A DNA stretch of 64,000 nucleotides, taken from contig CALWYP010000038.1 in assembly GCA_944385795.1 (NCBI GenBank), positions 5,774-69,773 of the forward strand, read 5' to 3'. A program made the position numbers and the translations under genes. Source of the stretch: an uncultured Oscillospiraceae bacterium (GTDB lineage Bacteria > Bacillota > Clostridia > Oscillospirales > Oscillospiraceae). Under the pieces are notes generated by a model, which was not told the origin of the DNA, did not search any database, and saw nothing but the letters and a program-made list of their open reading frames with translations. This document shows positions 1 to 64,000 of this stretch, piece after piece. How positions within the stretch are numbered: the stretch's first letter is position 1; every line of letters starts with the position of its first letter.

Positions 1-1135
1 GGGCGACGCTTGTATGGCTTATGTCGCAGAGGCTGCCCGCAAGGCCGTCAATGTCCCTATCCTCAACGCGGGGAACCACACTCCCGAGACTGCGGTGAAG
101 CTCATTGCCGGCGGCAGCGCTGACTTTGTCATGTTCGGCCGCGGCCTTATCGCCGACCCCGACCTCCCGCGCAAGCTGCGTGAGAACCGCCGCGAGGACG
201 TCAGGCCCTGCATACGTTGCAATGAAGACTGCATAGGCCGCACGGGCGCCGCAAAAATGGCCATGCTCAGCTGCGCCGTGAACACCGAGGCCTGCCAAGA
301 GCGCTGGATGAGCATACCGCGCAGCGAAACCCCGAAGAAGGTGTGCATAATCGGCGCCGGCCCCGCAGGCCTGGAGGCTGCACGCACCGCCGCTATCTCC
401 GGCCACAAAGTAACTGTCTTCGAGGCTGCGGACAAGGTTGGCGGCATGGTTACCGCGGCAGAGACCCCGTCCTTCAAGGGCCAGCTGCGCTCGCTCATAA
501 AGTACTACGAAGTGCAGATGGAAAAGCTAGGCGTCGACCTAAGGCTCAACACCTATGTCCCCGCGGACTCTGAGCTGCTCGACGGCTATGACAGGTATAT
601 CGTCGCCGTCGGCACTGAACCCGCCAAACCGCCGATCCCCGGCCTTGACCGCGGCAATGTCATCACGGTCCAGGACGCTCACAGGCATAAGGAGCTGATA
701 AAAGGCAAAAACATCGTCATTTGCGGCGGCGGCCAGTCAGGCTGCGACTGCGCGCTCGAGTTAGCCATTGACTTTGGCCTTACCCCGGTGATAGTCGAAA
801 TGGCCGACCGCCTCAGCCCTGACCTCAATATGATGAGCCGCGCGGGCATGATGAGCAAGATCAACGAATACAAGGTCCGCGTTTACACCAGCTGCAAGGT
901 CAAGAGCGTCGAAGAAGACGGCGTGCACGTTGTTGACGGCAACGGCGCCGAAAAGGTTATTCCGGCAGACACTGTTATAAACGCTTTCGGCCTCAAGAAA
1001 TTGACCGGCTATGCCGAAGCCGTCCGCGACCGCTTTGGCTGGCGCGCGCGCATCATCGGCGACTGCGACAAGGTCGGACGCATAGGCACTGCGGTACGGG
1101 GCGGCTACTTTGCCGGGACTACCGTTGACGACTGA
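1..1135 (+). CDS. C-terminal part of an Old-Yellow-Enzyme / 2,4-dienoyl-CoA reductase (enoate reductase) family flavoprotein; the 5' end lies outside the window
   Basis: The reading frame of ORF 14..1135 is open to the window edge. It has the inter-domain Cys motif RPCIRCNEDC and a dinucleotide fold VCIIGAGPAGLEAA. It is collinear with about residues 290-640 of the full-length paralog at 3376..5298. Confidence 0.8.
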   Translation, partial: GDACMAYVAEAARKAVNVPILNAGNHTPETAVKLIAGGSADFVMFGRGLIADPDLPRKLRENRREDVRPCIRCNEDCIGRTGAAKMAMLSCAVNTEACQERWMSIPRSETPKKVCIIGAGPAGLEAARTAAISGHKVTVFEAADKVGGMVTAAETPSFKGQLRSLIKYYEVQMEKLGVDLRLNTYVPADSELLDGYDRYIVAVGTEPAKPPIPGLDRGNVITVQDAHRHKELIKGKNIVICGGGQSGCDCALELAIDFGLTPVIVEMADRLSPDLNMMSRAGMMSKINEYKVRVYTSCKVKSVEEDGVHVVDGNGAEKVIPADTVINAFGLKKLTGYAEAVRDRFGWRARIIGDCDKVGRIGTAVRGGYFAGTTVDD

Positions 1136-1303
1136 GCGGGGGGCCCAAGTATTCGAGCTGAGCGCCGTGTGGCGCGGCTACCGGCGCGTCCTCCGGCCTT
1201 GACGCGCGGAGCCGCTTTAAGCCCGGCAGCCCTAAGGCAATATGTAATTTCAGGCGGCCGCACAGGTTCCCTGTAAAATAAAGCACAAAAAGGAGAAGAG
1301 GTC

Positions 1304-2554
1304 ATGCAAAATTCAGCGAAAGGTAAGCGGTTTGGCATCATCGCTTTTATAACCGTCTGCCTGATACAGTTCGTGTACACCGGCGTCGTGTACAACCCCC
1401 TGAGCGTTTACACTGGCACCATACTCGCGGAGTTCCCCGAGTTCACCCGTTCCCAGTACGCTCTTTGCTTTACGATGATGAGCTTTATCTGCGCCATCGC
1501 CAACCTGTTCCTCGGCAAGCTGGTCGCGCTCATAAAGAGCCGGGGCGTCGTTGTCCTGGGCGGCACCCTGCTTGTCATAAGCATGTTTATTTACGCGAAC
1601 GCCAAATCCCTCGCCATGTTCTACATTGCCGCCCTGATCGTCGGCATTGCCTTTGCCTTTGTAGCTTCCGCTATCGGCGCCACGATTATTAATAAGTGGT
1701 TCTTTAAGCACAGCGGAACCTTCGTCGGTATCTCGTTGCTTTTCTCCGGCGTCGGCGGGACCATATTCAGCCCTGTCATCGGTTCCTGGATTGAGAGCGT
1801 CGGCTGGCGCCAGTCCTTTGTCATAGTCGGTATAATCGCCGCCGTCTGCACCGCTCTCATAGGCATATTCTTCCGCTCTGACCCTGAGGCTCTCGGCGTG
1901 AAGCCCATGTTTTATGAGGAAACGGCAGAAGCCGGTAAGGAGGAAGACGCCGGCAAGAACGAAGCCATTGAGACTGGCATGACTATCAAAGAGGGCGTCC
2001 GCACTTTCCGCTTCTGGGCGGTTATACTGGTATACCTCATAGTAGCCATAATCGTGTACTCCATCATGAGCATTATTTCCGTGTATGTTCAGGACCTTGG
2101 CTACTCTGCCGCCGAGGCCGGCGCTGCGCTTGCTCCGATGAATATAGTCAACATGTTTATGCCGTTCGTGATCGGTTTCCTGGCCGACCACATGGACACC
2201 CGCTGGGTTGTCGTAGGCGGCACGGCGCTCTTCTCTGTGGCGCTGTTCATCCTGCTTACGGGCCCGTCGCTCGCGCTCGTCTACGTCGTCGCAGCGCTAA
2301 CCGGCATCGGGATGGCCACTGGCAGAAGCACGCTGCCCATGGTTACCCGCCAGCTCTTCGGTACGAAGGACTATGCGAGCTTCATAGGCGTCTTCGTCGG
2401 CGTGTTCTCCGGCGGTATTGCCATTGGCAGCTATGTTATAGCCGCCTTCTATGACGCGTTCGGCAACTATGCCAGCGCTATGTACGCGTATATACCCGCC
2501 GCGGTTGTGGCGATAGTCCTCACCATTATCGCCTTCAGAGGCAAACGGGCGTAA
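1304..2554 (+). CDS. MFS-type transporter (about 12 predicted TM helices)
   Basis: 416 aa, hydrophobic throughout with a central charged loop (EETAEAGKEEDAGKNE) dividing two halves. RBS AAAGGAG lies upstream of the ATG. Confidence 0.75.
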   Translation: MQNSAKGKRFGIIAFITVCLIQFVYTGVVYNPLSVYTGTILAEFPEFTRSQYALCFTMMSFICAIANLFLGKLVALIKSRGVVVLGGTLLVISMFIYANAKSLAMFYIAALIVGIAFAFVASAIGATIINKWFFKHSGTFVGISLLFSGVGGTIFSPVIGSWIESVGWRQSFVIVGIIAAVCTALIGIFFRSDPEALGVKPMFYEETAEAGKEEDAGKNEAIETGMTIKEGVRTFRFWAVILVYLIVAIIVYSIMSIISVYVQDLGYSAAEAGAALAPMNIVNMFMPFVIGFLADHMDTRWVVVGGTALFSVALFILLTGPSLALVYVVAALTGIGMATGRSTLPMVTRQLFGTKDYASFIGVFVGVFSGGIAIGSYVIAAFYDAFGNYASAMYAYIPAAVVAIVLTIIAFRGKRA

Positions 2555-2597
2555 GCCATAACCATAACAATATAGATTAAGAAAGGAAGCATACGCA

Positions 2598-3347
2598 ATG
2601 AAAAAACTTGAAGGTTTCGCTATCGTCACCGGTTCCTCCCGCGGCCTGGGCCGTGAGATGGTGCTTCGCTGCGCCGCGGACGGCCACGACGTGGTTGTAA
2701 ACTACACTTCTGATAAGAGCAAGGCCGCCGCCGAGGCCGTCGCCGCCGAGGCTCGTGAGAAGTACGGCCGCCGCGCCCTGGTTATAAAGGCCGACGTCAG
2801 CAATTATGACGAGTGCAAGGCCATGGTCGAAGAGGCCAGCAAGTATTTTAACGACAGGCTAGCTATCCTGGTCGCTAATGCCGGCATAAAGAACCTGCTC
2901 GACTTCGACGAGCTTACTCATGAGGATTATGAGCGCGTAATCAAGGTCAACCTCATGGGCGTCATGCACATGGTTCACTGCGCTATCCCCTATATGAAGG
3001 ACGGCAAGGGCGCGTCCATCATCATGCTCAGCTCCATCGCCGGCCAGATGGGCGCAGCTAAGCGCGTCGATTACTCCACCACTAAGAGCGCCATGTACGG
3101 GTTCATGAAGGCCCTCTGCAGGGAGCTCGGCGACTATCTCATTCGAATCAACTGCATCGCTCCGGGTATGATCATGACCGACATGCTGCGCAACAACGAC
3201 CCCGAGATCCTCAAGGCCAATACCGCTGCCCAGTGCCTGCACTTCATAGCCGAGCCGGTCGAGATCGCCGATGCCATGAGCTACCTGAACCACGCCCAGT
3301 ATGTAGACGGCCAGGTCCTGGCGGTCAACGGCGGCTGGTATATGTAA
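2598..3347 (+). CDS. Short-chain dehydrogenase/reductase (FabG/BaiA-like SDR)
   Basis: 249 aa. It has an N-terminal TGSSRGLG cofactor motif, an NAG motif, and an S...YxxxK catalytic pattern (SSIAG ... YSTTKSA). Confidence 0.85.
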   Translation: MKKLEGFAIVTGSSRGLGREMVLRCAADGHDVVVNYTSDKSKAAAEAVAAEAREKYGRRALVIKADVSNYDECKAMVEEASKYFNDRLAILVANAGIKNLLDFDELTHEDYERVIKVNLMGVMHMVHCAIPYMKDGKGASIIMLSSIAGQMGAAKRVDYSTTKSAMYGFMKALCRELGDYLIRINCIAPGMIMTDMLRNNDPEILKANTAAQCLHFIAEPVEIADAMSYLNHAQYVDGQVLAVNGGWYM

Positions 3348-3375
3348 GCTATAGAAGCATAATAGAGAGGCTGCT

Positions 3376-5298
3376 ATGAGAGAAAGCAAACCTATACTTT
3401 TCCAGAAAGGGCATATTGGCCGCATGGAGACGAAAAACCGCATAGTCATGGCGCCGATGGGCACCACGGCTGACGGCGACGGCGGCTACTCTGCCAGGAC
3501 GATACGTTATTTTGCAGAGCGCGCAAAGGGCGGCACCGGCCTTATAATAACCGGCCGCAACGCCTCCGTGCTTGAGTTTGAAGGTTACTCCTGCTCAGCT
3601 CTCAGCAATTACCATCATGTCAACCGCCTTGCGGCGCTGGCCGATACCGTACATGCTTACGGCTGCAAGCTGTGCGTCCAGATAGGCCCGGGCCTGGGCA
3701 GGATAATGTATACCTCTGCGACAACGCCTCCTTATTCCTGCAGCCCGATCCCGGCGTTCTGGTTCCCCAACATGACCTGCAAGGAGCTCAGCGTTGAAGA
3801 TATAGCTTTTATAACCGACAAGGTTGGCTATTCTGCGAAGCTGGCCAAAGACGCCGGCGCCGACGCCATAGAGATGCACGCCTACGGCAGCTACCTTGCC
3901 GACCAGTTCCTCACTGAAGCCTTTAACCATCGTACCGATAAGTACGGAGGAAGCCTTGAAAACCGCGTCCGCTTCCTTGGCGAGTGCATCCAAGCGGTCC
4001 AGCGCTACTGCGGGGAGGACTTCCCGCAGATAGTCAAGTTCACTCCAGTTCACTGCCTGGATATACCCGGCTATCGCAAGCTCGAAGAGGGCGTCGAAAT
4101 CGCCAAGCTGCTCGAGAAATGGGGCGCTCACGCTCTGCATGTAGATACCGGCTGCTATGAGGTCTGGTATCGCCAGATACCTACCGTCTATCAGGACGAA
4201 GGCTGCCAGCTCTTTGCCGCCGAGGCGGTTAAGAAGGCTGTCAGCATTCCGGTTATAACCCAGGGAAAGCTACACCGCCCTGCGTTAGCCGAAAAGGTCC
4301 TGGAGGAGGGGAAGGCCGACTTCATAGCTCTCGGACATCAGCATATTGCTGACCCGCACTATGCTGAAAAGGTCAAGGAACATCGTGAAGGCGATATCCG
4401 TCCCTGCATTGGCTGCAACGAATGCCTGAGGCTCGGGCACCTTGGCCGCAACTACTCCTGCTCCGTCAACCCCGTTGCTCACCACGAGGACGATTTTCCG
4501 CTTACCCCAGACACAAAGGGCCTCAGAGTGCTTATCATAGGCGGCGGCCCGGGCGGCATGGTGGCTGCTTTGACCGCAAACTCGCGCGGCATGAAGGCTG
4601 AGATATGGGAAAAAACCGGCGAACTCGGCGGCCAGCTGCTCGCCGCCGGCGCGCCGCCCTTCAAGCGCGATGTGCGCAATTACGTCGAATACCTCAAGCG
4701 TCAGCTCAAGAAAGCCGGTATTCCTGTCAGGTTCAACTGCGAGCCCACCGCTCAAGAGATCGCTTTCGCCGGCTTCGACAGGGTCATCCTTGCCACAGGA
4801 GCAGTCGCCAACACGCCGGCTATCGCCGGTTCTGAAAATGCGGTCGAGGCTATTCCCGTGCTTAGGCAGCAGTGTGATATTGGCGGCGAATGCGTCATTA
4901 TAGGCGGCGGCGTCGTGGGCGTCGAGACGGCGCTCTTCCTTGACTCGCTTGGCAAGAAGGTAACGCTTACCGTGCGCAGCAAGCTCAAGTATGCCGACGA
5001 ATCCGTGAACAACGTTCAGTGCATGAACGATATGTTGAAGGAGTCCAACGTCACTGTCATGGAAGGCGCGGCGCCGGTTGAGATTAAAGACGGCAGCGTG
5101 GTTTTTGACTGCGGCGGGAAACGGGTAGAGCTCAAAAGCGATACGACTGTGCTCGCTACCGGCTATCACCCCGAGCGCGCCCTCGAAGAAGAACTCGATG
5201 GGCTTGGGATCGAATACGACGTGGTTGGAAACGCCGTGAAGCCGCGTAAACTTATTAACGCCACCAATGAAGCCTATCTGGCCGTGTGGCGTATGTGA
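3376..5298 (+). CDS. NADH:flavin oxidoreductase of the enoate reductase / 2,4-dienoyl-CoA reductase family (OYE TIM barrel, 4Fe-4S linker and FAD/NAD(P) domain)
   Basis: 640 aa. N-terminal OYE-like sequence (RIVMAPMGT, HAYGSYLADQFL), Cys cluster RPCIGCNECL, and a Rossmann motif VLIIGGGPGGMVAA. It is a paralog of the truncated gene at 1..1135. Confidence 0.85.
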   Translation: MRESKPILFQKGHIGRMETKNRIVMAPMGTTADGDGGYSARTIRYFAERAKGGTGLIITGRNASVLEFEGYSCSALSNYHHVNRLAALADTVHAYGCKLCVQIGPGLGRIMYTSATTPPYSCSPIPAFWFPNMTCKELSVEDIAFITDKVGYSAKLAKDAGADAIEMHAYGSYLADQFLTEAFNHRTDKYGGSLENRVRFLGECIQAVQRYCGEDFPQIVKFTPVHCLDIPGYRKLEEGVEIAKLLEKWGAHALHVDTGCYEVWYRQIPTVYQDEGCQLFAAEAVKKAVSIPVITQGKLHRPALAEKVLEEGKADFIALGHQHIADPHYAEKVKEHREGDIRPCIGCNECLRLGHLGRNYSCSVNPVAHHEDDFPLTPDTKGLRVLIIGGGPGGMVAALTANSRGMKAEIWEKTGELGGQLLAAGAPPFKRDVRNYVEYLKRQLKKAGIPVRFNCEPTAQEIAFAGFDRVILATGAVANTPAIAGSENAVEAIPVLRQQCDIGGECVIIGGGVVGVETALFLDSLGKKVTLTVRSKLKYADESVNNVQCMNDMLKESNVTVMEGAAPVEIKDGSVVFDCGGKRVELKSDTTVLATGYHPERALEEELDGLGIEYDVVGNAVKPRKLINATNEAYLAVWRM

Positions 5299-5322
5299 AA
5301 CAGCGATACATTATGAAACGCA

Positions 5323-5356
5323 GGACAGCCGCCCAATTTTAATTGGGCGGCTGTCC
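5323..5356. terminator. Bidirectional hairpin terminator between convergent genes
   Basis: Perfect inverted repeat GGACAGCCGCCCAATT / AATTGGGCGGCTGTCC with a 2-nt centre. Confidence 0.7.
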
Positions 5357-5448
5357 GAATATGGAGGCAAAATGGTTGCGCACGACGCTTTTTCTTTTTA
5401 ACTTTTAATTATACTTAGCCTGCATCTGTTTAATCACCGCCCCGTCCG

Positions 5449-8364
5449 TCATTCCGCGCCGCGCCGCCGTGCCCCCGCTGCGGAGCTTGCGGTACTGTCC
5501 TCCGGATGGCGTTCGGCATACAGCCTCAGCAATTCCCGCTGGCGCTTTGCGGCGATGGCCGCGTTGTGCCATTTACCGTAGTTGTACTCCTCAAGGCAGG
5601 GCTCCGCCGCGGTTTCCTGTATTCTTCTGGATGCAATAACGTATTCAAGCCGCTTTTCATCCGCGTTGCCAAGCTCTTCTTCGCACGACAGATATAGCTC
5701 CAGCTGTTCGCTTACGTCATACTCGTAGGAGAAATCCCGGAGCCGGCGGAGCAGCATCGCGGCCGCCTTTTCCAGAGCCTCGCGCGACAATTCCGCGTCC
5801 GGGATATTCCGCGCCAGGGCGCGGTACAGCCTGGCTTTCGCGCAGATTTCGCTCTCGTCCAGCCAGGCGTAGGCGAGCGTGCGCTCGCTCTCATCACAGG
5901 CCGCCATATCCGCGCCCAGGCGTCCCAGGCACCAGTTTTTGAGCTCTTCGAGGTGTTCCCGTCCCTCTTCCGGCCCGTTCCGCAGGCGGAAGCTCAGGGA
6001 CGAGAGCATATAGGCGAGCTGCACGGCGCGCCGTCCGGGCTCGAGGGAGCCGAGCAGGCCGCGTATCCCGCCGTTATCCATGCGCCCGCCGGCGGCGAGG
6101 CTGAAGAGCCATCTCGAGCCGAGCAGCCGGACGAAGACGGACTCCGCGCGGGAGGCGGACGCATATAGCGCTTCGTCGAAATCCGAGAAAAGCATGGCCG
6201 CGGCGAGGATGTCGAACATGAGCGGGGAGCGGATTTCATCCAGCAATTTGACGAAGCCCTCGGGATCGAGCGAGAGCATCAGCCGGTAGCCGGAGCTCAA
6301 CCACGCGCCGCCGGGATAGCAGACGTGCCCGGCGTAGTCGTAAAGGAGACGGAAACCAATCACGGAGGGCTTGGCCTCGCCTTTGAGCAGCTTGCGAAGC
6401 TCGAACGTGTCTGAATTCAGCCCCCCGTCCGCGAAGCCTATGCCGGCCTCGCGCGCCCTGGCAATCTCAGCGAACCCGGCGGCGATTTCCCCTGCCGGCA
6501 CGAGGCCGTTTCCGCGGACCGCCTCTTCAAAAACGCCGTGAAGGGTGCAGATCATCTCCGAAGCGAACTCGGCCAGGGCGCGGCAGGCGGCGCCCTTGTC
6601 CCCGTCCCAGTGGCTCAGGATTATGGCGACGGCGCCCTCCAGCTCCGTTTCGCCGACGTCCAGCCGCCCGTTTTCACCGTAATAAGCGGAGAGCCAGCCG
6701 GATTCCCTCAATACGCCGCGCTCGGGCTCAGGGCGCGGCGCTTCCGCGGCGGAGTCGTACAGCACCTCGCAGGTGATCTGGCCGGGCTTTTTCGACCCTG
6801 GTTTAGCGCCGCCGCAGAGACCGCGCAGGTAATCCAATACCTCAAGGCAGACCTCGCGCCCGAGCGGGGCCATGGTGAATGGCTGCCTCGCGCCCATCGA
6901 ATTGAGGGAGTTGCTCATGAGGAAGCCGTCGGCGGAGCCGTCCTTGAAGCGGCGTATGAGGAAGCGGTCGTGAAAAACCTGCGCGTTCCCCCGCCTGAGG
7001 TCGCGTATCCTGAGGTTCTTATGAAGGATGGCGGCGTTGCCGGCGGTGAAACGCCTGACGCCCTCCCTTATCTTCTCGTATTCCACGCTGGAGCCGGTGT
7101 CCGGGTCCATGCCGCCGAGGCTGGAGAGTATCTCGAGCCGTATCTCCGGATGTTCTATGCGGCTGAGCAGCTTGATCGCGGACTCGGCGGAGAAGTACGG
7201 GTCGGCGATTATAACCTTGCTTACGGAGCCGAGGTCTATGTACTCCTTTACCTTCAGGAAGCTGTCGATCTCGCCTCCAACGCCGCCGCCGGGAACAAAA
7301 GCGCCGCGGCTTTCGCCGTCTCTATAGGGCCGCGTGAGCGCGTCTCCCGCGCGCATGGCCGCGTCTATTTCGCCCAGCGCGGGGCTTCTTATTTCGCTCC
7401 TGACGCCGCTGTGGGCGCGGCTCACGCTTTCGACGCTGCGCTTTATCTCGTCCGCCATGCCGGGGGCGGACTTGCGGAGCTTTTTAGTCCAGGGGTCGGA
7501 AAGCCCGAGGCCGGGCTCCATAAGGCTGCCGTTGAGGCTGATGGACATCACCATGGTCATATCGTATCTGTACACCAGCTCCGAGCTCTCCGCGTCCCAG
7601 ATTTGGACGGAAATGCGGCTCATTGGCTCCGCGGCGGTGAAGCGCGCCGACCCTTCCTCCGGCATGAGCAGCTTGCAGCGGTTTATTATAACGCGGCCGC
7701 AGTGCTCGGCGAGGCAGTTCACGATAAGCGGGCGCGGGCAGGGGGCGAGGCGCTTTACCTCGGCCGTTTTCAGCGGCCGCCGGTTGTCGACTTCAACGGC
7801 GAAGCCATCCGGCATCGCCAGCGGCTCAAAGCTCTCGAAGTTGCCCAGCCTGTGGCCGTCCTTGAGCAAATCGACGCCGCTCTCCTCTCTGACCCAGCCG
7901 AAGAGGGCGCGCGCGCCGCGGTACCTTGCGGCTTCGCCGCCGCAGTCCAGGCTGCTTAGGACCTCGTTGAAAAGGCTGTTCTTGTCCAGGCTCCAGAGCT
8001 CCCTGAGCCTTGAACAGCGTTCGAGCGGCCCGCTCTCGCCGGACAGGCTGCCGGCGGAGAAAACCTCCATGCGCGGCGTGAGGCGCGGCGAAGGCAGAGA
8101 GATTTTGCCGCAGCTTATGCGCCCCGGTTCGGTGAGGGCTTTCTCAAAAGCGCCGGCCTCGGCGGCGGACATGATCGCCCGGCATACCGCCCTTCCGTGG
8201 TCTGTGTCGCAGCGCCAGCGCATAGGTTCCCGCCCCGTCCGGGCGCTGAAGCCGTATATGAGCAGATATTCCGCGCCGGCCTTGTGCAGCAGCAGCTTTA
8301 TGAACCTGTTCGTTCCGTCCAAAAACATCCCCTCCAATTTGAGCGCTCGCTTTTTATACAGCAT
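5449..8364 (-). CDS. Large orphan protein (~970 aa) with a central PLD-like (HxR...SxN, MIT_C-like) motif and a helical C-terminal half; function unknown
   Basis: Long minus-strand ORF with normal amino-acid composition. The track start (8481) is probably too far upstream. Candidate starts are ATG 8364 and ATG 8328 (the latter directly preceded by GGAGGGG). Motifs: IIADPYF ... VFHDRFLIRRF(x9)LMSNSLNSMG, with the His codon at 6970..6972. Confidence 0.6.
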   Translation of the reverse strand: MLYKKRALKLEGMFLDGTNRFIKLLLHKAGAEYLLIYGFSARTGREPMRWRCDTDHGRAVCRAIMSAAEAGAFEKALTEPGRISCGKISLPSPRLTPRMEVFSAGSLSGESGPLERCSRLRELWSLDKNSLFNEVLSSLDCGGEAARYRGARALFGWVREESGVDLLKDGHRLGNFESFEPLAMPDGFAVEVDNRRPLKTAEVKRLAPCPRPLIVNCLAEHCGRVIINRCKLLMPEEGSARFTAAEPMSRISVQIWDAESSELVYRYDMTMVMSISLNGSLMEPGLGLSDPWTKKLRKSAPGMADEIKRSVESVSRAHSGVRSEIRSPALGEIDAAMRAGDALTRPYRDGESRGAFVPGGGVGGEIDSFLKVKEYIDLGSVSKVIIADPYFSAESAIKLLSRIEHPEIRLEILSSLGGMDPDTGSSVEYEKIREGVRRFTAGNAAILHKNLRIRDLRRGNAQVFHDRFLIRRFKDGSADGFLMSNSLNSMGARQPFTMAPLGREVCLEVLDYLRGLCGGAKPGSKKPGQITCEVLYDSAAEAPRPEPERGVLRESGWLSAYYGENGRLDVGETELEGAVAIILSHWDGDKGAACRALAEFASEMICTLHGVFEEAVRGNGLVPAGEIAAGFAEIARAREAGIGFADGGLNSDTFELRKLLKGEAKPSVIGFRLLYDYAGHVCYPGGAWLSSGYRLMLSLDPEGFVKLLDEIRSPLMFDILAAAMLFSDFDEALYASASRAESVFVRLLGSRWLFSLAAGGRMDNGGIRGLLGSLEPGRRAVQLAYMLSSLSFRLRNGPEEGREHLEELKNWCLGRLGADMAACDESERTLAYAWLDESEICAKARLYRALARNIPDAELSREALEKAAAMLLRRLRDFSYEYDVSEQLELYLSCEEELGNADEKRLEYVIASRRIQETAAEPCLEEYNYGKWHNAAIAAKRQRELLRLYAERHPEDSTASSAAGARRRGAE

Positions 8365-8796
8365 AGCAAAAAACCGCGGCCCGGGCAAGCGTGCCGCCGG
8401 GGCGCGGGGTATGTTCACGGCGGTTTGCCATGCCGGCGGCCTTTGGGTAAAATGACGGCAATACCCGCAAGGCATATGCATAAAACTTTGTTCGCGGAAT
8501 TAATATTATACAGCTTTAACGCGGGCGCGGGCCGCCGCGCCGGGGGAGCCAGGCCCGAATTTTCCGGGCGGCATGTGTGGGCGTGAAGCGGGACAGAAAA
8601 AACTTTTTCCGGCAGATTTCGCCTCATTTCCCTTTTCTTCGCCGCTTTTGTACATTTTAACGGATGAATTAGTTTTACATAACTGAACAGAAGCAACGTT
8701 ATGGGATTATTTAAGGCGTACATATTCCAGCAGAAAGAAATAATGGAATTAAAAAGCAATTCTTCTTCGTCAATACAATGAAATTTGTTTACCATG

Positions 8797-8836
8797 TGGT
8801 ATAATGTTGAAATTAATCCCCTTGTGATGATATAAT
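8797..8836 (+). promoter_or_regulatory. Two tandem extended -10 promoters upstream of the SLH protein gene
   Basis: TGgTATAAT at 8797..8805. TTGAAA (8807..8812), an 18-nt spacer counted to the TATAAT hexamer at 8831..8836, and the extended -10 TGaTATAAT (8828..8836). Both sit in a markedly AT-rich intergenic region. Confidence 0.5.
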
Positions 8837-8894
8837 TTGTACAAGTCCTCGTGATTTCGAGGGCTGAATTTATATTTACAGGGAGGAAGAGAGG

Positions 8895-10709
8895 ATGAAG
8901 AAAGCGGCTTTCACGGCGCTGGTTATTGTGATTATGGCGGCGCTTCTGGGCGCTGCCCCGGGTAAGTTTGCGGATATAATATGCGACCCACCCAAAGGGA
9001 CCAAGGCCGACATCAATTTTATATTTGTCGATGAAACAGGCAACGAAATCTATTCGGAGCTCAAGGAAGGCGTGGGCGCGTGGAACGCAAATATAAATAT
9101 TAAAGTGAACTCGGGCGAAATTGAAGACGTCGTCCCGACGGTCGGCCGCTTCAACAGCAGCAGCATCGACGGCGCGGAAGCCGTGCTCAGCTTCTCATGC
9201 CCGAACGGAAGCACGGAGACAATATGGATAACGGTCAGCGGGGCGGAGCTCGAAGAAGAGGGACTGCCGCTGGCCGTTTCTGTTTCAGAGGCCAGAAAGA
9301 TGCTGCAGGCCGCGGGCGTGGAGGCCGCGGACGCTCAGATAGAGTCCGTGAGCATGAGCTCCGGGCTGGGCGAAACGGAGTTCGTAAAGAGCGGGGAGAA
9401 TTTCATAGCCGAAATCGGCAAAGCCTTCAACGAGAGCACGACTTTTGAACTCAATATTGCCTATTCCTCGGCCGTAAGGGGGCAAATTACAATACCTTCG
9501 GGGAACGTGTCCGTCCTCACAGCGTTCAGCGGCTGGGAGCTGTTTTCCGCGAAAGAGGTATACGTCGTGAAGTTCGTGGACAGCGTGAGCGTGATCGAAA
9601 CCAGGTACGTCGAAGAGGGCAGCGTGCTCGGCCCGCTGCCGGAATATGAGGCCGAGGGCTTCTCCGGCTGGACCTGTTCGGGCGAGGCTGTGGGCTCCTG
9701 GACCGAGGTAGGCTCAAACATGACCATCGAGGCCGGCTTCAGCGAAGAGGCGGACTCGGAGCTCGTATACATCTCCAACGACGACGGGGAATTCGTCTCG
9801 ATGCTCGAGTCCGAGTTCGGCCCCATAGACGACTACAGCTTCCGGGCGCGCCTGGAGGGCCGCTTCGAACACGGCAACGAGAACTACTATAAGAACGGCT
9901 GGGAAGACGACGGAACGGTCTATATTGTCTATAATTGCGACGCAAACGAGGGCGACAGGGATAAGTACGAAAATAAGTATGTTTCGTATAGAGATTTTAC
10001 GGCTCTGAGAATATATGCAGAGGCAAACGGACAGGAAATAAGTAAAGTGTTGAGCGAAGACGAGCTCTATGTGGACTACAGCGGGGGCGTATGGCAGATC
10101 GCGCTCAAGCCGCGCGCCTTTACCCAGCTGGACACCAGCACGGGCTGGGCCTATATGGACGGGCGGGGCGAGCGGCTGTTCGCGCCCGAGGAGAATATAA
10201 CGAGGGGAGAGGCCTGCGCGATCTTCTTCCGCTGCCTGACGGCGGAGAGCCGCGCCGCGCTGACCCAGCGCGAGCAGTTCGGCGACGTGGACGTGAACGA
10301 CTGGTTCTACGACGCGGTCACCAAGCTCGCGGCTGCCGGCGCGATAGACGGCTGGAACGGCATGTTCGCGCCGGACACGGACATCACGCGCGCGGAGTTC
10401 ACCGCCCTCGCCGTGCGGACGGCCAACATCCAGCCGATCTCCGGGACATATTTCGCCGACGCGGCGGGGCATTGGGCCGAGGGCGAGATTAACGCGGCGG
10501 CGCGGCTGGGCATAATCGGCGGCTATCCCGACGGGAGCTTCCGCCCGGACGCCCGTATAACCCGCGCCGAGGCCGTCACCATCCTCAACGGCATACTCGG
10601 CCGCGAGGGCTCGGTGCCCGGCTGGGCGGCCGCGTGGGACGACGTGCTGCCCGGGGCCTGGTACTTCGCCGACGTGGCCCTCGCCACAACGGGGGAAATG
10701 CGCGAGTGA
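8895..10709 (+). CDS. Secreted cell-surface protein with C-terminal S-layer-homology (SLH) repeats
   Basis: N-terminal signal-like segment MKKAAFTALVIVIMAALLGAAPG. C-terminal SLH-like repeats (FGDVDVNDWFYDAVTKLAAAGAIDG; FADAAGHWAEGEINAAARLGIIGGYPDGSFRPDARITRAEAVTILN). RBS GGGAGGAAGAGAGG. Confidence 0.8.
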   Translation: MKKAAFTALVIVIMAALLGAAPGKFADIICDPPKGTKADINFIFVDETGNEIYSELKEGVGAWNANINIKVNSGEIEDVVPTVGRFNSSSIDGAEAVLSFSCPNGSTETIWITVSGAELEEEGLPLAVSVSEARKMLQAAGVEAADAQIESVSMSSGLGETEFVKSGENFIAEIGKAFNESTTFELNIAYSSAVRGQITIPSGNVSVLTAFSGWELFSAKEVYVVKFVDSVSVIETRYVEEGSVLGPLPEYEAEGFSGWTCSGEAVGSWTEVGSNMTIEAGFSEEADSELVYISNDDGEFVSMLESEFGPIDDYSFRARLEGRFEHGNENYYKNGWEDDGTVYIVYNCDANEGDRDKYENKYVSYRDFTALRIYAEANGQEISKVLSEDELYVDYSGGVWQIALKPRAFTQLDTSTGWAYMDGRGERLFAPEENITRGEACAIFFRCLTAESRAALTQREQFGDVDVNDWFYDAVTKLAAAGAIDGWNGMFAPDTDITRAEFTALAVRTANIQPISGTYFADAAGHWAEGEINAAARLGIIGGYPDGSFRPDARITRAEAVTILNGILGREGSVPGWAAAWDDVLPGAWYFADVALATTGEMRE

Positions 10710-10777
10710 GGCCCGGGTTTTGCCGCGCGGGAATAAATCCGCCCCGGGACGCGGCCTGCGTCCCGGGGCGGAGGTGT

Positions 10778-13135
10778 TTATCTAGGTTTCTTTGCCCGCG
10801 CCGGCGCGCCGGCGAGACGGGCGGCGGCGGCCAGCGGCCGGCCGTTGGCCAGCTCCGCGAGGGCGGCGAAAAGCCCGCCCCTTATGCCGCCGTTTATCTG
10901 CATGGTGCGCAGGGGCGCGCCGGCGGACGAGGCCAGCATCATACGGTAGCGCGGGTCGCCCCTGTCCCAGCCGAAGCCGCGGGCTATCCAGGCCTCTATG
11001 CCGAAATACGCGAGGCGCATGAGGGCCGAGGAGGCGCGCATCTCCATCACGGAGCTGTCCAGGGAGTACCCGCCCTTCGCCGGGGCGGGGGCGGTATGCG
11101 CGCGGCCCAGCATGGCCTCCCACTGGCCGCGCGGCGGCGCGCCCGCGGGCCGCTCGTACCAGCTCCCCGGCTGCCAGGCGGGGACGGGCAGCTCCTCGCC
11201 GGCGACGTCTATGCTCCCGCGCAGGCGCAGGTCGTCCGAGCCACCGCCTATGAGCACGGAGTAGGCCCCGGCGGGCACGCGCCAGCCGTCCTGCCAGACG
11301 GCGAAGCTCCGCGGCGTGAGCGTGAAGTTTATCTCCGCGCTCTCGCCGGGACGGAGGAAGACCTTCCTGAAGCCGCGCAGCTCCTTCGCCGGGCGGTGTA
11401 CGCCGCCATGTGGCGGGGCTATATAGAGCTGGACGGCCTCCGCGCCCGGGACCGCCCCCGTGTTCTTCAGGGAAAACGAGACGGACATGCCCTCTATCCT
11501 CAGGCCCGAGTACTCAAACCTGGTGTAGGACAGCCCGTGGCCGAAGGCCCAGCGGGGCCTGACACCGGCCTTGTCGTAGTACCTGTAGCCGACGTAGACG
11601 CCCTCGCGGTATTCGCAGTCGCGCCCGGAGGCGAAGCAAGCGCTGCTGGCGCAGTCTCCGTACCTGAAGGGCCAGCTCTCGGCGAGCTTGCCCGAGGGGT
11701 TGACGCGGCCGTAGAGCAGGTCGGCGGCCGCCGAGCCGCCCGCCTGGCCGGGCAGGCCCATATAGAGCACGGCGTTGACCCTGTCCGCCCAGGGGCACTC
11801 CACGGGCCCGCCGCAGCTCAGCACCACGACGGTGTTGGGATTCGCCGCCGCGGCGGCCTCTATGAGCCTGAGCTGGCCCTCGGGCATGGACATGCCGTCG
11901 CGGTCGAAGCCCTCGCTCTCGTACTTCGCGGGCAGCCCGGCGAACACCACGGCGGCGTCCGCGTCCCTCGCGGCGAAGACGGCCTCGTTCAGCATGGCCG
12001 GGGCCGTGGAGCCGTCGCCCGCGCAGCCCTGCGCGAAGGCCGCGCCCGGCATGGCGTCCAGCGCGCTGGTCAGGCGCGTGGGGTTTATGTGGCTGGAGCC
12101 GGAGCCCTGGTATCGCGGCTCCCTGGCCATGTCGCCGATGAGCGCCACCTTCCAGCCGGGGTCAAGGGGCAGGGCGCCTTTGTTTTGCAGCAGCACCGCG
12201 CCCTCCGCGGCGGCGCGGCGCGCGAGGGCGTCGTGCTTATCGAAGCCGGGCCCGCCCTCGGGCGCCCTGCGGGCCGCGCCTATGAACTCCAGCACGCGGC
12301 GGGCGCACTTGTCCAGCTCCCCGGCGTCCAGGGCGCCGGAGAGCGCCGCCCGCCTGACGTCCTTGAACATATAGCGGCTGCCCCCGGGCATATTGAGGTC
12401 GCAGCCGGCGCGGAAGCCCTCGACGCGGTCGTGCATCGCGCCCCAGTCGGTGACGACAAGGCCGCCGAAGCCCCACTCGTCCCGGAGTATGCCCGTGAGC
12501 AGGCGCTTGTTGTCGCTGCAATACACGCCGTTTAGCTTGTTGTAGGCGCACATGACGGCGGCCGGCGCCGCCTCTTTGACGGCGGCCTCGAAGCCGGCGA
12601 GGTAAATCTCGCGCAGGGTGCGCTCGTCCATGACGCTGTCGGAGCTGAAACGCGAGGCCTCGCGGTTGTTGGCGGCGAAGTGCTTTATGCACGCGCCCGT
12701 GCCGTTGGCCTGGAGCCCCTTTATGTGCGCGGCGGCGAGCCCTCCCGTGAGGAAGGGGTCCTCGGAGAAGTACTCGAAATTGCGCCCGCACAGGGGGTTG
12801 CGCTTTATGTTCGCGGCCGGGCCGAGGACGAGCGCCACGCCCAGGGCGCGGGCCTCCTCGCCTATGGCCGCGCCGACCTCGCGGACTAGGGCCTCGTCCC
12901 AGGAGCCGGCCAGCGTGACGGCGGCCGGGAAGCAGGTGGACGGGGCCGAGCGGTTGACGCCGAGCATGTCCATGTCCTCCGTATCCTGCTTCCGGAGCCC
13001 GTGCGGGCCGTCGCACATGAATACGGAGGGTATACCGTACCTGGCGAAGCCCCGCGTCTGCCAGAAGTCCGCGCCCTCGCAGAGCGCTATCTTGTCGTCC
13101 AGGGACATGGCCCTCAGCACGGCTCCGGCGTCCAT
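10778..13135 (-). CDS. Glycoside hydrolase family 3 beta-glucosidase-like enzyme
   Basis: GH3 hallmarks: CDGPHGLR, KHFAANN, and GFGGLVVTDWGAM (nucleophile Asp context). Start moved to ATG 13135, which follows GGAGGG. The track start 13174 lacks an RBS. Confidence 0.85.
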   Translation of the reverse strand: MDAGAVLRAMSLDDKIALCEGADFWQTRGFARYGIPSVFMCDGPHGLRKQDTEDMDMLGVNRSAPSTCFPAAVTLAGSWDEALVREVGAAIGEEARALGVALVLGPAANIKRNPLCGRNFEYFSEDPFLTGGLAAAHIKGLQANGTGACIKHFAANNREASRFSSDSVMDERTLREIYLAGFEAAVKEAAPAAVMCAYNKLNGVYCSDNKRLLTGILRDEWGFGGLVVTDWGAMHDRVEGFRAGCDLNMPGGSRYMFKDVRRAALSGALDAGELDKCARRVLEFIGAARRAPEGGPGFDKHDALARRAAAEGAVLLQNKGALPLDPGWKVALIGDMAREPRYQGSGSSHINPTRLTSALDAMPGAAFAQGCAGDGSTAPAMLNEAVFAARDADAAVVFAGLPAKYESEGFDRDGMSMPEGQLRLIEAAAAANPNTVVVLSCGGPVECPWADRVNAVLYMGLPGQAGGSAAADLLYGRVNPSGKLAESWPFRYGDCASSACFASGRDCEYREGVYVGYRYYDKAGVRPRWAFGHGLSYTRFEYSGLRIEGMSVSFSLKNTGAVPGAEAVQLYIAPPHGGVHRPAKELRGFRKVFLRPGESAEINFTLTPRSFAVWQDGWRVPAGAYSVLIGGGSDDLRLRGSIDVAGEELPVPAWQPGSWYERPAGAPPRGQWEAMLGRAHTAPAPAKGGYSLDSSVMEMRASSALMRLAYFGIEAWIARGFGWDRGDPRYRMMLASSAGAPLRTMQINGGIRGGLFAALAELANGRPLAAAARLAGAPARAKKPR

Positions 13136-13250
13136 TCCCGTCCCTCCTTCCTGATAAAAATAACGATGATACAAACGCTCCCGGGCCGCCGCGCGCCCGG
13201 ATAAAAGCCAAGGCCCGGGGCGCGCGCCGCCGGGCCTTCCCGTCCCCGGC

Positions 13251-14864
13251 TCAGCCCCAGAGGGCGGTGAGCATGGGGATTATCTGTTTCTTGCGGCTCA
13301 TGACGCCCTTCAGGAAGAGGTAGTGGTCCTTGGGCTCCTTGCTGAAGGCCTGGCGTATGGTGTCGTCGCTGCCGACGTAGAAGATGTGGGAGCCCTCCTG
13401 CAATACGTCTGTTATCATCAGCATGACGAGGTCGTATTCCTGCTTGTCCTTGAGCTTGTTCATAAGCGTGAGGAACTCGTCGCGCCGGCCGAGCAGGTGG
13501 TCTGCGTCCACGCAGGTGATCTGGCTCACGCCAATATTCTGCTCGGCGATGTGGAACTGCTTGTAGTCGGAGCGGAAGAGCTCCTCGGCGCTCTTGCCGT
13601 CCATGCTGCCGGCGGCGTAGAGCTCGCGGCCGATCTCGTCTATGGTCACCCCGGCTATGCGGGCCAGGCGCTCCGCCATGGCGACGTCGCGCTTCGTGCA
13701 GGTGGGCGACTTGAACATGACGGTGTCGGAGAGGATGGCCCCGGCCATGAGCCCGGCTATCTTGGGCGCGGGCATGATGCCGCGCTCCTGGTACATCGCC
13801 GTGAGGATGGTGTTCGTGCTGCCCACGGGCTCGTTGCGCACGCGGATAGGCGCCGTGGTCTGTATATCGGCCAGGCGGTGGTGGTCGATTATCTCGAGTA
13901 TTTCCACCTGGTCTAGGGCGGGGACGCTCTGGGCGGCCTCGTTGTGGTCTACCAGCACCACCTGCTTCCTGCGCGGGCGCAGCAGGTGGAAGCGGCTTAT
14001 CGTGCCTACGACCTTCCCGGCGGAGTTTAGCACGGGATAGGAGCGGTAGCGGCTCTTGAGCATGATCTCACGCACGTCGTCGATGTAGTCGGAGAGGTGG
14101 AAGGCCACTATGTCCTTCTTCATGACTATGCGCTCGACGGGCAGGGCCTGGTAGATTATGCGCGAGACGCGCCTCGCGGAGAGCGGGGTGGAGATGACGC
14201 AGATGCCGCTGCCGGCCTCGGCCCATTCCTTGCGCATGTTGGCGCGGCATATTATGAGGCAGCGCACGCCGCTGGCTATGGCCTTTTCGATTATCTCCGG
14301 CTGGTCGCCGCATATGAGGACGGTGTCGGGCCTGACCAGCGCCGGGTCCTCAAAGTTCTGGGGCAGGGCTATGTACAGCTCCCCGGAGATGTCCGTCGCC
14401 GCGCAGTTGAGCTCGTTGACAAGCGTGCCCTCCAGCACGCTGAGCAGGTTGAAGAGCGGGACGTTTTCAACGCGGTTCTGCATGATGGTCTGCATGTCGT
14501 AGCTGGCTATGTCCCCGGCTGAAAGCATACCGAAAAGCGTGCCGTCGTCGTTGACGATGGGCACGACGCTGACCTCGTTGTCGCGCATGGTGCGCCAGGC
14601 GAGGTCGAGCGGGACCGTGCGGTCCAGCGCCGGGGTGTGGTCGTAGTCGAGGTCGGCCACCTGCGTGCGCAGGTTCTTGACCAGCGGCGGGGCGTCCGCG
14701 CCGAAGCGCTTTAGGAGCCTCGCCGTCTCGTCGTTGACCGAGCCGAGCCTTATCGCCTTGTATGAACGGTCGCCCATCGCGTTTTGCAGGTTGGCGTAAG
14801 CGATGGCGGCGACTATGGAGTCCGTATCCGGGTTGCGGTGTCCGGTGACGTAGATGTCGCCCAT
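13251..14864 (-). CDS. Family II (DHH) inorganic pyrophosphatase with inserted CBS/DRTGG regulatory domains
   Basis: GHRNPDTDS, VLVDHNE and IDHHR DHH/DHHA2 motifs, with a CBS-like insertion between them. ATG 14864 is preceded by AAGAGGTG. The track start 14873 is a GTG three codons upstream. Confidence 0.8.
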   Translation of the reverse strand: MGDIYVTGHRNPDTDSIVAAIAYANLQNAMGDRSYKAIRLGSVNDETARLLKRFGADAPPLVKNLRTQVADLDYDHTPALDRTVPLDLAWRTMRDNEVSVVPIVNDDGTLFGMLSAGDIASYDMQTIMQNRVENVPLFNLLSVLEGTLVNELNCAATDISGELYIALPQNFEDPALVRPDTVLICGDQPEIIEKAIASGVRCLIICRANMRKEWAEAGSGICVISTPLSARRVSRIIYQALPVERIVMKKDIVAFHLSDYIDDVREIMLKSRYRSYPVLNSAGKVVGTISRFHLLRPRRKQVVLVDHNEAAQSVPALDQVEILEIIDHHRLADIQTTAPIRVRNEPVGSTNTILTAMYQERGIMPAPKIAGLMAGAILSDTVMFKSPTCTKRDVAMAERLARIAGVTIDEIGRELYAAGSMDGKSAEELFRSDYKQFHIAEQNIGVSQITCVDADHLLGRRDEFLTLMNKLKDKQEYDLVMLMITDVLQEGSHIFYVGSDDTIRQAFSKEPKDHYLFLKGVMSRKKQIIPMLTALWG

Positions 14865-15054
14865 ATGTTGCACCTCTTTGTGGATATAAGTTACGCGCGC
14901 CGCGCGGAGCGCCCGCGGCCGGCGCGCAGCCCTGAGGCCACTTAATTATAACAGCCCGATGCGGATTTGTATAGTGAAAAAACATCCTATTTTGGCCTGG
15001 AAATCGTTAAATTTCGCACTAACTTTGCGCAATTAACCCTTAACCGGACGGCAA

Positions 15055-15080
15055 GGGCCCGCGGCATCGGCCGCGGGCCC
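15055..15080 (-). terminator. GC-rich hairpin downstream of the lyase gene
   Basis: GGGCCCGCGG-CCGATG-CCGCGGGCCC on the minus strand just after the stop codon. The U-tract is weak. Confidence 0.45.
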
Positions 15081-15108
15081 CGGGGTTGGCGTATCCTGTA
15101 GGCGCCTT

Positions 15109-16557
15109 TTACAGGCTGTCGCCGAAATCGGCGCGGAACTTGGCGGCGAGCTTTTCCTCCCAATCGCTGGTGGGCTCGAGCCGGCCGAAGAAGAAGCGCA
15201 GGCTGCTCGGCTCCTCGACCCAGCGCAGGCCGCCGACGAGCTCGCGGTTCTCGAACAGCCAGCTTATGCGGTCTACCGCGTAGAGCACCTGGCTCATTGT
15301 GAAGACGCGCCTGGGCATGGCGAGGCGCAGGAGCTCCACGTCGGCGATGGGCTCCGTGCCGTCGGGCTCGCGCTGCTCGCTGAGCGTGCCGCGCTCCATG
15401 CCGCGGATGCCGCCGGCGATGTACACGGCCGCGGCCAGGGCGCCGGCGGGGTACTCGTGGTCGTCGATATGCGGCAGGAACTCGCGCGCGTTGAGGTGGC
15501 AGCCCAGGCCGCCGGCGGGCGTCACGACCGGCACGCCGTGTTTTTGCGGCTCGCGGGTCATGAAGTCGATGAAGATCGGGCCCTGGCTTATGACGTCCTC
15601 GTCCATGGTCTCGTCGAGGCCGACGGTGATGGCCTCCATCTCGCGCACGCTCATGCCGCCGTAGGTGAGGAAGCCCTCGTACATGGGCACCAGCTCGCGC
15701 ATGGCCTCGAAGTGCTTTTTGTCGTGTATCGCGATGCAGCCGCCGCGGGCGAAGCCGAACTTGCGCGCGGAGAAGTAGATGATGTCGAACTCGTCGGCCA
15801 CGGCGCGGGTTATCTCGCGTATGCTCATGCCCTTGCAGGCTTCCTCGCGGGTCTTTATGAAGTAGAGGTTGTCCTGCAGCAGGCTCGCGTCGAGGACGGT
15901 CATGATACCGTTCTCGCGGCAGATCCCGCAGACGTCGCGCATGTTCTGAAGGCTGAGCGGCTGGCCGCCAATGAGGTTCGTGCCGGCCTCGATACGGAGG
16001 AAGGGTATGTGCTCCACGCCGGTGTCGGCGATGAATTTCCTGAGCTTGCCGAGGTCTATGTCGCCCTTGAAGGGGTCGTCGCTCGTGGTCTTTATGCCCT
16101 CGTCCTTGACGAGCTCGGCCACGCTGGCGCCGAGGCGGGTGATATGCGCCTTGGTCGTGGTGAAGTGGAAGTTCATAGGCACCACGTCGCCGGGCTTCAC
16201 AAAGGCGACGGCCAGGATGTTCTCGCAGGCGCGGCCCTGGTGGGCGGGGAGGAGGAAGTCGGTGCCGAAGAGCTCGTGCACCTTCGCCTCGAGCCGGTCG
16301 AAGCTGGCGCTGCCGGCGTAGCTGTCGTCGCATATCAGCATGGCGGCGGTTTGTCGGTCGCTCATGCCGTTTACGCCGGAATCGGTGAGCATGTCGAGGA
16401 AGATGTCCTTGTTCTTGAGCAGGAAGGTGTTGTTCCCAGCCTCCGTGATGGCCTCGAGGCGGCGCTCGACGCTCTGTAGGTTGAGCTTCTGGACCATGCG
16501 CACCTTGTGCAGCTCGAGGGGGATGTCCATACCCGTGAAGAACTTGATGTTTGCCAT
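15109..16557 (-). CDS. tpl: PLP-dependent beta-eliminating lyase, tyrosine phenol-lyase-like (tryptophanase/TPL family)
   Basis: Family-typical blocks FLDMLTDSGVNGMSD, PAHQGRACEN, GGQPLSL and SARK (PLP Lys context). It has FTTT and LRFF where, as I recall them, tryptophanases have FDTT and LRHF. This favours TPL over tryptophanase. Confidence 0.7.
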   Translation of the reverse strand: MANIKFFTGMDIPLELHKVRMVQKLNLQSVERRLEAITEAGNNTFLLKNKDIFLDMLTDSGVNGMSDRQTAAMLICDDSYAGSASFDRLEAKVHELFGTDFLLPAHQGRACENILAVAFVKPGDVVPMNFHFTTTKAHITRLGASVAELVKDEGIKTTSDDPFKGDIDLGKLRKFIADTGVEHIPFLRIEAGTNLIGGQPLSLQNMRDVCGICRENGIMTVLDASLLQDNLYFIKTREEACKGMSIREITRAVADEFDIIYFSARKFGFARGGCIAIHDKKHFEAMRELVPMYEGFLTYGGMSVREMEAITVGLDETMDEDVISQGPIFIDFMTREPQKHGVPVVTPAGGLGCHLNAREFLPHIDDHEYPAGALAAAVYIAGGIRGMERGTLSEQREPDGTEPIADVELLRLAMPRRVFTMSQVLYAVDRISWLFENRELVGGLRWVEEPSSLRFFFGRLEPTSDWEEKLAAKFRADFGDSL

Positions 16558-16619
16558 GATTTTTAGCTCCTTCTTTTTTAGTCTTGGAGGAGCCGTTTGG
16601 CGGCGGTCCCACCGGGTTT

Positions 16620-16925
16620 TGAGGAAAAGAAAAACGCCCTTCCTCTCAATAGAGGACGAGCGCCAAATCCCGTGTTACCACCTCAGTTCGCCGTCACCTC
16701 ACGATAACGGCCTTTTCGAGTGCGTCGGCAAAAGCCGAGATACTCTATCTCTGTAACGGGAGAAGCCCGGCCCGGCCTACCGGCGCTGACGCGCTTTCGT
16801 GGAGCGGCTCGTGCGTGTATTCCCGGGGCGGTCCTGATGCCTCGCAGCAACCGGCACTTCTCTGAAGGTCCCGTTACCCGGTACTATTCCGCAGTCACAG
16901 CCGTTGGCCTGTGTGAACTTGCTTT
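16620..16925 (-). promoter_or_regulatory. T-box riboswitch leader, probable Tyr (UAC) specifier
   Basis: Minus strand features: AG-bulge/distal-loop block AGAGAAGUGCCGGUUGCUGCGAGGCA. Specifier-type internal loop with AGUA opposite GAA-UAC-A (UAC at 16819..16817). T-box sequence GAGGUGGUAACACGG (16671..16686). Terminator UCCUCU-AUUG-AGAGGA plus a U-run (about 16625..16664). Confidence 0.75.
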
Positions 16926-16927
16926 GA

Positions 16928-16956
16928 ATTATAATCTCGCCGCTTTAAATTGTCAA
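16928..16956 (-). promoter_or_regulatory. Consensus sigma-A promoter driving the T-box leader
   Basis: TTGACA (16956..16951), a 17-nt spacer, then TATAAT (16933..16928) on the minus strand. Confidence 0.75.
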
Positions 16957-17008
16957 CTGGGAAAATAGTGAATTGTGGGCAGAGAAAGGGAGGGAGATTT
17001 GTGGATTG

Positions 17009-17473
17009 TCACAGCCCGCCCTCCGTCAGCTCGGCCAGCAGGCCGGCGAGGCCCTCGCTCAAATCGTCCCAGGTGGCGCGGAAATCCCCCGTGTACCAGG
17101 GGTCGGCCACCTGCTGCCCGGAGCGGCCGCAGTGGTCGAGCAGTAGGGAGATCTTCCCCTCCGGGTCCCCGCCGGAGAGGCGGCGCAGGTTGCGCAGGTT
17201 CTCGTTGTCCATGCAGATTATAAGGTCATATTGGTCATACTCCGCGCGCGCCATGCGGTGCGCCGCGTGCCCCGCGCAGCCTATCCCGTGCGCGGCGAGC
17301 TCCCGCCGGGCGGGCGGGTAGACGGGGTTGCCGAGCTCCTCCGAGCTGGTGGCCGCCGAGCGTATGTAGAACCTCCCGCCGGCGCCGGCCTTTTTGACCA
17401 TGTCCTTGAACATAAATTCCGCCATAGGCGAGCGGCAGATGTTGCCGTGGCAGACGAATAAAACTTTTATCAT
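17009..17473 (-). CDS. Low-molecular-weight protein-tyrosine phosphatase
   Basis: N-terminal P-loop VCHGNICRSPMAE (CX5R-S) and a C-terminal DPWY-type Asp loop (VADPWYTGD). Confidence 0.85.
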   Translation of the reverse strand: MIKVLFVCHGNICRSPMAEFMFKDMVKKAGAGGRFYIRSAATSSEELGNPVYPPARRELAAHGIGCAGHAAHRMARAEYDQYDLIICMDNENLRNLRRLSGGDPEGKISLLLDHCGRSGQQVADPWYTGDFRATWDDLSEGLAGLLAELTEGGL

Positions 17474-17629
17474 CTGTTTAGCTCTCCTGACTCTGCTGAA
17501 TTATACTTAAATATGCCGTGTTTTGCTCAATAGGCGAAGGCAGGGCTGGCGCTGTGCCGTGTCCATAGACGGACGCTCCGCCGCGGCCAAGTTCCGCGGC
17601 GCCGATAACAGGCCCCGGGGCGGAGGCCT

Positions 17630-18214
17630 TTACTTTTTGGGGTAGTGTATCACCATCACGGCGCGAGTTAGGGCGTCGGAGGCGCTGCGGTATGTATGCG
17701 GCTGATCCCCGCGGTAGTGTATGGCCGAGCCTCGAGGAACCGTATAGCGTTCGCGCCCCGCGCTCCCGAGGGTTATCTCTAGCGCGCCCTGATACACAAG
17801 CACGAACTCCTCCGTGCCATCGGCGTGGGCGCTGCTGTCCGAAACCGAGCCGGGGTCGAGCTCAAGATCGAGCATCTCAAAGTCCCGCCCGGGCCGAACC
17901 TTAAATATGGGATAGAGCCTGAAATGCCCCCTGTCGTTGAGCAGCGGGGTCATATCTGCCTCATTTACTATAGTGATGCCCTGCTCGCTGCGCTCCATGA
18001 GCGATGTAAAGGACACGTTGAGCCCGGTTGCGATTTTCCAGAGCGTTGAAATGGTTGGGCTGGATTCCCCGCGCTCTATCTGCCCGAGCATGCTTTTGCT
18101 TACCCCGGTGCGCTCGGAAACCTCGCCAAGGCTCAGCTGCGCCTGCGCGCGCAGGGCGCGAAGGTTTTCGGCAATAACGCGGTTCATATCCGTGGCTTCT
18201 TCTATATTGGGCAT
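17630..18214 (-). CDS. XRE-family HTH transcriptional regulator with a C-terminal cupin sensor domain
   Basis: HTH segment LSLGEVSERTGVSKSMLGQIERGESSPTISTLWKIA, followed by a cupin-like beta region (EEFVLVYQGALEI ... IHYRGDQPHTY). RBS GGAGGG lies 9 nt upstream. Confidence 0.8.
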   Translation of the reverse strand: MPNIEEATDMNRVIAENLRALRAQAQLSLGEVSERTGVSKSMLGQIERGESSPTISTLWKIATGLNVSFTSLMERSEQGITIVNEADMTPLLNDRGHFRLYPIFKVRPGRDFEMLDLELDPGSVSDSSAHADGTEEFVLVYQGALEITLGSAGRERYTVPRGSAIHYRGDQPHTYRSASDALTRAVMVIHYPKK

Positions 18215-18327
18215 GCGATGACTCCCTCCTCGACGTACGCTATAGCGTCTGATACATTTATACCACCCGCCGCTGGAAAGTACAACAAAATTTTTTGCTC
18301 ATGCGCTAAAAATGTGCCTGTCATCTG

Positions 18328-18384
18328 TTGACAATGAAAATGAAATGTGTTATCTTTAACGCACAGATGAGTGCGTTATAACGC
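18328..18384 (+). promoter_or_regulatory. Promoter with an overlapping operator-like repeat upstream of the glycyl radical enzyme gene
   Basis: TTGACA (18328..18333), a 17-nt spacer, then TATCTT (18351..18356). Immediately after comes the perfect inverted repeat TAACGCAC-AGATGA-GTGCGTTA (18357..18378) and a third half-site TAACGCA (18378..18384). Confidence 0.5.
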
Positions 18385-18431
18385 ATTACAAGCGCAGGAT
18401 TACATTCAGCTTTAAAGAAAGGATGACAGGC

Positions 18432-20801
18432 ATGATCACTGAGCGTATCGAGAAGATCCGTCAGAACTATGTTAACGCGAAGCCGCAGATATCCTATGAG
18501 CGCGCGCTTATATGGACCGAGTCCTATAAGAGCACCGAGGGCAAGCCGGCTTGTATACGCGCCGCCAAGGCCTTCTATGACTGCTGCGACCGCCTGGGAG
18601 TGCACATTTTCGAGGGCGAGCTGGTTGTCGGCGCAATCGGCGAATTCCGCAAATGCGGCATACTTACGCCTGAGTTCTCCTGGATGTGGGTTGACCGCGA
18701 GATGGACAATTTTGCGACCAGGCCGCAGGATCCGTACGTCATGACGGATGAGCAGCGTGCCTTCGTCCGCGAAAACATTTTCCCCTACTGGAAGGGCAAG
18801 AGCCTTGAGGAGGCCTTCCTCGCCCGCCTGCCCGAGGATACGCGGCGCGTCGGAGTCGACACCGGCGTCATAGACAGCGACTCCAAGTGGAGGCAGGCCG
18901 TGGGCGAAATAACGCCTGACTACCAGGACGTCCTCTTCAAGAAGGGCTTCGGCGGGATTATGCGCGAGGCCGAGGAGCACATCGCCGCCCTCGACATTTC
19001 CAAGCCCGAGGACGAGGATAAGCGCGACTTCTACGAATCCGTGATCTGGGCCTGCCGCGGTATCATCCGTATTGCCGGGCGCTATGCCGACGAGGCCGAG
19101 CGCCTGGCCTCCGAAGAGGCCGACGCTGTGCGCGCCGGCGAGCTGCGCACCATAGCCGCGGTCTGCCGCGCCGTGCCGGCCAACCCGCCGCGCAGCTTCC
19201 GCGAAGCCATCCAGTTCGTGTGGTTCACCCAGCTCGGCGGCATACTGTCCGAGAACCCGCTCGCGCTTAACCCCGGCCGCTTTGACCAGTATATGGACCC
19301 CTACTACGAGGCGGACCTTGCCGCCGGCAGCATCACCGCCGACGAGGCCCAGGAGCTTATCGACGCCCTCTGGCTCAAGTACTCCGAATGGGTCTGGACC
19401 ATTTCCGCCAACACCGCCGACTATTTCGCGGGCTACAACCAGTTCCAGAACCTGACCGTCGGCGGCAAGACGCGCGACGGCAAGGACGGAACCAACGCCG
19501 TCACCTATATGGCCCTCAAGGCGACCGAGGAGGTCAAAACTCATCAGCCGGGCCTTTCCGTGCGCGTCCACGCCGACTGCCCGAGGGATTTCCTCGACGC
19601 CGTTACTCATCTTGTCAGCAAGGGCACCGGCTTCCCGGCCATCCACAGCGACAGCGTCGGCTACCAGATGCTGCTCAACCTCGGATATTCCCCCGACGAC
19701 GCCCGCGACTGGAGCAACTGCGGCTGCGTGGTGCCCCACTCGCGCAAGACCGGCGAGTGGACCAGCGCCGCCAATCTCAATTTCGGCTCCGCGCTGGAGT
19801 ACGCCCTCAACGAGGGCCGCTCGCTCATGACCGGCGAGCTGATGGGCCTTGAGACGCCTCCCGCCGCCGAATACGCCGGCTTTGAGGCCGTCAAGCAGGC
19901 TTTCTACAGCCAGTTTGACAACCTCTGCCGCCACGCGGTCATCTCCCTCGTGACCGCCCAGAGGGTCCACCGCGAGATGGTCCCCCGCCCCTTCCTCTCC
20001 GCCTGCAACGAGCACTGCATGGAGAGCGGCACCGACCTGAGCCACGGCGGCGCCAAGTATAACATCGGGCCCGTCATCACCGGCATCGGCCTGGCTGTTG
20101 TCGCCAATTCCCTCGCCGCCATAAAGAAGCTGGTCTTCGAGGACAAGGCTTGCAGCATGGCGGAGCTCGTCGCCGCCCTGCGCGCCAACTGGGAGGGCTA
20201 TGACGAGCTGCGCGCTCTGGCGCAGGCCTGCCCGAAGTACGGCAACGACGACGACTACGTCGACTCCATAGCGCAGGAGGTCTCCAACCACTATTACCAT
20301 GAGGTGCACCAGTACAAGGACATCTTTGGCAACCCCTTCACCACCGCCTTCATGGGTATCTCCAACTACATCCCCATGGGCCGCGTGCTCGGCGCCACTC
20401 CCGACGGGCGCAAGAACGGCGAGCCCTCCAGCGAGGGCGTGAGCCCCTTCGTCGGCACGGATAAGTCCACCCCGCTCGCCGCCATGCGCTCCACCGCCAA
20501 GATGAACCAGGAAATCCACTCCGGCGGCACGCTGCTGAATCTCAGGCTTAACCCAGAGCTCGTGGCCACCAAGCGCGGCCAATCCAACCTCGGCGCGATG
20601 ATTCAGACGCTCTTCTCCCTCGGCGGCTTCCATGTGCAGTTCAACTGCATTTCCTCCGACATACTGCGCGACGCGCAGAAGCACCCCGAGAACTATCGGG
20701 ACCTCCTCGTGCGCGTGGCCGGCTATTCGACCCAGTTCGTAAACCTGTCCAGGTCCATGCAGGACGCCATCATCGCGCGTACCGAGCACAGCGGCTTCTG
20801 A
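18432..20801 (+). CDS. Glycyl radical enzyme of the PFL2 (dehydratase/lyase) type, substrate unknown
   Basis: C-terminal glycyl radical motif RVAGYSTQF (Gly codon 20721..20723). Cys loop WSNCGCVVPH (Cys 19725..19727). Size (~790 aa) and N-terminus are typical of PFL2-type GREs. The second ATG (18432) has better RBS spacing than 18423. Confidence 0.85.
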   Translation: MITERIEKIRQNYVNAKPQISYERALIWTESYKSTEGKPACIRAAKAFYDCCDRLGVHIFEGELVVGAIGEFRKCGILTPEFSWMWVDREMDNFATRPQDPYVMTDEQRAFVRENIFPYWKGKSLEEAFLARLPEDTRRVGVDTGVIDSDSKWRQAVGEITPDYQDVLFKKGFGGIMREAEEHIAALDISKPEDEDKRDFYESVIWACRGIIRIAGRYADEAERLASEEADAVRAGELRTIAAVCRAVPANPPRSFREAIQFVWFTQLGGILSENPLALNPGRFDQYMDPYYEADLAAGSITADEAQELIDALWLKYSEWVWTISANTADYFAGYNQFQNLTVGGKTRDGKDGTNAVTYMALKATEEVKTHQPGLSVRVHADCPRDFLDAVTHLVSKGTGFPAIHSDSVGYQMLLNLGYSPDDARDWSNCGCVVPHSRKTGEWTSAANLNFGSALEYALNEGRSLMTGELMGLETPPAAEYAGFEAVKQAFYSQFDNLCRHAVISLVTAQRVHREMVPRPFLSACNEHCMESGTDLSHGGAKYNIGPVITGIGLAVVANSLAAIKKLVFEDKACSMAELVAALRANWEGYDELRALAQACPKYGNDDDYVDSIAQEVSNHYYHEVHQYKDIFGNPFTTAFMGISNYIPMGRVLGATPDGRKNGEPSSEGVSPFVGTDKSTPLAAMRSTAKMNQEIHSGGTLLNLRLNPELVATKRGQSNLGAMIQTLFSLGGFHVQFNCISSDILRDAQKHPENYRDLLVRVAGYSTQFVNLSRSMQDAIIARTEHSGF

Positions 20802-20868
20802 TAAACTAAAACGCGGGCGGCCGCAGGCTTTTGCGGCCGCCTTTAATTAAAATTTGGAGGAAAGAGCT

Positions 20869-21609
20869 ATGGGCGGATATATTATGCAGCTTCAGGACTT
20901 TTCGGTCAACGACGGCGAGGGCATACGCACGATCGTCTTTATGGCCGGCTGCCCCCTGCGCTGCGCGTGGTGCTCCAACCCCGAAGGCCAGACCCTGCGC
21001 AATCCCATGACACGATGGGCAGAGGCCGGGGAGATAATCGGACACATAAGGCACCAGGAGATATTTTACCGCAGTTCCGGCGGCGGGGTGACATTCTCCG
21101 GCGGCGAAGCCACGGCCCAGCCGGACTTCCTCGCGGAGCTTGTGAACGAGCTCTACGACGAGGGCTTCAACCTCGCCATTGAGACCTGCGGCTTTTTCGA
21201 CTTTGAAAGGATCAGGCCCTTGCTGATGAAGATGGAGCGTATCTTCATGGACCTCAAGTGCCTGGACGCCGGACGCCACCGCGCCTTCACCGGCGCGGAT
21301 AACGGCCTTATACTCGAGAACCTGTCCAGGACAGCCGCGCTCGGCGTGCCTATGACCATACGGATCCCCACCATCCTCGGAGTTAACGCCGCGGACGACG
21401 ACATGGCTGCGGCCTTCGACTTCATTGCCGGCTCCTGCCGCGGCGCCAGCCTCGAGCTGCTGCCTTATCACAGGTACGGCGAGGCAAAATACGCCCAGCT
21501 CGGCCTCGAAGCCCCCGGCAGCGAGTTCGGCACCCCGGCTCCCGAGCAGATCGAGCGCTGGCTTGGCATGGCCCGTGAACGGGGGATTGAGACCGTGTCC
21601 TTCAAATGA
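20869..21609 (+). CDS. Glycyl-radical-enzyme activating enzyme (radical SAM), short PflA-like form
   Basis: CX3CX2C motif GCPLRCAWCSNPE and GGE motif TFSGGEAT. There are no additional ferredoxin-type Cys clusters. ATG 20869 follows GGAGG by 8 nt. The track start 20854 is a TTG. Confidence 0.85.
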   Translation: MGGYIMQLQDFSVNDGEGIRTIVFMAGCPLRCAWCSNPEGQTLRNPMTRWAEAGEIIGHIRHQEIFYRSSGGGVTFSGGEATAQPDFLAELVNELYDEGFNLAIETCGFFDFERIRPLLMKMERIFMDLKCLDAGRHRAFTGADNGLILENLSRTAALGVPMTIRIPTILGVNAADDDMAAAFDFIAGSCRGASLELLPYHRYGEAKYAQLGLEAPGSEFGTPAPEQIERWLGMARERGIETVSFK

Positions 21610-22964
21610 ATATGGATACCAGCAACACGAGGAGTGGCTTTATGCGGATGGCCGTCGTCCTGCCTAAGACGCAGGTGGAAATTTATTACCAGAGGTTTAC
21701 CGCCGTATTTGAAAATGAATTCAGTGAAATAGAAGTTGAATACATATTTTACAAGGATTATAAGGAGGCCCCGGGCCTGATAAAAGACAGGCAGCGGGAC
21801 TTTGACGCGATTATTTTCGCGGGGTCGGCGTCGTATTTCTACACCGAGAGCCAGCTCAAGCAGGAGACAATCTGGCTGTATCTCCCGCGCGAGGGCAGCG
21901 CCATCTATCGCGCGCTGCTGCTCGCCTACCGGCGGGGCTGGGACATAACCAGGCTGAGCTTTGACACCTATGAGCCTGACATGCTCAGGGAGGCTTATGA
22001 GGAGCTGGGTTACGACGCGGCGAGCTTAAATATACACCTGTGCAAGGGAAACCTGCGCAGCCCCGATTATAACCGCTTCGTGCTGGACTTCCACCAGGGC
22101 CTGCTGTCCAGCGGCCGCGTCAGCGGCTGCATAACGCGGCTGACCACCGTGGCCAATATGATGGAGACTCAGGGGATACCCTATATCTTCGCGCATCCCA
22201 CCATCGACACCGTGCGCGAGCAGGTTTCCTTCGCCCAGAAGCTGGCCGTGGCAAGGCGCGACTGCTGGGGGCAAATTGCCGTGCTGCTGGTGAACGTAGC
22301 TATGCCCCTCGACTACTCCGTGCTTGTCTCGGCGGACTACTCCATTGAAATGGACCGCCTGCGCATGGCGAACCATGTACACCGTTTTGCAAACCTTATC
22401 CGCGGCATGGCGATGGAACAGGGCACGAGCGCGTACGTCATAGTGTCCACGATGGACCTGCTTGAGGCGCAGACAGAGGTTTACAGGAGCCTGCCGCTTA
22501 TAGACTGGCTGGAAAAGGAGTGCCCCTACACCATTTCCGTAGGGATAGGCTGCGGCGAGTCGGTGTACGAAGCGCACCGCATGGCGGCGCTGGCCCTGCG
22601 CAAGTGCACGCAGAGGAAAAGGAGCTCCGCTTATGTCCAATTCCCGGACGGCACGGGGCTCTTCATACGCCGCGGCGGATCGGTCACCGCGGAACGCAGC
22701 GCCATGGACGAATGGCAGGAAACCGCGGTCGCCAGCGGTCTGAGCGTCAGTACAATCTACCGTCTTGCGGAACTAATAAACAGAAAACAGACCGATACCA
22801 TGACCGCGCAGGAGATAGCCGACGGCCTGCACATCAACCGCCGCAGCGCCGACCGCCTGATAGAAAAGCTGGAGTCGGCCGGCCGGGCGTCCGTCACCGG
22901 ACGCGAGCTCTCCGGGAAGAAGGGCCGGCCGGCGCGTATAGTCCAACTGTTCCTAAAGCTCTGA
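21606..22964 (+). CDS. Putative transcriptional regulator of unknown family (large N-terminal sensor-like region, C-terminal HTH)
   Basis: The start overlaps the activase stop (ATGA). The C-terminal HTH-like segments are LSVSTIYRLAELI and MTAQEIADGLHINRRSADRLIEKLE. I recognise no enzymatic motif. Confidence 0.5.
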   Translation: MNMDTSNTRSGFMRMAVVLPKTQVEIYYQRFTAVFENEFSEIEVEYIFYKDYKEAPGLIKDRQRDFDAIIFAGSASYFYTESQLKQETIWLYLPREGSAIYRALLLAYRRGWDITRLSFDTYEPDMLREAYEELGYDAASLNIHLCKGNLRSPDYNRFVLDFHQGLLSSGRVSGCITRLTTVANMMETQGIPYIFAHPTIDTVREQVSFAQKLAVARRDCWGQIAVLLVNVAMPLDYSVLVSADYSIEMDRLRMANHVHRFANLIRGMAMEQGTSAYVIVSTMDLLEAQTEVYRSLPLIDWLEKECPYTISVGIGCGESVYEAHRMAALALRKCTQRKRSSAYVQFPDGTGLFIRRGGSVTAERSAMDEWQETAVASGLSVSTIYRLAELINRKQTDTMTAQEIADGLHINRRSADRLIEKLESAGRASVTGRELSGKKGRPARIVQLFLKL

Positions 22965-22976
22965 ATACCTTCCAAC

Positions 22977-23013
22977 AAATCCCGCCGGGGCACACGCGCC
23001 GGCGGGATTTTTT
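22977..23013 (+). terminator. Rho-independent terminator ending the GRE-activase-regulator unit
   Basis: AAATCCCGCCGG ... CCGGCGGGATTT hairpin followed by additional T residues. Confidence 0.75.
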
Positions 23014-23199
23014 CGTCGTATTAAACAAGAACCATGTGGATGAATTGACAAAATTCCCAAATAATTTTTGGACTAATTATGGGCCTATTTCGGCATCGGC
23101 CCGTGCGTTATTTTGTTCTCAAAGAAGAGCGCCGTTTGCACAAAGCCGGCTGCGTTCTCAGGCGGGCGATAGTGCGCCAAGCTCAAAGGGGGAGCCAAA

Positions 23200-23907
23200 A
23201 TGTCACAAGATCAGTTCCAGACTGTAATAAACAGCCCGTGGATGTGGCTGGCCTGCGGCGTAATGGTGCTTATAGTCATAGCGCAGTCGGTCGTATATCT
23301 AAGAGGGGCGCTGAGGGAAGCGGACCGCCTTGGCATAGAAGCCAAAAGGCGGCATGGCGCAATACGCTCCGCCTGCATAAGCGCGGTGGGCCCGTCGCTT
23401 TCCCCGGTCATAATCGCGCTGAGCATGATTACGATAATCGGCGCGCCGAACACCTGGCTGTATCTCAACAACGTTGGCGCGGCCCGCACGGAGCTCGCAA
23501 CGGTGGCCATAGGGGCGGAATTTGCCGGCGTGTTTGAGCTTGGCGACAACATCGGCATGAGCGCGCTCAGCTGCGCCATGTGGGCCTGCGCGCTAAACGG
23601 CGTGGGCTGGATGATAGTGGTATTCTTCCTCAACCACCGTATGCAGCGGATTTCCGACGCGCTGTACGCAAAATTCGACCGGGCGCTAGTGAGCGCGCTC
23701 ATGGGCGCGGCGGTTACCAGCCTCTTCTGTTATCTGCTGGGCAACCAGCTCGTAAGCGGGAACTGGAGGCACTATCTTGCGGCGGCGATATCCGGCGGCT
23801 GTATGCTGCTGCTTGGATACATATGCAAAGGGCACGGCGTGCTGCAGGAAATTTCACTTGGCGTCTCAATGCTGGCAGGTATGCTGCTCACGCAGCTTGT
23901 GGCGTAA
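23200..23907 (+). CDS. Integral membrane protein, paralog A of a tandem pair (possibly DUF5058-like; family assignment uncertain)
   Basis: 235 aa, multi-TM. Clearly homologous to the next gene (shared blocks INSP..W, LRG.L.EA..LGI.A.RR...IRSACI...GPSL.PV, GAARTEL, FFL.HRM, AAAISG). RBS GGGGGAG. Confidence 0.6.
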   Translation: MSQDQFQTVINSPWMWLACGVMVLIVIAQSVVYLRGALREADRLGIEAKRRHGAIRSACISAVGPSLSPVIIALSMITIIGAPNTWLYLNNVGAARTELATVAIGAEFAGVFELGDNIGMSALSCAMWACALNGVGWMIVVFFLNHRMQRISDALYAKFDRALVSALMGAAVTSLFCYLLGNQLVSGNWRHYLAAAISGGCMLLLGYICKGHGVLQEISLGVSMLAGMLLTQLVA

Positions 23908-23942
23908 GCCAATATTAAGCCTGAAAAAGAGGAGGAGAAAAA

Positions 23943-24644
23943 ATGGACTTCCAAGAAATCATCAACAGTCCGATATTGTGGGTCCTGTCAGGCCTTATGG
24001 TAGTGGCCAGCGTGGTGCAGGCAATAGTGTTCCTGCGCGGGTCGCTCAAAGAGGCCAACAAGCTCGGAATCGACGCGTCGCGCCGCAAGGCGAGCATACG
24101 AAGCGCGTGCATAACCTCGCTGGGCCCCTCCCTGGCGCCGGTAGTCAGCGTGCTCGCGCTCATGGCCGTTATCGGCGGGCCGACCACCTGGATGCGCCTG
24201 TGCGACGTCGGCGCCGCGCGTACCGAGCTCGGCGTCGTCTCGCTCATGGCTAACCTCACGGGGGCCGAGGTCGGCGGCGAGAGCTTCGGCATCCAGAGCT
24301 TCGCCTACTCGCTCTGGGGCATGGCGCTCAACAACTTCGGCTGGCTGGCCATAGTGTTCTTCCTCGTCCACCGCATGGACAAGGTCGTCGTCTGGATGGA
24401 CAAGAAGTACGACCCCAAGTGGATAAAGGTTCTTATGGGCGCGGCCACCATGAGCATGTTCGCCTACCTGCTGAGCAATCAGCTCTACAAGTTTAACTGG
24501 AACAACTGGGCCGCGGCGGCCATCAGCGGCGCTTCAATGCTGATCATAGGCTCCGCGTTCAAAAAGCACCAGAGGCTGCAGGAGCTGGCACTCGGCCTCT
24601 CGCTAATCATCGGTATGCTGGCCACCCAGGCCATATTTGGCTGA
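23943..24644 (+). CDS. Integral membrane protein, paralog B of the tandem pair
   Basis: 233 aa, collinear with 23200..23907 over its full length. RBS GAGGAGGAG. Confidence 0.6.
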   Translation: MDFQEIINSPILWVLSGLMVVASVVQAIVFLRGSLKEANKLGIDASRRKASIRSACITSLGPSLAPVVSVLALMAVIGGPTTWMRLCDVGAARTELGVVSLMANLTGAEVGGESFGIQSFAYSLWGMALNNFGWLAIVFFLVHRMDKVVVWMDKKYDPKWIKVLMGAATMSMFAYLLSNQLYKFNWNNWAAAAISGASMLIIGSAFKKHQRLQELALGLSLIIGMLATQAIFG

Positions 24645-24668
24645 ACGCCCGGATAAGGAGGCAGTAAA

Positions 24669-25331
24669 ATGTCATACAATTCTTCCGTCATCCGCAACGG
24701 CCGCATAACCATGGGCCTTGCGATTATAGCGAACTTCATCCCCGCCATCTATGTCGGCTTCGCCTACGACGTTATGCCGCCCATCGGCGTGCTGTTCCAG
24801 ATTTGGGGCGTCGTCGCGGCGAGCTACGGCATCACCTGGATAATCCAGCCCATAGCCTATTATCCCACGATGGGCACCGCCGGCTCCTATATCGGCTGGC
24901 TGGCCGGCAGCTGCGGCGACATACGCATGCCCGCCGCCGCAATGGCCCAGAAGGTGGCCCGCGTTGAGGCCGGCACGCACGAGGGCGACGTTATAGGCAC
25001 TATCGGCGTGGCCTGCTCCGTGCTCGTATCCGCATCTATGGTCACCCTCTTCGTACTTATCGGCACCCAGGTCATCCCCCTGCTGCCCGAGTTCATCACC
25101 GAGTCCTTCAGCTACATACTGCCCGCGCTCTTCGGCGCCATCTTTGTCGACAACGCCCGCAAGAACCTCAAGGCCGGTATACTCACCCTGGTCTGCGGCA
25201 TGCTTATCCTCCACTTCGGCACCATGATAGGCATCAACAGCGGAATCCTGACCCTGCTCATCGTCGTGCTGGGCATACTCATCACCCGCGTCTTCTTCGT
25301 CGCCGACAAGAAAAAGGCCGCCAAGGAATAA
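24669..25331 (+). CDS. Integral membrane protein of unknown function (third component of the putative transporter)
   Basis: 220 aa, hydrophobic, with a conserved-looking loop GSCGDIRMPAAAMAQKV. RBS AAGGAGG. Only a 24-nt gap separates it from the previous gene. Confidence 0.55.
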   Translation: MSYNSSVIRNGRITMGLAIIANFIPAIYVGFAYDVMPPIGVLFQIWGVVAASYGITWIIQPIAYYPTMGTAGSYIGWLAGSCGDIRMPAAAMAQKVARVEAGTHEGDVIGTIGVACSVLVSASMVTLFVLIGTQVIPLLPEFITESFSYILPALFGAIFVDNARKNLKAGILTLVCGMLILHFGTMIGINSGILTLLIVVLGILITRVFFVADKKKAAKE

Positions 25332-25346
25332 GGAGGACATGGATAT

Positions 25347-26528
25347 ATGGAAGCTATACTCAAAAAACAGCTGGAAGACTACATAGATTCCCACCGCCAG
25401 GAAATGCTCGACCTCTGGCGCGACGTAGTCAACCTCGAGGGAAACAGCGACGATCTGGCCGGCCTGCGGCTGGTCGTCGACAGGTTCAAGGCCGAATTTG
25501 AGGCCGCCGGAATGACCTGCCAGCTCCTACCCATGGGCGATAAGACCCAGGATTACCTTGTTGGCACGCTTGGCAGCGACAGGCCCGGCAAGGCCGTGCT
25601 CTTCAGCGGGCACTACGACACTATTCTCCCGCGCGGCAAATACGGGCCCTCCCCCTTCAGGATCGAAAATGGCCACGCCCGCGGCCCGGGCGTGCTGGAC
25701 ATGAAGGGCGGCATAGTGATAGCCCTCTACGTCATCCGCGCCCTTAACGCCATTGGCTGGGCCGAGCGTCCGCTCAAGATATGCTTTGTCTCCGACGAGG
25801 AGAGCTGCCACGAGCACAACGACAAGGCCGGGGAAACCCTCATGCGCGAGGCGGAGGGCTGCCTTTGCGCCTTCAACATGGAGACCGGCCGCATAAACAA
25901 CGACATCTGCATCGGCCGCAGCGCGCGCGTAGGCTTTGACGTCGCTATCGACGGCGTCGCCGCACACGCCGGCAACGACTTCGCCTCCGGCCGCAGCGCC
26001 ATCGCCGAAATGTGCCGCAAGGTGCTCGAGCTTGAGGCCCTTACCAACCTCGAAAAGGGCAGCACGGTAAACTGCGGCGTCATCCGCGGCGGCACGGTGG
26101 CCAACGCTATCCCCGGCCACTGCGAACTGAACGTGGACATGCGCTTCCTCAGCCAGGCCGAGCTCACCAAGACCGTCGAGGCCGCGAAAGCCATCTGCGA
26201 GAAAACCTGGATAGACGGCACGCACACCACCTATTCTTACCGCGTGGCCATGCCCGCCTTCGAAACCATCCCCGGCGTCATGGAACTGTACGAGCTCACC
26301 CGCAGCGCCAGCGAAGCCTACGGTTACGGCAGCCCCGGCAAGATAGTGCTCGGCGGCGTGTCCGACGCCAGCTACCTCACCATGGCCGGCGTTCCCACGC
26401 TCTGCTCCTGCGGCGTGCGCGGCGAAAATAACCACACCGACGAAGAGTACGGCCTTGTGGAATCCCTCTACGAGCGCGCCAAGCTGCTCACCGCCGTCGT
26501 GCTCCATCTTGACGAGTTCAAGTATTGA
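25347..26528 (+). CDS. M20-family metallopeptidase / amidohydrolase (carboxypeptidase G2-like)
   Basis: M20 signatures: LFSGHYDT, GPGVLDMKGG, VSDEE and a C-terminal GG.SDAS block. Confidence 0.8.
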   Translation: MEAILKKQLEDYIDSHRQEMLDLWRDVVNLEGNSDDLAGLRLVVDRFKAEFEAAGMTCQLLPMGDKTQDYLVGTLGSDRPGKAVLFSGHYDTILPRGKYGPSPFRIENGHARGPGVLDMKGGIVIALYVIRALNAIGWAERPLKICFVSDEESCHEHNDKAGETLMREAEGCLCAFNMETGRINNDICIGRSARVGFDVAIDGVAAHAGNDFASGRSAIAEMCRKVLELEALTNLEKGSTVNCGVIRGGTVANAIPGHCELNVDMRFLSQAELTKTVEAAKAICEKTWIDGTHTTYSYRVAMPAFETIPGVMELYELTRSASEAYGYGSPGKIVLGGVSDASYLTMAGVPTLCSCGVRGENNHTDEEYGLVESLYERAKLLTAVVLHLDEFKY

Positions 26529-26545
26529 TTATTAAGGAGAAATCA

Positions 26546-26917
26546 ATGAAAGTAACCCACACCACCCACGCGCCGGCGGCCATAGGGCCATATTCGCAGG
26601 CCGTTTCCGCCAACGGTTTTCTCTTCACCTCCGGCCAGATCGGCCTTATCCCCGAAAGCGGCAAGCCCGCCGGGACGACCGTTGCAATCCAGGCCGACCA
26701 GTGCTGCCAGAACATAAAGGCTATACTCGAGGCCAACGGCCTCGACTTCAACAGGGTAGTAAAAACGACCTGTTTCCTCGCCGATATAGCCGATTTCGCG
26801 GCCTTTAACGAGGTGTACGCGAGGTACTTCACCGGCAAGCCCGCGCGCAGCTGCTTTGCCGTGAAGGATTTGCCCGGCAGCATGCTCTGCGAGATAGAAG
26901 TCATAGCCGCGCTGTAA
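26546..26917 (+). CDS. ridA: RidA/YjgF-family reactive enamine/imine deaminase
   Basis: AIGPYSQA, FTSGQIG and CFLADIADFAAFNEVY blocks. ATG 26546 follows AAGGAG. The track start 26525 overlaps the previous gene without an RBS. Confidence 0.85.
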   Translation: MKVTHTTHAPAAIGPYSQAVSANGFLFTSGQIGLIPESGKPAGTTVAIQADQCCQNIKAILEANGLDFNRVVKTTCFLADIADFAAFNEVYARYFTGKPARSCFAVKDLPGSMLCEIEVIAAL

Positions 26918-26931
26918 ACTGGGGGAGCGAT

Positions 26932-27510
26932 ATGGATAATATTGTAGAAATCCGCTGGCACGGCCGCGGCGGGCAGGGCGCGAAAACCGCCGCCCTGCTG
27001 CTCGCCGACGCCGCCTTCAACACCGGCAAGTATGTCCAGGGCTTCCCTGAGTACGGCCCCGAGCGCATGGGCGCGCCCATAACGGCGTATAACCGTATAA
27101 GCTCCGAGCGCAGCACCGTACACTCGAACATCTACTGCCCGGACTACGTCGTCGTCGTCGACGAGACGCTCATCAGCTCCGTAGACGTGACCGCCGGCCT
27201 CAAGCCTGAGGGCGCGATAGTCATAAACTCCGGCAAAGCGCCCGAAGAGCTGCGCCCAATGCTCAAGGGCTATACCGGCAAGGTCTGCACGATCGACGCC
27301 GGCAGGATCTCCGAGGAGGAACTTGGCAGGAACTTCCCCAACACGCCCATGCTCGCCGCCATAGTCAATGTGACCGGGATTATAGACGAGGACGAGTTCG
27401 TGAAGGATATGGAGGGCTCGTTCAGGCACAAGTTTGCAAGCAAGCCCCAGGTCATAGAGGGCAACATGCGCGCGCTCAAGCGCGCGCTCAAGGAGGTGCG
27501 CATAGGATGA
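26932..27510 (+). CDS. 2-oxoacid:ferredoxin oxidoreductase, gamma subunit
   Basis: IRWHGRGGQGAKTAALLLA motif typical of PorG/VorG. First of four tightly spaced or overlapping genes. Confidence 0.85.
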   Translation: MDNIVEIRWHGRGGQGAKTAALLLADAAFNTGKYVQGFPEYGPERMGAPITAYNRISSERSTVHSNIYCPDYVVVVDETLISSVDVTAGLKPEGAIVINSGKAPEELRPMLKGYTGKVCTIDAGRISEEELGRNFPNTPMLAAIVNVTGIIDEDEFVKDMEGSFRHKFASKPQVIEGNMRALKRALKEVRIG

Positions 27511-27815
27511 GCCATCTGGCCAAAGACATGACCGATAAGGTCACATGGAAGGAAATAACCCCGGGCTGCAACATTTACGAGGGAGGCACCTCCGCCGTCG
27601 TAGAGACCGGCGACTGGCGCACCATGCGCCCCGTAATAGACTGGGACAAGTGCAAGCAGTGCCTGCTGTGCGTTCCGGTGTGCCCGGATATGTCCATACC
27701 GGTTGATGGCGACGGGAAGCGCGGGGATTTTAACCTCTTCTTCTGCAAGGGCTGCGGCATCTGCGCGAACGCCTGCCCGTTCGGCGCTATCAGCATGGTC
27801 AAAGAGCAAAAGTGA
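27507..27815 (+). CDS. 2-oxoacid:ferredoxin oxidoreductase, delta (2x[4Fe-4S] ferredoxin) subunit
   Basis: CKQCLLCVPVCP and CKGCGICANACP motifs. The start overlaps the gamma subunit stop (ATGA). Confidence 0.85.
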   Translation: MSHLAKDMTDKVTWKEITPGCNIYEGGTSAVVETGDWRTMRPVIDWDKCKQCLLCVPVCPDMSIPVDGDGKRGDFNLFFCKGCGICANACPFGAISMVKEQK

Positions 27816-27827
27816 GGGGGTGGAGAA

Positions 27828-29006
27828 ATGAGCATTCGTGAGAGACTTTCCGGCAACGAGGCAGTTGCCTACGCAATGAAGCAGATAAACCCCGACGTCA
27901 TGGGCGCGTACCCCATAACGCCGAGCACGGAGATACCTCAGTATTTCTCCGCCTATGTGGATAACGGCGAAGTGGACACCGAGTTCATCGCCGTCGAGAG
28001 CGAGCACAGCGCCATGTCCACCTGCATCGGCGCCGAGGCCGCCGGCTGCCGCGCCATAAGCGCCACCAGCTCCTGCGGGCTTTGCTACATGACCGAGATG
28101 CTGTACGTCGCGGCGAGCGACCGCCTGCCCATCACCCTCGCGGTGAGCTGCCGCGCGCTCAGCGGCCCCATCAACATCAACAACGACCACTCCGACGCCA
28201 TGGGCGTGCGCGACACCGGCTGGCTCATGCTCTTTGCCGAGACCAACCAGGAGGCCTACGACAACTACCTCCAGGCCATGCGCATAGCGGAGGCCGTGAG
28301 CCTGCCCATAATGATCTGCCAGGACGGCTTTATCACCTCCCACGCCATCGAGAACATCGAGCTCGTCGAGACGGACAAGGTCAGGGCCTTCGTCGGCGAG
28401 TACAAGCCCGCCCACTACCTGCTCAACAAGGACGAGCCCATGGCCGTCGGCGCTTACGCCACCCCGGTGTACTACATGGAGGCCAAGCGCCAGCAGGCCC
28501 AGGCCATGATGGACGCCAAGGACGTCATCCGCAAGGTCGGCGCCGAGTTCGCCGAGATGACCGGGCGCAGCTACGGCCTCATAGAGAAATACATGATGGA
28601 CGACGCAGAAATCGCCATCGTCATCATGGGCTCCTCCGCCGGCACCGCCAAGGAGGCCATAAAGCAGCTTCGTGCCAGGGGAGTGAAGGCCGGCCTCGTC
28701 AAGGTCAGATCCTTCCGTCCCTTCCCGAGCGAGGACATAGCCGAGGCGCTCTCCGGCGTCAAGGCCTTCGCCGTCATGGACAAGGACGACAGCTTCAACG
28801 CCCACTGCGGCCCCATGTACGCGGAGGTTACCTCGTCGCTCTACGCCGCCGGCGTCAGCGGCCCGAAGGGCGTCAGCTACATATACGGCCTCGGCGGCCG
28901 CGACGTGCGCGTCGAGAGCATTGAGCGCGTTTTCAACGAGCTGGAGGATATCGCCGCGACGGGCAATGCGGGCGAGACCTACCGCTACCTCGAAGTGCGC
29001 GAATAA
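27828..29006 (+). CDS. 2-oxoacid:ferredoxin oxidoreductase, alpha subunit
   Basis: 392 aa. N-terminus GNEAVAYAMKQINPDVMGAYPITPSTEI is typical of PorA/VorA. Confidence 0.85.
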   Translation: MSIRERLSGNEAVAYAMKQINPDVMGAYPITPSTEIPQYFSAYVDNGEVDTEFIAVESEHSAMSTCIGAEAAGCRAISATSSCGLCYMTEMLYVAASDRLPITLAVSCRALSGPININNDHSDAMGVRDTGWLMLFAETNQEAYDNYLQAMRIAEAVSLPIMICQDGFITSHAIENIELVETDKVRAFVGEYKPAHYLLNKDEPMAVGAYATPVYYMEAKRQQAQAMMDAKDVIRKVGAEFAEMTGRSYGLIEKYMMDDAEIAIVIMGSSAGTAKEAIKQLRARGVKAGLVKVRSFRPFPSEDIAEALSGVKAFAVMDKDDSFNAHCGPMYAEVTSSLYAAGVSGPKGVSYIYGLGGRDVRVESIERVFNELEDIAATGNAGETYRYLEVRE

Positions 29007-29020
29007 GGAGGCCGAGAACT

Positions 29021-29953
29021 ATGGCTTACAATCTGAAAGAGAACGTTATGCGCGAAGACCGCCTCTCCGGCGGGCACAGGATGTGCGCCGGCTGCGGCTC
29101 GCCCATCGCCGTGCGCACCGTGCTGCGAGCCCTCGACCCCGGCGACAAGGCCGTAGTCTGCTCGGCCACGAGCTGCCTCGAGGTTTCCACCTTCATGTAC
29201 CCCTACACCGCGTGGAAGGACAGCTTCATCCACAACGCCTTTGAGAACGCGGGCGCGACCATGTCCGGCGTCGAGACCGCTTACCGCGCGATGAAAAAGC
29301 GCGGCAAGATAGACGAGACATGGAAGTTCATCGCCTTCGGCGGCGACGGCGGCACCTACGACATCGGTTTCCAGAGCCTCTCAGGCGCAATGGAGCGCGG
29401 CCACGACATGGTCTACGTCTGCTACGATAACGAGGCGTACATGAACACCGGCATACAGCGCTCTTCCTCCACGCCGCATTTCGCCGATACAACCACGACC
29501 CCCGTCGGCAAGGTGATCCCCGGCAAAATGCAGCAGAAGAAGAACCTCACGAAGATAATGGTCGCCCACAACATCCCCTACGTCGCTCAGACGACCTTCA
29601 TAGGTAACTTCAAGGACATCTCGGAAAAGGCGCACAAAGCCATCTACACCCCGGGCGCGGCGTTCCTGAACGTCATGGCCCCCTGCCCTCGCGGCTGGCG
29701 ATACGCCACCGAGAAGCTCATGGAGATAACCAAGCTCGCCGTCGAGACCTGCGTCTGGCCGCTCTACGAGGTTGTTGGGGGTAAATACGTCCTCAATTAC
29801 GAGCCCAAGAACAAGCTGCCCGTCGAGGCCTACCTCAAGCCGCAGGGCCGCTTCGCGCATATGTTCAAGCCCGGAAACGAGTGGATGATTGAGGAAATGC
29901 AGAAGGAAGTCGACCGCAACTGGGAAGAGCTCCTCAGGCTGTGCAGCATGTAA
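29021..29953 (+). CDS. 2-oxoacid:ferredoxin oxidoreductase, beta (TPP-binding) subunit
   Basis: CAGCG near the N-terminus and the TPP motif GGDGGTYDIG...YDNEAYMNTG. Confidence 0.85.
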   Translation: MAYNLKENVMREDRLSGGHRMCAGCGSPIAVRTVLRALDPGDKAVVCSATSCLEVSTFMYPYTAWKDSFIHNAFENAGATMSGVETAYRAMKKRGKIDETWKFIAFGGDGGTYDIGFQSLSGAMERGHDMVYVCYDNEAYMNTGIQRSSSTPHFADTTTTPVGKVIPGKMQQKKNLTKIMVAHNIPYVAQTTFIGNFKDISEKAHKAIYTPGAAFLNVMAPCPRGWRYATEKLMEITKLAVETCVWPLYEVVGGKYVLNYEPKNKLPVEAYLKPQGRFAHMFKPGNEWMIEEMQKEVDRNWEELLRLCSM

Positions 29954-30064
29954 GCTCAAAGCCGCGCTTATCCGCCCTGCCGGCAAACAACAGGCAGCCT
30001 GAAGCGGCTTAGAAGAGCTAAACAAAACCATATAATATTGAAGTTGAAATTATTCAATCAGCCG

Positions 30065-30105
30065 AAAGGGCTTGCCGCCTGTCATTCACAGGCGGCAAGC
30101 CCTTT
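30065..30105. terminator. Bidirectional terminator between the oxidoreductase operon and the convergent GH2 gene
   Basis: AAAGGGCTTGCCGCCTGT-CATTC-ACAGGCGGCAAGCCCTTT perfect hairpin. Confidence 0.8.
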
Positions 30106-30176
30106 GGCTTTGCCCTGACTATGCGGATATTGCGGCGAAGTCAGCTCGCAGCGCCGGGTGGCGCCGCGGGCGCGCG

Positions 30177-31889
30177 TTATTTCACTTCCGGCATTTTTAT
30201 AATCCGCTTCACGTCGCCGGGGGCGAGCTTTATTACGCGGCGGTCGTAGGTTATAAGGCCGTTGAGCTCGGTTTCGACGTCCGTGAGCTGGGTGTAGACG
30301 GCGGCGGCGAGGCCCTTCATGCACGCGGGGCGGATCTGCCCGTCGTAGAGCAGGGTGAGGGCGCGGCGGAACTTGTCCTGGCTCTGGAATTTCTTATAGC
30401 CGAAGGGCTTGTCCGTGACGCTGTGCCCGGCTATGGGCAGGGCGTAGCCGCCGAACTCGCTGAGCGCGACGCAGCGGCCGGCCTTGTCGGGCCTGTATTT
30501 ATAGTCGTCAAAATAGAGGTGTATGCTCCTGAGCTCGCCCGTGCCCTGGTCGTGCCAGCCGCTGGCCCTGTCTATGATCCGCGTGGGGTCGATTTCCGCC
30601 ACGGCCCCGGCCAGGGCGTCGGAATCGAACTGCCCCCAGCCCTCGTTGAAGAGCACCCACATGACTATGCAGGGGGAGTTGTAGAGGCAGGAGACCATGT
30701 CGAGCAGCTCCTCGCGGAACTCGTCCCGGCCGGCCCCGTCGCGCCGCGCGAACTTGGCGTAATTGCCGTCCCGGCTGTGCGCGCCGGTGAGCAGGGGGGC
30801 GCTTACGGTGAGGGCGGAGTAGTTCCCGCCGCCGTTGGGCATGTCCTGCCAGACCAGCATGCCCAGCCTGTCGCAGTGGTAGTACCAGCGGGCGCTCTCC
30901 ACCTTGACGTGCTTGCGCAGGGTGTTGAAGCCCATGGCCTTTGCCGCGGCGATGTCGAAGGCCAGGGCCTCGTCGCTGGGCGCGGTGTACAGCCCGTCGG
31001 GCCACCAGCCTTGGTCCAGCAGCCCGTTCATGAAATAGGGCTTGCCGTTGAGCAGCAGGCGCTTAACCCCGGAGCGGTCCTCGCCCACGCCCACGCTGCG
31101 CAGGGCGAAGTAGCTCTCCACCCGGTCGGCGCCGAGCGCGAGCTCCAGCTTGTACAGGTAGGGGTCCTCGGGCGTCCAGGGATGCGCTTCCTCGAGCTTC
31201 AGCACGGCCGCCTCCCCGGCGCTGAAGTCGTAGGCCGCGCCGCCGTTTATCACCGCGCGCACACGGCCCTCGCCGCCGCAGGTGAGCTCCACGGAGCCGT
31301 CTTCAAGGCGCGGCGTTATGAACAGCGAATCAATGTAATTCTCCGGCACGCTCTCAAGCCATACGGTCTGCCATATGCCGCTCACGGGCCCGTACCATAT
31401 CCCGCCGGGCTTGAGCTTCTGCTTGCCCCGGGTGTGGTAGGTCCTGTCCGTCCCGTCCGTCACGCGCACCACGAGCTCGTTCACGCCCTCGCCCAGCAGC
31501 TCCGTCACGTCCGCGGAGAAGGGGAGATAGCCGCCCGTGTGTACGCAGACGTCCTCGCCGTTGAGCCAGACGCGCGCGCACTGGTCCACCGCGCCGAAAT
31601 GCAGCAGCACCCGGCCTATGTTGAAGCCCTCGGGCAGTTCAAAGCCGCGCCTGTACCAGAGGTATTCTCCGGGCAGCAGCGCCCGGCCCACGCCCGAAAG
31701 GGCGCTCTCAGGCGGGAAGGGCACGCAGATCTCGCCGCCGTATTCCGCCGGGGCGGAATTCGACGCGGTAAAGGCGCAGTCCCACAGCCCGTTGAGGCTC
31801 ATCCAGCGCTCGCGCCGGAGCTGGGGGCGTGGATATTCGGGCAGCGGGTTCTCGCGCTCAAGCGCTTCGCCCCATTTGGTCAGCAGCAT
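30177..31889 (-). CDS. Glycoside hydrolase family 2 enzyme (beta-galactosidase/glucuronidase-like, short form)
   Basis: N-terminus ENPLPEYPRPQLRRERWMSLNGLW and acid/base region PCIVMWVLFNEGWGQ. RBS AAGGAGG. Confidence 0.75.
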   Translation of the reverse strand: MLLTKWGEALERENPLPEYPRPQLRRERWMSLNGLWDCAFTASNSAPAEYGGEICVPFPPESALSGVGRALLPGEYLWYRRGFELPEGFNIGRVLLHFGAVDQCARVWLNGEDVCVHTGGYLPFSADVTELLGEGVNELVVRVTDGTDRTYHTRGKQKLKPGGIWYGPVSGIWQTVWLESVPENYIDSLFITPRLEDGSVELTCGGEGRVRAVINGGAAYDFSAGEAAVLKLEEAHPWTPEDPYLYKLELALGADRVESYFALRSVGVGEDRSGVKRLLLNGKPYFMNGLLDQGWWPDGLYTAPSDEALAFDIAAAKAMGFNTLRKHVKVESARWYYHCDRLGMLVWQDMPNGGGNYSALTVSAPLLTGAHSRDGNYAKFARRDGAGRDEFREELLDMVSCLYNSPCIVMWVLFNEGWGQFDSDALAGAVAEIDPTRIIDRASGWHDQGTGELRSIHLYFDDYKYRPDKAGRCVALSEFGGYALPIAGHSVTDKPFGYKKFQSQDKFRRALTLLYDGQIRPACMKGLAAAVYTQLTDVETELNGLITYDRRVIKLAPGDVKRIIKMPEVK

Positions 31890-32077
31890 ACCGGCGCCTC
31901 CTTAACTTCAGTCTTCTATATATTCTACACTAACTTCGCCCTCTTGCAAAGACGGAAATGCCGCCTCGTCACTATGCACAATGCGATAGTTAATTAACAA
32001 GCAGCTTTCGACGCGAAAACTGTAAAATTGTTAACACAATGACAGATAAATAGCATAGATTAACATTTATTATGCAC

Positions 32078-32095
32078 TTGTCAATCATTTCGCAA
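32078..32095 (+). promoter_or_regulatory. Candidate Rex (redox repressor) operator upstream of rnfC
   Basis: TTGTCAATCATTTCGCAA versus the generic Rex consensus TTGTGAA-N4-TTCACAA (two mismatches). A weaker copy, TTGTTAACACAATGACAG, is at 32028..32045. Confidence 0.3.
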
Positions 32096-32199
32096 TATTG
32101 TCAAGAAATAATCTTGGAAAAATGGTGTATTTGCTTCATAATGTCTGGACACAAAATGACAAACGTGATACTATATTATGGCTGTAAGATCTATGAGAG

Positions 32200-33600
32200 G
32201 TGATGCTCATGCCCTATAAGTACTATGGCGGTGTTCACCCGGACTACGCTAAGACCGCTGCGAAGACACCCGTGCGGCCTATAGCCCCGCCGAAGCAGGT
32301 CGTCATACCGATGGTACAGCACATCGGCGCGCCTGACCATCCCACAGTTAAGGTGGGGGATACCGTGACAGTGGGACAGGTGATCGGCACGAACGACGCC
32401 CCGGTTTCCGCCCCGATACACGCGACGGTCTCCGGCACGGTCGTGGCTGTCGAGCCCAGGCGGCACATGCTGGGCGACATGGTTATGTCCGTCGTGATCG
32501 ACAACGACTTCAAGGACACGCCCTGCGAAGATATGAAGCCCCTCACAGGGGACGAGCTCGAGGATCCCGAGGCCATAATCAGGCGCATCCGTGAGGCCGG
32601 CGTCGTCGGCATGGGCGGGGCGATGTTCCCGACCGCGTTCAAAATCCAGGGCGCCGCCGGCAAGGTGGACACGCTTATCATCAACGGCGCCGAGTGCGAG
32701 CCCTATCTCTGCGGCGACCACCGCACTATGCTCGAGCACCCCGAGGAGCTGCTCAAGGGCATAGAGCTTGTGCGCATAGCCCACGGGCTGGACAAGTGCT
32801 ACTACGGCATCGAGAAGAACAAGCAGGACGCCATAGACCTGCTCACGGGCCTCGACCCGGCCAAGTACGGCGTGGAGATAGTCCCCGAGGCGGTCAAGTA
32901 CCCCCAGGGCGCCGAGAAAATGCAGGTCAAGGCCAACACCAACCGCGAGGTCAAGCCCGGCGGGCTGCCGAGCGGCGTCGGCGCGAACGTCGTCTCCACC
33001 TACACGGCCTACACGGTTTACCGCGCCTGCTACGAGGGCGTCCCCTCCATTGAGCGCGTGGTCACCGTCGCGGGCGACTGCGTCAGCGAGGCGCAGAACC
33101 TGCTCGTGCGCTTCGGCACCCCGCTGGAGCACATCTTCGCCGAGGCGGGCGCGGATATGGACCGCGTCGAGCGCATCTGCATGGGCGGACCCATGATGGG
33201 CATCTGCGTGGCCGACCCCTCCGCCGGCTCCGTCAAGGGCGCGAGCGGCCTGCTGCTCTTCAGCCGCGACATGAACCGGGAGAGCGAGACGCCGACCTGC
33301 ATCCGCTGCGGCAACTGCGTCGCGCACTGCCCCATGAAGCTCGAACCCATTTACATGTATATGTATGTGAACCAGGGCGACATAAGGAAGATGGAGGAGT
33401 ACCACGTCATGGACTGCTTTGAATGTGGCTCCTGCTCCTACGGCTGCCCCGGCCGCCTGTCCCTGACGCACACCTTCAAGGTCGGCCAGGCCATGATAAC
33501 CGCCCACCGCGCCGAGGAGCGCGCCAAGGCGGAGGCCGCGAAGATCAACGCCGCCGCTGCCGCCAAGGCGCAGGACGGCGGAAAGGAGGCCCGCGCGTAA
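32200..33600 (+). CDS. rnfC: Rnf electron-transport complex subunit C
   Basis: Two ferredoxin motifs, CIRCGNCVAHCP and CFECGSCSYGCP. GMGGAMFPT nucleotide/FMN region. First gene of the rnfCDGEAB order. ATG 32209 is an alternative start. Confidence 0.9.
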   Translation: MMLMPYKYYGGVHPDYAKTAAKTPVRPIAPPKQVVIPMVQHIGAPDHPTVKVGDTVTVGQVIGTNDAPVSAPIHATVSGTVVAVEPRRHMLGDMVMSVVIDNDFKDTPCEDMKPLTGDELEDPEAIIRRIREAGVVGMGGAMFPTAFKIQGAAGKVDTLIINGAECEPYLCGDHRTMLEHPEELLKGIELVRIAHGLDKCYYGIEKNKQDAIDLLTGLDPAKYGVEIVPEAVKYPQGAEKMQVKANTNREVKPGGLPSGVGANVVSTYTAYTVYRACYEGVPSIERVVTVAGDCVSEAQNLLVRFGTPLEHIFAEAGADMDRVERICMGGPMMGICVADPSAGSVKGASGLLLFSRDMNRESETPTCIRCGNCVAHCPMKLEPIYMYMYVNQGDIRKMEEYHVMDCFECGSCSYGCPGRLSLTHTFKVGQAMITAHRAEERAKAEAAKINAAAAAKAQDGGKEARA

Positions 33601-34634
33601 TGGAAGAGAAGAGGCTCTTTAAAGTTACATCCAACCCCATACTCAGGACGCCGCGTGACACCTCCAGGATAATGCTCGACGTCATTATCGGCCTTGTCCC
33701 CGCCCTGGCCGTGGGCATCTGGCAGTTCGGCGTGAACGCCGCCGTGCTGCTCGCCGTCAACATAGCCGCCTGCGTGTTCTTCGAGTGGATATACCGCAAG
33801 CTCATGAAGAAGAACTGCGCCGTGGGCGACCTCTCCGCCGTCGTCACCGGCATACTGCTCACCTGCGTCATGCCGTCCAACGCCCCCTGGTGGGTCGGCC
33901 TCATAGGCTGCTTCTTCGGGATAGTGGTAGTCAAGCAGCTCTACGGCGGCATAGGCAAGAACTTCCTGAACCCCGCCCTGGCGGCCCGCGCCTTCCTCTC
34001 GGCCGCCTACGCCGTGTTCATGACGAGCTGGGCCGTCCCCGCCGCGATGAGCGGCTTTGTGGACGCCGCCACCATGGCCACCCCGCTCTCCTACCTGCAC
34101 AACGGCGACGCCCTGCCCGAGTACTTCACCTACGCCAACATGTTCCTCGGCGGCATCCCGGGCAGCATAGGCGAGACGAGCGCCCTCGCCATCCTCATCG
34201 GCGGCGCGTGGCTGCTCCTCCGCAAAGTCATAAACTGGCGCATCCCCGTGAGCTTCATCGGCTCCGTCGCCGTTCTGACCCTTATCTTCGGCTGCGAGGG
34301 CTACGGCAATGTTGAGTGGATGCTCTACAACGTCCTCTCCGGCGGCCTCATGCTCGGCGCCTTCTTCATGGCGACCGACTACTCCACCAGCCCCGTCAAC
34401 CTCAAGGGCCAGCTGCTCTACGGCGTGGGCTGCGGCGCGATAACCGTGCTGATACGCTACTTCGGCTCCTATCCCGAGGGCGTCAGCTACGCCATCCTCA
34501 TCATGAACTGCTGCACCTGGGCCATAGACCGCGCGCTCAGGCCGCGCCAGTTCGGCGTCACCGCCGAGGATGTCAAGGCCAGGAAGGCCGCGGCCAAGGA
34601 GGCCAAGAAAAATGCGAAGGAGGGCGCTGCGTAA
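33600..34634 (+). CDS. rnfD: Rnf complex subunit D
   Basis: Polytopic membrane protein. The start overlaps the rnfC stop (TAATG). The track ORF 33423 carries an Arg/Pro/Gly-rich, non-protein-like N-terminal extension. FMN attachment region LMLGAFFMATDYSTSP. Confidence 0.9.
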   Translation: MEEKRLFKVTSNPILRTPRDTSRIMLDVIIGLVPALAVGIWQFGVNAAVLLAVNIAACVFFEWIYRKLMKKNCAVGDLSAVVTGILLTCVMPSNAPWWVGLIGCFFGIVVVKQLYGGIGKNFLNPALAARAFLSAAYAVFMTSWAVPAAMSGFVDAATMATPLSYLHNGDALPEYFTYANMFLGGIPGSIGETSALAILIGGAWLLLRKVINWRIPVSFIGSVAVLTLIFGCEGYGNVEWMLYNVLSGGLMLGAFFMATDYSTSPVNLKGQLLYGVGCGAITVLIRYFGSYPEGVSYAILIMNCCTWAIDRALRPRQFGVTAEDVKARKAAAKEAKKNAKEGAA

Positions 34635-35191
34635 TGACCGAAACCGCTAAGAAGCGCGGCATGAACCCCATCGTCCGTCTCGCGCTGATACTTTTCGCCG
34701 TGTCCGCCATAACGAGCGGCGTGCTCGGCGTCGTAAACGGCTTTACCGCCGACAGGATAGCCGAGCAGCAAAGGCTCAAGACCGAAGCCGCCTATAACGC
34801 CGTGCTGCCCAGCGAGAGCGGCTATACCGAGGCCGCCTTCGACGCCGAGGCCTTCCCGACCGTCAACACCGTTTCCGCCGCCGGCAACGCCGGCTGGGTC
34901 GTCGAGCTCACCTTCTCCGGCGCCCAGAGCTCCATAACCGCCGCCTTCGGCGTGAGCGCAGAGGACTACACGATAACCGGCGCGAGCGTGATCGACCACG
35001 CCGAGACGAGCGGGCTTGGCGCCAAGATAACCGAGCCCGATTTCCTCGGCTCTTTCACCGGCCAGTCCGAGGGCATGGCCGTCACCAAGGACGGCGGCAC
35101 GGTGGACTCCATCACCGCCGCGACCATATCCTCCAGGGCCATGGCCAACGCGGCCAACACCGCCATCGCCGTCTGCGAGTCGCTGGGTTAA
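34634..35191 (+). CDS. rnfG: Rnf complex subunit G
   Basis: Single N-terminal TM segment and an FMN-binding motif near the C-terminus (DSITAATISSRA). TAATG overlap with rnfD. Confidence 0.85.
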   Translation: MTETAKKRGMNPIVRLALILFAVSAITSGVLGVVNGFTADRIAEQQRLKTEAAYNAVLPSESGYTEAAFDAEAFPTVNTVSAAGNAGWVVELTFSGAQSSITAAFGVSAEDYTITGASVIDHAETSGLGAKITEPDFLGSFTGQSEGMAVTKDGGTVDSITAATISSRAMANAANTAIAVCESLG

Positions 35192-35205
35192 AGGAGGGGC
35201 GCTAA

Positions 35206-35931
35206 ATGAGTATAAAGCAACAGTTCAAGGAAGGCCTCATCACCAGTAACCCCGTCCTGGTGCAGCGTATCGGCATGTGCTCCACAATGGCCATCACGAC
35301 CACGCTGTTCAACGGCATAGGCATGGGCCTGTCCGTCCTCATCATCCTCACCTGCTGCAACGTGGCCATCTCCGCGCTGCGCAAGGCCATCCCGAACGAC
35401 ATCCGCCTGGCCATCTTCGTCGTGGTCATCGCCGGCTTCGTCACCATAGTCGACCTGCTGCTGCAGGCCTTCATACCCGCGCTGAGCGCCTCGCTCGGCG
35501 TCTTCATCCCGCTTATCGTCGTCAACTGCATCATCATCGGCCGCGCGGAGGCCTTCTGCCAGCACGAGCCCGTCGGCCCCAGCTTCTGGGACGGTATCTT
35601 CCAGGGCTTCGGCTACACCGTCGTCCTCGTTTGCATGTGCCTCATCCGCGAGCTGCTCGGCTCCGGCACCTTCGGCACGGGCATTTTCGAGATAGTCAAC
35701 GGAGCGCTTAGCGTCTCCTTCGACGGCTCCGCCGCCGGCATCCGCATCTTCCCCGAACAGTTCGGCGCTACGATACTTATCATGCCCTTCGGCGGCTTCC
35801 TCACGCTCGCCTCCCTGCTCGCGCTCATGCAGTACGCCCTGCGCAAGAGCGCCGAGAAGAAGGAGAAGGCCGCGCGCGCCGCGAAGGTAGAAATCCCGGC
35901 TCCCGCCGAAGCAAAGGAGGCTGCTGAGTAA
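35206..35931 (+). CDS. rnfE: Rnf complex subunit E
   Basis: Membrane protein homologous in layout to the following RnfA. N-terminal NPVLVQRIGMCSTMA block. Confidence 0.85.
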   Translation: MSIKQQFKEGLITSNPVLVQRIGMCSTMAITTTLFNGIGMGLSVLIILTCCNVAISALRKAIPNDIRLAIFVVVIAGFVTIVDLLLQAFIPALSASLGVFIPLIVVNCIIIGRAEAFCQHEPVGPSFWDGIFQGFGYTVVLVCMCLIRELLGSGTFGTGIFEIVNGALSVSFDGSAAGIRIFPEQFGATILIMPFGGFLTLASLLALMQYALRKSAEKKEKAARAAKVEIPAPAEAKEAAE

Positions 35932-36512
35932 TGGGTATGAACATCCTTACAATCTCGCTCGGCGCGATTTTGATGAACAACTTCATCTTCTCGCAGTTCC
36001 TGGGCTGCTGCCCCTTCCTCGGCTGCTCCACGAAGGTGGACACCGCCGTCGGCATGGGCATCGCCGTCACCTTCGTCATGGGGCTCTCGAGCGCGATATG
36101 CTACGCGGTAAACCAGCTGCTCGTAATGCTCGGCCTGGGCTATATGAGCACCCTCGCGTTCATCCTCGTCATCGCCGTGCTGGTGCAGTTCGTCGAGATG
36201 TTCCTCAAGAAGAGCATCCCCAGCCTCTACACCGCGCTCGGCATCTACCTGCCGCTCATCACCACCAACTGCGCCGTCCTCGGCGTCGTGCTGCTGAACG
36301 TGCAGAACAACTACAACTTCATTGAGAGCGTCGTATACGGCGTCACCGGCGGCCTGGGCTTCATGCTCGCCATAGTCCTGTTCGCCACCGTCCGCGACCG
36401 CCTCCAGTTTGCCGACTATCCCGAGAGCTTCGAGGGCTTCCCCATAGCGCTGACCACGGCCGGCCTGCTGGCCCTGGCCTTCATGGGCTTCTCCGGCATG
36501 AGCATAGCGTAA
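35931..36512 (+). CDS. rnfA: Rnf complex subunit A
   Basis: 193-aa membrane protein with NNFIFSQFLGCCPFLG and PLITTNCAVLG blocks. The start overlaps the rnfE stop. Confidence 0.85.
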   Translation: MGMNILTISLGAILMNNFIFSQFLGCCPFLGCSTKVDTAVGMGIAVTFVMGLSSAICYAVNQLLVMLGLGYMSTLAFILVIAVLVQFVEMFLKKSIPSLYTALGIYLPLITTNCAVLGVVLLNVQNNYNFIESVVYGVTGGLGFMLAIVLFATVRDRLQFADYPESFEGFPIALTTAGLLALAFMGFSGMSIA

Positions 36513-36525
36513 GGAGGCCTGAGCC

Positions 36526-37344
36526 ATGGATATTATGAACATAGTTTACGCCATACTCGTGCTCGGCGTCATGGGCGCCATCTTCGGCGGCCTGCTCGCC
36601 TTTGCGGCGAAGATATTCTACGTCGAGCAGGATGAGCGCATCACCCAGGTGCGCGAGTGCCTGGCCGGCGCGAACTGCGGCGGCTGCGGCTTCGCCGGCT
36701 GCGACGCCTACGCCGCGGCGGTGGTCGCGGGCGAAGCGCCCCCCAACAAGTGCGGCCCCGGCGGCAAGAAGGCCGCGGAAGCCGTCGCGGCCATCATGGG
36801 CCTCGACGCCGGCGCGGAGGTCAAGTATGTCGCCTACGTCCCCTGCTCCGGCAGCTGCGGCACGGCCAAGGACTTCTTCGAGTACGAGGGCCCGGCCGAC
36901 TGCGTCGCCGCGATGCGCTTCGGCAACAGGGGCCCCAAGGCCTGCCAGTTTTCCTGCATCGGCCTCGGCACCTGCGTAAAGGCCTGCCAGTTCGGCGCGA
37001 TGCGCATTGAAAACGGCGTGGCCGTCGTGGACCGCGAGAAATGCACCTCCTGCATGGCCTGCGCCAGCGCCTGCCCCAAGGGCATCATCCAGAAGGTCCC
37101 CTACGAGCAGCGCGTGCTTGTCGGCTGCCGCTCCAACGACAAGGGCGCCCAGACGCGCAAGCTCTGCGACGCCGGCTGCATCGGCTGCATGAAGTGCCAG
37201 CGCGAGTGCCCGCACGAGGCGATAAAGGTCGTCAACAACCTCGCCGAGATCGACTACGCCAAGTGCGTAGGCTGCGGCCGCTGCGCCGAGGTCTGCCCGA
37301 GGCATATAATCCACCCGCAGAAGGTCTACGTCCAGGATAATTGA
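36526..37344 (+). CDS. rnfB: Rnf complex subunit B (polyferredoxin)
   Basis: N-terminal TM segment, then CGGCGFAGC and several CxxCxxCxxxCP motifs. Confidence 0.9.
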   Translation: MDIMNIVYAILVLGVMGAIFGGLLAFAAKIFYVEQDERITQVRECLAGANCGGCGFAGCDAYAAAVVAGEAPPNKCGPGGKKAAEAVAAIMGLDAGAEVKYVAYVPCSGSCGTAKDFFEYEGPADCVAAMRFGNRGPKACQFSCIGLGTCVKACQFGAMRIENGVAVVDREKCTSCMACASACPKGIIQKVPYEQRVLVGCRSNDKGAQTRKLCDAGCIGCMKCQRECPHEAIKVVNNLAEIDYAKCVGCGRCAEVCPRHIIHPQKVYVQDN

Positions 37345-37379
37345 CCTGCGCCAAGCATTGCGGCGCATTAAGCGCGCTG

Positions 37380-37409
37380 CCCCCGCCGGCCCGGCCGGCG
37401 GGGGCTTTT
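37380..37409 (+). terminator. Rho-independent terminator of the rnf operon
   Basis: CCCCCGCCGG-CCCGG-CCGGCGGGGG followed by CTTTT. Confidence 0.8.
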
Positions 37410-37481
37410 GCGTCAGGCGGGAAATATGCGAAGAATTGGCCGTAAAGGGCGGATTAGAGAAAAATATTCATTGAAACACCC

Positions 37482-37509
37482 TTGCAATCGCGGCCATATG
37501 GGATATAAT
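37482..37509 (+). promoter_or_regulatory. Sigma-A promoter for the ECF S-component/coaX pair
   Basis: TTGCAA, a 16-nt spacer, then TATAAT. Confidence 0.6.
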
Positions 37510-37563
37510 ATACCTGCGCTATATCCGGGCCGGACCTGGAACAGCAGCAGGAGGTAAATTAAT

Positions 37564-38166
37564 ATGGTAAGTTCAAGCACTGAAAAGACCAGGCGCATGG
37601 TGGTCCTGTCCATCCTCACCGCCCTGGTCGTCGTTTTGCAGCTCGTAGCGTCGAACATCCTGATCGGCTCCTTCCCGCTGACGCTGACGCTGGTGCCCGT
37701 GGTCATCGGCTCGGCGCTCTACGGGCCGAAGGCCGGGGCCTGGCTCGGCGGCGTTTTCGGCGCCGTGGTGCTCGTCATGTGCGTCATCGGCGTGGACAAG
37801 GGCGGCGTAATACTATGGAACGCCAATCCCTTCCTCACCGCCCTCATCTGCGTCGGCAAGGGCGTGCTCGCGGGCTTCTGCGCCGGCCTCGCCTATAAGG
37901 CCGTGGCCAGGGCGAACTCCCTCGGCGGCGTTATCACCGCGGCGGTCGTGAGCCCCGTCGTAAACACCGGGACCTTCATCCTCGGCCTCACCGTCCTGTT
38001 CAACCCGGTCCTTGTCAGCTGGGCGGGCGCGGACGGCAGCAGCGTCATAACCTACGTCCTCGTGGTCCTCGTCGGCGTGAACTTCTTCATCGAGCTCACG
38101 CTCAACCTCGCGCTCTCCGTCGTGATCGACCGCATCATCAACTACCGGGTGAGGAGGCTCGCCTGA
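37564..38166 (+). CDS. ECF-transporter substrate-capture (S) component, plausibly pantothenate-specific given the coaX linkage
   Basis: 200-aa protein with about 6 TM helices and an N-terminus typical of S components (RRMVVLSILTALVVVLQL). Its stop overlaps the coaX start (TGATG). Confidence 0.6.
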   Translation: MVSSSTEKTRRMVVLSILTALVVVLQLVASNILIGSFPLTLTLVPVVIGSALYGPKAGAWLGGVFGAVVLVMCVIGVDKGGVILWNANPFLTALICVGKGVLAGFCAGLAYKAVARANSLGGVITAAVVSPVVNTGTFILGLTVLFNPVLVSWAGADGSSVITYVLVVLVGVNFFIELTLNLALSVVIDRIINYRVRRLA

Positions 38167-38939
38167 TGCTCCTGGCCCTGGACGCCGGCAACACCACCAT
38201 AACCGCCGGCTGCATGGAAGACGGGCGGCTTGTGGGCCGGGCGGTTTTCGCCACGGCCCGGCGCACCGCCGACGAGTACGCGGCCCTGTTCGCCCAGGCC
38301 CTGCACATGCGCGGCGTGGAGCCGGACGGCTTTGAGGGCGCGGCCATAGCCTGCGTCGTGCCGCCGCTGACCGAGGTGCTGCGCGAGGCCGTGCATATAC
38401 TGACTGGCCGCTCCGCGCTGATTGTCGGCGCGGGGGTGAAGACGGGGCTGAACATCGGCATAGACGACCCCTCCCAGCTCGGGGCGGGCCTCGCGGCCAT
38501 AGCCGTGGGCGCCCTGGCCGGGCACGAGCCGCCGCTGATAGTCGCGGACCTCGGGACCGCCACCACGATATGCGTGATAGACGAGCGCGGCCGCCTGCGC
38601 GGCGGGGCCATCCTGCCCGGCGCGGCCGTCTCGCTGGAGGCGCTCGCGGGCTCGGCGGCCCTGCTCCCGGGCATCCCGCTCGAGGCCCCCAGGCAGTGCA
38701 TAGGCACGAACACCAACGACTGTATGAAGTCGGGAGCCGTCTTCGGCACCGCCGCCGCGATTGACGGCATGGTGGGCCGCATGGAGCGCGAGCTGGGCGG
38801 CGGGGCCTTCCTGCTGGCCACCGGCGCCCTCGCCGGGCAGATCGTGCCCTACTGCGAGCGCGGCTTTGTGATCGACGACGACCTCGCCATGAAGGGCCTC
38901 TACCGCATCTGGACTAAGAACCAGCGGGCAAGGAAATAA
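38166..38939 (+). CDS. coaX: Type III pantothenate kinase
   Basis: N-terminal LLALDAGNTTI motif and a central DLGTATT phosphate-binding motif. 257 aa. Confidence 0.9.
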   Translation: MLLALDAGNTTITAGCMEDGRLVGRAVFATARRTADEYAALFAQALHMRGVEPDGFEGAAIACVVPPLTEVLREAVHILTGRSALIVGAGVKTGLNIGIDDPSQLGAGLAAIAVGALAGHEPPLIVADLGTATTICVIDERGRLRGGAILPGAAVSLEALAGSAALLPGIPLEAPRQCIGTNTNDCMKSGAVFGTAAAIDGMVGRMERELGGGAFLLATGALAGQIVPYCERGFVIDDDLAMKGLYRIWTKNQRARK

Positions 38940-38945
38940 GAAGGC

Positions 38946-38982
38946 AAAAGCCTCCGTATGCGCGCATACGGAGGCTCTTTTT
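38946..38982. terminator. Bidirectional terminator between coaX and the convergent FMN enzyme gene
   Basis: Perfect palindrome GCCTCCGTATGCG/CGCATACGGAGGC flanked by an A-run and a T-run. Confidence 0.8.
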
Positions 38983-38999
38983 CTTTCTGCCAGCGCCGC

Positions 39000-40037
39000 T
39001 TATACCACGGCGACCCTGGCCGCGGTTATATCGCCGACAGTGCGGCAGCCGGTCAGGACCATGAGGTTTTCAAGCTCGGCGCGCTTGGCGGAGGCGTACA
39101 TGGCGACGCCCTCCGCGCCGCCTTCAAGGGCGCTCCCGCCCGTGGCCGCCACGACGAAGGGGCGGCCGATCATGGCCGCGTCCGCGCCGAGGGCCAGGAC
39201 CTTGAAGATGTCCGCCCCGGTGCGTATGCCACCGTCGACGATGATGGTGAGCGCGTCCCCTACGGCGCGGCGTATCTCCGGCAGCACCTGGGCCGTGGCC
39301 TGGGCGGAGGGGAGCACGCGCCCGCCGTGAGTGGAGACTACTATGCCGCCGCAGCCAGCCTCGGCGCACTTCACCGCGCCCTCGGCGGTCATCACGCCCT
39401 TGGCGATGAAGGGTATGGGCAGGGCGGAGCAGATTTCGCGCAGGTCGGCGGCGGATTTCGGGGCCAGGAGGCTCACGGAATCGCCCATATTGGCGAAGGC
39501 CGCCGCGTCTATGTCGCAGGCGAGGGCGGGGGCCCCGGCCGCGGCGCACTCGAGGCCGCGGGAGATTATCTTGCCGTTGTCGCGCCAGGGCTTGAGCGTG
39601 CAGACGTTTATGCCGCCGTTGGCCTTCGCGGCCTTCAGCCCGAGCTCGTACTGGTCGCTGAGGGCGTTGTCGCCCGTGAAGGGCAGCACGCCGGCCATGC
39701 GGGAACCGGCCACGGCCGCGTCGGACCAGTACCCGTCGCTGATGGCGCCGTTATAGTTGTAGTTCATGCCGCCTATGGGCGCGAGGCAGAGCGGCAGGGA
39801 GAGCCTGACGCCGAAGAGCTCCGTGGAGGCGTCGGGCTGCCAGGGCTCGTGCACGGTGTCCATGCGTATCTTGACGCGGCTGAGGAATTCGGTGCAGGCT
39901 GTCCAGCTCGAGCCGTCCCCCGCGGCGCCCACGCCGGGCATTTCGCCCCGGCAGGCGCGGCCGTTGCACTCCGGGCAAGCGCGGCAGTTCGGGGCCATGA
40001 GCTCCCGGGCCTTTTCCCATATCTCGTTCAAATTCAT
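39000..40037 (-). CDS. FMN-dependent alpha-hydroxy-acid-oxidising family enzyme (TIM barrel) with an N-terminal four-Cys motif
   Basis: IVVSTHGGR and DGGIRTGADIFKVLALGADAAMIGRP blocks typical of the family. N-terminal CRACPECNGRAC. Confidence 0.7.
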   Translation of the reverse strand: MNLNEIWEKARELMAPNCRACPECNGRACRGEMPGVGAAGDGSSWTACTEFLSRVKIRMDTVHEPWQPDASTELFGVRLSLPLCLAPIGGMNYNYNGAISDGYWSDAAVAGSRMAGVLPFTGDNALSDQYELGLKAAKANGGINVCTLKPWRDNGKIISRGLECAAAGAPALACDIDAAAFANMGDSVSLLAPKSAADLREICSALPIPFIAKGVMTAEGAVKCAEAGCGGIVVSTHGGRVLPSAQATAQVLPEIRRAVGDALTIIVDGGIRTGADIFKVLALGADAAMIGRPFVVAATGGSALEGGAEGVAMYASAKRAELENLMVLTGCRTVGDITAARVAVV

Positions 40038-40122
40038 AGCAACCTCCCGCCGTTTGCGCGGCTTTTCGTAAAATATAGTCTGATTTTACTACATTAATCC
40101 ACAGGTGGCAAGGGTTTTCAGA

Positions 40123-40163
40123 GAAAAAAGTGAAGCGCCGAGGCGGGAGGGCCCGCCTCGGCG
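40123..40163 (-). terminator. Rho-independent terminator after the vWA gene
   Basis: Minus strand GCGCCGAGGCGGG-CCCT-CCCGCCTCGGCGC followed by TTCACTTTTTT. Confidence 0.75.
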
Positions 40164-40192
40164 TTGGGTATATACGCGCTGCCCGGGCGCGC

Positions 40193-41914
40193 TCACATCG
40201 AGCCTATGAGCTCGACTATAACCTTGCCGACGGCGTCGGCGAACTGGCTTATGGAGCGGATGCGGACGAGCTCCCGGCCGTAGATGCGCCTCGCGTTGGG
40301 CAGGTCGGCCTCCTCGCCGGTGAAGACGCACATGACGCTCACGCCCATGCGGCGCAGGCGCTCGACCTCGGCGGAGGAGTCCGCCACGCCGAGCTCGCTC
40401 TGGTAGCCCTTCATATGCCCGTCGGCGTCCGGTATGCGCTTGACGTCGTTCGGGCTGCAGTCCGAGAGGGTTATGAGCAGACGGCGCTCGTAGTGCGTGC
40501 CGCTCAGCAGGTAGTTGGCCGCGCGCAGGGCCAGGCCGTCGCGGTTGAAGCCGGCGGCGGAGTAGCTGAAGACCGCGGCGTTCCTGTCCGTCTCCTCATA
40601 GTCGCGGTAGACGCGCAGCACGGTGCAGTTGCCCAGCGAGCAGAAGCTGGATACGCGCACGGGCACGCCGCAGCGCGTCAGGCTCTCGGCCAGTATAAAG
40701 GCCTGCGCCGCCACCTTCTCCTGGCGCTGGAGCTGGCTGGCCGAGCCGTCCAGCAGCACGTCGACGGAGAGCTCCGTGTCCGTGGTACGCTCGTGCTTTA
40801 CGAAGACGCGCCCGTCGTTCAGGTAGACCCCGCGCCAGAGGGCGGGGACGTTGAGCTGGCCGGCGCGGGACTTTATCATGGAGTCGTCCAGATGTACGAG
40901 GATACAGTTCTTGACCTTCTCGGTCAGGCGGATTATGGCCAGCTTGTGCGCGATTATGCCGTCCTCGTAATACTTGAGGTTCGCGCCGCGCTGCTCGCCC
41001 GCCGCCTTGCGGTGGATCAGCACCTCGCCGTCGCGCACTTCGCCGGGGGGCAGGTCGCCGCGCGTGAAGTGCAGCATACAGCCGGCGTGCTTATCGCGGC
41101 AGAGCCTCTGCTCGATGTCGCCCGTCTCGCGCGGGGAGAACATGCTCTCGCCAAAGCAGTCGGCGACGTAGCGGCGCAGCTCCTGCGGCGACTTCGCGCC
41201 GGTTATGCGGTCCATAGCGCCGGCCTTCGCCTTCTTGCGCTTGACCTCCTTGGAGCTGACGCGCGCGCCGAGGTTGTAGCGGCGGCGGCCCAGGCCGCCC
41301 ATGAACTGCGGCAGCTTGGCCAGGCTCTCGCGCCGGAGCATACCGCCGGTGACGCCGAAATAGTCCTTGAGTATATCCTTCATGCGCTCGACAAGCTGCT
41401 CGCTCGTGAGCTCGGGCGGGAACTCCAGGGCGGAGAGTATCTTCTCCTCACGCGGCGGGAGGGAATGCCTGTCGCCCAGCGCGCGGCGGTAGTGCTCGAG
41501 CTTGATCCTGTCGTATATGGGCAGGTCCAGGTCGTTCCAGCCCTCAGCCTGCGCCTCGACGGAGCGGGCGTAGCCGCGCCTGAGCAGCCGCAGCGCCGGG
41601 CGGTCGGCCACGGCGCGCAGGTAAGCGCAGTTCTCCAGGCCCGTCCAGAACAGGTCCTGATAGGCCTCGCCGTTCGGCGCGTTTTCCATCGCGTCGAGCA
41701 GGCGCTTTATGACGTCGTAGTCGTAATACTTGTACACGGCGCCCACGATGCTGTTCATATACACGTCGGCGTAGCCGGCCGCGTCGTAGGCGCGGGAGGT
41801 CGGGCGCAGGCCGTAGTCGCCGGCGGCGTTCCAGATCAGGTTCGTCGCGCGCCGCTCCTGCTGCTCCTGCTCGCGCTCGCTGAGCTCCTCGGGGGCCTTC
41901 CTCAGCGCGCACAT
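40193..41914 (-). CDS. von Willebrand factor A (vWA) domain protein, NorD/CbbO/CobT-like partner of a MoxR ATPase
   Basis: C-terminal vWA domain with MIDAS motif VLLDGSASQ. The long N-terminal region has no recognised motifs. The start lies 2 nt after the ATPase stop. Confidence 0.75.
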   Translation of the reverse strand: MCALRKAPEELSEREQEQQERRATNLIWNAAGDYGLRPTSRAYDAAGYADVYMNSIVGAVYKYYDYDVIKRLLDAMENAPNGEAYQDLFWTGLENCAYLRAVADRPALRLLRRGYARSVEAQAEGWNDLDLPIYDRIKLEHYRRALGDRHSLPPREEKILSALEFPPELTSEQLVERMKDILKDYFGVTGGMLRRESLAKLPQFMGGLGRRRYNLGARVSSKEVKRKKAKAGAMDRITGAKSPQELRRYVADCFGESMFSPRETGDIEQRLCRDKHAGCMLHFTRGDLPPGEVRDGEVLIHRKAAGEQRGANLKYYEDGIIAHKLAIIRLTEKVKNCILVHLDDSMIKSRAGQLNVPALWRGVYLNDGRVFVKHERTTDTELSVDVLLDGSASQLQRQEKVAAQAFILAESLTRCGVPVRVSSFCSLGNCTVLRVYRDYEETDRNAAVFSYSAAGFNRDGLALRAANYLLSGTHYERRLLITLSDCSPNDVKRIPDADGHMKGYQSELGVADSSAEVERLRRMGVSVMCVFTGEEADLPNARRIYGRELVRIRSISQFADAVGKVIVELIGSM

Positions 41915-41915
41915 A

Positions 41916-42830
41916 TCAATCGAAGAGCCCGCCGCGCCCGAGGTCGGCAGGTATGCGCGAGGTGACGACGTCCTCGACGAGCTTGCGCTCGAAGGGGTCG
42001 AAGGCCTTGTTTATGATGCCCATGCGCAGCGCCTCCACGGCGTTCAGGCCGCGGGCCATGAGGTCGACGGCCGCCATCAGGCCGCGCAGGTCCAGGGCCT
42101 TCGTGGAGATCTCCGCGCTGTCCACCTTGCGGCGCAGGTCGCTGTAGAGGCCAGTGAACTGGTCGGCCCACTCGTCCTTGAGCTCCGGATGCTCGCGCTT
42201 GAGGAGCTTTTTGAGGTTTTCCGCCGTGATCGGCGGCATCTCTATCACGACGAAGCGGCTCACCAGGGCCTCGTTCAGCTCGCGGGTGCCGGCGTAGCCG
42301 TAGTTCATGGTGCCTATAAAGCGCGCCGCGCCGTCCATCTGTATGCGGTCGTAGCCGGGCACGTCTATTACGCGGCGGAAGTCCAGCGTGGCGTGCAGCA
42401 CGGCCAGGGATTCGTTCTTGGCCATGTTTATCTCGTCGAGGATACCGAAGCCGCCCAGCGTGGCGCACTGGGTTATCGGGCCCGGGCGGAAGCTCACCTC
42501 GCCGTCCTTGAACGTGTCCGTGCCTATGAGCGAGGCCGCGCCGGTGTTGATGTAGAAGCTCACGTCCCAGCTCGGCCGGCCGAAGGCGGCCGCGAGGTTC
42601 TCCGCAAGCACGTTCTTACCCGTGGCCTTGGGGCCGACGAGCAGCAGGTTCTCGCCGCAGAGCAGGGCGGTCGCCGCGGCCTCCCATATCTCCTTGCCGT
42701 AATAGTCGAAGCGCGGCTTGTCCAGAAGCCTGCGCCCCGCCTCGGCGGAGACGGGATGCGCCGCGCGGAACTCCTCTATGGCCGAAATTATACCCGGATC
42801 TATGCCTTCCTGTCGCAGAAAGTCAAGCAT
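41916..42830 (-). CDS. MoxR-class AAA+ ATPase (CbbQ/NorQ/NirQ-like)
   Basis: Walker A LLLVGPKATGKN, Walker B GILDEINMA, and a sensor region. ATG 42830 follows GGAGG by 7 nt. The track start 42917 lacks an RBS. Confidence 0.8.
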   Translation of the reverse strand: MLDFLRQEGIDPGIISAIEEFRAAHPVSAEAGRRLLDKPRFDYYGKEIWEAAATALLCGENLLLVGPKATGKNVLAENLAAAFGRPSWDVSFYINTGAASLIGTDTFKDGEVSFRPGPITQCATLGGFGILDEINMAKNESLAVLHATLDFRRVIDVPGYDRIQMDGAARFIGTMNYGYAGTRELNEALVSRFVVIEMPPITAENLKKLLKREHPELKDEWADQFTGLYSDLRRKVDSAEISTKALDLRGLMAAVDLMARGLNAVEALRMGIINKAFDPFERKLVEDVVTSRIPADLGRGGLFD

Positions 42831-42953
42831 GCTGCTGCCTCCATTTGTCAGTCTTACGACGTTACGATTAAACGTTCGTTTATAAGACGATTCTATCACA
42901 TTTTTCCGATATGTCAAAAGTTTTCGCTGAGGGGCCGAAGCGCCGCAATTTGT

Positions 42954-43000
42954 TTGACTATACGGAAGTTATATGTTAAACTGTGAACGATGAATTCACA
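42954..43000 (+). promoter_or_regulatory. Promoter with an inverted repeat at the predicted transcription start, upstream of the Fe-S flavoprotein gene
   Basis: TTGACT (42954..42959), a 17-nt spacer, then TAAACT (42977..42982). Inverted repeat TGTGAA-N7-TTCACA at 42982..43000. Confidence 0.45.
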
Positions 43001-43137
43001 ATTTTCTACAAGCCCGGCCCGTGATTTGACCACGGAATTTGTAGAAAATGCGTTACCCGGCCCCTCCGGGCCGGAAGCGGAAGAGGGAAGATACGTCGAA
43101 AATTAATAAAATTCAAAGCGAAGGGGGAAAAGCCTAG

Positions 43138-45825
43138 ATGAGAAGCTCTATACTCAAGCTGGCCACTAAGATCAGCCTGGAGTGCGGCACCTACACCGGC
43201 GTCACGCCCAACGACCCCGAGTACAAGATACTCGACCCGGTTATAACCGACGAGATGGCGGAGATCGCCATGGGCCTCAAGGTGCGCAAGTACGTCAGCG
43301 CGGAACAGGTGGCGAAGAAGGTCAAGAAGCCTCTCGAGCGCTGCAAGGAAGTGCTCTACGAGCTGGCGGACATCGGACTGTGCCGCGTGAACCTCAAGGA
43401 CGGGGAGGACAAGTTTTTCCTGCCCATATGGGTGCCGGGCATCATGGAGATGATGGTCGGCAACAAGGAGCTGTGCGAGCGCTACCCCGTAATCGCGGAG
43501 TGCTTTGAGGAATACACGCGCCGGCGCATCGCGCCCCTCGCGCCCTTTATCCCCGTGGGGCAGGGCATGATGCGCGTCATCCCGGTGGAGATGGCGATAA
43601 AGAACGACACGCACAAGGGAAGCTACGAGGAGATACACGAGATTGTGGAGAACTCCTGGGCCATCGCCGTCACGGACTGCTCCTGCCGGCGCACGCGCCG
43701 CCTGATGGGCGAGGGCTGCGGCCACCTGGAGAAGGACGTCTGCATTTTCTTCAACGAGGGCGCGGAATACCATATCCGCACGGGCCACGGCCGCGAGATA
43801 GACAAGGCGGAGTGCTATGAGATACTCAAGCGCTGCGAGGAAAACGGCCTTGTCCACGAGATATCGAACCTCGACCCGCCCAACGGCGCGGCGGCCATAT
43901 GCAACTGCTGCGGCTGCTCTTGCTTCTCCCTGCGCATAGCCGAGTACCTGAAGACCCCGGACGTCATCCGCTCCAACTACGTCGCCGAGGTCGACCCGGC
44001 CAAGTGCGTCGCCTGCGGGCTGTGCGTGGAGAACTGCAACCTCGGCGCGCTCAAGCTCGGCCAGAAGCTCTGCGGCACGCCGACGCAGCCGCCCGAGCAC
44101 GCCACGCCTCACGACAAGCTGCTCTGGTTCGGCGAGGACAACTACGACAAGTATTACCGCACCAACCGCGGCTACACCGCCGAGGGCGGCACCGCCCCGT
44201 GCAAGACGCGCTGCCCGGCGCATATCCCCGTGCAGGGCTACATAAAGCTCGCCAGCCAGGGCAAGTTTGACGAGGCCCTGGAGCTGATACGCAAGGAGAA
44301 CCCCTTCCCGGCGGTCTGCGGCCGCGTCTGCCCGCGCTTCTGCGAGGAGGCCTGCTCCCGCGGCGGGGTCGACGCGCCCGTGGCCATAGACGAGGTCAAG
44401 AAGTTCCTCGCCCAGCGCGAGCTCTCGCCGGAGACGCGGCGCGTGCCCAAGATGCTGAATATGACAGGCAAGCCCTTCACGAACAAGATCGCCGTCGTGG
44501 GCTCCGGCCCGGCCGGCATGAGCTGCGCGTATTACCTCGCGCTCAAGGGTTACCCCGTCACCGTGTTTGAGAAGCAGAAGAGCGTGGGCGGCATGCTGAT
44601 GAACGGCATACCCAGCTTCCGCCTGGAGAAGGACGTCGTCGCCGCCGAGATAGACATACTCCGCGAGCTCGGCGTGGAGTTCAAGACCGGCGTGGAGGTC
44701 GGCAAGGACGTCACGCTCGCCGGGCTCAGGAGCCAGGGCTACGAGGCCTTCTTCCTCGCCATAGGCGCGTCCAAGGCGGCCGCGCTGAACATCCCCGGTG
44801 AGAAATACCGCGGCGTCATAAGCGGGCTCGACCTGCTCCGCCGCGCGGAGGGCCCCCGCCCGCCCGTCATGAACGGGCACACCGTGGTAATAGGCGGCGG
44901 CAACGTGGCCATCGACGCGGCGCGCACGGCGCTGCGCCTGGGCGCCCAGGACGTCACCGTGGTCTACCGCCGCGGCCGCGAGGACATGCCCGCCGACAGC
45001 GAGGAGGTCGCCGAGGCCGAGGCCGAGGGCGTCAGGTTCAGGTTCCTGGCCAGCCCCCTGCGCATAAAGGGCAGCGACGGCAAGGCCGTGGAGCTGGAGG
45101 TCCAGCTCATGGCCCAGGGCGAGGCCGACGGCGCGGGCAGACACAAGTGCGTGCCCATAGAGGGGGCCACGGAGCTCATCCCCGCCGGGACGGTCATAGC
45201 CGCCATAGGCCAGAAAATCGACTGGGGCGGGCTGCTCGAGGGCAGCCGCGTCCAGCTGCGCCGCTCCGGCGCGGCGGAGGCCGACCGCGTCACGCTCCAG
45301 ACCATGGAGAGCGACGTCTTCGTGGGCGGCGACGCGCGCACGGGCCCGAGCTTCGTCATCGACGCCATCGCCGAGGGCAAGGAGGCCGCCGAGAGCATAC
45401 ACCGCTTCGTGCAGCCCGGCCAGAGCCTGACGATAGGCCGCCGCGTGAAGGATTACGCCGAGCTCGACAGGTCCGAGGCGGACCTCTCCGGCTACGACCG
45501 CGCCCCGAGGGAGCACGCCGCCGCAGCGGACCCGGAAAAGGCGCGCGGGACCTTCCGCGACCTGCGCGGGACCTTCACCGCCGAACAGGTGCTGCGCGAG
45601 ACGGAGCGCTGCCTCGGCTGCGGCGCGACGGTCGTCGACCAGAGCGCCTGCGTCGGCTGCGGCGTCTGCACCACCAAGTGCCAATTCGACGCCATACGCC
45701 TCGTGCGCGTCACGGACAACTCCGGCAAGGTCTACGAAAAGCTCATGCCCGAGAGCGGCAAAAACGTCGTGCGCCGCGTAAAGGAGATAGCCGTCAAGCG
45801 CGTCTCCCGCCCGCGCGGGAAGTGA
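43138..45825 (+). CDS. Multidomain Fe-S flavoprotein: Cys-rich N-terminal domain, ferredoxin domain, GltD-like NAD(P)H/FAD oxidoreductase and C-terminal ferredoxin
   Basis: Cys motifs CSCRRTRRLMGEGCG ... CNCCGCSC. CVACGLCVENC. GltD-type CKTRCPAHIPVQGYI ... CGRVCPRFCEEAC. Rossmann motifs KIAVVGSGPAGMSCAYYL and VVIGGGNVAIDAA. C-terminal CLGCG ... CVGCGVCTTKC. Confidence 0.75.
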   Translation: MRSSILKLATKISLECGTYTGVTPNDPEYKILDPVITDEMAEIAMGLKVRKYVSAEQVAKKVKKPLERCKEVLYELADIGLCRVNLKDGEDKFFLPIWVPGIMEMMVGNKELCERYPVIAECFEEYTRRRIAPLAPFIPVGQGMMRVIPVEMAIKNDTHKGSYEEIHEIVENSWAIAVTDCSCRRTRRLMGEGCGHLEKDVCIFFNEGAEYHIRTGHGREIDKAECYEILKRCEENGLVHEISNLDPPNGAAAICNCCGCSCFSLRIAEYLKTPDVIRSNYVAEVDPAKCVACGLCVENCNLGALKLGQKLCGTPTQPPEHATPHDKLLWFGEDNYDKYYRTNRGYTAEGGTAPCKTRCPAHIPVQGYIKLASQGKFDEALELIRKENPFPAVCGRVCPRFCEEACSRGGVDAPVAIDEVKKFLAQRELSPETRRVPKMLNMTGKPFTNKIAVVGSGPAGMSCAYYLALKGYPVTVFEKQKSVGGMLMNGIPSFRLEKDVVAAEIDILRELGVEFKTGVEVGKDVTLAGLRSQGYEAFFLAIGASKAAALNIPGEKYRGVISGLDLLRRAEGPRPPVMNGHTVVIGGGNVAIDAARTALRLGAQDVTVVYRRGREDMPADSEEVAEAEAEGVRFRFLASPLRIKGSDGKAVELEVQLMAQGEADGAGRHKCVPIEGATELIPAGTVIAAIGQKIDWGGLLEGSRVQLRRSGAAEADRVTLQTMESDVFVGGDARTGPSFVIDAIAEGKEAAESIHRFVQPGQSLTIGRRVKDYAELDRSEADLSGYDRAPREHAAAADPEKARGTFRDLRGTFTAEQVLRETERCLGCGATVVDQSACVGCGVCTTKCQFDAIRLVRVTDNSGKVYEKLMPESGKNVVRRVKEIAVKRVSRPRGK

Positions 45826-45826
45826 T

Positions 45827-46171
45827 ATGCACGAGATGAGCCTGGCCATTCAGGCCATTCGCAGCGTGCTCAGCTTCGCCGAGGAGAACGGCATAGGCGA
45901 GATTGACACAGTGGTGCTCGAGATAGGCGAGCTCAGCCTGGTCGTGCCCGAGTATATGGAGGAGGCCTGGAAGGCCGCCTGTATGCGCACGCCCCTCGCG
46001 CGCGCGAAGCTGCAAATTGACATATGCCCCGGCAACGGCGTCTGCCAGGACTGCGGCAAGGTCTACAACATTGTCGCAAACAAGGGCGTCTGCCCCGCCT
46101 GCGGCAGCCGGGACAAGGAGATACTCTCGGGACGGGAGTTCAATATCAAGGAACTGCTCGTCCCGGAGTAA
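45827..46171 (+). CDS. hypA: HypA-type nickel metallochaperone
   Basis: N-terminal MHE Ni-binding motif and a zinc site CQDCG ... CPACG. 114 aa. The start lies 1 nt after the upstream stop (TGAtATG). Confidence 0.85.
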   Translation: MHEMSLAIQAIRSVLSFAEENGIGEIDTVVLEIGELSLVVPEYMEEAWKAACMRTPLARAKLQIDICPGNGVCQDCGKVYNIVANKGVCPACGSRDKEILSGREFNIKELLVPE

Positions 46172-46286
46172 ACGGAAGCGGCGGGCCCGGAAAACCGGGC
46201 CCGCCAAAAAAATTCGGGAATAGGGAAAATAACTCTTGCAATCCATTGAAACATGTGCTAGTATATAAAGGCTCGATACGAGACAT

Positions 46287-46363
46287 GCGCCTTTAGCTCA
46301 GCTGGATAGAGCGTCTGGCTACGGACCAGAAGGTCAGGGGTTCGAATCCCTTAAGGCGTGCCA
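46287..46363 (+). tRNA. tRNA-Arg (anticodon ACG), CCA encoded
   Basis: Cloverleaf read by eye. Acceptor GCGCCTT/AAGGCGT; D-arm TAGCTCAGCTGGATAGAGC; anticodon stem-loop TCTGG-CTACGGA-CCAGA; T-arm AGGGGTTCGAATCCCTT; terminal GCCA. Confidence 0.9.
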
Positions 46364-46394
46364 GCGTCGGAGCAAACTGCGCTTCACTGCGTAG

Positions 46395-46426
46395 ACAGGC
46401 ACAGCCGCAAGGCTGTGCCTGTTTAC
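46395..46426 (+). terminator. Hairpin downstream of tRNA-Arg
   Basis: ACAGGCACAGCC-GCAA-GGCTGTGCCTGT followed by TTTAC. Confidence 0.6.
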
Positions 46427-46455
46427 ATCCGCCCGCTCCCTTGCTCCCCCTTTCA

Positions 46456-46498
46456 AAACCGCAACCGCTTCGCTGGGTTGCGATTTTGTTTTTTTTGC
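46456..46498 (+). terminator. Second hairpin with a long T-run
   Basis: AAAACCGCAACC ... GGTTGCGATTTTGTTTTTTTT. Confidence 0.6.
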
Positions 46499-46504
46499 GC
46501 GCGC

Positions 46505-46532
46505 AAAAAGCCGGACGCTGCTGCGTCCGGCT
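46505..46532 (-). terminator. Terminator of the VanZ-like gene
   Basis: Minus strand AGCCGGACGC-AGCA-GCGTCCGGCT followed by TTTTT. Confidence 0.7.
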
Positions 46533-46545
46533 TGATTTATTTTAC

Positions 46546-47073
46546 CTAGCCCGGCAGGCCCTCGTCGAGCTGGCGCAGCTTGGGCCTGGCCAGCAGGAAG
46601 AGCAGAAAGCCGCCCACGCCCCCGGCGGTGTTCATGATGAGGTCGGTCACGTCGAATATGCGGCGGTTCGAGACCCCGCCCCAGCAGTAGAGCAGCTGCA
46701 CGCCCTCTATGCAGAGGCTGGCGAGGAAGGCGGCGAGGGCGACCCTGACGGGCCCGCGCTTTTTAAGCGCCGGCAGCAGGAAGCCCAGCGGGACGAACAT
46801 CAGGAAATTGAGGATTATGCCGGTCCGCGCGCCCAGATAGCCGCGCTTCAGGTCGCGGAACGGCTCCAGGTTGGCCTCCTCAAGGAAATTGGGGTTGGCG
46901 CCCGGCACGGCGATCTGGAAGGGCATGAGCGTTACGCAGGCCACCATACAGGCGTAGATATAGAGGAGGGTGAACCAGACCAGGTAGCGCGCGCCGCGCT
47001 TTTTGAGGCGCAGGAAGTAGATCGCGGCGTAGAGCGCCGCGAGCAGGGCGAAATCGAAAAATATTTCCAGCAT
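46546..47073 (-). CDS. VanZ-family membrane protein
   Basis: 175 aa with 4-5 TM segments. Blocks NFLMFVPLGFLLP and DVTDLIMNTAGGVGGF are typical of VanZ-like proteins. Confidence 0.7.
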   Translation of the reverse strand: MLEIFFDFALLAALYAAIYFLRLKKRGARYLVWFTLLYIYACMVACVTLMPFQIAVPGANPNFLEEANLEPFRDLKRGYLGARTGIILNFLMFVPLGFLLPALKKRGPVRVALAAFLASLCIEGVQLLYCWGGVSNRRIFDVTDLIMNTAGGVGGFLLFLLARPKLRQLDEGLPG

Positions 47074-47136
47074 TGCTAGTCCTTTCGCGCGGGGATTAAT
47101 ACATTATAGCCTCAGCCGCGCGAAAATCCGGGCGCT

Positions 47137-47784
47137 TCAGGTCGTCACCCGGCGCACGTCGTCCATGCTGCCCAGGACGAGGATGTGCTCGGCCTCGTTG
47201 AACTTATAGGCGGGGTCGACGACGGGGCGCATCTTCTCGTCGTCCGTGCGCGCGGCCACGAGGTTGAGGTTGTAGCGGCTGCGCAGGCCCACCTCGGCCA
47301 CGGAGCGGCCCATCCACTCCTTCGGGGGCTCGATCTCGCATATTGCGCAGCCCTCGGCGAGGGCGATGAAGTCGAAGATATGCTCGCTCGACTCGCGCAC
47401 GGCTATGCGCTCGGCGGCGTCGCGCTCGGGGTAAATTATGTAGTCGGCCCCGCAGCGGCGCAGGAACTTGGCCTCGAGGTCGCGGTCGGCCTTGGAATAG
47501 ACGCGCTTTGCGCCCAGCTCCTTGAGCTGGTCGGTTATCTCAAGGCAGGCCTGGAAGGCCTGGTTGACGCAGACGAAGCAGGCGTCGAAGCTCCCGACGT
47601 CGAAGCTCTTGAGCACCTCGATGTTCGTGCAGTCCGCGACCTTGGCCTCGGTGACGTAGGGCAGCATGTCCTCCACGGCCTCGGAGTTCTGGTCGACTAT
47701 CATTATCTCGCACCTGTTGCGGCACAGCGCCTCGCAGAGGTGATGGCCGAAGGTGCCCATGCCGATGATGAGGAAGGACTTCAT
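47137..47784 (-). CDS. trkA: K+ uptake system NAD-binding regulatory subunit (TrkA/KtrA type)
   Basis: N-terminal Rossmann motif FLIIGMGTFGHHL and a C-terminal TrkA-C-like domain. Adjacent to a TrkH/KtrB gene. Confidence 0.85.
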   Translation of the reverse strand: MKSFLIIGMGTFGHHLCEALCRNRCEIMIVDQNSEAVEDMLPYVTEAKVADCTNIEVLKSFDVGSFDACFVCVNQAFQACLEITDQLKELGAKRVYSKADRDLEAKFLRRCGADYIIYPERDAAERIAVRESSEHIFDFIALAEGCAICEIEPPKEWMGRSVAEVGLRSRYNLNLVAARTDDEKMRPVVDPAYKFNEAEHILVLGSMDDVRRVTT

Positions 47785-47847
47785 ACAGGATTGACCTCCA
47801 GATATATATTATTTTATTCCGTGTTACCGGCGTTCGCGCCGCCGGGC

Positions 47848-49092
47848 TCAGCCTATGGTGACGGCCTCTTCGGGGCACCTCACGGGGGCCTGCGCCCTGC
47901 GCTCGAGCAGGGCCATGGCGAAGGACAGGCTGCCCACGCGGCCCAGGTACATGAGGATTACGATTACGACCGCGGAAAAATCGCACAGGCCGCGCGTTAT
48001 GCCCGTGGTCATGCCCACGGTGCCCATGGCGGAGAAGACCTCGAAGAGCACGTCGGTCATCTCAAAGTCCTGCGCGAGGCAGATGAGCAGCGCGCCTATG
48101 AGCGCGAGGGAGAGGTTCATGAAGACCATGACGCCGGCGCGGCGGGCGTCGTCGTTGGATATGCGCCGGCCGAAAATCTCCGGGTCGCGCTTGCCCACCA
48201 CGCCGGAGGCGAGGCAGACGGCGAGGACGGCTATGGTAGAGGTCTTGACGCCGCCGGCCGTGGAGCCGGAGGAGCCGCCTATGAACATGAGTATTATTGT
48301 GAGCAGCTTGCTGCCGGGGCAGAGCGCCGCCGTGTCCACGCTGTTGTAGCCAGCGGTGCGCGGCGTGACGGAGGAGAAGAGGCTCACGAGGATTTGCTCG
48401 GAGAGCGGCATATCCGCGTTCATGCGGTTGCGCTCGAGGAAGAAGAAGAGCGCCGCGCCGCCGAAGGTGAGTATGGCGCTCGTGACTATCACGAGCTTGG
48501 TCTGGAGCTCCCAGCGGCGGAAATTGAGGCGGTTGCGCTTTATGTCGTCCCAGACGAGGAAGCCTATGCCGCCGATCGTGATAAGCGCCATGATGGTGCC
48601 GCAGACGAGCCAGTCGCCGGAGTAGGCGGTGAGGGAGGCGTAATCGCCGATTATGTCGAAGCCCGCGTTGCAGAAGGCCGTGACCGAGTGGAAGACGCCG
48701 AACCAGAGCCCGTCCCAGAAGCCGCGCTCCGGGATGAAGCGTATGCAGAGCAGCAGCGCGCCAGCGCCCTCGAAGAGCAGGGTGCCCCAGCCTATCGTGC
48801 TGGTTATCTCGGTGATGCGCCCGAAGCCGTTCGAGCTTATGGACGCGGCCATGACCCCGCGCTCGTGTATGCTCATGCGGTGCTTGACCAGCTTGGCGAA
48901 GAGCGTGGCTATGGTCATGAAGCCCAGGCCGCCTATCTGTATCAGGACCAGCACCACGACCTGGCCGAAGAAGGACCAGTGCGTGCCCGTATCCACCATG
49001 ACGAGGCCGGTGACGCAGCTCGCGCTCGTCGCCGTGAAGAGCGAGGGGATGAAGCCCGTGGCGCTCCCGTCAGCCGAGGATATGGGCAGCAT
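47848..49092 (-). CDS. trkH: K+ transporter membrane subunit (TrkH/KtrB family); the true start is probably upstream of the listed ATG
   Basis: Repeated pore-loop-like GxG motifs (TATSASCVTGL, NAGFD, TPRTAGY, MGTVGMTTG). The in-frame upstream sequence (to the stop at 49204..49206) encodes IKRQLTYVQTIALGFFLVILCGTLLL, a typical TrkH N-terminus, but has no ATG/GTG/TTG. Confidence 0.8.
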   Translation of the reverse strand: MLPISSADGSATGFIPSLFTATSASCVTGLVMVDTGTHWSFFGQVVVLVLIQIGGLGFMTIATLFAKLVKHRMSIHERGVMAASISSNGFGRITEITSTIGWGTLLFEGAGALLLCIRFIPERGFWDGLWFGVFHSVTAFCNAGFDIIGDYASLTAYSGDWLVCGTIMALITIGGIGFLVWDDIKRNRLNFRRWELQTKLVIVTSAILTFGGAALFFFLERNRMNADMPLSEQILVSLFSSVTPRTAGYNSVDTAALCPGSKLLTIILMFIGGSSGSTAGGVKTSTIAVLAVCLASGVVGKRDPEIFGRRISNDDARRAGVMVFMNLSLALIGALLICLAQDFEMTDVLFEVFSAMGTVGMTTGITRGLCDFSAVVIVILMYLGRVGSLSFAMALLERRAQAPVRCPEEAVTIG

Positions 49093-49361
49093 CAGGAGCA
49101 GCGTGCCGCAGAGGATGACGAGGAAAAAGCCGAGGGCTATGGTCTGTACATATGTAAGCTGTCGTTTGATAGTACCACCCGGGCCGGGGCGGCCCGAATC
49201 CTTTCATTGTTGCGGCCATTATAGCACATGCCTGGCTTTATTCAAGCGGCATCATGTACTATTTTGACGCTGTTTTTTGAAAAATAGCGCGCATTTCATA
49301 CAATTATCCGTGGAAACGCCAGGCCGCAATGCGGCCCGGCCTGGGCCGGGCCGCGCCGCGT

Positions 49362-49529
49362 TCACCGGAGCGCGTCGGCGATGTTGTCGGCGAGCTCGCC
49401 GGCGGCCTTGAGGGCCTTGCCGATAACGTTGTCGCCCTTTTTCCTCGGGGCCATGAGCATACCCATGGAAGCGCCTATGGCCATGCCCATACCCACGCCT
49501 TTCAGAAAGCTCCTGCTGTCCAGGTTCAT
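49362..49529 (-). CDS. Small YtxH-like membrane-associated protein
   Basis: 55 aa, MNLDSRSFLKGVGMGMAIGASMGMLMAPRKKGD. ATG 49529 follows GGAGG by 8 nt. Confidence 0.5.
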   Translation of the reverse strand: MNLDSRSFLKGVGMGMAIGASMGMLMAPRKKGDNVIGKALKAAGELADNIADALR

Positions 49530-49663
49530 ACGCACACCTCCATAAATGTTTGCACAATAAGTTTGCACCCGGGCGCGGATATTATGATTTGCTTTACGCA
49601 GGTAATATGTGCTATACTATAAAAATCAAAAATAACTTTGCAGTATTGCGAAAGGACAACGCG

Positions 49664-50437
49664 ATGGCATATAAGGTTTTAGCGGTGGGCGACACTGTGG
49701 GCTCGCCGGGGCTCGAGTATATACAGCGCCGCCTGCGGGCCATACGCCGCGAGCTGGGCGTGGACTTCGTGTGCGTCAACGGCGAGAACGCGAACGTCGT
49801 CGGCTGCACGCCGAAGCAGCTCGACGCCATACTCAACGCCGGGGCGGACTGCGTCACGCTGGGCAACCACACCTGGACGCGCTGGGAGCTCCAGCCCTAC
49901 CTGGACGAGGAGCCGCGCGTCATACGCCCGGCGAATTTCGCGCCCCAGTGCCCGGGCCGCGGCGCGGCGGGCTTCGACACGCCCGCCGGGATAGTCACGG
50001 TCATAAACCTCCAGGGCCGCTTTACCCTGGATTCCAACACGGACAACCCCTTCCTCACCGTGGACGCCGTGCTGGAGGAGGCGAAGGGGAAGATAATCCT
50101 CGTGGATTTCCACGCCGAGGCCACCAGCGAGAAGACGGCCATGGGCTATTACCTCGACGGGCGCGTGAGCGCCGTCTGGGGCACGCACACGCATGTGCAG
50201 ACCTCCGACGCGCGCGTCCTGCCTCAGGGCACGGGCTACATCACCGACCTCGGCATGACCGGCCCGGCCGAGAGCTGCATAGGCATAAAGCCGGAGCAGA
50301 GCATAGGCAAGTTCCTGGGCGACGTGCCCCGCCGCTACGAGTGCGCCCCCGGCCCGGCGAAGCTCGAAGGGGCGCTTTTCACCATCGACGAGGCGACGGG
50401 AAGCTGCCTTGAAGCGCGGGCGGTGAGGTACCAATGA
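49664..50437 (+). CDS. ymdB: YmdB-family metallophosphoesterase (2',3'-cyclic-nucleotide phosphodiesterase-like)
   Basis: N-terminal KVLAVGDTVGSPG, GENA, GNHTW, DFHAEATSEK and GTHTHVQT blocks. ATG 49664 has RBS AAAGGA. The track start 49550 lies in an AT-rich leader. Confidence 0.85.
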   Translation: MAYKVLAVGDTVGSPGLEYIQRRLRAIRRELGVDFVCVNGENANVVGCTPKQLDAILNAGADCVTLGNHTWTRWELQPYLDEEPRVIRPANFAPQCPGRGAAGFDTPAGIVTVINLQGRFTLDSNTDNPFLTVDAVLEEAKGKIILVDFHAEATSEKTAMGYYLDGRVSAVWGTHTHVQTSDARVLPQGTGYITDLGMTGPAESCIGIKPEQSIGKFLGDVPRRYECAPGPAKLEGALFTIDEATGSCLEARAVRYQ

Positions 50438-51522
50438 TACGCCTGCTGCACACGGCGGATCTCCACCTCGATTCGCCCTTCGACGCCCTCAGCGAGGAGA
50501 AGGCCGCGCTGCGCCGCCGGGAACAGCGCGAGCTGCTGCGCTCGCTGGCCCGGATATGCGCCGAGCAGCGCGTGGACATCGCCCTGCTCGCCGGCGACCT
50601 CTTCGACTCCGACGCCGCCTGGGCTGAGACGGAGGAGCTGCTGCGCCTCACGCTTTCGGAGATGGCCGTGCCGGTCTTTATCTCCCCGGGAAACCACGAC
50701 TACTACCGCGCCGGCGGCCGCTGGGCGCGTATGGCCCTGCCCGGGAACGTCCACGTCTTCAGCTCGCCGGATTTCGAGGCGGTCACGCTTGACGCGCTGG
50801 GCGCGAGGGTCTGGGGCGCGGCCTTTACCGACAACTACCGCGAGGGCTCGCTGGCCGAGCTGCGCATACCGCGCCAGAGCGAATTTACGGATATAGTCTG
50901 CCTCCACGGCGAGGTGGGCGCGCCCGGCTCGCGCTACAACCCCATGACCGAGCGGGAGATAGCCGCCACGGGCGCGGATTACGTCGCCCTGGGCCATAAC
51001 CACAGCTTTTCCGGGCTCAGGAAGGCCGGGGGCTCGTACTACGCCTGGCCCGGCTGCCCCGAGGGCCGCGGCTTTGACGAGTGCGGCGAAAAGGGCGTCA
51101 TAATTGCCGACGTGGGCCAGGGCGAGGCCAGGATAAAGTTCCTGCCCACGTCCGCGCGCCGCTATGAGCGGCTGGAGGTGCCCGCGGAGGAAGCCGGGAG
51201 CTTCGCGCTGCCCGCCGGCTCGGAGAGAAACATATACGAGCTCACCGTGACGGGGGAGACGGAGCGCGAGCCCGACCTCGCCGCGCTGTACAGGCGCCTG
51301 GAGAGGAGCTGCTTCGCCCTGCGCGTCAAGGACGCCACGCGCATACGCCGCGACGTCTGGGAGCGCGCGGGAGAGGATTCGCTGCGCGGCGAGTTCCTGC
51401 GTATGCTGCGCGCAAAGTATGACTCCGCGCGCACGGGGGACGAACGCGAGCAGATAACCCGCGCCGCCCGCTGGGGCCTCGCGGCGCTCGACGGCAGGGA
51501 GGAGGCGGAGCCGCTTTGGTAA
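50434..51522 (+). CDS. SbcD/YhaO-like DNA repair exonuclease (metallophosphoesterase)
   Basis: LLHTADLHLDSPF, AGDLFD, GNHD and LGHNH motifs. The start overlaps the ymdB stop. Confidence 0.8.
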   Translation: MIRLLHTADLHLDSPFDALSEEKAALRRREQRELLRSLARICAEQRVDIALLAGDLFDSDAAWAETEELLRLTLSEMAVPVFISPGNHDYYRAGGRWARMALPGNVHVFSSPDFEAVTLDALGARVWGAAFTDNYREGSLAELRIPRQSEFTDIVCLHGEVGAPGSRYNPMTEREIAATGADYVALGHNHSFSGLRKAGGSYYAWPGCPEGRGFDECGEKGVIIADVGQGEARIKFLPTSARRYERLEVPAEEAGSFALPAGSERNIYELTVTGETEREPDLAALYRRLERSCFALRVKDATRIRRDVWERAGEDSLRGEFLRMLRAKYDSARTGDEREQITRAARWGLAALDGREEAEPLW

Positions 51523-53399
51523 TACGCAAGCTGACGGCCCGCTTCGGCTGCCTGGAGGGTGACACGCTGGAGCTGCACGAGGGCCTAAACATAATAAACG
51601 CGCCGAACGAGAGCGGCAAGAGCACCTGGTGTGCCTTTATCCGCGCCATGCTCTACGGCATTGACAGCGCCGAGCGCGCCAAAAAGGGCTCGCTGCCCGA
51701 CAAAACCCGCTTCGCGCCCTGGACCGGCTCGCCCATGTCCGGCACAATGGAAATAACCCACGGCGGCAGGGAGATCACCCTGAGCCGGGCCACAAGGGCC
51801 GCCAACGCGCCCATGCGCGCCTTCTCCGCCACCTACACCGGCACCGCGGACCCCGTGCCGGGCATCGACGGCTCCAACGCGGGCGAATACCTCACCGGCG
51901 CGGGCCGCGCCGTCTTCTGCTCCAGCGCCTTCATCGGCCAGGGCGCGGCGGCTGTCGTGGGCTCGGCCGAGCTCGAGCGGCGCATAGCCAGCGTCGTCTC
52001 CTCCGGCGAGGAGGAGGTCTCCGCCGGGGAGGCCGCCGACCGGCTGCGCGCCTGGATGCGGAAGCGGCGCTATAACCGCCGCGGGGCCATACCCGAGCTG
52101 GAGGCCGGAATAGCCTCCGGCGAGGAGACGCTGCGCCGCGTGGCGGGCTCCGTGGCCGAGAGGGAGCGCGTGCGCGCCGAGCTCGAGCGCTGCTCGGAGA
52201 GCGCCCGCGGCCTCTCCGAACGGCTCAAGGCCGCGCAGGAGGACGAGCGCGCCCAGGCGAAGCAGAGCTTTGAGCGCTCCGGCGAGCGCGTGGGCGAGCT
52301 GGAGCGGGAATACTCCAGGGCCGTAAAGGAAGCGGCCGCGCGAGAGGCCGAGGCCAGGGGCGGCGTATTCGACGGCATGGGCGCCGCCGAGGCGGCGCAG
52401 CTTGCCGAGAGCGAGTGCGAGCGCGCCGTGAAGCTCAAAAGCGCCGGCGAGCTCAAGCCCAGACCGCTCTGGCCGGGCGTCTGCGCCGCGCTTGCGGCGC
52501 TCTTCGCCGTGCTCGCCATAGCCGTGAGCCCGTTTGAGCTCATCGGCACGGCCGTGTTTGCGGCCCTCGCCGCCTGGCAGTACGGCAAATACTCCGGCGC
52601 GAAAAAGGCCGCCTCAGCCGCAATGGAAGAGTACAGGAAGCTCCTTTCAGGCTACGGCGCCGCTTCCCCCGATGAACTGCGCGAGCTGGCCGCCGGCTAC
52701 GCCCGGCGCCGCGCCGCCGCGGACGAGGCCGCCGCCGCCCTCGAACGGGCCCGGCGCGAGCTGGAAGCGGCCCGCAGCGCCCGCCGCGCCGACGAGGGCC
52801 GCCTCACCGGCGCACAGGAGAGCGACGGCCTGCGGAAGCTAGAGTGGGAGCTTGCCAGCATGAACGCCCGGCGCGAGAGCCTGGCGGCGCGCGCGGCGGA
52901 GCTCTCGGGCGCGATAAGCGCCATGGGCGACCCGGTCGCCGTCGGGAGCGGCATACGCGAACGCCAGGAGCGCCTGGAGGAGCTCACAAAGCAGTACGAC
53001 GCCATAGAGCTCGCCGCGGACACGCTGGAGCGGGCCGGGGCCGAGCTGCAAAGCCGCTTCTCGCCCGCCCTGGGCCGCCGAGCCGCGGAAATATTCTCCC
53101 GCCTCACGGGCGGGCGCTACGACGGGCTGAACGTCTCGCGCGACTTCTCCGTGCAGGTCCACCGCAGCGGCGACAGCGTGCAGCGCGGCAGCCTCTACCT
53201 GAGCGCCGGCGCGGCCGACCTCATGTATCTCGCCGTCCGCCTGGCCATCGCCGAGCTGGCCCTGCCCGCCGGCGAGCCCTGCCCCATAATCCTCGACGAC
53301 GCCCTGGCCTACCTCGACCCCGCTAGGCGTGAGCGGGTGCTCGAGCTGCTGGAGGAGATAGGCAAGACCCGCCAGGTCATACTCTTCACCTGCGCTTAA
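51516..53399 (+). CDS. SbcC/YhaN-like AAA/SMC-type ATPase
   Basis: N-terminal Walker A NAPNESGKST, a long Ala/Glu/Arg-rich coiled-coil middle, and a C-terminal signature/Walker B region LSAGAADLMYLAVRLA ... IILDDAL. TTG start overlapping the sbcD-like stop. Confidence 0.75.
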   Translation: MVIRKLTARFGCLEGDTLELHEGLNIINAPNESGKSTWCAFIRAMLYGIDSAERAKKGSLPDKTRFAPWTGSPMSGTMEITHGGREITLSRATRAANAPMRAFSATYTGTADPVPGIDGSNAGEYLTGAGRAVFCSSAFIGQGAAAVVGSAELERRIASVVSSGEEEVSAGEAADRLRAWMRKRRYNRRGAIPELEAGIASGEETLRRVAGSVAERERVRAELERCSESARGLSERLKAAQEDERAQAKQSFERSGERVGELEREYSRAVKEAAAREAEARGGVFDGMGAAEAAQLAESECERAVKLKSAGELKPRPLWPGVCAALAALFAVLAIAVSPFELIGTAVFAALAAWQYGKYSGAKKAASAAMEEYRKLLSGYGAASPDELRELAAGYARRRAAADEAAAALERARRELEAARSARRADEGRLTGAQESDGLRKLEWELASMNARRESLAARAAELSGAISAMGDPVAVGSGIRERQERLEELTKQYDAIELAADTLERAGAELQSRFSPALGRRAAEIFSRLTGGRYDGLNVSRDFSVQVHRSGDSVQRGSLYLSAGAADLMYLAVRLAIAELALPAGEPCPIILDDALAYLDPARRERVLELLEEIGKTRQVILFTCA

Positions 53400-53484
53400 A
53401 CGCGCCCATCCGGGCGGGAAACCGCCCGGGCAAAGGCGCTATGTTTATCAATTTAAATCATAATCAACCAAGGAGCGATACGAC

Positions 53485-54192
53485 ATGAGATTTGAAGTTT
53501 CCCCGGACGTATTCGAGCTGCTGCCCGACGCCTGCTTCGGCGTCGTCGCCGTGCGCGGCGTGGACAATTCCAAGGCCTATCCCCAGGTTTCCGGGCTGCT
53601 GCACAGCGCCATAGCCGAGTGCGAGGCCGCGCTCGCCGGGGTGAAGGTCAAGGAGTCCCCGGAGATAATACCCTACCGCGACGCCTTCCGCGCGCTCGGG
53701 ATAAACCCCAACAAGTTCATGTGCTCCATCGAGGCGCTGCTCACCCGCATCGCAAAGGGCAAGGGCTTCCCGGAGATAAGCCCGATAGTCGACCTCGGCA
53801 ACGCCGTCAGCCTGCGCACGCGCCTGCCCATAGGCGCGCACGACATGGGCACGGTGGCGCGCGCCCTCGAGGTGCGCCACGCGCGGCCGGGCGACACCTT
53901 CATCCCCTTCGGCGGCGGCGAGGCCGAGGCGCCGGACGAAAACGAGGTCGTCTACGTCTCCGACGGCCAGGTGCGCACCCGCCGCTGGACCTGGCGCCAG
54001 AGCGAGATAGGCAAGATTACCGAGGCCACAACCGACCTGCTCTTCCCCATAGACGGCTTCAGGAGCATAAACCTCGACCGCGTGCTCGAGGCGAGGAGCG
54101 AGCTGAGCTCCCTCATAGAGGACGTCTTCGGCGCCAGGACCGCCGTGGGCATGGTGGACAGGGGCAGCCCCGTCTTCGAGTGCGAGCTTTAA
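53485..54192 (+). CDS. B3/B4 (PheT-related tRNA-binding) domain protein
   Basis: 235 aa. The N-terminal pattern FEVSPDVFELLPDACFGVVAVRGVDNS and the overall size match stand-alone B3/4-domain proteins as I recall them. Confidence 0.55.
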   Translation: MRFEVSPDVFELLPDACFGVVAVRGVDNSKAYPQVSGLLHSAIAECEAALAGVKVKESPEIIPYRDAFRALGINPNKFMCSIEALLTRIAKGKGFPEISPIVDLGNAVSLRTRLPIGAHDMGTVARALEVRHARPGDTFIPFGGGEAEAPDENEVVYVSDGQVRTRRWTWRQSEIGKITEATTDLLFPIDGFRSINLDRVLEARSELSSLIEDVFGARTAVGMVDRGSPVFECEL

Positions 54193-54210
54193 GCTGAAAG
54201 GAGGCGCGTC

Positions 54211-54819
54211 ATGCGCGTAGTGCTGCTCCCATGCGCACCGTATGAGCTCAACTATATCGAGCGCTGGGCGAACGAGCTGGCAAAAACCGGCTGGAGGCTC
54301 AGGAGCATACCCCTGCTGCTGCCCTTCCTAGCCGTGCTGGAGGAGGCGGAGCCGGCGCGCTACCGCCTCGACTATGAGCGGCGCGACTACCACGGCTACT
54401 ACTGCCGCGTCCCCTTCGTGAGGATGCTCCTAATCGAGGGCGAGCCTACGGGCTACTCGCCGCAGGAGATGCGCTCCATAGGCTATTTCAACGTCGTCTG
54501 CCAGCCCATATTCGAGCCCGTCATCACGCTGATGGTATTCAAGGACATTTTCACCCTGCCTATGCTGAGCCTCGTCAAAAACCCCGCCCTCTTCGGCGAT
54601 TACCCGCTCTTCGGCTTCATGACGGCGCTCATGGCGCTTATCATCCTCACGGGCTTTATAGCGGCGCTGGTTTTCCTGATAGCCTTCACCTGGCGGCGCT
54701 CGCGCCGCGTGGAACTGATATGCTACCGCGTAACGGGCCTCACGAATTTCCTGTGCCTGGCCTGGGCCCTGCTCTCGCTGCTGCTGCTTGCGACCGTCGG
54801 GATGTACTACCCCATATGA
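54211..54819 (+). CDS. DUF2812-like membrane protein
   Basis: N-terminal ERWANELAKTGWRL block followed by C-terminal TM helices. Confidence 0.45.
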   Translation: MRVVLLPCAPYELNYIERWANELAKTGWRLRSIPLLLPFLAVLEEAEPARYRLDYERRDYHGYYCRVPFVRMLLIEGEPTGYSPQEMRSIGYFNVVCQPIFEPVITLMVFKDIFTLPMLSLVKNPALFGDYPLFGFMTALMALIILTGFIAALVFLIAFTWRRSRRVELICYRVTGLTNFLCLAWALLSLLLLATVGMYYPI

Positions 54820-54946
54820 AACCGAATTCCCCCACGCAGCCTCGCGCTGTCCGGGGGAATTCTCATTGCCGGCGTTGATTTGTTCACAAATTGGGGGTAT
54901 AATTTCGCCTTGGCAATCACAAAACGAGCTTGAAAGGGAGATTCCG

Positions 54947-57898
54947 GTGCTCACACTCAAGGACATACGCAAGGACTATGTTCTAGGCGACATGACGGTG
55001 CACGCCCTGCGCGGCGTCAGCATAAGTTTCCGCGAAAACGAGTTTGTCTCTATCCTGGGCCAGTCCGGCTGCGGCAAGACGACGCTCCTGAACATAATAG
55101 GCGGCCTGGACCAGTATACGGAGGGCGACCTGGTCATAAACGGGCGCTCGACCAGGGAATATAAGGACAAGGACTGGGACACCTACCGCAACCACACCAT
55201 AGGCTTCGTCTTCCAGACCTACAACCTCATACCGCATCAGACGGTGCTCGCCAATGTGGAGCTCGCCCTGACCATTTCCGGCGTGGACAGGGCGGAGCGG
55301 CGCGAGAGGGCCGTAAAAATGCTCGAGAAGGTCGGCCTCGGCGACCAGCTCCACAAGAAGCCGAACCAGATGTCCGGCGGGCAGATGCAGCGCGTGGCGA
55401 TCGCCCGCGCGCTTATAAACGACCCGGACATACTCCTGGCCGACGAGCCCACCGGCGCGCTGGACAGCGAGACGAGCGTGCAGATAATGGAGCTGCTCAA
55501 GGAGATCGCCCGCGACAAGCTCGTGATTATGGTCACGCATAACCCGGAGCTCGCCGAGCGCTATTCGACGCGCATAGTCCGCCTGCTCGACGGCGAGATA
55601 ACCGGCGACAGCGACCCGTACAGCCCCGGGGCCGAGACGGAAAAGGGCGACAGCGGCAAGAATAAGCCGAGCATGTCCTTCGCCACGGCGCTCAGCCTCT
55701 CCTTCAACAACCTCAAGACGAAGAAGGGCCGCACCATACTCACGGCCTTCGCGGGGAGCATAGGCATTATCGGCATCGCGCTTATCCTTGCCCTCTCGCA
55801 CGGCATACAGGCCTACATCGACCAGGTGCAGGAGGACACGCTGAGCACCTATCCCCTGACCATAGAGGCCGAGGCCGCCGACCTTTCGAGCATGGTGGAG
55901 GCCATGGCCGGGGCGGCGGACGAGACGGAGGAGCACGGGCTCGACAAGGTCTACTCCAACGTCATAATGTACGACCTGATGGATAACCTCACCAACATGG
56001 ACACGGAGACCAACGACCTCGAGAGCTTCAAGGCCTTCCTGGACAAAAACGGCGGGGGCATCGGCGAATATACCAGCGCGATACAGTATATATACAACTC
56101 CAACTTCGACATATATACCCGCGACACGGACAACAGGGTGGTCGAGAGCGACGTCACCTCGCTTTTGAACGAGATTATGAGCGGGATCTACGGCGGGGAC
56201 TTCACAAGCTACTTTGAGTCCGACATGGGGAGCTTCTTCACGGGCTTCGAGACCTGGACGGAGATGCTGCCCGGCAGCGGCGGCGAGCTCATAAACGACA
56301 CGATAAAGAGCCAGTACGAGGTCGTCTACGGCTCCTGGCCGGAGAATTACGACGAGGTCGTGCTGATAGTCGACCAGAACAACGAGGTCAGCGACCTCGT
56401 GCTCTACACCCTGGGGCTCAGGAGCGAGGAGGAGCTCACCGACTCCCTGTCCGGCTACCTGGACGGCGAGGCGGCGGACATGTCCGTGCAGAGCTGGAGC
56501 TATGAGGACATCTGCTCGCGCACGTTCAAGCTCGTCGGCTATTACGACAAATACGTCTACGACGCCGAGACGGGCGGCTACACCGACGTCTCCGGCAGCA
56601 AGGCCGGGCTCGACTACCTCTATGAGAACGAGGACATAGGCGTCACGCTTAAAATAAGCGGCATAGTGCGCCAGGACCCGGACGCCGTGGCGGGCATGAT
56701 GCAGTCCGGCGCCATAGGCTACACCGCCGCGCTCACCGACTACGTCATAGAGGACGCCGCGGACAGCGACGTTATCGTCGACCAGATGGCCAACCCCGAC
56801 GTCGACGTGCTCACGGGCCTGCCCTTCCTCACCGGCGACGAGCCCGAGCCCGGCTACGGCGAGATGAAGGCCGAGGCGGAGGACTATATCGCCTCGCTCA
56901 ACACGGCGGACTCCGCGGAGCTCTACCGCGAGCTGCTCTCCACGCCGGGGGACGAATACCTCGACGCCGCGGCGGACGCGGCCGTCTCCGGCCTCACGCG
57001 GGAGGACATAGAGGAGATGATGGCCGAGGGCTACAGCGACGAGATGGGCGTGGACGCCGGCTCCATTAGCGGCTATATAGACGGCATGGACGACGAGACG
57101 CTCATGGGCTACGTCCGCGACATGATACGCGAGACGATAGCCGAGCAGTACGCCGAGGCCGTGGGCGAGCGGCTTGAGAGCCTCAGCGACGGCCAGCTCG
57201 CCATGGCCCTGGAGATGACGGAGCTCGAGGACTGGCAGTACGAGTACGTCTATAACGAGCTCATGCCGCCGCGCTATTCCGAGGGCAGCTATGAGGAGAA
57301 CCTCGACGCGCTGGGCTACGTCGACCTGGAGAGCCCGGACGCCATCAACCTCTACGCCGTCAGCTTTGAGGACAAGGACGAGATAGCGCGGATAATAGAC
57401 GAGTATAACGCCGCCGCCGGGGAGGAGCAGCAGATAAGCTACACCGACTATGTGGCCATACTCATGAGCAGCGTCTCTACCATCATTAACGCCATAAGCT
57501 ATGTGCTCATAGCCTTCGTGGCCATATCCCTCGTGGTCTCCAGCATCATGATAGGCATAATCACCTATATAAGCGTCCTCGAGCGCACGAAGGAGATAGG
57601 CATACTCCGCTCCATAGGCGCGAGCAAGCGGGACGTCTCCAACGTCTTCAACGCGGAGACGCTTATAGAGGGCCTCGCGGCGGGCGCGATGGGCATAATC
57701 GTGTCGCTTATATTAATAGTGCCGATAAACGCCATAGTCCAGCACTTCACGGGCATAGAAAGCCTGCGGGCCGTGCTGCCCTTCAGCGGGGCGGCCGCGC
57801 TGATATTGATAAGTATGCTGCTGACCTTTGTGGCGGGCCTCATCCCCTCCCGTTTCGCGGCGAACCGCGACCCGGTCGAGGCGCTGAGGACGGAATAA
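54947..57898 (+). CDS. Fused ABC transporter ATPase and FtsX/MacB-type permease with a very large acidic extracytoplasmic domain
   Basis: Walker [10 protein letters not shown], signature MSGGQMQR and Walker [15 protein letters not shown] segment, an acidic region of about 560 aa, and a C-terminal FtsX-like 3-TM block. GTG 54947 follows AGGGAG. The track start 54788 overlaps the previous gene. Confidence 0.8.
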
Positions 57899-57923
57899 GG
57901 GCCGCGGGCGGCGCGGTCCGCAA

Positions 57924-57951
57924 AAGCCCCGGGAACACGTTCCCGGGGCTT
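57924..57951. terminator. Bidirectional terminator between convergent ABC genes
   Basis: AAGCCCCGGGAA-CACG-TTCCCGGGGCTT. Confidence 0.8.
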
Positions 57952-57956
57952 TACGT

Positions 57957-58559
57957 TTAAAATTCCTTGCGGTCGTAGATCCTCACGCTGATGCGGGCGC
58001 TCAGGGCGAGGGCGGCGACGCTCAAGAGAGGCAGGAGGAAGAACGCTCCGCTCAGATCGTCGGGCTCGATGCCGAAATGGGCCGCTATGAAGCCGACGGC
58101 GAGGAAGGCGACCATGTACACGGCGATGCAGATGACTCTCGCCTTGTCGGTGCCGAACTTGTACACAATCGGCAGCGTCAGGCCCAGGAGCAGCAGGGCG
58201 ATGCAGAAGCAGGCGGCGGACGCGCCTATGGCCTCCTCGAGGCTGTCGCCTATCACGAGGCACGCGCCTATGCCGAGCGCGCCCAGCGCCAGGAGGCCGA
58301 GCACGCCCAGGACATAGCGGCTGAGGGCGAGCTCCGCGCGGGTGACGGGCATGCTCATCATGTACCGCTCCACGCGGCTCTTTTCGTCAATGGAGAGCGT
58401 GGTCAGCGGCAGGAGCATGCCGTATATGACGCTGAGCGCCGTGAAGAAGAGGCCGCTTCCGTTTATAAAGCTGATCACGAACCAGACCGCAAGCACCAGC
58501 AGGAGGCTTTTCGCCTGGCCCTTGAGGCTGAGCAGGTCTTTTATGAGCAGGGCCTTCAT
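57957..58559 (-). CDS. ABC-2-type transporter permease
   Basis: 200-aa protein with 6 TM helices, translationally coupled to the ATPase upstream. Confidence 0.7.
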   Translation of the reverse strand: MKALLIKDLLSLKGQAKSLLLVLAVWFVISFINGSGLFFTALSVIYGMLLPLTTLSIDEKSRVERYMMSMPVTRAELALSRYVLGVLGLLALGALGIGACLVIGDSLEEAIGASAACFCIALLLLGLTLPIVYKFGTDKARVICIAVYMVAFLAVGFIAAHFGIEPDDLSGAFFLLPLLSVAALALSARISVRIYDRKEF

Positions 58560-59404
58560 TTTGCGTCCCCCTTGATATAGTATAGCATTATGTCCTCGAT
58601 CCCCGCGCGCTCGGTCGTGAGGGCGCCGGCCGCGCCGCGCTCCACAAGCGCCTCGCAGCCGAACTGCCCGTGCCGCACGCCGACGACGCGCCCGGCGTCA
58701 AGGGCGGCGATCTCCCTCTCCCCGCCCTTGGCGATGACGTATTTCTCAAGCAGGGCGTCCTTTTCCTCCGAAAAGATTACCCGGCCCCCGTGCAGGAAGG
58801 TGATGTAGTCGCAGGCCTTCTCCAGGTCGGAGAGTATGTGCGAGGATATCAGCACGCTGTGGCCCTCGTCCTGGATGAAGCCGAGCAGGATGTCAAGGAG
58901 CTCGTCGCGCGCCACGGGGTCGAGCCCGCTCGTGGGCTCGTCGAGCAGCAGCAGCCGCGCGCCGTGGTTGAGCGCCGCGGCGATCGAGAGCTTCATCTTC
59001 ATGCCGCGCGAGTAGTCCTTCACGCGCTGCCCGCCGTCCAGGCCGAAGCCTTCGCACATTTTGGCGAAGCCCTCCGGCTCGAAGCTCCGGTATCCGGCGG
59101 CGAGGACGCGCCCCACGTCCCGGCAGGTGAAGCTGTCGGGGAAGGGGCACTCGTCCATGACGGCGCCCAGTTCCTCGCGGAATTCCGGCTCCGCCGTCTC
59201 GGGGTCTGCGCCGAGGACGCGGAGCTCGCCGCCGGAGCGCTTCGCAAGGCCGAGCAGCAGGCGTATCGTCGTGCTCTTGCCCGCGCCGTTTTCGCCTATC
59301 AGCCCCATTATGCAGCCGGAGGGCAGCGTGAAGCTCACGTCCCTGAGCGCAAAGCGCCCGAAATCCTTCGTGAGCCCGCGCGCTTCTATAGCGTTAGTCG
59401 TCAT
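58556..59404 (-). CDS. ABC transporter ATP-binding protein
   Basis: Walker A GENGAGKST, signature YSRGMKMKL and Walker B LLLLDEPTSGLD. ATG 59404 follows GAAGGAG. The track start 59419 is a TTG inside the GntR gene. Confidence 0.85.
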   Translation of the reverse strand: MTTNAIEARGLTKDFGRFALRDVSFTLPSGCIMGLIGENGAGKSTTIRLLLGLAKRSGGELRVLGADPETAEPEFREELGAVMDECPFPDSFTCRDVGRVLAAGYRSFEPEGFAKMCEGFGLDGGQRVKDYSRGMKMKLSIAAALNHGARLLLLDEPTSGLDPVARDELLDILLGFIQDEGHSVLISSHILSDLEKACDYITFLHGGRVIFSEEKDALLEKYVIAKGGEREIAALDAGRVVGVRHGQFGCEALVERGAAGALTTERAGIEDIMLYYIKGDAK

Positions 59405-59405
59405 A

Positions 59406-59780
59406 TCAATCTCCTTCAATAATCAGCCGGAGCATTTCCATGAGCTCCGCGTCCGTCAGCCCGCACTGGGCGGCCAGGCCGCGCGCCTCGCCCAGCAGGC
59501 CCTCAATTTGCCTCAGGCGCTCCTCGCGTATGAGCTCCAGGTCCTTCCCAGCGACAAAGCTCCCCTTGCCGGGGACCGTCACGATAAAGCCCTCGCGCTC
59601 CAGTTCCTCATATGCCCGCTTGGTCGTGATGACGCTTATGCGCAGCTCCTTGGCCAGAAGCCGTATCGACGGAAGGGCGTCCCCCTCCGACAGCTCGCCT
59701 GACATTATCTTCGACTTGAGCTGCGAGCATATCTGCTCGTATATGGGCGCGCCGGCGCTGTTGCTTATGATTATTTCCAT
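59406..59780 (-). CDS. GntR-family (YtrA-subfamily, short) transcriptional regulator
   Basis: Winged-helix block PIYEQICSQLKSKIMSGELSEGDALPSIRLLAKELRISVITTKRAYEELEREGFI and a short C-terminal tail. First gene of the GntR-ABC-ABC2 operon. Confidence 0.85.
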   Translation of the reverse strand: MEIIISNSAGAPIYEQICSQLKSKIMSGELSEGDALPSIRLLAKELRISVITTKRAYEELEREGFIVTVPGKGSFVAGKDLELIREERLRQIEGLLGEARGLAAQCGLTDAELMEMLRLIIEGD

Positions 59781-59798
59781 GGATACCACCCTATATAG

Positions 59799-59819
59799 TG
59801 TGTATATCCATTATACACA
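59799..59819. promoter_or_regulatory. Candidate YtrA-type operator
   Basis: Perfect inverted repeat TGTGTATA-TCCAT-TATACACA, 19 nt upstream of the GntR start codon. Confidence 0.55.
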
Positions 59820-59883
59820 GTATGCACGGTTTGTCAAGTGGCTTGCGCAAAAAATCCCCGCCCGGCGGGCGCGAAATCCGTCC

Positions 59884-59912
59884 TTGACAAGCCCGCGGCG
59901 CTCTGATATAAT
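59884..59912 (+). promoter_or_regulatory. Consensus sigma-A promoter of the pyrC-carAB unit
   Basis: TTGACA, a 17-nt spacer, then TATAAT. Confidence 0.7.
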
Positions 59913-59970
59913 ACCACGAAATGCGGCCCGCTTCGGTGGGCTTTTAATACGCCCGAAGGGAGGCACAGGA

Positions 59971-61239
59971 ATGGAAAAGTTCGTTATAAAGGGCTGCAAC
60001 GCTTTCCTCGACGGGCGTTTTGTTCCCTCCGACGTCGAGGTTGCGGGGGATATTGTTTCCCGAGTCGAGCCCGGTATCGTTCCCGACGGCGGCGAGACTG
60101 TTTTTTATTTCAATAATTGCTTTATTGTTCCCGGCCTTGTTGATGTGCACGTCCATCTGCGAGAGCCGGGCTTTTCTTATAAAGAGACGATAGCCAGCGG
60201 CACGGCCGCCGCCGCGCGCGGGGGCTACACCGCCGTCTGCGCCATGCCGAACCTCGACCCGGTGCCGGACAGCGCGGAGCATCTGGCGGAGGAGCTGGAG
60301 GCGATAGGGCGCGGCGCGCTCATAGAGGTCTACCCCTACGGGGCGCTGACCGTGGGCGAGAAGGGCGGCGAAATGGCGGACATAGAGGGTATGCACGGCC
60401 TTGCCGTAGCCTTTTCCGACGACGGGCGCGGGGTGCAGTCGGAGGACATGATGCGCCGCTGCATGGAAGCGTGCGCCGGGACGGGCAATATCCTCGCCGC
60501 GCACTGCGAGGTGGACTCGCTTCTAAACGGCGGGTACATCCACGACGGCGCGTACGCCAGGGCGCACGGGCACCGCGGCATAAGCTCCGAGAGCGAGTGG
60601 CGGGAGGTCGAGCGCGACCTGCGCCTCGCGGAGGAGACGGGCTGCGCGCTCCATATCTGCCACGTCTCGACGAAGGAGTCCGTACAGCTCATACGCGAGG
60701 CCAAGGGGCGCGGCGTGGACGTGAGCTGCGAGACGGCGCCGCACTACCTGCTGCTCACGGAGGACGGCCTGCAGGAGGACGGGCGTTTCAAGATGAACCC
60801 GCCGCTGCGCGAAGAGGCCGACCGCGCGGCGCTTATAGAGGGCGTACTGGACGGGACGGTGGACATGATAGCCACCGACCACGCGCCGCACTCGGCGGAG
60901 GAGAAGTCGCGCGGGCTCGAGAAGTCCGCCATGGGCGTCGTGGGCCTCGAATGTGCCTTCCCGGCGCTCTATACCGGCCTGGTAGAGCCGGGGATAATAA
61001 CGCTCGAGAAGCTGATAGGGCTCATGAGCGTGAACCCGGCCCGGCGCTTCTACATCCCGGGCGGGGAGATAAAGGCTGGCGGGACGGCGAACCTGGCCGT
61101 TTTCGATACGGACGGGGAATTTGCCATCGACCCGGCGGAGTTCGCCTCCAAGGGCCGGGCGACGCCCTTCGAGGGCATGAGGGTAAAGGGCAAATGCTTA
61201 ATGACAGTTTGTGCAGGGAGGACAGTATGGAAAGCGTAA
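59971..61239 (+). CDS. pyrC: Dihydroorotase
   Basis: GLVDVHVHLREPG metal-binding motif, then later HCE, HICHVST and ATDHAPH blocks. ATG 59971 follows GGGAGG. The track ORF start 59440 is antisense to the GntR gene. Confidence 0.9.
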   Translation: MEKFVIKGCNAFLDGRFVPSDVEVAGDIVSRVEPGIVPDGGETVFYFNNCFIVPGLVDVHVHLREPGFSYKETIASGTAAAARGGYTAVCAMPNLDPVPDSAEHLAEELEAIGRGALIEVYPYGALTVGEKGGEMADIEGMHGLAVAFSDDGRGVQSEDMMRRCMEACAGTGNILAAHCEVDSLLNGGYIHDGAYARAHGHRGISSESEWREVERDLRLAEETGCALHICHVSTKESVQLIREAKGRGVDVSCETAPHYLLLTEDGLQEDGRFKMNPPLREEADRAALIEGVLDGTVDMIATDHAPHSAEEKSRGLEKSAMGVVGLECAFPALYTGLVEPGIITLEKLIGLMSVNPARRFYIPGGEIKAGGTANLAVFDTDGEFAIDPAEFASKGRATPFEGMRVKGKCLMTVCAGRTVWKA

Positions 61240-62321
61240 AGGCAAGGAAGCTCGTACTTGCGAGCGGCAGCGAATTCTACGGCGAGGGCTTCGGCGCGGA
61301 CAGGATAAGCGTCTGCGAGGTGGTGTTCAACACCTCCATGGCGGGCTATCAGGAGATCGTCTCCGACCCGTCCTACACCGACCAGGCCGTGTGCATGACC
61401 TATCCCATCATAGGCAACTACGGCATCACCGACGAGGATTACGAGACGAAGACCCCGACCATAGGCGGGCTCATCGTGCGCGACTACAACGATAACCCCT
61501 CCAACTTCCGCTATACGAAGACGCTCGGCGAGCTCATGCAGGAGTACTCCATCCCCGGCCTGGCGGGCGTGGACACCCGCCGCCTGACGCGGGAGATACG
61601 CTCCGAGGGCAGCCAGAAGGGCCTCATCTGCCCGGCGGACATGCCGAAGGCGGAGGCGATGGGCATACTGGGCGCCACGGAGCTCAGGCACGACCAGGTG
61701 AGCCGCGTGAGCTGCCATAAGCGCTGGTACTCGCGCACCAGCAACCACCGCTTCACCGTCGTCGCGCTGGACTGCGGCATAAAGCTCGGCATGGTCAAGG
61801 CGCTCAACGCCCGGGGCTGCAACGTCACGGTAGTGCCCTGGAATACGACGACGGAGGAGATCGACTTCATGAGGCCCGACGGCGTGCTGCTCTCCAACGG
61901 GCCCGGGGACCCGACGGACGTGCCGGAGGTCGTGGAGACCGTGCGCGCCCTCAAGGGCCGTTACCCCATCATGGGCATCTGCCTGGGCCACCAGATAATC
62001 GCCCTGGCCCACGGCGCGAAGACCTACAAGCTCAAGTTCGGCCACCGCGGCGGCAACCACCCCGTGCGCGAGCTCGCCACCGGGCATATAGAGATGACCA
62101 GCCAGAACCACAGCTACGCCGTCGACCCCGGCTCCCTCGCGGGCACGGGGCTCGAGATAACGCATATAAACCTGCTGGACGACACCGTAGAGGGCATGAG
62201 GAGCGCGGACGGCACGCTGTTTTCCGTCCAGTACCACCCGGAGAGCAAGCCCGGCCCGCAGGACAGCGCGCAGCTCTTCGACCGCTTCGTGAACATGCTC
62301 GCCATGAGGGAGGCCAACTGA
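61227..62321 (+). CDS. carA: Carbamoyl-phosphate synthase small (glutaminase) subunit
   Basis: [32 protein letters not shown] (catalytic Cys) and QYHPES blocks. The start overlaps the pyrC end. Confidence 0.9.
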
Positions 62322-62322
62322 A

Positions 62323-64000
62323 ATGCCTAAGAGGACAGATATACACAAGATACTCGTCATAGGCTCCGGCCCGATCATAATAGGCCAGGCCGCGGAATTC
62401 GACTACGCCGGCACCCAGGCCTGCCTCGCGCTGCGCGAGGAGGGCTATGAGGTCGTGCTGGCCAATTCCAACCCCGCCACGATTATGACGGACACCTCCG
62501 TCGCCGACAAGGTATATATGGAGCCGCTGACCGCGGAGTACGTCGCGCGCATAATCCGCTACGAGCGGCCGGACGCGATCGTGCCCGGCATAGGCGGCCA
62601 GACCGGGCTCAACCTCGCCGTGGAGCTCCAGCGCGCCGGCGTGCTCGCCGAGTGCCGCGTCGAGGTGCTGGGTACGAAGGTCGAGAGCATAGAGCTCGCC
62701 GAGGACCGCGAGAAGTTCAAGGAGCTCTGCGAGCGCCTGGGCGAGCCCGTGCTGCCCAGCGAGACCGCCGAGACGGTCGAGGGCTGCCTCAAGGCCGCCG
62801 CGGACATAGGCTACCCTGTGGTGCTGCGCCCGGCCTTCACCCTCGGCGGCACCGGCGGCGGCTTCGCCGACGACGAGGCGGAGCTGCGCGAGCTCGCCAA
62901 GCACGCCCTCGCCGTCTCGCCCGTCCACCAGGTGCTGGTCGAGAAGAGCATCCGCGGCTACAAGGAGATAGAGTACGAGGTCATGCGCGACGCGGCCGAC
63001 ACCGCCATCGCCGTCTGCAATATGGAGAACATCGACCCCGTCGGCATCCACACGGGCGACTCCATCGTCGTCGCGCCCAGCCAGACCCTCACGAACCGGG
63101 AGTACCAGATGCTGCGCGACAGCGCGCTGAAGATAATCCGCGCCCTCGGCGTGGAGGGCGGCTGCAACGTGCAGTTCGCGCTCGACCCGGAGAGCTTCAA
63201 CTACTTCCTGATAGAGGTCAACCCCCGCGTGAGCCGCTCGTCCGCCCTCGCCAGCAAGGCCACGGGCTACCCCATAGCGCGCGTGTCCGCAAAGATAGCC
63301 GCCGGGCTGCGCCTCGACGAGATACAGCTCGCCAACACCCCCGCGAGCTTCGAGCCGACGCTCGACTACGTCGTAACCAAGATGCCGCGCTTCGCCTTCG
63401 ACAAGTTCGCCGGCGCGAGCAACAAGCTCGGCACCCAGATGAAGGCCACCGGCGAGGTCATGGCCGTGGGCCGCACGATAGAGGAGAGCCTCCTGAAGGC
63501 CGTGCGCTCGCTCGAGATAGGCGCGCGCCACCTCTACCTGCCCAAATTCCACCACATGCCGATAGACGGGCTGCTCGACTACATCAAGGACGGCACGGAC
63601 GACCGCATCTTCGCAATCGCCCAGCTCATGTGGCTCGGGGTCGACTATAACCGCATCTCCAACCTCACCGGCATCGACCTGCTCTTCCTCGACAAGATAC
63701 ACAACATCGTCGAGCTCGAGCGCGAGATAAAGGACGAGCCCGTCACGGCGGAAAACCTGCGCCGCGCCAAGCGCATGGGCTTTTCCGACGCCCACCTCGC
63801 CCACCTGTGGAAATGCACGGAGCGCGAGGTATTTGAAAAGCGCCGCGAGTACGGCATCTTCCCCGTCTACAAGATGATAGACACCTGCGCGAGCGAGTTC
63901 GAGAGCTACGTCCCCTACTTCTACTCCACCTATGAAGAGGAGAACGAGTCCGTCGTCTCCGATAAGCCCAAGGTGGTCGTCCTCGGCGCCGGGCCCATAC
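62323..64000 (+). CDS. carB: Carbamoyl-phosphate synthase large subunit, N-terminal part (continues beyond the window); not in the ORF track
   Basis: My own translation from ATG 62323 gives [57 protein letters not shown]. The frame stays open to position 64000. The long minus-strand ORF 62032..63804 is its antisense shadow. Confidence 0.9.

Follow-up and report, generated by a model that had tools for sequence, protein, structure and literature searches.

A glycyl radical enzyme clade with an invariant CGCVVP Cys loop in place of the C-x-E motif

Glycyl radical enzymes (GREs) that act as 1,2-eliminases or isomerases are described as universally carrying a C-x-E motif in the Cys loop, in which the Glu is hydrogen-bonded to the substrate hydroxyl (PMC13450708, PMC7077986). 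A GRE encoded in DNA of an uncultured Oscillospiraceae bacterium has C432-V433-V434 at this place instead, and the Val is invariant in 193 family sequences. This raises the question of whether the protein is a working enzyme and, if so, what kind of reaction it might catalyze. The window, which is the whole stretch of DNA analysed, is 64,000 nucleotides long. The GRE gene and its diagnostic elements lie within it as follows:

18432..20801, plus strand: glycyl radical enzyme, 789 amino acids, member of the 'CGCVVP' clade (ORF translation, Pfam, NCBIfam, PDB, homologues)
18906..18908, plus strand: codon of E159, an invariant Glu at a predicted substrate-contact position (alignments, conservation in 193 sequences)
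19710..19739, plus strand: Cys loop W427-S-N-C430-G-C432-V-V434-P-H436, with C432 the predicted thiyl Cys (alignments, homologues)
20712..20726, plus strand: glycyl radical motif R-V-A-G764-Y, amino acids 761-765 (G764 codon at 20721-20723)

The likely start of the gene is ATG 18432, which lies 9 nucleotides after the AGG of a purine-rich GAAAGG stretch. The upstream ATG 18423 is a less likely start, because it directly abuts that stretch. A protein identical over all 789 amino acids is present in a public collection (P0001). The product matches the Pfam families PFL-like (PF02901, 734 bits) and Gly_radical (PF01228, 112.6 bits), and its RVAGY motif is invariant in the 193 distinct family sequences. 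An earlier note on this DNA had called the protein a PFL2-type GRE with RVAGY; this assignment agrees with a TIGR01774 score of 663.5 bits, which just misses the cut-off of 678.2, and with CutC as the best match.

The NCGCVVP segment comprises amino acids 429-435 (19716-19736), with C430 encoded by TGC at 19719-21, C432 by TGC at 19725-27 and V434 by GTG at 19731-33. The earlier note had read the loop, the Val codon and the additional Cys at exactly these positions. Alignments against characterised GREs with HMMER and MAFFT pair C432 with CutC C489, with PflB C419 and, in PflD and YbiW, with the Cys of GC[VI]E, which is the thiyl Cys column, and they place V434 in the column of the CXE Glu, as that note had proposed. 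No other GCxE-type loop occurs at that place in the alignment, which rules out a misidentified loop or a GCxE hidden elsewhere. A 'CNEHC' sequence at 525-529 is aligned to an 'EGCME' segment that is present in CutC too. GTG and GAG are one base apart, and a sequencing error is ruled out by the homologues: the DNA of the loop occurs in 70 distinct 30-nucleotide versions, in which V434 is encoded by GTG, GTC, GTA or GTT and both Cys residues by TGC or TGT. The pattern W-[SN]-N-C-G-C-V-V-P is found in all 120 best database homologues, all 85 retrieved loci and all 193 distinct sequences.

The 193 distinct family sequences have identities of 61-94%. Outside it, identity to any cluster representative does not exceed 41% (1.84 billion searched). 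In NJ trees the family is monophyletic in 100 of 100 bootstrap replicates (44 taxa), its stem branch is approximately 13 times the median internal branch, and CutC is its tentative sister (62/100). The high identity inside, the low identity outside and the monophyly argue for a separate family. An identity of 40-50% is already below the level that separates GRE functions (AARE paper). The GRE scores far below every equivalog cut-off in NCBIfam, and its best PDB match is CutC, at approximately 38-40% identity, with no family member in the PDB. The CGCVVP family is absent from a 2026 review of GREs (PMC13450708), and a literature search covering recent GRE papers, member species, DUF5058 and protein accessions revealed no work on the clade; two 2026 'metallo-BSH' preprints do no more than cite GRE papers. 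On these grounds no characterised family claims the enzyme, in line with the unassigned substrate suggested in the earlier note, and no close homologue of known function came to light.

Lack of the loop Glu extends beyond this family and is not rare among its uncharacterised relatives. Among the 137 nearest 50%-identity cluster representatives, 32 do not match a CxE/CxD pattern, of which a few are alignment artefacts, so that about 30 (approximately 20%) are truly Glu-less. Of the 150 nearest cluster representatives, those of this clade alone have the CGCVV loop itself. Because about a fifth of the neighbouring uncharacterised clusters are Glu-less as well, the CGCVVP family is one well-populated dark clade and not a unique oddity.

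Family sequences come from several phyla. A collection in which each species has a single genome contains 188 relatives, and at least 1000 metagenome contigs carry one of the member clusters. Cultured carriers are Anaerotignum propionicum, A. neopropionicum, Evtepia gabavorous, Peptoclostridium acidaminophilum DSM 3953, Acetoanaerobium noterae, Fusibacter ferrireducens, Dethiosulfatibacter aminovorans and genomes labelled C. difficile. The GRE is predicted to be an oxygen-sensitive radical enzyme whose family is widespread and tightly conserved in gut and sediment anaerobes.

Conservation is not limited to the loop. In the 193 distinct sequences, which are 63-86% identical to the window protein, 318 of the 789 positions (approximately 40%) are at least 98% conserved. 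The invariant residues include S151, K152, W153, R154, E159, L277, N280, F332, Y335, F338, W427, N429, C430, G431, C432, V433, V434, P435, H436, R438, T444, N448, M641, S644, N645 and Y646, and C430 and H436 are specific to the family. These conserved positions, together with the synonymous codon variation at the loop, indicate that the family is under strong purifying selection.

The genes around the GRE are as follows:

17630..18214, minus strand: HTH_3 and Cupin_2 regulator, 194 amino acids, divergent from the GRE gene (Pfam HTH_3 4.5e-15, Cupin_2 1.3e-8)
20869..21609, plus strand: GRE-activating radical-SAM enzyme, short form, 246 amino acids (Pfam Radical_SAM, Fer4_12)
21606..22964, plus strand: probable regulator of 452 amino acids, with an HTH at the C terminus and a start that overlaps the activase stop (weak HTH_11 match)
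23200..25331, plus strand: three membrane proteins, a putative uptake system (two DUF5058 proteins and a 220-amino-acid partner)
25347..26528, plus strand: M20 metallo-amidohydrolase (Pfam Peptidase_M20, M20_dimer)

The radical-SAM gene is the adjacent activase to which the earlier note referred. Its ORF opens at TTG 20854, and the length of 246 amino acids is counted from ATG 20869. It scores 231.9 bits on TIGR02494 (PFLE_PFLC), above the cut-off of 174, in two stretches that skip profile positions of approximately 50-105, and it has a CX3CX2C motif without the ferredoxin-like auxiliary-cluster insert. The Evtepia activase is short as well, whereas A. propionicum and P. acidaminophilum have the long form. 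The 452-amino-acid protein has no PDB or NCBIfam assignment, and its homologues (fam15) adjoin the GRE in five loci. The two DUF5058 genes (23200-23907 and 23943-24644) have Pfam matches of 1e-47 and 3e-51, and their 220-amino-acid partner (24669-25331) is conserved in loci L006, L014, L041 and L042; this membrane-protein cassette recurs 3' of GRE-AE in two distant lineages. The best match of the M20 protein is glutamate carboxypeptidase (CPG2-like; PRK06133, 185 bits, below the cut-off of 349).

Across 86 loci, the activase is adjacent to the GRE in 72, and homologues of the HTH-cupin protein (fam2) adjoin it in 44. All other neighbours are variable, and the genes often lie amid housekeeping genes. 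What is conserved is the GRE with its activase, in many loci together with the HTH-cupin regulator, and this set is an autonomous module. M20 genes are the most frequent neighbour family, located at most 10 kb from the GRE in 13 of the 86 loci and in at least six lineages, an approximately two-fold enrichment over a rough chance estimate for loci that are phylogenetically non-independent. The next families are MR_MLE epimerases, Ala racemase, PALP, DAO and CoA-transferase III, and amino-acid transporters recur as well. In one operon, genes for D-Glu cyclase, 5-oxoprolinase, D-aminotransferase and an Alr-like protein precede the GRE, with a stop that overlaps the GRE start. A Dethiosulfatibacter operon comprises DcuC, two MR_MLE genes, M20, CoA-transferase, GRE and AE, and the P. 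acidaminophilum GRE has genes for an amino-acid racemase and for a dicarboxylate/amino-acid symporter nearby. In many loci the neighbours say nothing about metabolism, so the context has, at most, a soft amino-acid theme of Ala/Glu, D/L interconversion and amide hydrolysis. No X-succinate-synthase-type accessory genes and no small ORF family are conserved beside the GRE among ORFs of at least 90 amino acids, and the X-succinate synthases TutD (315 bits) and MasD (311 bits) are among its weakest GRE matches in the PDB.

The predicted pocket was assigned by sequence alignment to CutC. An AlphaFold2 model of the GRE, built from 47 family sequences with at least 81% identity, was of poor quality (pLDDT 58.6, and below 50 in the active-site segments) because this alignment is shallow. 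In the alignments, the E159 column holds D216 of CutC, R176 of PflB and, in enzymes of the PflD/YbiW type, the His of 'GH'. In GD the equivalent residue is His164, named as catalytic in the 2026 review (PMC13450708). At this 'G-[HD]' position, which in eliminases and isomerases provides a second acid/base or contacts the leaving group (GD H164, CutC D216), the family has an invariant Glu, which is a carboxylate yet a different residue.

Taken together, these data suggest that the GRE probably belongs to a functional, new isofunctional family that uses non-CXE chemistry on a small amino-acid-type substrate. The neighbouring activase, which is of the matching type, would install the radical on G764, and C432 would be the thiyl-radical Cys, by alignment to PFL-like GREs. 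With invariant V434 in place of the general base of CXE, the reaction may start without the Cys loop taking a proton from a substrate hydroxyl. E159 and possibly H436 might then act as acid/base or bind an ammonium group, and the family-specific K152, R154 and R438 may hold a carboxylate. Perhaps C430 provides a second relay for H atoms or protons; any role for it is conjecture, and it could be purely structural. The variable gene context suggests a small, common, amino-acid-type substrate that is Ala- or Glu-like and possibly one enantiomer, or that an N-acyl amino acid or a dipeptide might yield. Because the GRE travels with its activase (and regulator) as an autonomous module, its product may need no dedicated downstream enzyme. 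C-N or C-C cleavage or isomerization of an amino-acid-like carboxylate is ranked above classical hydroxyl-driven 1,2-elimination. The earlier note had suggested chemistry different from known 1,2-eliminations. The absence of the CXE Glu holds, but the different chemistry is an inference, because E159 could be a relocated acid/base.

CutC (TIGR04394; PDB 5FAU, 5A0Z) has the same PFL2-type fold and length and is the best-scoring characterised family, although at 706.5 bits the GRE falls below the equivalog cut-off of 1050 and far below genuine CutC representatives (P0153 and P0160, approximately 1590-1600 bits). Seven pocket residues (F389, Y392, F395, W501, T502, S701 and N702) are retained along with the thiyl Cys and the Gly motif, and so is a carboxylate at position 216, where D216 is conservatively changed to E159. 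In contrast, M487 is replaced by C430, and K152, R154 and H436 are gained. In CutC structures the choline pocket includes D216, Y208, Y506, T502 and F395. When E491 is added to these, the correspondence E491/D216/Y208/Y506/T502/F395 to V434/E159/S151/N448/T444/F338 leaves only T502 and F395 unchanged. Y208 and Y506, trimethylamine-pocket tyrosines of CutC, have thus become invariant Ser and Asn.

It is possible, but unlikely, that the family is such an eliminase, a C-N, C-O or C-S lyase in which the carboxylate has moved to E159 or an H436 base and which acts on an amine resembling choline or ethanolamine, or on an O-esterified analogue. CutC is the closest characterised relative and the sister in NJ trees, all of the nearest relatives are eliminases, and the missing base could be E159; however, the sister relationship has bootstrap support of just 62/100. 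Aldehyde-forming GRE eliminases are usually accompanied by genes for aldehyde and alcohol dehydrogenases and microcompartments, and none of these is found among the conserved or frequent neighbours, nor is there a cut-type microcompartment context around family GREs. The wider eliminase and isomerase group (GD, PD, HypD, HpyG/HpzG, IslA/IseG, HpsG/HpfG, HplG, PflD and YbiW) shares the PFL2 architecture, the GC-V-x-P loop framework and a PFLE/PFLC-type activase, but PflD and YbiW have His at the 'G-H' position and identities are at most approximately 40%. Moreover, characterised eliminases and isomerases all keep C-x-E, whereas this family has C-V-V, and E491 is essential in CutC (PMC13450708).

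Also unlikely is a two-thiol radical relay formed by C430-G-C432, which would be a reaction type new to GREs. Such an enzyme might be a cofactor-free racemase or epimerase, in which an H atom is abstracted by one Cys and returned by the other, or it might perform a net reduction paid for by the CGC dithiol/disulfide. This relay fits the missing general base, the autonomous module and the racemase, dipeptide epimerase, D-Glu cyclase and D-aminotransferase neighbours.

Similarly unlikely is a GRE decarboxylase that acts on an amino-acid-derived carboxylic acid and yields CO2 and an excreted end product, hence the lack of linked downstream enzymes. Known GRE decarboxylase loci are compact, and the stand-alone GRE with activase (and regulator) resembles them. 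MATE efflux genes adjoin the module in approximately 10 loci, but this association is limited to a few related lineages, and no small subunit is conserved nearby (ORFs of at least 90 amino acids). Scores on the decarboxylase profiles are 421 bits for IAD (NF033718, cut-off 1100), 325 for HPAD (NF033715, cut-off 1150) and 334 for AAD, versus 706 for CutC. A precedent for a Glu-less yet catalytic Cys loop is phenylacetate decarboxylase PhdB (PAD), in which Gln484 is essential, consistent with C-x-Q (PMC13450708). As compared through the text of that review alone, PAD is far more distant, belongs to the arylacetate decarboxylase group and has no second loop Cys.

A PFL-like two-Cys enzyme, converting a 2-oxoacid to acyl-CoA and formate through acyl-Cys430, is very improbable. 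Among GREs other than RNR, PFL and TdcE are otherwise the only ones with two Cys residues in the Cys loop, and PflB R176 and R435 bind pyruvate (PMC13450708). The loop Glu is absent from PFL (CCVS) as well, the GRE and activase stand alone like pflBA, the window-lineage activase is without auxiliary clusters as is PflA, and 2-oxoacid- or 2-oxoglutarate-related genes lie near some loci. However, the Cys pair of PflB and TdcE is adjacent (C418-C419), whereas here it is C-G-C, with G431 in the C418 column and C430 in the A417 column. Both pyruvate arginines are missing (R176 is E159 and R435 is N448), TIGR01255 scores 154.8 bits versus a cut-off of 994, and no formate channel or formate-metabolism genes are found among the neighbours. 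The faint resemblance of C-G-C to the Cys-Cys pair of PFL that had been suggested therefore does not hold, and a PFL-like reading as the leading idea was dropped after alignment to E. coli PflB.

That the protein is a decayed, non-catalytic GRE paralogue, with the missing catalytic Glu as the sole support, is almost certainly wrong, given that sequences from several phyla conserve both the Cys loop and the Gly motif, along with approximately 40% of positions, despite synonymous codon turnover, the cognate activase retained in most loci, and the occurrence of one member cluster on so many contigs.

Every GRE clade newly assigned so far has brought to light an anaerobic reaction that was new, and many of these reactions affect the host; the host-relevant outcomes of GREs include TMA, H2S, p-cresol and skatole formation and hydroxyproline use. 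The CGCVVP clade is attractive because it is abundant, because it alone has the CGCVV loop among its nearest cluster representatives, and because it is a tentative sister of a drug target, CutC, without the essential Glu. Its occurrence in cultured strains makes it directly testable. Similarity-based pipelines could call such proteins CutC or 'formate acetyltransferase', and misannotation as CutC would inflate estimates of TMA production from metagenomes.

The 217-nucleotide intergenic region between the regulator and GRE genes has one further feature:

18328..18356, plus strand: sigma-70-like promoter match TTGACA-17-TATCTT, TG extended (consensus scan, weak)

The scan of this region gave four sites versus 3.4 expected, which is weak evidence. 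No riboswitch was found upstream of the GRE, either in this window or at the six further loci searched. An inverted repeat, ACGCAC-N6-GTGCGT, lies downstream of the promoter match, and it was rejected as a conserved operator because it is kept in only 3 of 82 loci. The divergent HTH-cupin protein has a weak PuuR-like NCBIfam match (40 bits, below the cut-off), and its domains suggest that it is likely a small-molecule-sensing regulator of the GRE module.

The CGCVVP glycyl radical enzyme (GRE) gene in the window (18432-20801, + strand) is an intact open reading frame of 789 amino acids. Its start is assigned to the ATG at 18432 over the in-frame ATG at 18423, because an AGG within a purine-rich GAAAGG lies 9 nt upstream of the former and because P0001, a protein in a public collection, is also 789 amino acids long and identical. 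Translation places the Cys loop, the V434 codon and the RVAGY motif exactly where the earlier note had put them:

Amino acids 429-435, + strand: NCGCVVP
19719-21, + strand: C430 codon
19725-27, + strand: C432 codon
19731-33, + strand: V434 codon, GTG
Amino acids 761-765, + strand: RVAGY glycyl radical motif
18321-20789, - strand: antisense ORF of 822 amino acids covering the whole GRE gene

With Pfam scores of 734 bits (PFL-like) and 112.6 bits (Gly_radical), the predicted protein belongs to the GRE superfamily by every sequence-level criterion. The antisense ORF is most likely a shadow ORF of the high-G+C GRE sequence (63% G+C), and is a trap for naive gene callers. Antisense ORFs opposite the GRE are also present in other high-G+C loci (cluster fam3, 15 loci).

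The Cys loop had been read as carrying Val in place of the catalytic Glu. HMMER alignments to CutC structures pair C432 with CutC C489 and V434 with residue 491 (the CutC chain shown residue by residue is the E491A mutant). In a MAFFT alignment that includes PflB, PflD and YbiW of E. coli (K-12 genome), together with authentic CutC and further GRE cluster representatives, C432 shares a column with PflB C419 and the Cys of the GC[VI]E loops, and V434 lines up with the Glu. A misidentified loop, with a GCVE-type loop elsewhere, is ruled out, as the only other C-x-E-like strings (C525-N-E and C529-M-E) both pair with the 'EGCME' segment of CutC, off the Cys loop. The sequence W[SN]NCGCVVP is found in each of the 120 top-ranking database homologues (identity 81% or more), in 80 of 80 loci from a one-genome-per-species scan and 5 of 5 metagenome loci (down to 63% identity), and in a Peptoclostridium acidaminophilum protein that is 61% identical. 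Conservation reaches at least 98% at 318 of the 789 positions in a set of 193 distinct sequences, in which W427, N429, C430, G431, C432, V433, V434, P435 and H436 never vary. The loop is nevertheless encoded by 70 different 30-nt versions, with GTG, GTC, GTA and GTT for V434 and both TGC and TGT for each Cys. This variation indicates purifying selection on the protein and rules out a sequence error at V434, so the Glu-to-Val reading is correct and robust.

The window protein reaches none of the NCBIfam equivalog cut-offs (CutC, 706.5 bits versus 1050; HpsG, 631 versus 1000; HypD, 571 versus 1100; PFL, 155 versus 994), and falls marginally below that of the PFL2-3 subfamily (663.5 versus 678.2). 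The best-matching solved structures are CutC, then HpyG, GD, HpzG (names as in a 2026 review, PMC13450708) and others. When 1.84 billion cluster representatives are searched exhaustively with HMMER, a sharp identity gap appears: family fragments share 55-79% identity, and all other full-length proteins at most 41%. According to the AARE paper, 40-50% identity already falls under the threshold dividing most GRE functions from one another. In neighbor-joining trees the family is monophyletic (100/100), with a stem branch whose length is about 13 times that of the median internal branch. A pair of bona fide CutC proteins (P0153 and P0160; 1590 and 1601 bits) is placed as its sister with support of 62/100, which tentatively suggests that the family is sister to CutC. 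No description of the clade was found in the 2026 review or the searchable literature, a coverage that leaves out most subscription journals. The family can be classed as a populous GRE clade, as yet uncharacterised, that is set apart by its catalytic loop.

The CXE motif is described as universal in GRE eliminases and isomerases (PMC13450708; HypD structure paper, PMC7077986), and the CGCVV loop is therefore non-canonical relative to characterised enzymes. As an oddity, however, it is less striking, because many uncharacterised relatives also lack the loop Glu. The loops of the 137 full-length nearest cluster representatives comprise 101 C-x-E, 4 C-x-D and 32 matching neither pattern (for example, GCVT, GCVQ, GCSS, GCVR and GCVN); the 32 include a few that arise from misalignment (such as FCAE and NCVE loops), leaving about 30 that truly differ. 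The CGCVV loop itself is restricted to the window protein's clade; one nearest representative has CGCSE. Another protein, P0199 (among the 150 nearest cluster representatives), carries RVAAY in place of RVAGY, and presumably belongs with the recently described alanyl-radical enzymes (AARE).

Active-site residues were mapped by alignment, with D. alaskensis CutC numbering.

CutC residues and the window-protein residues aligned with them
Y208: S151
D216: E159
T334: L277
F389: F332
Y392: Y335
F395: F338
M487: C430
C489: C432
E491: V434
Q493: H436
W501: W443
T502: T444
Y506: N448
S701-N702: S644-N645
G821: G764

All of the mapped window-protein residues are invariant or near-invariant (at least 99%) across the family. 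In the MAFFT alignment, position 159 corresponds to a known catalytic hot-spot, where PflB has R176, CutC an Asp, and PflD, YbiW and many dehydratase-like representatives a His. It closes an invariant, family-specific segment, D150-S-K-W-R-Q-A-V-G-E159, that brings the cationic K152 and R154; R438 is likewise family-specific. The predicted site thus combines a single carboxylate, at the 'leaving-group' position, with several cationic residues, and has a hydrophobic Val-Val at the eliminase base position. Such a site would fit, although it does not prove, a zwitterionic or carboxylate substrate with no hydroxyl to deprotonate. An AlphaFold2 model (pLDDT 58.6) is too poor for active-site geometry.

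Around the GRE, the window contains the following genes:

17630-18214, - strand: HTH_3-cupin regulator
18432-20801, + strand: GRE
20869-21609, + strand: activase (ORF from 20854)
From 21606, + strand: 452-amino-acid HTH protein, its start overlapping the activase stop
After the HTH protein, + strand: two DUF5058 membrane proteins and a third conserved membrane protein of 220 amino acids
After the membrane proteins, + strand: CPG2-like M20 hydrolase (cassette 21606-26528)
27828-29953, + strand: two-subunit 2-oxoacid:ferredoxin oxidoreductase (POR_N / PFOR_II, then TPP_enzyme_C), 1.3 kb downstream of the M20 gene and possibly linked to the GRE module

No literature was found on DUF5058, and no riboswitch was found upstream of the GRE in the window or six other loci. 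Activases in the family have two architectures. The long form (about 300 amino acids; about 33 loci) has a ferredoxin-like insert with 8-10 extra Cys. The short form (246 amino acids; about 30 loci, including the window) has only the CX3CX2C cluster, as does PflA, and 1-2 other Cys; it seems to be a natural variant that has lost the auxiliary [4Fe-4S] domain, the role of which is debated.

Among 86 loci, the only widely conserved partners of the GRE are the activase (72) and the HTH-cupin regulator (44), and many loci are flanked by housekeeping genes (for example, NadABC, RNase R, YceG and BioB). The GRE and activase, with or without the regulator, behave as an autonomous module. M20 amidohydrolases occur in 13 of the 86 loci, in at least six lineages. 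A cassette of DUF5058, membrane protein and M20 genes directly follows the GRE and activase in two lineages that are far apart and whose M20 proteins belong to different subfamilies; in Lachnospiraceae, loci L041 and L042 have this arrangement with an M20 subfamily unlike that of the window. The cassette suggests an uptake-plus-amide-hydrolysis unit. Other neighbours are recurrent and non-universal: Liv-type amino-acid ABC transporters, enolase-superfamily epimerases, alanine-racemase-like genes, CoA-transferase III, PALP and DAO enzymes. Three operons give the strongest hints. In some close relatives (L001, 1-13131; L090, 1-10131), a long operon has the GRE as its penultimate gene. This begins with a Liv-type ABC transporter, a cytidylate-kinase-like protein, a class IV aminotransferase (Aminotran_4) and a GLUCM-like gene, and ends with the 5-oxoprolinase genes PxpB and PxpC, D-Glu cyclase, the third 5-oxoprolinase gene PxpA, an Alr-like gene, GRE and activase; the Alr-like gene encodes a 422-amino-acid alanine-racemase-family protein, and its stop overlaps the GRE start. 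The operon looks like a D-glutamate/5-oxoproline salvage route with a radical enzyme attached. A Dethiosulfatibacter operon comprises a DcuC carrier, two MR_MLE genes, M20, CoA-transferase III (overlapping the GRE start), GRE and activase. In P. acidaminophilum, the order is amino-acid racemase, GntR, GRE and activase, with a dicarboxylate/amino-acid symporter close by. What these neighbours share is a link to amino-acid metabolism (Ala/Glu, D/L interconversion, hydrolysis of N-acyl amino acids or dipeptides). This is taken only as a lead: the neighbours are no more than modestly enriched, and the loci are not phylogenetically independent.

The window GRE is complete, with a cognate activase, a candidate thiyl Cys (C432) and no Cys-loop base; C430, E159 and H436 are invariant. 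Catalysis probably begins when the C432 thiyl radical takes a hydrogen atom from a small amino-acid-like carboxylate, which would be held through its carboxylate(s) by K152, R154 and R438. E159 might bind or protonate the amino or leaving group, or serve as base, and C430 might relay a hydrogen atom or proton. The product may be excreted or returned to general metabolism, which would explain the missing dedicated downstream genes. Candidate reactions are C-N or C-C cleavage, isomerisation or epimerisation, and decarboxylation. The protein differs from eliminases and isomerases in the CXE motif that defines them, and from CutC in equivalog score and pocket. The earlier proposals of an unassigned substrate and of chemistry unlike 1,2-eliminations are reasonable, but the relocated carboxylate of E159 would still allow elimination. 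A PFL-type reaction is disfavoured, and the supposed echo of the PFL Cys-Cys pair does not hold: the Cys-Cys and Arg features of formate lyases are lacking, with N448 aligned to PflB R435 and E159 at the R176 position. A non-catalytic GRE that has lost its function is all but excluded. Abundant, tentatively CutC-sister and present in cultured strains, the family is a target for enzyme discovery, although it holds no surprise of principle.

Elsewhere in the window, a T-box-leader-like element lies directly upstream of a lyase gene:

16649-16907, - strand: T-box-leader-like element (86.7 bits, E = 3.5e-18, just missing the Rfam gathering score of 93)
15109-16557, - strand: tryptophanase/tyrosine-phenol-lyase-family gene (NCBIfam 'tryptophanase' subfamily, 557 bits)

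Control by a T-box would, if true, be unusual for a catabolic beta-eliminating lyase.

Follow-up and report, generated by a model that had tools for sequence, protein, structure and literature searches.

The plus-strand unit described here most probably consists of a gene for an IsrA-type ('clade 9') reductase and a dedicated hypA, with the divergent AAA+/vWA operon as a mere neighbor. It lies in a window (the whole stretch of DNA that was analysed, 64,000 nt) from an animal-gut member of the Oscillospiraceae, Candidatus Scatomorpha. The IsrA family, named as "putative isoprene reductase", was put forward in 2023 as what may be a new nickel enzyme (Kronen et al. 2023, mSystems 8:e00119-23, PMC10134865), and the dedication of hypA to isrA is an idea already in print for IsrA clade 9 (PMC10134865). 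The placement of the window protein in clade 9 is suggested by its architecture and by shared relatives in Clostridia and Spirochaetota. Since the nickel hypothesis has been published, the value of the present analysis lies in its corroboration and in the removal of a tempting, unsupported extension to MoxR/vWA proteins.

Gene organization and control region

A preliminary description of this DNA, made from the sequence alone, had reported four open reading frames, and all four were recovered with the coordinates and the arrangement that it gave. The features are as follows.

43138..45825, plus strand: isrA-like gene for an 895-aa Fe-S flavoprotein (Pfam and NCBIfam, alignment, AF2 model, Foldseek)
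45827..46171, plus strand: hypA, 114-aa nickel metallochaperone (PF01155, MHE N-terminus, CxxC-x12-CxxC)
42831..43137, no strand: control region between the divergent operons (two promoter-like sites and an inverted repeat)
41916..42830, minus strand: NorQ/CbbQ-like AAA_5 ATPase, 304 aa from the likely ATG (Pfam, structural relatives)
40193..41914, minus strand: NorD-like vWA protein, 573 aa, MIDAS DGSAS (weak Pfam match, motif)
40136..40163, minus strand: intrinsic-terminator-like hairpin closing the AAA-vWA operon (12-bp GC-rich stem and T-tract)
46179..46206, no strand: GC-rich 12-bp hairpin, 8 nt past the hypA stop codon (T-tract on the minus strand only)

The hypA gene starts 1 nt past the TGA of the flavoprotein gene, the spacing that had been reported, and the two genes are probably translationally coupled. 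A 1-nt gap also separates the AAA and vWA genes. The terminator previously assigned to their operon was found after the vWA gene as a GC-rich 12-bp hairpin with a T-tract (40163-40136).

The mechanical AAA+ reading frame extends to a TTG at 42917, which belongs to a strong promoter-like site (TTGACA-16-TGnTAGAAT, 11/12 matches) as its -35 box; the AAA+ start codon is likely to be the GGAGG-ATG at 42830. From this start the AAA+ protein would have 304 aa and the intergenic region 307 nt, in agreement with the shared control region of about 300 nt noted before. Within this region (42831-43137), promoter-like sites are present on the minus strand (42917-42890) and on the plus strand (42954-42982), as is an inverted repeat, TGTGAA-N7-TTCACA (42982-43000). 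The repeat was absent from all other 140 fetched loci and was therefore rejected as a conserved operator.

Domain architecture of the flavoprotein

Pfam matches in the 895-aa protein comprise Fer4_20 (352-428), Pyr_redox_2 (450-747) and Fer4 at residues ~282-300 and 832-854, while residues 1-280 gave no significant Pfam family and only a sub-threshold TrmB match. A winged-helix domain spans residues ~10-138 and the NAD(P)H/FAD module with Fer4_20 residues ~350-760. The N-terminal domain carries six cysteines (C181, C183, C202, C255, C257, C262; the Cys6 site) and is followed by an N-terminal ferredoxin motif (C290/293/296/300); a C-terminal ferredoxin is formed by C825-C848. The Cys-rich CSC and CNCCGCSC motifs, the ferredoxin domains and the GltD-like NAD(P)H-FAD module that had been recognized earlier are thus all present. 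The Cys6 residues are invariant in an alignment of 33 full-length homologs and nearly invariant in 36 N-domain sequences, stand-alone forms included. The CGC within CNCCGCSC was considered as an ACS-like Ni site and rejected; in clade C of the genus other residues stand at the positions of C258 and C260 (CNCTLGSC or CNCAVGVC), so that CGC is not a feature of the family.

The AF2 model of the complete protein has a pLDDT of 90.1 and a pTM of 0.90. Foldseek matched residues ~350-860 to NfnABC-A, NfnB, GltD and DPD (9bov_A, E 1.5e-48; 5jca_L, TMt 0.78). For a 345-aa model of the N-domain (pLDDT 76.7), Foldseek and a wide search with VIA-align returned winged-helix matches only, at residues ~10-138 (Z ~7). 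The Cys6 part had no fold match in either search, which barely tested it and so shows neither novelty nor a known fold.

The full clade 9 architecture is found at the published positions: winged helix and Cys6 site, ferredoxin motif, NfnB/GltD-like NAD(P)H-FAD module and C-terminal ferredoxin. The flavoprotein has more than 7,400 relatives, and the same architecture recurs in nearly all of the 120 matches listed. The hypB gene, a further mark of clade 9, is missing at the window locus; in the family it is frequent and not obligatory.

Linkage of hypA and hypB to isrA

The window HypA scores 105.5 bits against PF01155 (cut-off 28.9) and just under the TIGR00100 equivalog cut-off (83.1 vs 88.1); it has the MHE N-terminus and the motifs C73xxC76 and C89xxC92. 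Among 57 distant isrA copies from many phyla with enough flanking DNA, hypA was found within 2.5 kb in 44, hypB in 28, both in 24 and neither in nine. A published neighborhood analysis of 988 homologs gave co-occurrences of 0.73 for hypA and 0.56 for hypB (PMC10134865). Within the genus, on contigs that extend far enough, almost all isrA copies of clades A, B and C have a hypA less than 3 kb away. Conservation of this linkage had been proposed as a check of the preliminary description, and it is seen both in the three paralogous clades of the genus and in the 44 of 57 distant homologs, in support of a hypA dedicated to a non-hydrogenase Fe-S flavoprotein. Such a dedicated HypA is not obligatory, given the nine distant copies and two clade-A-like isrA copies of the genus (G004 and G018) that have no adjacent hypA.

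In the HypA tree, grouping follows the isrA clade that is accompanied. The window HypA falls among the clade-A-linked HypAs (SH-aLRT 99), and a branch of 2.45 substitutions per site leads to the HypA that goes with the hydrogenase of the same genome. Elsewhere in this genome (contig C107), a second isrA (58% identical) is divergent from a second hypA (50% identical). The genome harbors three hypA genes, two of them beside isrA paralogs, and the large-subunit gene of its group-4 [NiFe]-hydrogenase is directly followed by its own hypA. Hence the window gene is neither the orphan for which it had been taken nor displaced from a hydrogenase cluster lacking hypA. That it is a hydrogenase-maturation gene which came to lie beside the flavoprotein gene by chance is hardly credible. 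The genome does encode a group-4 [NiFe]-hydrogenase, and its hypFCD and hypB genes are scattered over other contigs; against this, the hydrogenase has its own hypA, the window HypA is only 31% identical to that protein, and the isrA-hypA linkage is conserved across phyla, by which this explanation is in effect refuted.

As reported before, the window contains no hydrogenase, CODH, urease or hypB. Here a Pfam scan of 24 genes (30.2-59.4 kb), phmmer and whole-genome searches agree, the other ~27 open reading frames of the window being covered for the three enzymes by the whole-genome searches. No HypB homolog was found by phmmer anywhere in the window, and neither CODH/HCP nor urease in the genome, which is 87% complete; one LarA-like gene is present. 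The single hypB of the genome lies on another contig (C22:12416-13090). In close relatives the order is hypB-isrA-hypA, with hypB directly upstream of isrA in place of the window's control region; 158 nt in the window stand where the G011 locus has 954 nt (hypB and flanks). Cultured bacteria that carry the hypB-isrA-hypA cassette include Lawsonibacter faecis NSJ-52, Ruminiclostridium cellobioparum DSM 1351, Anaerosporobacter mobilis DSM 15930 and Sporomusa rhizae DSM 16652. In most members of the genus hypB is single-copy and located at the isrA locus. To judge from these loci, the loss of hypB from the window's isrA locus is a local peculiarity.

In Candidatus Scatomorpha as many as three isrA lineages occur, and with each of them a separate hypA has diverged; a further hypA serves the group-4 [NiFe]-hydrogenase. 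There is thus one hypA per isrA paralog and another for the hydrogenase, and most relatives have their single hypB within the isr cassette. Taken together, this suggests HypA as the source of client specificity and IsrA as one of the main clients of the Hyp nickel system. Alternatively, HypA-like proteins might serve IsrA-type enzymes in a nickel-free role, either structurally as a Zn-ribbon subunit or by chaperoning some other metal or an Fe-S site, the enzyme being all-iron. The literature holds no metal analysis for any IsrA-family member, hypA and hypB are both missing near 16% of the distant copies, and Kronen et al. liken the Cys6 site to P-cluster and double-cubane sites (PMC10134865). 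However, the nickel-binding (M)HE N-terminus and the two CxxC motifs are kept in 73/73 isrA-linked HypAs, the Ni-GTPase gene hypB is co-localized at roughly half of the loci, its place in the genus being at isrA and not at the hydrogenase locus, and in Pelotomaculum the induction of hypA and hypB along with isoprene reduction exceeded 300-fold. We therefore regard a nickel-free role as unlikely.

The neighboring AAA+/vWA operon

The minus-strand genes form the two-gene operon of a CbbQ/NorQ-like AAA+ ATPase and a 573-aa vWA protein that had been described. The ATPase has an AAA_5 domain (70.7 bits), and its best solved relatives are NorQ (9qh4, E 6.6e-16) and CbbQ. Its Walker A motif is GPKATGKN, with Asn instead of Thr/Ser, and is invariant in 68 homologs; its Walker B motif is ILDEIN. 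The vWA protein carries the MIDAS motif DGSAS and matches CobT_C/vWA of Pfam weakly, and its N-terminal 370 aa match no family.

Metal insertion or enzyme remodelling by such pairs is known from NorQ/NorD, CbbQ/CbbO and CoxD/CoxE. On this basis the NorQ/NorD-like pair and HypA could act together as a machine dedicated to inserting or remodelling the metallocentre of the flavoprotein, as the preliminary description had hinted. The pair is divergent from the flavoprotein gene and has a control region in common with it. Moreover, the head-to-head order with the isr cassette (hypB-isrA-hypA) occurs in at least 14 of the 19 vWA-bearing genomes of the genus, a few of them with the AAA half unconfirmed because the contig ends, and on 13 Scatomorpha-like metagenome contigs. 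This linkage, however, is conserved only within Candidatus Scatomorpha. No AAA or vWA homolog was found within 10 kb of any of 80 distant isrA loci, and the pair is absent beside the clade B and C paralogs. Even in the genus, four genomes with isrA have no vWA match (G004, G017, G018, G020), isrA and the pair are apart in three or four, including G019, G021 and G010, and G015 has the pair without a clade-A isrA; in G019, G021, G015 and G010 the surroundings of the pair differ. Seen from the other side, neither isrA nor any hyp gene lies within 8 kb of 66 distant AAA-vWA loci (38-43% identity), and the published neighborhood analysis lists no AAA or vWA family (PMC10134865). A joint maturation machine is thus very unlikely, and the pair cannot be kept as part of the module.

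Neighbor clustering revealed no client of the pair, with every neighbor family confined to 12 or fewer of 67 distant loci; nor and cbb genes are missing among the window neighbors, and PADLOC gave no defence-system assignment for the pair. Judged by its gene neighborhoods, the AAA+/vWA operon is a self-contained two-gene cassette that lies beside the isr cassette of this genus apparently by chance. One might speculate, as a long shot, that in Candidatus Scatomorpha the pair was recruited as an ATP-driven remodelling factor that opens the Cys6 site of clade-A IsrA for nickel insertion by HypA/HypB. Such a recruitment would account for the head-to-head order being retained in most genomes of the genus, and it would assign a first client to a pair, widespread in gut Clostridia, with an odd GKN Walker A.

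Proposed mechanism and significance

We infer the electron path, the nickel and the substrate class from homology with NfnB/GltD and along the lines of Kronen et al. 2023. NAD(P)H would reduce the FAD of the GltD-like module, and electrons would then pass along a chain of four [4Fe-4S] clusters, of which Fer4_20 holds two and the C-terminal and N-terminal ferredoxins one each. They would finally reach a fifth metal site at the six invariant N-domain cysteines, where a hydrophobic substrate may be reduced; by analogy, the target would be an unactivated or conjugated C=C bond. HypA, with an intact MHE nickel site and Zn ribbon, is predicted to deliver Ni to the Cys6 site, with the GTPase HypB as Ni donor. 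In the window genome hypB has been lost from the ancestral hypB-isrA-hypA cassette and is present as a single copy elsewhere.

No purified IsrA-family member was found in the literature, up to 2026 preprints, and isoprene as a substrate is documented for one Acetobacterium lineage, by proteomics only. The substrate of the window's IsrA-type enzyme is very probably not isoprene. If nickel is indeed present in IsrA-type enzymes, they would constitute a new nickel-enzyme class, possibly one that hydrogenates unactivated C=C bonds. Anaerobes of gut and sediment commonly have them, and the window provides a clean example from animal-gut Oscillospiraceae.

Comparison with known systems

The flavoprotein shares with NfnB, NfnABC subunit A, StnC, GltD and the N-terminal module of dihydropyrimidine dehydrogenase a Fer4_20 domain with two [4Fe-4S] clusters and the FAD and NAD(P)H domains (Foldseek E 1e-48 to 1e-30, 27-42% identity). 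Unlike Nfn and GltD, it adds a 345-aa N-terminal domain with the Cys6 site and a C-terminal part of ~130 aa with a ferredoxin. It is not an Nfn or glutamate synthase small subunit (~470 aa, no extra domains), and no NfnA or GltB partner gene lies near it.

The AAA+/vWA pair resembles NorQ/NorD and CbbQ/CbbO in its ~300-aa AAA_5 ATPase, which aligns over the full length of NorQ (9qh4). It also resembles them in the tight two-gene operon and in the ~570-aa partner, whose C-terminal vWA/MIDAS part is weakly similar to NorD (9qh6_G, E 0.003). It differs from both systems in the GKN Walker A and in having no adjacent NOR, Rubisco or other conserved client gene.

With HypA/HybF of [NiFe]-hydrogenase and urease maturation, the window HypA shares the full-length PF01155 domain, the MHE Ni site and the Zn Cys4 ribbon. 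In contrast to these, its client appears to be an Fe-S flavoprotein, and it is only 31% identical to the hydrogenase-linked HypA of the same genome.

The likeness to IsrA of Acetobacterium wieringae ISORED-2 (VUZ27132.1) is drawn from published architecture and cysteine positions. The window operon differs in having no hypB, no second hypA and no 350-aa N-domain ferredoxin, and its host is an animal-gut Oscillospiraceae and not an acetogen. Both proteins have ~900 aa and a ~270-aa N-terminal domain without a Pfam family, with two CxC motifs in the Cys6 site whose cysteines are offset by one residue (C181/C183 and C255/C257 here; C180/C182 and C254/C256 in IsrA, PMC10134865). They also share ferredoxin motifs near residues 290 and 840, Fer4_20 and Pyr_redox_2, a directly adjacent hypA, an adjacent hypB in close relatives of the window locus, and an anaerobic Firmicutes host.

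Results

All four genes that the preliminary description placed at this locus are present, as a minus-strand pair (an AAA+ ATPase and a vWA protein) and a plus-strand flavoprotein gene, here called isrA, with its hypA.

40163-40136, minus: strong hairpin with T-tract, 3' of the vWA gene
40193-41914, minus: vWA protein, 573 aa; DGSAS MIDAS motif, weak CobT_C/vWA Pfam match
41916-42830, minus: AAA_5 ATPase, 304 aa (Pfam, 70.7 bits), 1 nt upstream of the vWA gene
between ATPase start 42830 and isrA start 43138: divergent control region, 307 nt, with ATG 42830 chosen as start
43138-45825, plus: isrA-like ORF, 895 aa; NfnB/GltD-type module at residues 350-760 (Pfam Fer4_20 and Pyr_redox_2), ferredoxin-type sequence motifs at residues 290-300 and 825-848
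1 nt behind isrA, plus: hypA, 114 aa (PF01155, 105.5 bits); MHE N-terminus, CxxC-x12-CxxC

The longest ATPase ORF starts at TTG 42917. This TTG falls in the -35 hexamer of TTGACA-16-TGnTAGAAT, which is the best promoter-like site of the region, and a GGAGG-ATG lies downstream at 42830; therefore, the ATPase gene was taken as 41916-42830 and the control region as 307 nt. An inverted repeat, TGTGAA-N7-TTCACA (42982-43000), abuts the -10 box of the plus-strand promoter-like site. It is absent from all other 140 fetched loci and is thus probably specific to the rearranged, hypB-less promoter region of this genome. As described before, the window holds no HypB homolog (phmmer), and no hydrogenase, CODH or urease was found among the 24 window genes scanned (Pfam). 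Neighbours include Rnf genes, an ECF S-component, type III pantothenate kinase, FMN-dependent dehydrogenase, VanZ, TrkAH, YmdB and SbcCD. The genes rnfC, G, E, A and B occupy 32200-37344 (plus) and precede the isrA locus by about 6 kb; rnfD, which was not called, is presumed to occupy the 33600-34316 gap. The Rnf complex could act as a source of, or a sink for, the reduced ferredoxin on which Fe-S flavoproteins draw. Among the loci compared, only close relatives (loci L048 and L142) showed synteny of Rnf and the isr cassette.

With 33 homologs as input, AlphaFold gave a confident model of the 895-aa protein (pLDDT 90.1, pTM 0.90), and residues 350-760 align with NfnABC subunit A, StnC, NfnB, GltD and DPD (Foldseek, E 1e-48 to 1e-30). 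Residues 1 to ~280 have no significant Pfam family match. In a separate model of residues 1-345, only winged-helix matches were obtained, for residues 10-138, and the cysteine-rich part had no structural match. Across alignments of 8, 33 and 36 sequences, six cysteines (C181, C183, C202, C255, C257 and C262) show no or almost no variation; C258 and C260, within CNCCGCSC, lack such conservation. The N-domain also occurs alone, in '4Fe-4S binding proteins' of about 360-400 aa.

The N-domain protein was found in 23 of 24 further genomes of the genus Candidatus Scatomorpha, in three lineages with 71-94% (clade A, which includes the window copy), 51-58% (B) and 38-42% (C) identity. As read from isrA and hypA match coordinates and tblastn on fetched loci, hypA lies within 3 kb of nearly every isrA copy whose contig reaches far enough: downstream and co-directional in clade A, mostly divergent upstream in B and downstream in C. 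Exceptions are the clade-A-like copies of two genomes (G004 and G018). As many as three isrA lineages, each paired with a hypA of its own, occur in the genus. Searches of 16 further families in this order yielded no N-domain protein, and most of their genomes gave no hypA or hypB. When species-representative genomes were scanned, 80 distant isrA loci were obtained, spanning Oscillospiraceae, Clostridium, Caloramator, Alkaliphilus, Sporomusa, Lachnospiraceae, Treponema and other Spirochaetota, Leptolinea, Syntrophaceae and others. Among the 57 copies flanked by 2.5 kb or more in each direction, hypA was present within 2.5 kb in 44, hypB in 28, both in 24 and neither in 9. The (M)HE and two CxxC motifs are kept in 73/73 linked HypAs. 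In a HypA tree, grouping follows the clade of the accompanying flavoprotein (SH-aLRT 99 for A and also for C). From the window's own genome, the HypA of the hydrogenase enters on a branch of 2.45 substitutions per site and is the only hydrogenase-type sequence included, so that monophyly of the linked HypAs is not established by this tree. The link between hypA and the flavoprotein, which the preliminary description had proposed to check in relatives, is genuine.

The window's own genome (a MAG of 1.84 Mb, 87% complete) has three hypA genes: the window copy, one at a hydrogenase on contig C89 and one at an isrA paralog on contig C107. This second isrA and hypA together lie at C107:31046-34280 (L009:9044-12287). 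The isrA-like gene is full-length (897 aa) and divergent from its hypA; compared with the window, the large proteins are 58% and the HypAs 50% identical. Around this locus lie TelA, TPM-domain, EamA and UvrB genes, and no AAA/vWA pair. A hypA displaced from a hydrogenase that lacks its own had been considered; this is contradicted by C89, where a hypA lies directly 3' of the large-subunit gene of a group-4 Mrp-type [NiFe]-hydrogenase. This membrane-bound Mrp/Mbh-type operon (C89:14-8102, L010) has hypA between the large-subunit and MnhE-like genes.

In the fetched loci of genus members, clade A forms a hypB-isrA-hypA cassette. Every close relative examined has hypB immediately 5' of isrA; the window has none. 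Nearly every genus genome has a single hypB, mostly at an isrA locus and not at a hydrogenase. Here, 158 nt (42992-43149) replace 954 hypB-bearing nt of the related genome G011 (L048:8839-9792). The only hypB of the window's genome (C22:12416-13090) is solitary, with a tRNA gene next to it where the contig ends, and hypF, hypC and hypD are on C33. Therefore, the window does lack hypB as first described, but the orphan look of its hypA is a local rearrangement. In some Scatomorpha an AlkZ-like DNA glycosylase gene lies between hypB and isrA (L049:8188-9216 in G014; also G007 and G019).

The ATPase matches NorQ from end to end (9qh4, E 6.6e-16) and also matches CbbQ, while the resemblance of the vWA domain to NorD is weak (9qh6_G, E 0.003). 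PADLOC made no assignment for the pair. Normally, a Walker A Thr or Ser binds Mg; in the window ATPase and in 68/68 metagenome homologs examined the motif is GPKATGKN, with Asn in this place. Of the 19 genus genomes having the pair, at least 14 have it head-to-head with hypB-isrA-hypA, as taken from vWA and isrA coordinates (in a few genomes the contig ends before the AAA gene). Four genomes (G004, G017, G018, G020) have isrA and no vWA match, three (G019, G021, G010) have the pair elsewhere, and G015 has the pair without clade-A isrA. Within the genus, clade B and C isrA are never accompanied by the pair. No homolog of either protein lies within 10 kb of any of the 80 distant isrA loci (phmmer, E <= 1e-3). 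In the reverse direction, a metagenome scan with the vWA alignment returned 80 loci. The 13 closest (at least 53% identity) are Scatomorpha-like, and most have hypB and/or isrA adjoining where the contig reaches. A further 66 at 38-43% identity retain the pair, with no isrA, hypA or hypB within 8 kb; no neighbour family is common to more than 12 of 67 loci (shadow ORFs removed). The pair is therefore a self-contained cassette, and its adjacency to isrA is a genus-level synteny. An FMN-dependent alpha-hydroxy-acid dehydrogenase-like gene (39000-40037, minus) lies just downstream of the vWA terminator; such a gene is also beside the pair in G011, G023 and G013, and not in G014, G007, G019 and G021.

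Discussion

The locus had been interpreted as a possible dedicated metallocentre-maturation module of flavoprotein, hypA and MoxR/vWA pair. The hypA-flavoprotein part is real, but already published; inclusion of the pair is unsupported, given its absence from the distant isrA loci and the 66 pair loci without isrA or hyp genes.

Kronen et al. (2023; PMC10134865) described IsrA from Acetobacterium wieringae ISORED-2, a putative isoprene reductase of 901 aa. Its N-domain, about 270 aa long, is unassigned; Fe-S motifs lie at 289-300 and 848-877, PF14691 and PF07992 are present, and the CxC motifs C180/C182 and C254/C256 belong to a Cys6 'cluster V', put forward as a nickel site. Firmicutes, Spirochaetes and Chloroflexi are among the phyla with full-length 'clade 9' homologs; among 988 homologs, hypA is nearby in 73% and hypB in 56%, and MoxR, AAA or von Willebrand proteins are not mentioned (PMC10134865). 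Ni dependence is still a hypothesis in two 2026 preprints on Pelotomaculum. Based on NfnB/GltD homology and the published proposal, NAD(P)H would reduce FAD, four [4Fe-4S] clusters would pass electrons to the Cys6 site, and a hydrophobic substrate would be reduced there. HypA, loaded by HypB, is proposed to insert Ni into this site. One hypA per isrA paralog and one for the hydrogenase suggest that HypA gives client specificity and HypB is shared.

The window protein has every published sequence-level feature of IsrA, with Cys positions shifted by one residue, and the distant-locus frequencies of hypA and hypB (44/57 and 28/57) agree with those of Kronen et al. It is a further member of a known, still hypothetical kind of enzyme.
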